From contig JBHLMN010000007.1 of the NCBI GenBank assembly GCA_048938105.1, positions 182,923 through 206,922 of the forward strand: DNA of 24,000 nt, written 5' to 3'. The translations under genes were made by a program, and so were the position numbers. Source of the DNA: Promethearchaeota archaeon. GTDB lineage: Archaea > Asgardarchaeota > Heimdallarchaeia > Hodarchaeales > Hodarchaeaceae. The first letter of the stretch is position 1, and every line of letters starts with the position of its first letter. Positions 1 to 24,000 of the stretch are shown here, piece by piece. Below the pieces are notes generated by a model that was not told the DNA's origin, searched no databases, and saw only the letters and a program-made list of their open reading frames with translations.

Positions 1-483
1 ATCATAAATCGACTTAAATCCCGTATGAGGAATCACTTCAGGATCGTCTAACTTTTCGTCTAGAGTTGGAATTGCATAAAGAGTCTCAATTCCATGTGCC
101 TGACACTGTTCTATCACAAGGGGTAATATTGATTTTATCAATCCTCTTTGACGAAATCCTTGTTTAATGAAATAACATGAAATTATTTTGACATTATCAG
201 ACTCTTTTGGTTTTATTATGGATGTTAATGCATTAGAACATTTGGGTTCAACACATTGACACCATCCAACGGGTTGATCATTGTAATAATAGATGTAACC
301 ATCAGAACATGTCTTGATAAAATCACTACGCCATTGTTTTGAATCTTCTACATTAATGTTTTCCCAATCAATATCTTCACGTATAAAGCAGGTACATTGA
401 TATGCTTCCCATTTATCATTGACAAATAAACTCTGAAAATCAGTCATTGTAGACTCTGTTAATGGTTTTATATAATCACTCAT
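1..483 (-). CDS. GNAT-family N-acetyltransferase (partial; C-terminus runs off the left edge)
   Basis: The frame is open from the ATG (complement of 481-483) to position 1, with no stop in my manual translation: MSDYIKPLTESTMTDFQSLFVNDKWEAYQCTCF...CYFIKQGFRQRGLIKSILPLVIEQCQAHGIETLYAIPTLDEK...HTGFKSIYD. FRQRGLIKS resembles the GNAT motif A acetyl-CoA loop (Q/R-x-x-G-x-G/A). An AGGTG Shine-Dalgarno-like box lies about 8 nt upstream of the ATG. The ORF is missing from the supplied track because it is edge-truncated. Confidence 0.7.
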   Translation of the reverse strand, partial: MSDYIKPLTESTMTDFQSLFVNDKWEAYQCTCFIREDIDWENINVEDSKQWRSDFIKTCSDGYIYYYNDQPVGWCQCVEPKCSNALTSIIKPKESDNVKIISCYFIKQGFRQRGLIKSILPLVIEQCQAHGIETLYAIPTLDEKLDDPEVIPHTGFKSIYD

Positions 484-543
484 CTTAAAAACACCTACAA
501 TAGTGATTTTTTGATAATAGGTTCATAATCTTAATCAATTCTC

Positions 544-566
544 ACATGAAATGTTAAATTTCATGT
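544..566. repeat. Perfect 9-bp inverted repeat ACATGAAAT-N5-ATTTCATGT, in the intergenic region upstream of the GNAT gene
   Basis: Read directly: 544-552 ACATGAAAT, spacer GTTAA, 558-566 ATTTCATGT. It lies about 60-80 nt upstream of the GNAT start, so it could be a regulator binding site. Function is unknown. Confidence 0.35.
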
Positions 567-659
567 CTATCAAAACTAAATTCTATCCTTGATATGATTT
601 ATTACAGTGCCAAAATTTAAAATAGTTCTATAAAAGGTAAAACTTCTACTTTAGAAATG

Positions 660-696
660 AAAAAAAGGAGGAAAACACCCTTTCAATAGGGAAAGG
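660..696 (-). terminator. Hairpin plus oligo-U terminator-like element downstream of the surface protein gene
   Basis: The minus-strand transcript after the stop (714-716) reads CCUUUC-CCUAUU-GAAAGG. This is a 6-bp stem (679-684 paired with 691-696). It is followed by GUGUUUUCCUCCUUUUUUU, which includes the complement of the 7-A run at 660-666. Archaeal termination uses oligo-U tracts. Confidence 0.45.
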
Positions 697-713
697 ATGT
701 TATTTTAGCTCAT

Positions 714-3713
714 TTAACGTCTTCTTCGCAAAAAAACAAGAATTAATAACATGGTTGAACCTACTATTAAATAAGAAAACCCTGGTGATACATTAGGCTG
801 TTCACTAGTCGTTGTTGAGGTGGATTCTGGCTCTGTCGTAGTAGGTTTCGTAGTTGTAGGTGGAATTGTAGTTGTAGGTCCGCTGGATTCAGGCTCAGGT
901 ATCTCAACTGTGAACCAAATAACAATAGATTTACCAGTATTACCCATAAGATCGCTGGCATAGAGAACAATCCTATGTGAACCTTCTGATAATGACTCTA
1001 ACAAAGTGTTCCCTGTGATAGTCACATTAATGGATCTATCGAGAGAGTACCCGATCCAGGAAGTGGGTTCGTCGATTGTGAAATTAAGCCATATGTCAGT
1101 CATGTTATATGTTGTACTATTGGTCGGATTGGTTAAGATTATACTTGGAGCAAGAGTGTCCACTGTGAACCAAACAGTGCTAGATTCACCAGTATTACCC
1201 ACAAGATCAGTTGCATAGAGAACAACCCTATGTGAACCTTCTGATAATGACCCTAACAAAGTGTTCTCTATGATAGTCCCATTAGCAGATCCATCAAGAG
1301 AGTACCCAATCCATGATGTAGGTTCATTAATTGAGAAATTTAACCAGATGTTACTTTCTGCATAAGAACTATTGGTTGGACTGATGATGACAATTTCTGG
1401 TGAAATTGGGTCAAAAAATTGGCCCCAAGTTCGGAATTCAAAGTCGAAATCTAGAAGTGGCGAACTGCTAACACCACGATAATAATTAGATCCTGAATAT
1501 CCACGCCAAAAATATCGATTATCGACATTGGGAGATGGGCTATCACTCCAAACATAGATGAAATAGGATTGACCTGGAATCAGGGAGAGCGATGAAGGTA
1601 CTAAAATAGGAACCCAACCTGTGACACTATCTGCTTCTAACACAGTGGTTTGCCATAGGGTATTTTGGCCATCAGTGATGTTAACCAGCACATTCCCAGG
1701 ATTTCCATTTTTCTGCAGATAGAGATCAATTTGAGTAAGATTAGCATACAAGGGAACAAATTCTTGCCACTGAATAACTGTCTCCTCAAACCAATAACCG
1801 TAGTTTAATCCATCTTGTGCCTGATCTAGATATACACTTCTATCACAGACCAAACTTACTGTTCTAAATGTGAAATCAAAATCTGGAGCTGAAGTAATAC
1901 TACTAATACCTCGTGTATAATTAGAGTTAAGATGTCCATCCCAAAAATAGCGATTACTTGCAGATGCGGAATCTGTATCACTCCCTACGTAAATATAATA
2001 GGACTGATCTGGAATCAAAGGGATTGTTAAATTTGTTGGAATAATTACCCATCCGCCAGTAATATCAGCTTCTGATAGAAGAGTCTGCCATATAGTTTTT
2101 TGACCATCGGTAATATTTACTAACATGTTTCCAGGATTTCCCGATTTTTGGATGTTGAGATCTATCTGAGTTAGAGTAGGATAAAAGGGTTTAAACTCTT
2201 GCCATCGAATAACTGTGTCATCAAACCAATATCCATAATCCTCTTCTTCTTGTACTTGATCTAAGAATAAACTAATATCACTTGATTGAGTCCATACCCG
2301 AAAAGCATAATCATAGGTCGGCCAACCTGATTGGACATTGGTGTCACCAAAGGTATAACTGGAAGTTATATGACCCATCCAAGCATAATAATGTGTTCCT
2401 GGAACGTGAGGATCCACACTACGGACATAAATGTAATATGAATTACCTGGAATTAAGGGAAGGGTTGATGGGAAAGAAATACTTACCCAACCTCCAGGCG
2501 CGGGAATCTCTGCTTCTAAGATAGTGGTATTCCAGATGGTAGCTTGACCATCTGTGATATTGACTAGAACATCCCCAGGGTCACCTGTCCTCTGGATATT
2601 AAGATCAAGTTGAGTTAATGTTGAAAATACTGGTTTAAATTCTTGCCATGCATTCCATGAATCACTAAAAACAAACCCATAATTCACATCTTCCTGTGCT
2701 TGATCAAGGTAGGTAGCTGGATCACTGGGAATACTCCATGTTCTAAATGCAAAATCGAACGTTGGCCAACCAGCTGCTACGCTATTTGTCCCACGATAAT
2801 AATTTGAATTAGTGCTACCGTCCCAGAAATATTTATCCGTTGTGGTACTATTAGTATCACTATTTACATAAATAAAATAGGATCGTTCTGGAATCAGAGG
2901 GAGTGCAGGATTTATTGATATATTTAACCAACCCCAAGGAAGTACAATATCTGCTTCCAACACAGTAGTGTGCCACAAAGTCCTTTCTCCATCTGAAATG
3001 TTAACTAATAAATTCCCTGGATTCCCATTTTTAACAATATAGAGATCTAAACGTGTCAAAGTTGAATATAATGGTTTGAATTCTTGCCAGCGGAATCCGT
3101 TAGCGTCAAACAAAAACCCATATGTATGTGAATTCTGGATTTGATCTAAATAGATTTCTCTGTCATTTGAGAGACTCCATGTTACAAATGTGAAATCAAA
3201 ATCTGGAGCTGAAGTAATACTACTAATACCTCGTGTATAATTAGAGTTAAGATGTCCATCCCAAACATAGCGATTACTTGGTGAAGTGGAATCTATATCA
3301 CTCCTTACGTAGATGTAATATGACTGCTCTGGGATCAAGGGAAGAGCTGATTCCAGTGAGATATTCACCCATATGGCTCCACTGGCAATATCTGCTTCTA
3401 AAACAGTAGTATTCCAAAGACTTTTGAGGCCATCAGTAATATTGACGAGGATATTTCCAGGATTACCATTCTTATCAACATTTAGATCTAGGCGAGTTAA
3501 AGTAGAATAAAGTGGTCTGAACTCTTGCCAGCGAATTGCTGTGTCATCAAACCAATAGCCGTAGTTCTCTTCCCCCTGCGTTTGGTCTAGATCTTCACCA
3601 ATCTCATATGCACCTAGTGTTTGAATTGCAGATAAACCAGATAAAATTAATGAGAACATTACTAAAATCATAAAATTTGATTTTTTTTGTCTTTTGTTAA
3701 AGAATTTTAGCAT
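714..3713 (-). CDS. Secreted cell-surface (S-layer-like) glycoprotein built from repeats, with a C-terminal PGF-CTERM archaeosortase sorting signal
   Basis: 999-aa ORF with an ATG start and GGAGAT about 9 nt upstream. Architecture, N- to C-terminus:
- Signal peptide: MLKFFNKRQKKSNFMILVMFSLILSGLSAIQTLGA.
- Five tandem 147-aa repeats.
- Two Ig-like repeats of about 84 aa.
- Thr/Pro/Ser/Glu-rich linker: GPTTTIPPTTTKPTTTEPESTSTTTSEQ.
- C-terminus: SPGFSYLIVGSTMLLILVFLRRRR (PGF motif, hydrophobic helix, Arg cluster).
I count about 20 N-x-S/T sequons. Confidence 0.9.
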   Translation of the reverse strand: MLKFFNKRQKKSNFMILVMFSLILSGLSAIQTLGAYEIGEDLDQTQGEENYGYWFDDTAIRWQEFRPLYSTLTRLDLNVDKNGNPGNILVNITDGLKSLWNTTVLEADIASGAIWVNISLESALPLIPEQSYYIYVRSDIDSTSPSNRYVWDGHLNSNYTRGISSITSAPDFDFTFVTWSLSNDREIYLDQIQNSHTYGFLFDANGFRWQEFKPLYSTLTRLDLYIVKNGNPGNLLVNISDGERTLWHTTVLEADIVLPWGWLNISINPALPLIPERSYFIYVNSDTNSTTTDKYFWDGSTNSNYYRGTNSVAAGWPTFDFAFRTWSIPSDPATYLDQAQEDVNYGFVFSDSWNAWQEFKPVFSTLTQLDLNIQRTGDPGDVLVNITDGQATIWNTTILEAEIPAPGGWVSISFPSTLPLIPGNSYYIYVRSVDPHVPGTHYYAWMGHITSSYTFGDTNVQSGWPTYDYAFRVWTQSSDISLFLDQVQEEEDYGYWFDDTVIRWQEFKPFYPTLTQIDLNIQKSGNPGNMLVNITDGQKTIWQTLLSEADITGGWVIIPTNLTIPLIPDQSYYIYVGSDTDSASASNRYFWDGHLNSNYTRGISSITSAPDFDFTFRTVSLVCDRSVYLDQAQDGLNYGYWFEETVIQWQEFVPLYANLTQIDLYLQKNGNPGNVLVNITDGQNTLWQTTVLEADSVTGWVPILVPSSLSLIPGQSYFIYVWSDSPSPNVDNRYFWRGYSGSNYYRGVSSSPLLDFDFEFRTWGQFFDPISPEIVIISPTNSSYAESNIWLNFSINEPTSWIGYSLDGSANGTIIENTLLGSLSEGSHRVVLYATDLVGNTGESSTVWFTVDTLAPSIILTNPTNSTTYNMTDIWLNFTIDEPTSWIGYSLDRSINVTITGNTLLESLSEGSHRIVLYASDLMGNTGKSIVIWFTVEIPEPESSGPTTTIPPTTTKPTTTEPESTSTTTSEQPNVSPGFSYLIVGSTMLLILVFLRRRR
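717..785 (-). other. PGF-CTERM-type sorting signal (last 23 codons of the surface protein)
   Basis: PGFSYLIVGSTMLLILVFLRRRR has the three expected parts: a Pro-Gly-Phe tripeptide, a hydrophobic segment of about 16 residues, and a basic tail. A Thr-rich linker precedes it. This matches the tripartite architecture described for archaeosortase A (ArtA) substrates. Confidence 0.7.
894..1397 (-). repeat. Two tandem coding repeats of about 84 aa (Ig-like beta-sandwich modules) in the surface protein
   Basis: Residues ~773-857 and ~858-940 align: SPTNSSYAESNIWLNFSINEPTSWIGYSLDGSANGTIIENTLLGSLSEGSHRVVLYATDLVGNTGESSTVWFTVD versus NPTNSTTYNMTDIWLNFTIDEPTSWIGYSLDRSINVTITGNTLLESLSEGSHRIVLYASDLMGNTGKSIVIWFTVE. 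At DNA level, 951-1020 versus 1206-1275 (offset 255 nt) are highly similar. Confidence 0.8.
1398..3596 (-). repeat. Five tandem coding repeats of 147 aa (441 nt) of an unrecognised domain
   Basis: The LDQ anchor recurs at residues 42, 189, 336, 483 and 629, giving periods of 147, 147, 147 and 146. The consensus is roughly YLDQxQxxxxYGYxFxDxxxxWQEFKPxYxTLTxxDLxxxKxGNPGNxLVNITDGxxxxWxTTVLEADIxxxGWVxIxxxxxLPLIPxxSYYIYVxSDxxxxxxxRYFWDGxxNSNYxRGxxSxxxxxDFDFxFRTWS. Confidence 0.9.
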
Positions 3714-3909
3714 ATTTATTATAATCTCCTTTCAAATAAAGTGTCGGGTTTGGACTTCTCTTTCTCGATGTTTAAAAAATTTACCAAATGAAGAATTTTC
3801 CATTATTTGAAAAATCATGGAATCCCAACACTAAAGAGTTTGGATTGATCTTTAGTAGTAAAGATAGTGCTACGAGAAAGTGAAAAAATAAGTGTTATGG
3901 GGAAAATTT

Positions 3910-4950
3910 ATGCCAATTAAAACCAATATTACTAAAATGTTGGGGATTAAACATCCTATTATTGCAGCACCAATGGCTCCTTTCCATACCACTGAGTTAA
4001 CTATTGCTGTTTCTGAAGCGGGGGGATTAGGCGTACTCTCTCAAATTGGCCTCCTAGACGAAGACAGAAATCCTGTTGATGAAATGAAAAAGAATATGCT
4101 ATATATTGTTGATCATACAGACAAGCCATTTGGATTTAATGTTCGAACTTCTAGATTAGAACCCTTTGCATCTGCTTTATGCTCAGAAATCCCTAAATTT
4201 ATTCTAGAGAATCAAAGAATTAGAGAGCAGTGTGTATATGCTTTAACAAGCGCAGGATCAGCAAAACCACTTCCAAGTTCTAGATCTTTTCAGGAGTTGA
4301 AAAAGAATTCTCAGATTCAGCATTTTCATGTTGCACCAGCCTTATGGTTAGCTGAAAAATGTGTGGCTGCTGGAGTAGACGGATTAGTAGTTACAGGTAA
4401 TGAGGGGGGTGGACACCAATCATATGAAAAAGTGAGTACCTTGGTGCTTCTTCAGCAAGTACAGCAACAATTTCCAGACATACCACGAATTGCTTGTGGT
4501 GGATTTGCTTCAGGTGAGGGATTAGCTGCTGCTCTATCACTTGGGGCAGGTGCAATAGCGATGGGATCCCGATTTATTGCTTCCAGAGAATGTGAATTTC
4601 ATGATACATATAAAAGCGTTATTCCACCTGCTAAAGCTCAAGACACCATACTGGTTACAGGAATATTAGGGCCTATTCGTCTCTGGAAGAATAAATATAG
4701 TCTTCATCACGATTTGGTCGCTAATCGAGAAGAAAAATTGGTTAAAGAATCAAGAATGGCCACTGAAGAACTTGCATCAGCTGCAAGGGCATATGACTTG
4801 GCTTATCAGGGGAATGTAGAGGATGGAGCTGTTCTTCTAGGCCAATCGATCGGTCTGATAAATAGGATTGAAAGAGTGTCAGATATAATTGAAAGAATAG
4901 TGAAAGACGCTGAAAAAGCTATCAAAAAGGCAAAAAGTTATTTTAACTGA
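3910..4950 (+). CDS. Nitronate monooxygenase / enoyl-ACP reductase II (FabK)-like FMN-dependent TIM-barrel oxidoreductase
   Basis: The N-terminus ITKMLGIKHPIIAAPMAPFHTTELTIAVSEAGGLGVLS is typical of the NMO/2-nitropropane dioxygenase family. Also present are VVTGNEGGGHQS (the G-x-E-A/G-G-G-H motif) and GAGAIAMGSRFIAS. The track ORF starts at GTG 3892. I prefer the in-frame ATG at 3910 (MPIKTNITK...). Confidence 0.8.
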   Translation: MPIKTNITKMLGIKHPIIAAPMAPFHTTELTIAVSEAGGLGVLSQIGLLDEDRNPVDEMKKNMLYIVDHTDKPFGFNVRTSRLEPFASALCSEIPKFILENQRIREQCVYALTSAGSAKPLPSSRSFQELKKNSQIQHFHVAPALWLAEKCVAAGVDGLVVTGNEGGGHQSYEKVSTLVLLQQVQQQFPDIPRIACGGFASGEGLAAALSLGAGAIAMGSRFIASRECEFHDTYKSVIPPAKAQDTILVTGILGPIRLWKNKYSLHHDLVANREEKLVKESRMATEELASAARAYDLAYQGNVEDGAVLLGQSIGLINRIERVSDIIERIVKDAEKAIKKAKSYFN

Positions 4951-5063
4951 AATAACCGTATCCCTTTTTAGAATTATTAAAACCATGAGAAATTAGATCA
5001 CTCATCAACCATCAAATCCATTTTTTTATACCTCTTACTAAAGAACTTCCAGCTATTGGTCTT

Positions 5064-7028
5064 TCAAGTATTTTGAAAAAGAACCTGGTGAAAAAAGGCT
5101 GCTTCTCTTGTCAATGCATCAATATTATTTTCCTTTTTCCTAAAACCATGAGCCTCTCCTTCATATTCAATGTACTCATTAAGGATTCCTTTTTCTTTAA
5201 GAATCTCTGCCACCTCACGAGATACTTCAGGTACGACAACTTTATCATCTTTACCTTGAAATAAAATCATCGGTGATTTTAATCTATCTAAGTGATTAAT
5301 TGGTGAACGTTCTTTGTAGATTTGTTCACCCTCAGGATCGGACAGAGGTTTTCCCATTAACCAATCAATGTATCTTGATTCAAATTTATGAATTAGTTTA
5401 GTTAGAGTGATTAAATTCCCAATTCCATAATAACTCGCTCCTACTTGAAATGTATCTGGGAATAATGTTAATACACGTTGTACTGCATATCCTCCTGCGC
5501 TTCCTCCTGTGATAGCTACTTTTTGAGTAACAATTCCTTGTTGCAGTAGGTAATCAACGGCATCTTTAATGTCTTGAGCATCGATGACACCCCATGTTCC
5601 TTTTAATGCGTCTCTATACTGTCTTCCATAAGATGTACTTCCTCGATAATCAAGATCAATGATAGCATATCCTTGATTAGTCCAAAACTGCTTTGTTAAT
5701 GTATACCCTCTCTTTGCTCTTGCGGTAGGCCCTCCATGAACCATAACGATTAATGGTGGTTTGTCTCCTTCAGGGGCAATATAATTCTTATTTTTTGGCA
5801 AATATAATAGACCATAGGCTCTCTTTCCATCGGAAGTTGGATATTCAAGATGTTGAGGTATAGAGATGTCCTGTTCTGAAAGAGGATTTGTGAAACATGA
5901 TTTAATAATGTCATAAGTCATTGATTGAAGATCAAGCTTAACAAGAGTAGAAGGTTTATTGAAACTATTACCAAAAAATACAATTTCATGTTCCGAATAA
6001 GCCTGAATTCCATAATAGTCATCAAAAGGTGACTGGAGTGTTTCTAAAACCCTTGTTATAGGGTCGATTAAGGCAAGAAAGCTTTGCCCTTTCTTTTCAT
6101 AATTTGCTACAATTCGTCCACTACTAGGCAAAAAATCCCAGCTCATGAATCGAAAAACCCACATTGGTAATCCAAACTCTGCAAGTTCCTGTGTGATCGC
6201 TCTTATTTCACCATCATCATACTGGTAGAGATTCCACCAATTTTTCGGGCTTTCTTCTGGTTGACCCTCTTCGTCCATGACAAAGAAGACACTCCCGCTA
6301 CGGTTGAATCGAATTGCACCGACAGAAATCCCATTTCCCCCTATAATAATTTTCTCAGACCCTGGTACAATAGACTTGTCCTTAAAATCAGCCAGTACGA
6401 GTTCTGTGGAGTTCCATGGCATATTAGGATGATTAAATTGTATCCAAGCAATTTGCCTCCCATCTGGAGAGATTATAGGATCAAAATAGAAGTCTTTTCC
6501 TTCCACTATAACTGTAGGCTCTTGAATAACATTTTTAGTAATATCAAGGTAAGCAATATAGTTTTCATTCTCTTTTTCTACGAATTCTTTCTCATAAACA
6601 AAGATAAGCACATTCTCATCTGGGGTTAAAACTGGGGCTGCATATTTCCCTAAAGAGCCATCCTCATTTTTCTCGGGGGTTAATGGGACTGGTGATTCGT
6701 TTATTCCAATTTTTTTTTGATAGAGACGCTGATCATTGAAATTAACATAGAAGACATTCCTTTCACCTACCTCCCAACACATGCCACCATATTCATGAAC
6801 ACGAGTTCGGACATTTGCATCTGTAGGTAAGACATCAAAAACACCCCCCTTATCGTTTTGACAAACGAGGGCGACTCTACCATTCTCTGCAGGACGCAAT
6901 TCAGACCAATAGATATTATCATTAACAATTTTAATATCATTGAAAGATATTGTATCTTCAAAAACCTGTTCGGGTGTTATATTGGAAATCCATTCATGAT
7001 AAGGTTTCATCTGTTTATTTTTTACCAT
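5064..7028 (-). CDS. S9 (prolyl oligopeptidase family) serine peptidase, acylaminoacyl-peptidase / dipeptidyl-aminopeptidase-like
   Basis: A beta-propeller-like N-terminal region of about 400 aa is followed by an alpha/beta hydrolase domain. The nucleophile elbow is ITGGSAGGY (G-x-S-x-G-G). The acid is in FQGKDDKVV and the His is in YEGEAHGF. The maximal ORF begins at GTG 7040. The first ATG (7026-7028) gives MVKNKQMKPYHEW. Confidence 0.85.
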   Translation of the reverse strand: MVKNKQMKPYHEWISNITPEQVFEDTISFNDIKIVNDNIYWSELRPAENGRVALVCQNDKGGVFDVLPTDANVRTRVHEYGGMCWEVGERNVFYVNFNDQRLYQKKIGINESPVPLTPEKNEDGSLGKYAAPVLTPDENVLIFVYEKEFVEKENENYIAYLDITKNVIQEPTVIVEGKDFYFDPIISPDGRQIAWIQFNHPNMPWNSTELVLADFKDKSIVPGSEKIIIGGNGISVGAIRFNRSGSVFFVMDEEGQPEESPKNWWNLYQYDDGEIRAITQELAEFGLPMWVFRFMSWDFLPSSGRIVANYEKKGQSFLALIDPITRVLETLQSPFDDYYGIQAYSEHEIVFFGNSFNKPSTLVKLDLQSMTYDIIKSCFTNPLSEQDISIPQHLEYPTSDGKRAYGLLYLPKNKNYIAPEGDKPPLIVMVHGGPTARAKRGYTLTKQFWTNQGYAIIDLDYRGSTSYGRQYRDALKGTWGVIDAQDIKDAVDYLLQQGIVTQKVAITGGSAGGYAVQRVLTLFPDTFQVGASYYGIGNLITLTKLIHKFESRYIDWLMGKPLSDPEGEQIYKERSPINHLDRLKSPMILFQGKDDKVVVPEVSREVAEILKEKGILNEYIEYEGEAHGFRKKENNIDALTREAAFFHQVLFQNT

Positions 7029-7167
7029 CTTAAGCACCACGTAAGGAAGTCTTGTAGAATGTATGTTAATTCATGAAGCTTTTTACATGATTTTAATTGA
7101 AATTGGTTATTAATATATTAGACATATTTAGAATTATAATCCTAGAGCTGAAAAATCTGGATCCTCT

Positions 7168-7338
7168 TTAGTAGCTAAAATGTTGTTCATCTAATTTTTG
7201 ACACACATTATCAACTTTCACACGAGTATGGCTAACAGGAACAACTATATGACCATGTTCTGCTAATCCAATGGTAAGAGCTTCTCCTATTCCACTAGAT
7301 CCACCGAATATAACTATAACATTCTCATTGGTTTTCAA
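7168..7338 (-). pseudogene. Truncated short-chain dehydrogenase/reductase (SDR) remnant covering only the N-terminal Rossmann beta1-alpha1-beta2
   Basis: It encodes (TTG)KTNENVIVIFGGSSGIGEALTIGLAEHGHIVVPVSHTRVKVDNVCQKLDEQHFSY-stop, about 56 aa. GGSSGIGEA is the SDR T-G-x-x-x-G-I-G cofactor motif. A GGAGGA box lies 6 nt before the TTG. Full-length SDRs are about 250 aa. I found no continuation in the other minus-strand frames downstream (7041-7167). Confidence 0.55.
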
Positions 7339-7704
7339 ATACAATCCTCCAATAAATTGTGCTTCAAAACACAAAATAGATGATAAGATTTTTCTTCATT
7401 GATATTGAATCCTTTGCTGTGATAATTTCCATCTTCTTTGCTTTATTCAACCATTCTTCTATTTCTTCTCTAATAAAGGGCCAAGATTCGCTCAATATGA
7501 AAACCTTTATGAATTCTAGATTAATGTTTCACTTTCTACTTCTCAATTAGCTATAATTTCACATGTTAATCTGTTCCAGATCAAAATATAGATAAAATAT
7601 GCCAAATGATATGGGAGCTCTATAAAAATAATAAACATAATCTTCGCTTAGAAATATTCCTCTCGGAAATCCAAAAATAAATATCCTATTTATGTGATAA
7701 AATT

Positions 7705-9423
7705 ATGAGATCAGCCAATTCTGACGAAGCTACATCTTCTAAAGATTTTATTCGAAAAATGATTTCAGAAGATGTTAAAAACAATAAAAATAATGGCCGA
7801 GTCCATACTCGATTCCCTCCTGAACCCAATGGTTGGTTACACATTGGTCATGCGAAATCAATTCATCTCAATTTTAGTATTGCAAGTGAATTCAATGGAT
7901 TATGCAATTTACGGTTTGATGACACGGATCCTGCTAAAGAAAGCATGGAATATGTAGAGGCAATTAAAAAAGATATTCAGTGGCTCGGGTTCGATTGGGA
8001 AGATAGACTCTATTTTGCATCGGATTATTTTGAACAATTATATCAATTTGCTATAGAATTAATTAAAACTGGAAAGGCTTATGTTTGTGATTTAAGTGTA
8101 GAAGAAATTAAAGCTCAAAGGGGAACATCAGATGAGCCAGGGAAAGAAAGTCCATATCGTAACCGATCAGTAAAAGAAAATCTTGATCTATTTGAAAAGA
8201 TGCGTAAGGGGGAGTTTAAGGATGGTTCCCGCGTATTGAGGGCAAAAATAGACATGAAATCTCCTAATATGTTAATGCGTGACCCAATAATGTACCGAAT
8301 AAAGAGGGAACCGCATTATAGAACAGGGGACAAGTGGGTCATATATCCCAGTTATGATTATACTCATGGTCAATCAGACGCCATCGAAGGAATTACTCAT
8401 TCAATCTGCTCATTAGAATTTGAAACACATAGACCTCTATATAATTGGTATAGGGACCAACTCCTTTCTTTAAACATGCTTAAATACTGTCCAGAACAAA
8501 TTGAATTTTCACGACTAAACTTAACATTTACGGTTATGAGTAAACGACGTTTATTAGAATTAGTTGAAAATAGGCAAGTATCAGGATGGGATGATCCTCG
8601 AATGCCCACACTTGCGGGTTTACGTAGACGTGGTTTTCCTCCAGAAGCAATCAGAAATTTTTTAGCTAAAGTCGGAATATCAAAAAGAGAGAATTACATA
8701 GATGTAGGCCTTTTAGAAGCCTGCGTCCGTGAAGAAATGGATAAAAAATGCGATCGTGTAATGGCTGTACTGCATCCCTTAAAGATTGTGATTCAGAATT
8801 ATCCAGAGGATAAGGTTGAAGAACTAGATGCCCCTAATCATCCCAAAAATCCAGATAGAGGTTCACGGAAAATACCATTTTCACGAGTACTATACATTGA
8901 ACATGGCGATTTTCTTGAAGAACCTCCAAAGAAATTCTATCGACTTGCGCCTGGAAGAGAGGTTCGACTTCGATATGCATATTATATAAAATGTATTAAT
9001 GTAATTAAAGATGAAAAATCGGGGGAGATAATAGAATTGCATGCAACATTTGATCCTGAAACCAAAGGAGGATTTGCTCCAGACGGGCGAAAAGTAAAAG
9101 CTACTCTCCATTGGGTCTCAGCTGAACATGCAATTAAGGCAAAAGCACGTCTGTACGACAGACTTTTCATTAAAGAGAATCCTCTGGAAGATGCAGACTT
9201 TTCAAAAAGTTTAAATCCCAAATCATTAGAGAAGGTATCATGTTATGTGGAACCGAGTCTTCAGACCGCAAAACCAGGGATGACGTATCAATTCGAACGT
9301 TTAGGATATTTTTGTGTCGATTCAGTGGATACAACACCCGAACAACTAGTTTTTAATCGCACGATAACTTTACGGGATCCTTGGGCCAAGATTAAGAGAT
9401 CTCAAAAAGTAAAAACAACATGA
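7705..9423 (+). CDS. glnS: Glutaminyl-tRNA synthetase (GlnRS), compact bacterial-type architecture
   Basis: 572 aa. The HIGH motif is [18 protein letters not shown] and the KMSKS-equivalent is FTVMSKRRL. The protein is collinear with E. coli GlnRS as I recall it:
- [10 protein letters not shown]
- [21 protein letters not shown]
- [11 protein letters not shown]
- FSRLNL
- [17 protein letters not shown]
- LHWVSAEHA
- [12 protein letters not shown]
- FNRTITLRD
It lacks the ~200-aa N-terminal appended domain typical of eukaryotic cytosolic GlnRS. Confidence 0.9.
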
Positions 9424-9425
9424 CA

Positions 9426-9456
9426 CATTTCTTGACAAGAGAATAAAAAAGAAATG
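9426..9456. terminator. Inverted repeat plus T-run between convergent glnS and tRNA-Gln(CUG); candidate bidirectional terminator
   Basis: CATTTCTT (9426-9433) pairs with AAGAAATG (9449-9456). On the minus strand the sequence immediately 3' of the tRNA reads TCATTTCTTTTTTATTC, with a T6 run that is the complement of 9445-9450. That is a typical archaeal oligo-T termination signal. Confidence 0.4.
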
Positions 9457-9457
9457 A

Positions 9458-9529
9458 CAGCCCCGCCCAGAATCGAACTGGGGTTATCGGATTCAGAGTC
9501 CGAAGTGATAACCGCTACACCACGGGGCT
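9458..9529 (-). tRNA. tRNA-Gln (anticodon CUG), 72 nt, no intron, no encoded CCA
   Basis: The minus-strand sequence is AGCCCCG-TG-GTGT-AGCGGTTA-TCAC-T-TCGGA-CTCTGAA-TCCGA-TAAC-CCCAG-TTCGATT-CTGGG-CGGGGCT-G. The cloverleaf folds by hand:
- 7-bp acceptor stem with A1:U72
- 5-bp anticodon stem, loop CU-CUG-AA
- 5-bp T stem with T-loop TTCGATT
- discriminator G73. Confidence 0.9.
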
Positions 9530-9548
9530 TGTTTTGAATTTTTAAGTT

Positions 9549-9560
9549 TTTATATTTAAG
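9549..9560 (-). promoter_or_regulatory. Archaeal TATA box for tRNA-Gln(CUG)
   Basis: The minus strand reads CTTAAATATAAA, spanning about -31 to -20 relative to the tRNA 5' end at 9529. It is centred near -26, which is the canonical archaeal TBP-site distance. Confidence 0.55.
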
Positions 9561-9580
9561 TGAGAAAGAGAAGAAAGAAG

Positions 9581-9687
9581 CAGCCCCGCCCGGATTTGAA
9601 CCGAGGTCGAGAGGGTCAAAGCCTCTTATGCTAGTCCACATTGCCTAATTGTGGATGATAACCACAATGTGTCTACACCACGGGGCT
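9581..9687 (-). tRNA. tRNA-Gln (anticodon UUG), 107-nt gene with a ~32-nt insertion/intron in the D-loop, no encoded CCA
   Basis: The minus-strand sequence is AGCCCCG-TG-GTGT-AGAC[ACATTGTGGTTATCATCCACAATTAGGCAATG]TGGACTA-GCAT-A-AGAGG-CTTTGAC-CCTCT-CGAC-CTCGG-TTCAAAT-CCGGG-CGGGGCT-G. The acceptor stem is identical to that of the CUG isoacceptor. The anticodon loop is CU-UUG-AC. Removing 32 nt gives a normal 75-nt cloverleaf with D-loop AGACTGGACTA. Confidence 0.75.
9639..9670 (-). other. Putative tRNA intron at a non-canonical (D-loop) position; boundaries approximate
   Basis: This is my best-parse excision of ACATTGTGGTTATCATCCACAATTAGGCAATG. The segment has mutually exclusive helices: ATTGTGG/CCACAAT, CCACA/TGTGG and CACATTG/CAATGTG. 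I could not draw a strict bulge-helix-bulge motif by hand, so the exact junctions are uncertain. Confidence 0.5.
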
Positions 9688-9775
9688 TAAGAATAGATAT
9701 TCTCTCAGGTCTTTATCAAATTAATCTTCTTTTGAAAAATTTTATTGGATATTTTCTTTTATTAAAAACTAATAT

Positions 9776-11248
9776 CTATTTTGGAATTGAGAAATAAAAT
9801 GTACTACCCTTCCCCTCTCCTTCTGATTTCACCCATATCATTCCCTGATGTAATTCTATAATTGACTTCGAAATATATAGACCTAATCCAAGACCTTGGC
9901 CATGAATCTTTGTATTTCCTTGTGGTTCAAACAGACTGAAAAGCTGATCAAATTTATCTGGATGTATCCCTATTCCTTCATCTTTAACTGAGACAATATA
10001 TTCATGTGGTTTGTTTCTTAACGTAACAATAATTTCTCCATCATTTGAAAATTTTACTGAATTTTCTATTAAATTTCGAAGTACCTGATCAATTCGATCC
10101 GCATCAACCATAACTTGGTCAGGTGCTTCATTACCCTCTTTCATAAATGTAATCTTTAAATTGTTCTTTTCTACATATTTTGTTATATCATTTACAAAAT
10201 TCTCTACTATTTCTTCCAAATTAGATTGCTTTTTATTGAGTTCGAATAAATTTCTTCTTATACGAGATAAATCAAAACTTGCATCGAGGAGCTTTTCGAT
10301 TCGATGATAATTTCTATTTATGGAGTCATATATTTTCTTCCGCTGTTGTTTAGTTAAATTTCGACCAGTTTCACCTTGTTGCAATAATTCTATATTTCCC
10401 CACATTATGGATAGTGGTGTACGTATTTCGTGAGAAACAAAATCAATAAATTGACTCTTTAGAACATCCAATTCTTTTAATTCCTCCATTTGTACTTCGA
10501 TAATTTTCCATGCAATATCTCTTATATGTTCACGTGTTCTAAAGATAACTAAGATAGTAATGGTCAGGCCAACGGTATAAGTAATACCTGCTATAATTAA
10601 GATCTCCACAGTCGACCCAGTGACCTTAATTAACTCACTAATCCCACCTAACAATCCTCCAAGTCCGAAGTATTTTAAATACTGGCGTCTGATTAAAGTT
10701 GACATGGTTTTTGGAAAGAATATGTCAGTTAATGGCTTAGCAAAGAAAACTATGACTGTAAAGCCAATTAATAGTTCAGCTAACAGAAGAAAAGAAAAAA
10801 ACCATATATCGGATAAAAATAACTGATATAGGGAGTCAAAAATCATACTTCCCATATCAAACATTAAATATCTTACTATGGTAAAAAAGCCGAAAAATAA
10901 ACAAACTCCTATAATTACTTTTGTTGTTAAGGTATGATAAGGATAATTAGTATCAACGACAACAAAAATACACAGAAAAACCAGGAATGTGCTAATTGAA
11001 GCAATTGTTAATATACTAACAATTGAGTTCAACACCTCAACACCCTCCTGATTTAGAAAAGAAATATAAAGAAAATAAGAAAAAGAATAACCAGTTATAC
11101 CTCCATACATGCCTAATAGTGCTTTATTTTTCTGTGTACGAAGATCTTTACTATCAATGAGATAGAATAAGACGATAGAGAAGAATAATAAAGGAAGAAT
11201 TGTATTCAATGCATAAATAAGCTCTAAAAATAGATTTGTGAACACCAT
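9776..11248 (-). CDS. Membrane-bound sensor histidine kinase (polytopic N-terminal sensor, HisKA plus HATPase_c)
   Basis: The N-terminal ~240 aa is very hydrophobic, with roughly 6-7 predicted TM segments. The kinase motifs are:
- H-box: SQFIDFVSHEIRTPL
- N-box: DQVLRNLIENSVKFS
- G1: DEGIGI
- G2: GQGLGLGLYISK
The maximal ORF starts at GTG 11260. The first ATG at 11246-11248 gives MVFTNLF... Confidence 0.85.
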   Translation of the reverse strand: MVFTNLFLELIYALNTILPLLFFSIVLFYLIDSKDLRTQKNKALLGMYGGITGYSFSYFLYISFLNQEGVEVLNSIVSILTIASISTFLVFLCIFVVVDTNYPYHTLTTKVIIGVCLFFGFFTIVRYLMFDMGSMIFDSLYQLFLSDIWFFSFLLLAELLIGFTVIVFFAKPLTDIFFPKTMSTLIRRQYLKYFGLGGLLGGISELIKVTGSTVEILIIAGITYTVGLTITILVIFRTREHIRDIAWKIIEVQMEELKELDVLKSQFIDFVSHEIRTPLSIMWGNIELLQQGETGRNLTKQQRKKIYDSINRNYHRIEKLLDASFDLSRIRRNLFELNKKQSNLEEIVENFVNDITKYVEKNNLKITFMKEGNEAPDQVMVDADRIDQVLRNLIENSVKFSNDGEIIVTLRNKPHEYIVSVKDEGIGIHPDKFDQLFSLFEPQGNTKIHGQGLGLGLYISKSIIELHQGMIWVKSEGEGKGSTFYFSIPK

Positions 11249-11490
11249 AGAATTATCCACATCTTTTTAAGCAATTATAATTACAATTCTTTTTCAATTA
11301 GTGTAGAATCCATTTGATTTTCAATATCCTCTGTTATCTATCTCATTGATAGTTTATTAAACTACCTAAACATTACTAGAGAATCTATCTTGATGAAAAG
11401 ATTGCATAATCTGACTAGTACCCAAAAATGGCATCATAAAAACTAAGACATTAACTGAAGGTCAAACTTTCAATAGAAAGCTTCTTTGAT

Positions 11491-12714
11491 TTATGCTCCA
11501 AATTTATGAACTCTTCCAGCAATACCTAGCATTAGAGGAATTATTTGTTGGCCTATTAAATGACCTAATCCTCCTCTCATGGTTGGCCGCTCACCGAATT
11601 CAGTTACTTGATCCGAACGAACACCCTCACCAGCTATTAGAACTGGTACTGGATCAGATGAATGGTCTCGCATTACACAAGGAGTGCTATGATCACCTGT
11701 GATGCAAATGATCGTATCTGACAGTATCTCAAAAAAACGTTCAATTGCAATGTCTATCTCATCAATGAATTCCATTTTTTGAATGGGTTTGTTGTCATGG
11801 CCGAAATTATCTGTCCCCTTTACATGTAAAACCACAAATTGAGCTCTTTTAAACGAGTCCATGACTGCATTAACTTTAGAATTAAGGTCGGTTGGAACTC
11901 CTCCCGTACCTCTATGATCATTATTAATTCTCATACCACAAATAGAGGCAACTCCTTTATACAATCCACCACCAGCAACACATTCAGAACTAAGACCAAA
12001 TTTAGTTTGAAAGCTTTCTAAGTGAGGGGCTATACCTGCGCCTCTGACTAATAAATAGTTTGCAGGCAGCTTATTTTTACTGATTCTCTTTTTATTTATC
12101 TCGAGAGATTCCATTATCTCCGAAGCTTCTTGAATAAACCGTTTTAATATCCGAGCTGTTTTCTCTGCTTCAGAACTCGTGGGAATAATGGGTTTTGGTT
12201 TTTTATTTTCAATTTTCGGATCATTACCAGTCACATGATGCGAAAGGCCAGGACCTCTTAAAACTAGAGCCGCACGATGGTCTATTCCAACTTTAAATAT
12301 TGTTTCTATATCATCTATTGTTATATTCTGAAGTGCTTGTTCAATTTCTTGGGTACCCTCAGAAATTCGACCAGCACGACGATCAAGTATTATTCCATCC
12401 TCAATTGTAGCCATATTTGTTCGAAAAGCGATATCGCCTGGTCTCACTGGTACATCAGTTCCAGCAGCTTCAAAGGGCCCTCTTCCAGTATATACTTCAT
12501 AAGGATCGTACCCGAAGAGTGCAAGGTGAGCAGTATCACTGCCCGGAGTGATACCTCTACCAATCGTATGTAAATGACCAGTTATACCCATCTGGGCCAA
12601 CCTGTCCATTGTGGGTGTTTTAGCGGCCTCCAAAGGTGTTTTATTACCTAATTCTGGTATTGGGCGATCGCCCACGCCATCCATAATGAATAAGAGAAGT
12701 TTTCTTTCCTGCAT
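11491..12714 (-). CDS. apgM: 2,3-bisphosphoglycerate-independent phosphoglycerate mutase, archaeal type (ApgM)
   Basis: [40 protein letters not shown]... is the characteristic ApgM N-terminus. Metal- and phosphate-site blocks are present: [34 protein letters not shown]. The track ORF extends to TTG 12789 and would overlap the upstream gene. The ATG at 12712-12714 fits family N-termini and leaves a 46-nt spacer. Confidence 0.85.
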
Positions 12715-12760
12715 ATCAATAATTCCTTTATTATAAATTCTGTAGAACCAAAGTCTAGTT

Positions 12761-13891
12761 TTAAGAAACAGGTTTCCAGAGGATCCCAAGTTTATCTGCT
12801 TTATTTCGAGCCAATGTCAATTCTTCATATGTAATGCCTCGGTTGATGTCTTTATACTTATCAGGATTCTTGCGAACCTTATGCATCGGCCTGTACTGAC
12901 CCATGACATTAACCAAGGCCTTGGGAACATTGTTATTACACCATTCAAGGATAGGGTAGCTATCTGCTTCTATCCGACCAGGCATTACTAGATGCCGAAC
13001 TATCATTTCCCCAGAACCTTTATCATGAGCCATTTTTATGTTGCGAGTGATTACTGCCCAATAATTCGGGATTTTCGACATTCGTTTGGCAAAATCATCA
13101 TTGGCGTATTTTAGATCCGGTAACCAGAAATCCATAACTTCCAATAATAATTTCATTCCCTCAATACTTAGATACATATTTGAATTCCAGAGCTGACAAA
13201 TATTTGTTTCGAAGTATTGAAGAACATGGAGAATTACATGAAGGTTGGAGGTGGGATCTCCACCAACCCAATTTATATTTCGAGCACCTTCCCTTGATAA
13301 TGCTCCAGCAATAAGAGCAATTTGTTGAGGGGTTCGTTTGACACCATCACGAATTTCCCCACTTTCACGATCCCTCCATTCTTGACTTATAGAATGATTT
13401 TGGCAGAAGACACATTTAAAGGTGCATCCTGAAAAAAAGATCGTCCCAGAGGGCACAAGCACAGTTTCCTCTCCCGTATGTAAAAAAGCAGAACTGATAA
13501 TTGCTTCTTTACCAACTTTACAAACACCAAGTTCTCCTGCTTCTCGATTTTTTTGACATCGTCGTTCACAAAAACAACATTCCTTAAGCATTTCATCAGC
13601 AATTTTAGTCTTTAAATCAAGAAAAGATGGGTTCACTGACTCTGGGACAACGCTCGAATTAGCTCCTTCATCGTATTCACTTAGGAAGATATTGAATTCT
13701 GATGCTAATCTATCATGTTCACGCCAAAGCACTGGTAAATCAGTTTCTAAATCAATATCTATTGGTAATGCCTTTGTTAAGAGGTAACGTGCAATTTTCT
13801 CTTCATGAATTAGCTGATAATAGCGGTTAAGTCTATTGACAACTTCGGGGTTTTTCCAAACAGAGACTCTGTCAGGTCGTATTCGCCACAT
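12761..13891 (-). CDS. Radical SAM protein, PflX-like (COG1313, putative pyruvate formate-lyase activase-related)
   Basis: The radical SAM cluster motif is FFSGCTFKCVFCQN (C-x3-C-x2-C). An upstream Cys cluster, CCFCERRCQKNREAGELGVCKV, is typical of PflX-like proteins. Further family-like blocks are NINWVGGDPTS, WLPDLKY, IVRHLVMPG and NVMGQYRP. The maximal ORF begins at TTG 13909. The first ATG at 13889-13891 gives MWRIRPD... Confidence 0.8.
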   Translation of the reverse strand: MWRIRPDRVSVWKNPEVVNRLNRYYQLIHEEKIARYLLTKALPIDIDLETDLPVLWREHDRLASEFNIFLSEYDEGANSSVVPESVNPSFLDLKTKIADEMLKECCFCERRCQKNREAGELGVCKVGKEAIISSAFLHTGEETVLVPSGTIFFSGCTFKCVFCQNHSISQEWRDRESGEIRDGVKRTPQQIALIAGALSREGARNINWVGGDPTSNLHVILHVLQYFETNICQLWNSNMYLSIEGMKLLLEVMDFWLPDLKYANDDFAKRMSKIPNYWAVITRNIKMAHDKGSGEMIVRHLVMPGRIEADSYPILEWCNNNVPKALVNVMGQYRPMHKVRKNPDKYKDINRGITYEELTLARNKADKLGILWKPVS

Positions 13892-14008
13892 CTTTCTCAG
13901 AATATTCAAATCCTACAAGTTAATAAATGTCTTGGAAGATCTTACGAAGATAAAAACGAACTTAAGTATTATTTCAATAATTTGAATTCAAGATTATAAA
14001 AAAAACTG

Positions 14009-15223
14009 GTGATTGATTTGATCAAATTAACTCTAGATGATATTGTTGAAGCCCAGAAAACACTTGAAGGAAAAGTAAAACGAACTCCACTTAATCCGTC
14101 CACCACATTCTCTAAAATGACTGGTTGTGAGGTTTATATCAAGCATGAAAATTTACAAAAGGCAGGATCGTTTAAAGTCCGGGGAGCTTATAACAAGATC
14201 GCTAACTTAGAAAGAGACGAGAGAAAGAGAGGTATCGTTGCAGTTAGCACAGGTAATCATGCACAGGGCGTAGCGCTGGCAGCAACAATATTTGGAACTC
14301 CCTCGACCATCGTTATGCCCAAGGGGGCCCCAATTTCAAAAGTTGAGGCGACAAAGGGATATGGGGGGCAAGTTATTCTATGGGGTGATAGTTTTGAAGA
14401 AGCCTTCACAAAAGCAAAGGAAATCAAAGAGAAAGATAATTTAACATTAATTCATGCATTTGACGATGTAGATGTAGCTGCAGGTCAGGGAACCATTGGT
14501 TTGGAAATATTAGAAGATCTTCCCGAGGTAGATTTAGTAGTATGCCCAATTGGAGGAGGGGGGTTAATCTCAGGTATTTCTACAGCTATCAAAGCAAAAA
14601 AACCAGAGTGTCGTATTATTGGGGTTCAAGCCAAGAAAATGGATGCAGCTTATCGATCCTTCCAAAAAGGAACTTTAATTCATACCGAGAAAGGTAATAC
14701 AATTGCAGATGGAATTGCCATTAAAAGTCCTAGTAAGTTCACTTTCTCGATAATAAAATCACTATTAGATGGAATTGTCATAGTTGAAGAAGAGGAAATA
14801 GCTCAAGCAATGCTTCTCCTTCTAGAACGGTGTAAATCAGTAGTAGAAGGAGCGGGAGCAGTAGCTTTAGCAGCCTTATTATACCAAAATATTGCTAAAA
14901 AGGGAGAAAAAGTTGTGTTAGTTGTTAGTGGAGGGAATGTAGATACAACTATCTTAAGTAAACTTATTACTCAAGGATTAATAAAATCGGGCCGCTATAG
15001 AGAACTGAGAGTGTTAATGGAAGATAAGCCAGGTAAACTTGAAACCCTGTTAGAGATTATTTCAGACTTAGAAGCAAATATTATTGATATAAATGTAGAT
15101 CGTTTTTCTCCTGATTTACCTTTTAATCACGTAATAGTACAATTGGCAGTAGAAACAAAAAATCTTGATCATTCTGTAGCTTTGTTAAAAGGAATCAAAA
15201 AACAATTTCAAATCCAGAGTTAA
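14009..15223 (+). CDS. ilvA: Threonine ammonia-lyase (threonine dehydratase), PLP-dependent, with a C-terminal ACT-like regulatory domain
   Basis: RTPLNPSTTFSKMTGCEVYIKHENLQKAGSFKVRGAYNK contains the PLP-lysine motif S-F-K-x-R-G. Also present are STGNHAQGVA, the glycine loop PIGGGGLISG, and SGGNVD. The last ~75 aa (YRELRVLMEDKPGKLETLLEIISDLEANIIDINVDR) look like an ACT domain. GTG start. The symbol is tentative, since this could be a catabolic tdcB-type enzyme. Confidence 0.85.
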   Translation: MIDLIKLTLDDIVEAQKTLEGKVKRTPLNPSTTFSKMTGCEVYIKHENLQKAGSFKVRGAYNKIANLERDERKRGIVAVSTGNHAQGVALAATIFGTPSTIVMPKGAPISKVEATKGYGGQVILWGDSFEEAFTKAKEIKEKDNLTLIHAFDDVDVAAGQGTIGLEILEDLPEVDLVVCPIGGGGLISGISTAIKAKKPECRIIGVQAKKMDAAYRSFQKGTLIHTEKGNTIADGIAIKSPSKFTFSIIKSLLDGIVIVEEEEIAQAMLLLLERCKSVVEGAGAVALAALLYQNIAKKGEKVVLVVSGGNVDTTILSKLITQGLIKSGRYRELRVLMEDKPGKLETLLEIISDLEANIIDINVDRFSPDLPFNHVIVQLAVETKNLDHSVALLKGIKKQFQIQS

Positions 15224-15279
15224 CAATATAACCTGAAAAAGTTAAAGAAAACAACTTACCTTAAAGGAAAAAATAGTTT

Positions 15280-17169
15280 TTAAAGGAAAGCAATCAGAAC
15301 TAATGGTATTAGAACAATACTTGCGCCTACACTCAATCCTGTAACGATGGTAATACCTACATCCTTAACCTTTTCTTTCCCAAATCGCTTATTGGTAAAT
15401 ATTCTTACTATTCCACCTATCGAGAGCGAAATTCCCATGTGTGGAGGGAAAAAGAAACCAAAGAGAAGACCAATACCAATATTTGGCCCGATCAATGACC
15501 CGAGAAATCCCCCAATAATCATTTCCACGAAATTAAGTACTGCTTCAATGTTTCGGGCAGCAAACGCCGTGATAATTGCAGCATTAAAAGGAAAAGCAGG
15601 AGCAGGAAAATCAGGTGTCCCAATACCGAGACTGAACCACAATAAGAGAGCGAAGAAGGGAGTAGTAATCACAGCACTTAAGTAACCCACAATGAATGAA
15701 ACGAACATTGCTTTATTATCAGTATTAGTCATCAGAGCTAATTTCGAATAATTAACAATTTGAATACCCTCACGTATTTCTGCTACTGGCATTGCTAAGT
15801 ATGGAACATAGGTCTTTCCTGATGTCCCCAAATATGTTGGGAGTAAATCAAAGATAAAAGGGGGGGAAAAAATAGTAGAACTCTTTGCTGAAGTTGAAAC
15901 AGCTAAATAAATCAAAAATATTGTGCCTAATCCCATTATCCAAAAAACAATTATGAATGTGAGGATAAAATTGTCTCCTAATAATTTAAGATAATAAACA
16001 AATCCAACACACAGGAAAAATAGCACTGAATATAAAAAAATGAAATTCCAAGCTTTTCTTGTTCGTAAAGTTGCTGTTATCTGTTTTTTAAGCGAAACCT
16101 TTTCTTCTGTTAGATTCTGTTGGGATTCTTCATTATTAACACTTGACTCGGAGGGATTTTGTTCCTTATTGTTTGAATTATTTTGCTTGAAGTTGATTCC
16201 AAAACGCTTTAATATTGATTTTCCAACTTTATGTACTATTCCTCCTATTAGAATAGCTCCAAGGATAAATCCAATGACAAAAGACAGATAGATATCTTGA
16301 AATCCATTCACAAAGAAGGAATAGAAATCTGTTTTTTCCGAAATATCAGCTAAGAAAATTGGACCAAATATAGGACCATAGAATAAGATTGAACCAATCG
16401 CTGCGGACAAAGAAATTATTGGACGATCAATCAAAAAACCAGCTGAAAATAAACTAATCCCTACAATACCTAATGAGATCCCAAAAATCCAACCATTTTC
16501 AGGTTGAGAAACATCTAAATAACTAAATCCAGCAAAAGTCGTTATAGCACTAAATAGAAAACCAATTAATCCAGCTTTCAAGAAGATAGGTAATTTTTCG
16601 GCTTTTTCAGTCATCACATTAATTGTTTCAGCCTGTTGGATCTGACTAGGAAAGGGAAATTCGTCATCATCGTGAATAAAATTATTTCTTATCTTTAAGG
16701 CAAACAAAATACCCATAATACCAGGTATGAGCATTAAAAACCAATGAACCATTAAAGGAGTCAACCATGCAGGATTTAGAATGTCACGACTGTTAATTAT
16801 TTCTTGTGAAGGGAGTAACCAAGAAGGAACATCAAATCCAATTGATGCGTCGTGATTTTGGGCAAACCAGATCAGAAATAATAGCGCGGTACTGGCCTCT
16901 GCGGCAATTGAGGCGCCAAAAGAAACTAATACTAGCGTCAAGTTTGATTTGTTATCTAAACCCTTCTGGTTTAAGATAATTTTCCCCAGTAATAAGGCAA
17001 ATATTGCCCCTATTCCAATAGAGACAAATCCCATGGTGATTGACAAATAGAGATTGATGAAATTAAAGAATAACCCAATTGGTATACTTATTAATAATAC
17101 CCAGGTGAGATTGTGGTTCTTTGACTCAAATTGTTCCATCATTTCGGAATTCTGCATGGTTTTCTCCAT
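15280..17169 (-). CDS. OPT-family (oligopeptide transporter superfamily) polytopic membrane protein
   Basis: About 630 aa with about 16 hydrophobic segments. The N-terminal LTWVLLISIPIGLFFNFINLYLSITMGF and the motif EFPFPSQIQQAE resemble conserved OPT blocks (N-x-Y-L-x-L-x-x-G and P-F-P-S/E-G). The C-terminal GISLSIGGIVRIF also fits. A hydrophilic low-complexity loop of about 60 aa sits mid-protein. I take the ATG at 17167-17169; GTG 17178 is the alternative. Confidence 0.55.
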   Translation of the reverse strand: MEKTMQNSEMMEQFESKNHNLTWVLLISIPIGLFFNFINLYLSITMGFVSIGIGAIFALLLGKIILNQKGLDNKSNLTLVLVSFGASIAAEASTALLFLIWFAQNHDASIGFDVPSWLLPSQEIINSRDILNPAWLTPLMVHWFLMLIPGIMGILFALKIRNNFIHDDDEFPFPSQIQQAETINVMTEKAEKLPIFLKAGLIGFLFSAITTFAGFSYLDVSQPENGWIFGISLGIVGISLFSAGFLIDRPIISLSAAIGSILFYGPIFGPIFLADISEKTDFYSFFVNGFQDIYLSFVIGFILGAILIGGIVHKVGKSILKRFGINFKQNNSNNKEQNPSESSVNNEESQQNLTEEKVSLKKQITATLRTRKAWNFIFLYSVLFFLCVGFVYYLKLLGDNFILTFIIVFWIMGLGTIFLIYLAVSTSAKSSTIFSPPFIFDLLPTYLGTSGKTYVPYLAMPVAEIREGIQIVNYSKLALMTNTDNKAMFVSFIVGYLSAVITTPFFALLLWFSLGIGTPDFPAPAFPFNAAIITAFAARNIEAVLNFVEMIIGGFLGSLIGPNIGIGLLFGFFFPPHMGISLSIGGIVRIFTNKRFGKEKVKDVGITIVTGLSVGASIVLIPLVLIAFL

Positions 17170-17406
17170 ATAAAACACTCCATTTAGCCATTACTCTTTA
17201 AAAATGAACCTATCTTACAAAAATAAGTATTAAATCAGAATTTTTATAATACAATAATTGTGTATAAAACTTACATTGGATTATATAAAAGAGGGGAAAT
17301 CGGCAAAAAATGTTCTAGCTATCTAACCCACGTGAACAATATCTTCATCGATAGTTTGGATCAACCATTTGTTTTCCATTTGTATAGTGGAGAATGAGTT
17401 TACATC

Positions 17407-18027
17407 CTAACAACATCTACATACTAACATCCACATAGTATGATATTCTGTATCAGCTGGATAATTCTTCTGATAGTATTCTTGCAAGTCTATTACTTTT
17501 AGAAAACTAAATTCTTTCATGATTTCAGCTTTACTAGCAAAGTGAAGATAAGTTATACCATTAAAAGAATTGGGATCGTTGGGGACTGGCATTCCTACTC
17601 CATAATATTGTTTATCATTGCTGGAAAGAGTACTAAGGAAAAACCACCCTTGTAATTTAAGGAGTCTCTTAACTTTTTCTCTAAAGAGTTCTCGTTCGGT
17701 TTTATTGAAAAAATGATAAACATTCGAGATAAGAATGACATCGAATTGCTCATTTTCACTTAATTCTTTGAAACCAATAGACTGTAATTCAATATCATTT
17801 TCTCCTGATAGAGTTACTCGTGCTTTCTGAATTTTCTCTTGAGAAGGATCAATGGCAACTATTCGCCTATTTCTCAAATTTTGAGCTAAATAAAGAACAT
17901 CACGTCCATCTCCACACCCAATATCTAAAATATTAATTTTCTCATTATCAACAATGTTTTGCAGGTTTTCTATTACAGTTAAAGCCATTTTACTTGGAAA
18001 ATGTGAAGAATCAAAGATCTTAATCAT
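17407..18027 (-). CDS. Class I SAM-dependent methyltransferase
   Basis: 206 aa. Motif I is ILDIGCGDGRDVLYLA. The acidic post-I residue is in VAIDPS. Motif II-like is FDVILISNVYHF. The substrate cannot be inferred. Confidence 0.8.
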   Translation of the reverse strand: MIKIFDSSHFPSKMALTVIENLQNIVDNEKINILDIGCGDGRDVLYLAQNLRNRRIVAIDPSQEKIQKARVTLSGENDIELQSIGFKELSENEQFDVILISNVYHFFNKTERELFREKVKRLLKLQGWFFLSTLSSNDKQYYGVGMPVPNDPNSFNGITYLHFASKAEIMKEFSFLKVIDLQEYYQKNYPADTEYHTMWMLVCRCC

Positions 18028-18379
18028 TTAATCCCCTTCATCAAGTATTTAGTCCGAATTAACATCGATGATACGAACTCAGGCCCGATCTTTTCTTGTG
18101 AAAAAAAAATTATAAAGAGATTACAGTAATGAACCACCCCCAGTATCTTTATCTAAGGCTCTTGTAATACTCAGATACCAGAATAAGTCCTTTTTTTTCC
18201 TTTTCTTCCATTTCTTATCCTTCTTCTTAGTTCTTAATTCTTCTTCATCATATTTATCAAATTGATAACCCAACTCTCTAAACTTCCCAAGTATTTAATA
18301 GTAACAGATTCTAATAAAGTTTCTGAAATCAGAATATTTCCCCCTTCATCAAATAATAAGTCATTAGAAGGAGATAGTG

Positions 18380-18396
18380 GGGAGTATATTACTCCC
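18380..18396 (-). terminator. 7-bp hairpin 19 nt downstream of the subtilase stop codon (candidate terminator)
   Basis: GGGAGTA (18380-18386) pairs with TACTCCC (18390-18396) around a 3-nt loop. On the minus strand the stem is followed by pyrimidine-rich sequence but no long U run. Confidence 0.3.
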
Positions 18397-18414
18397 ATTT
18401 TGCGTTATCATCCG

Positions 18415-21400
18415 TTAACTACGCTTGCGAACCCAGTATATGATAGCAGCGGTAACACCAACAATTACGATACCCGTCAAGGCAAGAATGATGAATTCGA
18501 CTGGTAATCCCTTTTGTGGTTGATATTCAAAAGTGAATATTGCATCAGATGTATCACTGGTTTCAAATATCTTATCCGTAGCATTAACACGTATGAGGTA
18601 TTGATCACTAGGATTCAAACCATAATGAGAACTCAAAGGATCCCATTCGACTTGTGTGTCTTTAGTGCGGGTAGTAACTATCGCCCAGTGTTGACCTGAG
18701 TCATTACTAACCTCTACAGAGAAGAAAAGAGTATCTTCGATGTTTGGATCATTTGCCGTCCACGTGATGTTGATTGGATCCGCACCCACTGTTTCCCCTC
18801 CATTTGGATATGTTACTTCAACATTTGGGGGAAATAAATTAGTGATAGTTACATCTGTCACTGTGTACTGCACAAGAGGTAGCCAATCAAGTGATGTTCC
18901 AGTATATCCTTTGACAACGATATCGAATGCAGCGTTTTGGTCTAGAACATGGCTATCGATTACACTACTCATTCCAGTTGAGCGTTGTGAGGCTACTAAT
19001 GATGCCTTAGCAGTAACAATAAATGGAAGCCCACCAGCCCAGTCTCCCCACACATGGTAAGGTGAGGCATCGATACCCCAGTAATCAACTCCGATTATGT
19101 AGTTACCATCTTCTGGAGCTTTTATTGAAATGAGCTCTTCACTACCCTCTTCTGTACTAGTATAAATTTTTCCACTAGGAGTAATCAATACAAGCTCCAA
19201 GTCATGAGGAGGATCTCCTGGAACCCCTGGAGGATCAGGAACCGTTAACTCCATTTTAATTCTCTGGCCAGCTATTATCCCTCGCCATGTGTACGTATAA
19301 TCTAAATCAGAAGGAGTAGGTCTTACAGGCATATCACCTGGTGTAGCATTAGTAGCTGTAAAAAGACCTTCAAGAGTAATTGAATCTGTTAACTCGATTC
19401 TGATTTCTGTGTCACGGATTGAGATTGTTGAGAAGCCAGATAACGACCAAACATCAAATGTACCACTAAAGTTAGCGTGAGGTCCACTCCACAAACTTCC
19501 ACTATAAACGGGTGCATCATCGTTATCAATTGAACGAACCATAGCAGTAGGCGCGTTAGACATAAGTCCGTCTATTGCATTATGACTTATGTTTTGATAT
19601 GGAGATGGAGGATATCCGCCTATTAAAGACGGATCCCAGCTATCATCAATAGTTTGAAGTCCAGACGCGCGGTAACTGGTCAAAGTGCTGTTACTAACAC
19701 TAGTTACTGTAATACTAAAGTTCTCATAAGCCGCCATTGATCCATATTCTATGGTATGTAAGGCGATGCCAAGATACCCGAGGTGCCCACAGGATCCAGT
19801 GGAATTATCGTGTTGCCACTCTAAATCATTCATTCCTGTGGTGTTCCAACCCCACCAACCGCTGATATCCCATGTGAAATCAGTAAATAGTACATTCTGA
19901 CAGGACCAAGTTGGTGTACCATCAGTTCGACCTGTCAAATCGAAATTCTCTGATTCAGATTGTGTTGCACTATACGGACCAAAGTAATTCATGCTGCCAT
20001 AACCACTCATAAAAACATAAACATCAATCACAGTTTCGGGATCTGTCCAAGTCACATTTGTCATAACCCAAGTGGTAAAGTCATCTGATCCATTGTTAAG
20101 GAAATAATCGATGTCAACATAGTAGAATCGCCAATCACCACTTATTGGGGTTTGCCCATACCAATTCACCGCACCATAAGTAACCCCATTATCATAAGGA
20201 TGACTATCAGTACCACCCCATGTCAAAGACAGATCAGGAGGCGCTTTACCATCAACTCTGACAGATACAGGGGTGAGGGCAGCAACTACTCCTCCTTTAG
20301 TCCATTCAATAAACCCACCATACACCCCTGGAGTTGTTGAGGTTCCGATTGTGATTGTGACATTCCAAGTAGTCAACGCATTATAAGTAATATCAATTGG
20401 GGTTTGTTGCCATGGGATCTTCTGGTAGAGACGGATAGTGACCAATACATCAAGAGACGGCCAAAGCTCATTTTCGGCCCCCACATCACGGTAATAGATA
20501 GTTGGTCCTCTACTTCCTGAACCAGTCTTGTAAAAAGCGTCACCTGGTTTTCCAACATGAAGCTGATGGTTATTGCCGCTTGTAGTGTCACTTGTAACTC
20601 TACGTACCTCCCCAGAAGTCAGGGGAGAGGTGAAATCAATTCTATTATTGTTATTTAGATCATTCCAATCATGTAGAAAGACATAATTGCTATCATTGGC
20701 ATTTAAATAAACATTTTCAAAAGCACTCTTTGGATAAGTGAGATATATTACAGCGTAATCACTATTATTCCACTGGTTCATAAATGACTCATCAAAATTG
20801 TCTGCAAGAGGCCAGGTGGTATTCGCTGAAGTTGAATGTAAGATACTAGACGATTCATTCCAGAGGACAAGTTCATAAGCTACACCTTCATCCGCAGTAG
20901 TTAAACTATTGATAACCTCAACAGTCATTTGAGTTGTCTGTGATTCACCTGGGAACAGGCTCCCCGTAAATAAACTGTCATCACCAACACTTTTTCCAAA
21001 TTCTGATGGATGGGATTGCCTACGGTTTAATAAATCCTGTTTTGGAGTAAAACCATAATCAGTCCCATTATATAAGCCCATATAGTAACCCAACCACCCT
21101 GAAGAACGATCATCTTTTGTTGCTACCCGATCAAAAGAGGATGTGCTGTATGCAATAAGTAGTGGGTCTATTCCGTCTGTTGCGTTTTCATATATTGCAT
21201 TGACAGCTCGCCATGCGTCAACACGTCCTGCACCTTGCCGAAAAGGATCATAACCGAGGTCAATTGCAGTTGATTCCATTATAGCTTTTACAATCCCTGG
21301 AGTATCTGTATGGGGTAAAACACCACAGTCCAAACCAGCTTGAAACATCAATGCGGCAACTCCAGCCGCTAACGGGCAAGCTAGGCTTGTACCACTAAAG

Positions 21401-23337
21401 ATACCAACCGCATTTGACCCATCTCCTTGTCCATAATCCAATGCGTCTACAGTAAATGTCCCTGCGCCTATAGCAACTATGTTTGGTTTTGGAACACCAG
21501 AGGGCATGGGCCCACCACTTGAAAAACTGACAATCTGATCTGTACCTTGTTCCCAATAGCTGTTATTATCATAAACATCTTCAAAGATATGAAAACTAGT
21601 ACTAGCCCCAACCGTCAATGCTCCAGCACTACTTGGTGAAAATCCAGTCCCATATCCTGGTCCATCGTTTCCAGCAGCCATGAGAATCAATGTGCTGTTC
21701 CAACTGGAGAGGTAATCAATAAACCAACTATTCCAATCATATCCCCACACAAAATCAAACGTCTCGAAACCTATCCACCCCCAAGAATTACTTAGAATGT
21801 CAGCTTTGTGATTCCCAGTATATGTCCAGTTAAGGAAATTTAGGTTTGGTTCTTGACTAACTATTGGATCCCACCCTGTTCCCCAGAGCCAACCCCAAGG
21901 AACGATGTTGCGGATCGCCATTACTTCAGCTGCAGGAGCTATGCCTGGAAGCTTATACATCGTTCCATTTCCGTACACATCATAATCAATGATTCCTCGA
22001 CCTGCTGCTGAAGCGGCTGTACTAGTGCCATGACCGTCATAGTCATTTATAAAAGCAAATCCAACCCCAGTATCATTAATTCCCCTCACTAATCCTCCAG
22101 TCATGATGTCGAAAATATCATATGTATTCGCCAAGCAACCTAAACTGAAATCATTAATACCATCCTTATCAAAATCAGTAGCTAATACCTCAGTTCCATC
22201 TCCCCATCGATGGGGATCATCAAGGTTATTAGTAAAATCCCAATCTGCTATTGGTCCAGCTGATAATTCATTCCATTTTGCAGTTAAATTCCAGGATGTT
22301 TCCCAATCGATATAGAGAGTATCATATACAGAGGAAGTAGTTGTGTCACTAAGGATGAAGAGGAAGAATTGAAGCAAATATGGCATACCAGATGCTATAG
22401 CTGAAGCTATTCCAACCTTGAAAGTACCAGATAAGCTTGGAACCCCAGTGCTTGCATTTCCAATATAAATATCCTCAGAATCAAAAATTAAACTCGAATT
22501 TAAAAACGATGCTATGTCTCCGACCCAAATCGAGTAGCTATAGTTATTCAGGGGTAAAATTTCTTCAGTCCGAGAAACAGATACATTTGTAATAGCTATT
22601 CCAACCCCCTCACCATCAAAACTTGTTGGATAGCCCGAAGAATCGACCGCATAGGCTGTACTAAGATCAGTAACGCCAAAATCGGTTCCTGAGTCAACAA
22701 TACCGATTGTGATACCTGTACCGTCTATTGGATAACTAAATTCACCTTTTCCTGTAACATTATTGACTCGATCAGCCCCCATTATTTTTTGTGTAGAGAA
22801 TTGTTTATCGATTATCTCGGGTTCATTTTTCTTAAATTCTGTTTTTCTATCGGCAATTACAACCCCAACATCAGGTCTCGAATATACACGTCGCAATGCT
22901 TTAGGACTTGTAACATATCCTTGTATGATGTAACCACCGTTGAGTTTAGCTGCTTGGACGACTGTCATGTGCTCACTAAGGGTATTAAAATCAACTTCAG
23001 GTGTAGCCCCCATAAGAAAATAAATTCTATTCTTGTACGATCGAACGTCCTCAGGAATTTCATTAGTATCGAGGTAGGAACGAAGTAGGGGATCTAGAAA
23101 TTGATACTGATCATATTGTGGTTTTGAATAGCTACTAGGAGGAGGATTTCCAAAAAAATTACTAGAGAAGATCTCAGAAGGTGTACTACTAAATGATGGG
23201 GTAGAAAAAATCAAAGCTGGCATGTTTGCGCAAATTGTGATAATGAAAATTGTTATGAGGGTCATTGAGACTGATTGTCTCTTCTTAAGAATTTGGAATT
23301 GATGGATCATTTTTCTCGTCTCTTTACAGTAGAGCAT
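18415..23337 (-). CDS. Giant membrane-anchored extracellular subtilase (peptidase S8, pyrolysin/TPP-II-like spacing) with PPC-like and Ig-like C-terminal modules
   Basis: 1640 aa. Features, N- to C-terminus:
- Signal/anchor: KKRQSVSMTLITIFIITICANMPALIFS.
- Propeptide-like segment at ~95-160.
- Catalytic Asp in GIVDSGTD (D215, codon 22693-22695).
- Catalytic His in DGHGTSTAASAAG (H436, 22030-22032).
- Oxyanion Asn in AAGNDGPG (N557).
- Catalytic Ser in SGTSLACPLAAGVAAL (S651, 21385-21387).
- PPC-like module at ~1345-1445: HDLELVLITPSGKIYTSTEEGSEELISIKAPEDGNYIIGVDYWG.
- Module at ~1503-1605: TYPNGGETVGADPINITWTA...SNDSGQHWAIV...YLIRVNATD.
- C-terminal TM helix FIILALTGIVIVGVTAAIIYW followed by RKRS.
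An alternative start is ATG 23308-23310 (MIHQFQILKK...). Confidence 0.9.
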   Translation of the reverse strand: MLYCKETRKMIHQFQILKKRQSVSMTLITIFIITICANMPALIFSTPSFSSTPSEIFSSNFFGNPPPSSYSKPQYDQYQFLDPLLRSYLDTNEIPEDVRSYKNRIYFLMGATPEVDFNTLSEHMTVVQAAKLNGGYIIQGYVTSPKALRRVYSRPDVGVVIADRKTEFKKNEPEIIDKQFSTQKIMGADRVNNVTGKGEFSYPIDGTGITIGIVDSGTDFGVTDLSTAYAVDSSGYPTSFDGEGVGIAITNVSVSRTEEILPLNNYSYSIWVGDIASFLNSSLIFDSEDIYIGNASTGVPSLSGTFKVGIASAIASGMPYLLQFFLFILSDTTTSSVYDTLYIDWETSWNLTAKWNELSAGPIADWDFTNNLDDPHRWGDGTEVLATDFDKDGINDFSLGCLANTYDIFDIMTGGLVRGINDTGVGFAFINDYDGHGTSTAASAAGRGIIDYDVYGNGTMYKLPGIAPAAEVMAIRNIVPWGWLWGTGWDPIVSQEPNLNFLNWTYTGNHKADILSNSWGWIGFETFDFVWGYDWNSWFIDYLSSWNSTLILMAAGNDGPGYGTGFSPSSAGALTVGASTSFHIFEDVYDNNSYWEQGTDQIVSFSSGGPMPSGVPKPNIVAIGAGTFTVDALDYGQGDGSNAVGIFSGTSLACPLAAGVAALMFQAGLDCGVLPHTDTPGIVKAIMESTAIDLGYDPFRQGAGRVDAWRAVNAIYENATDGIDPLLIAYSTSSFDRVATKDDRSSGWLGYYMGLYNGTDYGFTPKQDLLNRRQSHPSEFGKSVGDDSLFTGSLFPGESQTTQMTVEVINSLTTADEGVAYELVLWNESSSILHSTSANTTWPLADNFDESFMNQWNNSDYAVIYLTYPKSAFENVYLNANDSNYVFLHDWNDLNNNNRIDFTSPLTSGEVRRVTSDTTSGNNHQLHVGKPGDAFYKTGSGSRGPTIYYRDVGAENELWPSLDVLVTIRLYQKIPWQQTPIDITYNALTTWNVTITIGTSTTPGVYGGFIEWTKGGVVAALTPVSVRVDGKAPPDLSLTWGGTDSHPYDNGVTYGAVNWYGQTPISGDWRFYYVDIDYFLNNGSDDFTTWVMTNVTWTDPETVIDVYVFMSGYGSMNYFGPYSATQSESENFDLTGRTDGTPTWSCQNVLFTDFTWDISGWWGWNTTGMNDLEWQHDNSTGSCGHLGYLGIALHTIEYGSMAAYENFSITVTSVSNSTLTSYRASGLQTIDDSWDPSLIGGYPPSPYQNISHNAIDGLMSNAPTAMVRSIDNDDAPVYSGSLWSGPHANFSGTFDVWSLSGFSTISIRDTEIRIELTDSITLEGLFTATNATPGDMPVRPTPSDLDYTYTWRGIIAGQRIKMELTVPDPPGVPGDPPHDLELVLITPSGKIYTSTEEGSEELISIKAPEDGNYIIGVDYWGIDASPYHVWGDWAGGLPFIVTAKASLVASQRSTGMSSVIDSHVLDQNAAFDIVVKGYTGTSLDWLPLVQYTVTDVTITNLFPPNVEVTYPNGGETVGADPINITWTANDPNIEDTLFFSVEVSNDSGQHWAIVTTRTKDTQVEWDPLSSHYGLNPSDQYLIRVNATDKIFETSDTSDAIFTFEYQPQKGLPVEFIILALTGIVIVGVTAAIIYWVRKRS

Positions 23338-23446
23338 ATTATATTCTATCAGAATGATAAAGCTGACAGGGTCTTGGGTGGATTTCTATATAAGCTATTG
23401 CTACTAAACTAAGAAATAAAATGGAATTTCTTAATATTTTCTAGGT

Positions 23447-24000
23447 CTACTGGTTCAGAAAATTAATGATAAGCTGAAAATATTCATCGTGCTTTGTGAG
23501 ACTAAGAATATGGCCACCACATTCGAAATTATGAAATTTTGCTCCAGGAAAAACTGATTGTAATGCGGCACTAGTGTCTTTTCCAACGAATGTATCGTCT
23601 TCAGCATTTATAATTAAAACCTGATTACTATGGTGCTCTAGTATAGATGAGTCAATCGAAAAGTGAGTATGAAAATCTACTAAACAATCATAATGACAAA
23701 GTACGACATCTTTACTGAATGCCTGATATAGAAATTGCTCATAAAAAGGTTTAATTTCTTCAGAAAAATCTATCCCTTTAAGAAACAACCTTTTTGCGAT
23801 AGTTCTAACGACTTTGTCAGGTGTAAATTGTATCACCCTCCGAAAACGTTTTAATCTCTTCGGAATCTTACTATCTTTAACAGCTGTCCCTGTATTACTC
23901 AAAATGACCTTAGAGATCTTATCAGGAGATTCTTTTAATAAAAATTGCGCTACAAGTCCTCCAAATGATGCTCCAAACACATTAACATTATTTACTGATT
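23447..24000 (-). CDS. Alpha/beta-fold hydrolase (partial; N-terminus beyond the right edge)
   Basis: The frame stays open to the window edge (...SVNNVNVFGASFGGLVAQFLLKE). The nucleophile elbow is G-A-S-F-G-G (G-x-S-x-G). The acid is in INAEDDTFV and the His is in ECGGHILS. The GTG at 23980 used by the track is probably an internal Val. Confidence 0.75.
   Translation of the reverse strand, partial: SVNNVNVFGASFGGLVAQFLLKESPDKISKVILSNTGTAVKDSKIPKRLKRFRRVIQFTPDKVVRTIAKRLFLKGIDFSEEIKPFYEQFLYQAFSKDVVLCHYDCLVDFHTHFSIDSSILEHHSNQVLIINAEDDTFVGKDTSAALQSVFPGAKFHNFECGGHILSLTKHDEYFQLIINFLNQ

Follow-up and report, generated by a model that had tools for sequence, protein, structure and literature searches.

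Is glutamine attached directly to tRNA-Gln in an archaeon that carries a gene for glutaminyl-tRNA synthetase (GlnRS) beside two tRNA-Gln genes, and from where were the enzyme and its presumed substrates acquired? According to reviews published up to 2022, GlnRS is absent, or almost absent, from archaea, which they explain by the proposal that archaeal tRNA-Gln is unusable by GlnRS, so that a transferred gene would be useless (PMC9499178, PMC8762117). Public annotation places GlnRS in many Hodarchaeales/Heimdallarchaeota metagenome-assembled genomes (MAGs) and in many Thermoplasmatota MAGs, and its occurrence in Hodarchaeales and Kariarchaeaceae has been mentioned in passing (bioRxiv 10.1101/2024.07.04.601786). 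These records weaken the novelty suggested in a preliminary description of this locus. We found no description, however, of GlnRS/tRNA-Gln co-adaptation in Asgard archaea or Thermoplasmatota in the open-access full-text literature, and the new element reported here is the retuning of the tRNA (G73 and A37 on an archaeal scaffold). We addressed the question in a 24,000-nucleotide stretch of DNA, called the window throughout, and in the glnS and tRNA-Gln loci compared with it.

The protein encoded by glnS scored 723 bits on the TIGR00440 glnS model (cut-off 425.8) and 370 bits on the archaeal gltX model, which is under that model's cut-off of 401.75. Its residues 12-563 aligned end to end with chain 7-551 of E. 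coli GlnRS, and its Pfam domains (PF00749, tRNA-synt_1c; PF03950; PF20974) corresponded to the catalytic domain followed by both C-terminal barrels. Among structures in the PDB, it scored 697 bits with the P. aeruginosa enzyme, 672 with E. coli, 489 with D. radiodurans, 472 with human and 421 with yeast. These comparisons identify the gene as a true GlnRS, not a GluRS, and bear out the earlier reading of a full-length enzyme that has both class I motifs and resembles the E. coli protein throughout. The best NCBIfam score was with NF011291 (838 bits), a match covering model positions 2-565 of 769 only; the YqeY (GatB-like) C-terminal domain of that model is absent from the window protein, which stops at residue 572.

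By alignment to E. coli GlnRS, the window enzyme has kept the residues that we take to form the glutamine pocket (R30, C229, Y211, Q255) and those that we take to bind the anticodon (R341, R402, Q517, R520), the latter four being invariant in 19/19 Asgard-labelled GlnRS sequences. Two acceptor-end contacts were not kept: Leu136, which acts on the 1:72 pair in E. coli, and Asp235, which reads the acceptor-stem minor groove there, are replaced by Ser142 and Thr241. Serine occupied the Leu136 column in 7/19 Asgard-labelled sequences, and leucine in 75/79 bacterial ones; the Asp235 column held Thr in 11/19 Asgard-labelled sequences, and Asp or Asn in 73/79 bacterial sequences, none of which had Thr. 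The combination of Thr at the one position with Ser at the other was specific to the subclade of the window. The idea that Asgard archaea had lost a residue, D235, that bacteria conserve proved only partly true, as bacteria are divided between Asp and Asn there, and this variation indicates that D235 does not define the GlnRS family.

Both tRNA-Gln genes are convergent with glnS and lie within 264 nt of its stop codon, which agrees with the tail-to-tail clustering described before. The anticodons reported there, CUG and UUG, were likewise recovered by ARAGORN, the first directly and the second after removal of an insertion, and both tRNAs have the A1:U72, G2:C71, G10 and G73 noted earlier (Table 1). 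The acceptor stem is AGCCCCG/CGGGGCU, an archaeal-type A/T-rich box lies upstream, and an oligo-T tract lies downstream. Across the open reading frames of the window, the glutamine codon CAA (143) outnumbered CAG (70), which points to a need for the UUG tRNA.

Table 1. Features of the glnS/tRNA-Gln region, numbered from the first nucleotide of the window.
Feature	Positions	Strand	Basis
glnS, bacterial-type glutamine--tRNA ligase, 572 aa, without YqeY C-terminal domain	7705..9423	+	TIGR00440, NF011291, Pfam and PDB matches
HIGH class I signature, aa 46-49	7840..7851	+	sequence
Ser142, at E. coli Leu136 position	8128..8130	+	alignment to E. coli
Thr241, at E. coli Asp235 position	8425..8427	+	alignment to E. 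coli
VMSKR (KMSKS-type) signature, aa 277-281	8533..8547	+	aligned to E. coli V267-R271
tRNA-Gln(CUG), 72 nt; A1:U72, G2:C71, C3:G70, G10, G73, anticodon loop CUCUGAA (A37, A38), no encoded CCA	9458..9529	-	ARAGORN; Rfam 63 bits
TATA-like element TTAAATATAAAAA, -30 to -18 of tRNA-Gln(CUG), putative promoter element	9547..9559	-	read from sequence
tRNA-Gln(UUG), 107 nt with intron, predicted mature form 73 nt; A1:U72, G2:C71, C3:G70, G10, G73, loop CUUUGAC (A37, C38), no encoded CCA	9581..9687	-	regex, orthologue comparison, ARAGORN on spliced form
Exon 2 of tRNA-Gln(UUG), position 16 to discriminator G73	9581..9638	-	orthologue comparison; ARAGORN on spliced form
34-nt non-canonical D-loop intron of tRNA-Gln(UUG), between positions 15 and 16, ACACAUUGUGGUUAUCAUCCACAAUUAGGCAAUG	9639..9672	-	orthologue comparison
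Exon 1 of tRNA-Gln(UUG), positions 1-15	9673..9687	-	identical to first 15 nt of intronless L003, L004 and L211

The tRNA-Gln(UUG) gene was not called by ARAGORN in its default mode, and Rfam scored it at 26.9 bits, under the 29-bit threshold, with a misplaced 5' end. ARAGORN in intron mode returned a tRNA-Ser(ACU), which is false because this mode models introns of the anticodon loop only, and the orthologues show an insertion in the D-loop. The gene in loci L003, L004, L083 and L211 has no intron, that in L002 has a homologous intron with 3 substitutions, and once the 34-nt insertion was removed ARAGORN made a clean tRNA-Gln(UUG) call. These comparisons indicate a real gene that is missed by default tRNA finders; they also support the preliminary description of an intron-bearing tRNA, in which the location of the intron in the D-loop and not the anticodon loop had been missed. 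The exon-intron junctions are fixed solely by comparison with intronless orthologues and can be shifted by 1 nt, as a G is repeated. The intron was predicted to fold into a 7-bp hairpin at minimum free energy. A strict bulge-helix-bulge (two 3-nt bulges and a 4-bp helix) was not found at the junctions, by hand or by an exhaustive script; a permissive scan gave noise, and the nearest structure had 3-nt bulges but a central helix of no more than 3 bp.

The bacterial tRNA-Gln identity set, as listed for E. coli, comprises G73, U1-A72, G2-C71, G3-C70, G10, U34, U35, G36, A37 and U38 (PMC9976931 Table 1). Both window tRNAs carried G73, G2:C71, G10, U35, G36 and A37. Three other determinants were lacking: U1:A72 is replaced by A1:U72, which is still a weak pair, G3:C70 by C3:G70, and U38 by A38 or C38. 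With G73 and A37, they depart from canonical archaeal tRNA-Gln, which has A73/G37. As A73 is the canonical archaeal discriminator (PMC9499178), the match of the window tRNAs to bacterial identity rules is a derived change.

This change was shared by the relatives of the window. The arrangement of glnS, tRNA-Gln(CUG) and tRNA-Gln(UUG) was present in 9/13 Asgard loci examined, a recurrence beyond chance, and the remaining 4/13 had no tRNA-Gln within reach of glnS. In the nine loci, all 18 linked tRNA-Gln genes combined G73 and A37 with an archaeal scaffold and carried the same bacterial determinants as the window tRNAs, while other positions varied; encoded CCA was absent from those of the window's subclade. 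Two basal Asgard loci, L085 and L088, had an extra third tRNA-Gln(UUG) copy nearby, with A73/G37, which suggests that direct and indirect routes coexist there.

We also sampled metagenome loci that were picked by the 5' half of archaeal tRNA-Gln alone (AGCCCCGUxGUGUAG), the enzyme not being considered. A73, mostly with G37, was found in 51/59 of these loci, and the window tRNAs have this 5' half in common with those 51. GlnRS was adjacent to the tRNA in 3/7 G73 loci and in 0/51 A73 loci (Fisher p = 0.001; the three positive loci are related to one another). All three were from Thermoplasmatota, whose GlnRS is 59% identical to the window enzyme and groups with Planctomycetota-type GlnRS, and represents a separate, second acquisition; its nearest labelled relative was on the 'TA06' contig L072, the gene context of which gave no family matches. 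A Thermoplasmatales chromosome record (L212) had the order tRNA-Gln(CUG, G73), glnS, tRNA-Gln(UUG, G73). Two stricter rules did not hold: G73 is not an absolute requirement for glnS linkage, given a linked A73 tRNA-Gln in the Thermoplasmatota chromosome record L213, and A37 is not a universal correlate, since the Thermoplasmatota G73 tRNAs have G37 and A37 in glnS-linked tRNA-Gln was restricted to the Asgard clade.

Based on these observations, we propose that an ancestor of the Heimdallarchaeia/Hodarchaeales-type group took up a bacterial GlnRS gene in one transfer, and that its tRNA-Gln was afterwards retuned to G73 and A37, which would have allowed the imported enzyme to use archaeal tRNAs. 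GlnRS would then charge these tRNAs directly with glutamine, the retuning having overcome the tRNA incompatibility long proposed to bar GlnRS from archaea, and tight linkage would hold the enzyme and its substrates together. In the subclade of the window, the enzyme may have adapted as well, with Ser in place of L136 and Thr in place of D235 fitting the archaeal A1:U72/C3:G70 stem, and in the basal loci L085 and L088 the direct and indirect routes may operate on separate tRNA sets. We consider this scheme as a whole to be the probable explanation of the locus, and its central prediction, that this lineage departs from the textbook archaeal route by direct charging of tRNA-Gln, to be very probably correct.

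The alternative that survives best, although we judge it unlikely, is that the linked G73 tRNAs are still served mainly by the indirect route (non-discriminating GluRS and GatDE), G73/A37 and the linkage being neutral or serving regulation or redundancy. It is consistent with the retention of A1:U72, the pair used by amidotransferases, with the persistence of A73/G37 copies in L085 and L088, with the A73 tRNA adjoining glnS in L213, and with the position of glnS beside an archaeal gltX in L086 and L209. Against it stand the invariance of G73 and A37 in 18/18 linked Asgard tRNAs, which do vary elsewhere, and the recurrence of G73 in the independent Thermoplasmatota acquisition, with a statistical tie between G73 and GlnRS adjacency. 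Furthermore, purifying selection on a working synthetase is implied by the full conservation of catalytic and anticodon-binding residues in a clade whose members are as little as 68% identical.

The preliminary description had left open whether glnS was a bacterial-type gene integrated beside its substrates by horizontal transfer or was native to the lineage. The window enzyme was 62-67% identical to GlnRS of Desulfobacterota and Planctomycetota, 42-46% identical to human and fungal GlnRS, and 31% identical to archaeal GluRS. In neighbour-joining trees, which used a simple distance and a sample in which relatives of the query were over-represented, the Asgard GlnRS clade was monophyletic (bootstrap 86% and 96%). 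In 92-100/100 replicates it was nested within a bacterial ladder, the deeper branches of which were formed by P. aeruginosa, the YqeY-fusion forms and other representatives. Human and fungal GlnRS were excluded from the prokaryotic sequences, Asgard included, in 100/100 bootstraps. These trees support the first option and indicate that the gene is of bacterial type, acquired horizontally by a single transfer into an Asgard ancestor.

Heimdallarchaeia are the archaeal group nearest to eukaryotes, their GlnRS is both common and of a single clade, and the classical view already has bacteria gaining GlnRS by transfer, all of which would fit a GlnRS native to Asgard archaea, ancestral or sister to that of eukaryotes and passed from Asgard archaea to bacteria. 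We regard this history as very improbable, given the higher identity to many bacterial phyla than to human and fungal enzymes, the position of eukaryotic references outside all prokaryotic GlnRS, the placement of the Asgard clade at the tip of the bacterial ladder, and the absence from the window GlnRS of an appended N-terminal domain of the eukaryotic type. Because prokaryotic GlnRS group together and the Asgard clade is nested among bacteria, the Asgard enzyme has no bearing on the origin of eukaryotic GlnRS, for which its relevance had previously been raised.

The tRNA genes themselves might have come from bacteria in one cassette with glnS, and one bacterial locus (L011, Anaerolineae) does have a tRNA-Gln(CUG) tail-to-tail directly after glnS. 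However, any tRNA-Gln within 10 kb was found in just 3/77 bacterial glnS loci (L011, L014 and L052), and these bacterial tRNAs had an unrelated scaffold, UGGGGxA...CCCCAG, with CCA encoded in 2/3, whereas the acceptor stem and D-arm of the Asgard tRNAs are those of ordinary archaeal A73 tRNA-Gln and one of the window tRNAs has an archaeal-type intron. We rejected co-transfer on this scaffold comparison, as a highly improbable event, and the acceptor stem, upstream box, oligo-T tract, intron and lack of encoded CCA together indicate that the window tRNAs are archaeal in descent.

The host is an Asgard archaeon of the Heimdallarchaeia/Hodarchaeales type, consistent with the archaeal assignment made at first from hallmarks in the window, which were also confirmed: the ApgM protein scored 514 bits on NF003104, window protein 714-3713 ended in a PGF-CTERM tail (...SPGFSYLIVGSTMLLILVFLRRRR), and the TATA-like element and the absence of encoded CCA were as given above. 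A protein identical to the window GlnRS is recorded at NCBI from a "Promethearchaeota" MAG, on a 269-kb contig; homologues in Hodarchaeales/Heimdallarchaeota genomes were 68-90% identical, two of them being on Heimdallarchaeota chromosome records of 4.9 Mb (L003) and 3.2 Mb. The genes neighbouring Asgard glnS included the TFB-independent archaeal/Asgard markers L40e, Arf/Roc GTPase and RadA. It is hardly credible that glnS derives from contaminating bacterial DNA, or that a chimera or mis-binning set it beside archaeal tRNAs as an assembly artefact, despite the bacterial-type protein and a PGAP product name drawn from a bacterial model, as the arrangement recurs across independent assemblies and samples (L001, a separate sequencing run, L002, L003, L004, L083, L088, L210 and L211), including the 4.9 Mb chromosome record, with archaeal genes on the flanks and a uniformly low G+C of 37% in the window.

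The archaeal no-GlnRS rule has thus been broken at least twice, and both times it is the tRNA, not the enzyme alone, that bears the signature of adaptation in the form of G73, the bacterial discriminator. This makes the old tRNA-incompatibility hypothesis directly testable, provides a natural example of an entry in the genetic-code machinery rewired after horizontal transfer, and is a further sign that translation components were replaced by bacterial ones in the archaea most closely related to eukaryotes. More tentatively, and at somewhat less than even likelihood in our judgement, Heimdall/Hod-type Asgard archaea and Thermoplasmatota, two unrelated phyla, may each have domesticated a bacterial GlnRS independently, switched A73 to G73 (Asgard archaea also G37 to A37) and placed the tRNA genes beside glnS, with some Heimdall relatives running two insulated tRNA-Gln sets, G73/A37 for GlnRS and A73/G37 for GluRS and GatDE. 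If true, this would be a natural and repeated demonstration both of tRNA incompatibility as the barrier to GlnRS in archaea, a 25-year-old proposal, and of its crossing.

Compared with the bacterial direct pathway (E. coli GlnS, 1GTR/1QTQ; P. aeruginosa, 5BNZ), the window GlnRS has the same domain architecture over its full length, 57% identity to the P. aeruginosa enzyme, and the same HIGH, VMSKR, glutamine-pocket and anticodon-binding residues, and the tRNAs share the six determinants named above. It differs in having an archaeal host, tRNAs with A1:U72, C3:G70, archaeal promoter elements and an intron but no CCA or U38, and, relative to E. coli GlnS, Ser at L136 and Thr at D235. With the archaeal indirect pathway (non-discriminating GluRS, GatDE and A73 tRNA-Gln) it shares the tRNA scaffold and A1:U72, and basal Asgard relatives keep an A73/G37 copy; unlike that pathway, the window has a dedicated GlnRS and its linked tRNAs are G73/A37. 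The Deinococcus-type GlnRS-YqeY fusion (NF011291; PDB 2HZ7) is the best NCBIfam model and gave rise to the PGAP product name, but YqeY is missing here and the score with the D. radiodurans enzyme is just 489 bits. H. pylori GluRS2 and its tRNA-Gln are likewise an enzyme-tRNA pair specialised through acceptor-stem determinants; GluRS2, however, charges Glu onto tRNA-Gln for later amidation (PMC9976931), whereas the window enzyme is a true GlnRS. The Thermoplasmatota loci L121, L161, L201 and L212 similarly have a bacterial-type GlnRS flanked by G73 tRNA-Gln on an archaeal scaffold, but differ in that their tRNAs are on the glnS strand and have G37, that one genome (L213) has A73, and that their GlnRS was acquired separately.

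In an NCBIfam profile search, the glnS product passed the equivalog model TIGR00440 (glnS) with 723 bits against a cut-off of 426, and its scores on the archaeal and bacterial GluRS models stayed below their respective thresholds. As Pfam assigned it a catalytic domain of class I E/Q type together with both C-terminal barrel domains, and as both the HIGH and VMSKR signatures are present, the full-length GlnRS that the preliminary description had read from the sequence was confirmed. The top NCBIfam match was the GlnRS/YqeY-fusion model, which accounts for the PGAP product name; this match ends at model position 565 of 769, and the window enzyme therefore lacks the YqeY domain. Against solved GlnRS structures the enzyme scored 697 (P. 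aeruginosa), 672 (E. coli), 489 (D. radiodurans), 472 (human) and 421 bits (yeast), and against solved GluRS structures 274 (eukaryotic) and 195 bits (archaeal). Residue-by-residue alignment with E. coli GlnRS showed that R30, C229, Y211 and Q255 of the glutamine pocket and R341, R402, Q517 and R520 of the anticodon pockets are all kept. Several homologues with 66-68% identity to the window enzyme (P0056, P0057, P0065-P0067, P0085, P0102, P0103 and P0106) are 692-708 aa long and have an EMAP-like domain (PF01588 tRNA_bind) in addition.

Coordinates of features in the window and of signature residues in its GlnRS
Feature	Position	Strand	Remark
Secreted/surface protein	714-3713	-	999 aa; Ig-like and DUF4082 domains, Thr-rich linker, PGF-CTERM tail
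glnS	7705-9423	+	572-aa product
HIGH signature	aa 46-49 of GlnRS		
Ser142 of GlnRS	8128-8130	+	at E. coli L136 position
Thr241 of GlnRS	8425-8427	+	at E. coli D235 position
VMSKR signature	aa 277-281 of GlnRS		
tRNA-Gln(CUG)	9458-9529	-	ARAGORN; Rfam 63 bits
TATA-like A/T-rich box	-30 to -18 of tRNA-Gln(CUG)		
tRNA-Gln(UUG)	9581-9687	-	missed or mis-called by all default tools
Sensor histidine kinase	9776-11260	-	bacterial-style HisKA/HATPase; directly past tRNA pair
Large secreted/surface protein	18415-23337	-	1640 aa; weak subtilisin-like matches only; C-terminal transmembrane helix, then basic residues

A protein identical to the window GlnRS is labelled "MAG: Promethearchaeota archaeon" at NCBI, on a 269-kb contig. 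Homologues with 68-90% identity carry the labels Hodarchaeales, Hodarchaeota or Heimdallarchaeota; two of them lie on chromosome records, CP070695 (4.9 Mb) and CP070760 (3.2 Mb). Among the genes flanking glnS in relatives are L40e, RtcA, CDC48, RadA and Arf/Roc GTPases, and the window itself encodes ApgM and a PGF-CTERM-tailed protein. These labels and marker proteins bear out the earlier assignment of the genome to the archaea. Contamination as the source of glnS was excluded because the same glnS-tRNA arrangement recurs in independent assemblies. No response regulator was found among window ORFs of at least 80 aa to accompany the histidine kinase. In one Asgard subclade (L086:2467-6153 and L209:10001-13795), glnS is directly followed by an archaeal-type gltX (GluRS; NF003169, 522 bits); the genes for RtcA and ribosomal protein L40e lie upstream of this pair, and the locus contains no tRNA-Gln.

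An intact, conserved bacterial-type GlnRS is present in this Asgard genome and is linked to the genes of both isoacceptors. The tRNA-Gln(CUG)/tRNA-Gln(UUG) pair lies near glnS in nine of 13 Asgard glnS loci, being convergent and no more than 200 nt downstream in seven (the window, L002, L003, L004, L211, L210 and L088) and 1.3-2.9 kb away in L085 and L083. All 18 glnS-linked Asgard tRNAs have the acceptor stem AGCCCCG/CGGGGCU (A1:U72, G2:C71, C3:G70), G10 and the discriminator base G73 in common, and their anticodon loops (CUCUGAA or CUUUGAC/A) place A37 on the 3' side of the anticodon. The validated identity set of E. coli tRNA-Gln consists of G73, U1-A72, G2-C71, G3-C70, G10, U34, U35, G36, A37 and U38 (PMC9976931 Table 1), and the discriminator of canonical archaeal tRNA-Gln is A73 (PMC9499178, citing Marck and Grosjean). 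A third tRNA-Gln(UUG) in L085 (16505-16577) and L088 (13438-13510), past an intervening protein gene and adjoining a Trm112 gene, combines the same scaffold with A73 and G37. Bacterial tRNA-Gln genes near glnS (L011, L014 and L052) have an unrelated UGGGG... scaffold, with CCA encoded in two of the three. G73 and A37 are thus derived states on an archaeal scaffold to which the bacterial one is unrelated. This makes the linked tRNAs archaeal genes with two acquired bacterial determinants; judged from their sequences, they are retuned genes rather than imported ones.

Several further features of these loci were observed. In the A73 copy of L085, the universal U33 is replaced by C33. CCA is encoded by the tRNA-Gln genes of L085 and L088, except for that A73 copy, which is followed by TCA, and is absent in the window's subclade. 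On an Anaerolineae-labelled contig (L011:10001-11873), a bacterial-type tRNA-Gln(CUG) stands tail-to-tail right after glnS, reproducing the window's geometry on an unrelated scaffold. On a metagenome contig (Ga0209427_10058486; L127:1546-3627), whose glnS branches just outside the Asgard clade, three tRNA genes come after glnS: tRNA-Gln(UUG), an unusual tRNA and tRNA-Gln(CUG). The unusual one, which has an anticodon loop of 8 nt (UCUUCAGA) and a mismatched A1.G72, is possibly a frameshift- or stop-reading tRNA; CCA is encoded by it and by the downstream tRNA-Gln(CUG), the two that were read.

Neither window tRNA gene encodes CCA, and both are followed by oligo-T. Intronless tRNA-Gln(UUG) orthologues (L003, L004, L083 and L211) read AGCCCCGUGGUGUAG directly joined to UGGACUAGCAUAAGAGGCUUUGACCCUCU..., and exactly at this junction, at D-loop positions 15/16, the window gene and that of its 90%-identical relative L002 contain a 34-nt insertion. 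With the insertion removed, ARAGORN returned a clean tRNA-Gln(UUG) cloverleaf for the window gene. No strict bulge-helix-bulge motif was found at its exon-intron junctions, and we therefore infer from necessity that the insertion is spliced out; codon counts in the window ORFs are 143 for CAA versus 70 for CAG. Insertions at the same D-loop site also occur in other archaeal tRNA-Gln genes, for example in L165 from a metagenome sample. In L210, a 71%-identical Hodarchaeota relative, the tRNA-Gln(UUG) gene (11884-11986) has instead an insertion of about 30 nt between the variable loop and T-stem, removal of which yields an ARAGORN call of tRNA-Gln(UUG); intron positions in this gene therefore vary among close lineages.

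Identity with the window enzyme was 62-67% for named bacterial GlnRS of Desulfobacterota, Planctomycetota, Nitrospirota, Cloacimonadota and others, 57% for P. aeruginosa, 46% for human, 42% for fungi and 31% for one Asgard archaeal-type GluRS. Trees were constructed by neighbour-joining with 100 bootstraps, a distance-based method applied here to query-biased sampling, and were rooted on the archaeal GluRS of L086; PDB alignments supplied the human, yeast, second fungal and P. aeruginosa sequences. In the 203-sequence tree, 19 Asgard-labelled and 28 unlabelled proteins formed one clade (86%), which was not sister to all remaining prokaryotes in 92% of replicates, and the eukaryotic references fell outside all prokaryotic GlnRS (100%). 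After the addition of 120 full-length proteins, each representing a 50%-identity cluster of a 1.84-billion-protein library, support for the Asgard clade rose to 96% and it was placed at the tip of a ladder formed by bacterial groups. The eukaryotic clade and the YqeY-fusion forms branched much deeper, and in 100% of replicates at least three nested clades surrounded the Asgard group before a eukaryotic reference joined. The simplest reading of these distance trees is that Asgard glnS derives from a single bacteria-to-Asgard transfer. The GlnRS-tRNA arrangement read in the preliminary description stands, and so does the first of its two alternatives, a horizontally acquired bacterial-type gene, here in an Asgard genome. 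These trees lend no support to its suggestion that the gene, in an Asgard-related lineage, would bear on how eukaryotic GlnRS arose.

Two changes in the enzyme concern positions facing the acceptor end. In E. coli GlnRS, L136 stabilises the opened 1:72 pair, and D235, to which classic mischarging mutants map, reads the acceptor-stem minor groove. Ser occupies the former position in 7/19 Asgard-labelled sequences (Leu in 75/79 bacterial ones) and Thr the latter in 11/19 (Asp or Asn in 73/79 bacterial ones), and the basal Asgard enzymes P0029, P0036, P0070 and P0111 keep Leu together with Asp or Asn. The changes in the window's subclade would fit a stepwise adaptation to the A1:U72/C3:G70 stem.

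We scanned JGI metagenomes with the archaeal tRNA-Gln 5' half AGCCCCGUNGUGUAG, a query that takes no account of position 73 or of adjacent genes. The 59 loci with a Gln-type tRNA had A73 in 51 cases (mostly with G37), G73 in seven and U73 in one, and a GlnRS gene was present in 3/7 G73 loci versus 0/51 A73 loci (Fisher one-sided p = 0.001, the three positives being mutually related). These three (L121, L161 and L201) are archaeal by context (TFB, 399 bits; RtcA). Their GlnRS shares only 59% identity with the window enzyme; it grouped with Planctomycetota-type sequences and in 92/100 replicates remained outside the Asgard clade. Its close homologues, several on megabase-scale records, are labelled Thermoplasmata, Thermoplasmatales or Methanomassiliicoccales. 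On the Thermoplasmatales chromosome record CP070798 (L212), tRNA-Gln(CUG) and tRNA-Gln(UUG) lie on either side of glnS on the same strand, both with G73. A second archaeal phylum thus has the same discriminator change, G73 having appeared again with a second acquisition. Thermoplasmatota glnS-linked tRNAs keep G37, and L213 (CP070739), with an A73 tRNA-Gln 250 nt downstream of glnS, breaks the G73 rule. Among Thermoplasmatota MAGs, megabase-scale chromosome records included, bacterial-type GlnRS is widespread (P0272-P0389).

We propose that GlnRS glutaminylates the G73/A37 tRNA-Gln directly, a model drawn from sequence comparison. G73 (and A37) would have been selected so that tRNA-Gln becomes a GlnRS substrate, and might also withdraw these tRNAs from the GluRS/GatDE route. 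Linkage would keep the matched pair together, and basal relatives may operate both routes, each on its own tRNA set.

Reviews from 2022 still hold that archaea lack GlnRS, citing a proposed incompatibility of archaeal tRNA-Gln (PMC9499178, PMC8762117); one review names GlnRS transfer to archaea without detail (PMC8879553), and a 2024 preprint reports GlnRS adjoining cox genes in Hodarchaeales and Kariarchaeaceae (bioRxiv 10.1101/2024.07.04.601786). The novelty first attached to GlnRS in an archaeon is weakened, as dozens of Asgard and Thermoplasmatota MAGs are already publicly annotated with it and its presence is not new to databases. Searches of open-access full texts yielded no account of the tRNA discriminator switch, the glnS-tRNA linkage or the dual tRNA sets. 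The new part is the linked and apparently co-adapted tRNA-Gln genes, which would represent a form of the known direct pathway and render the long-standing tRNA-incompatibility hypothesis testable.
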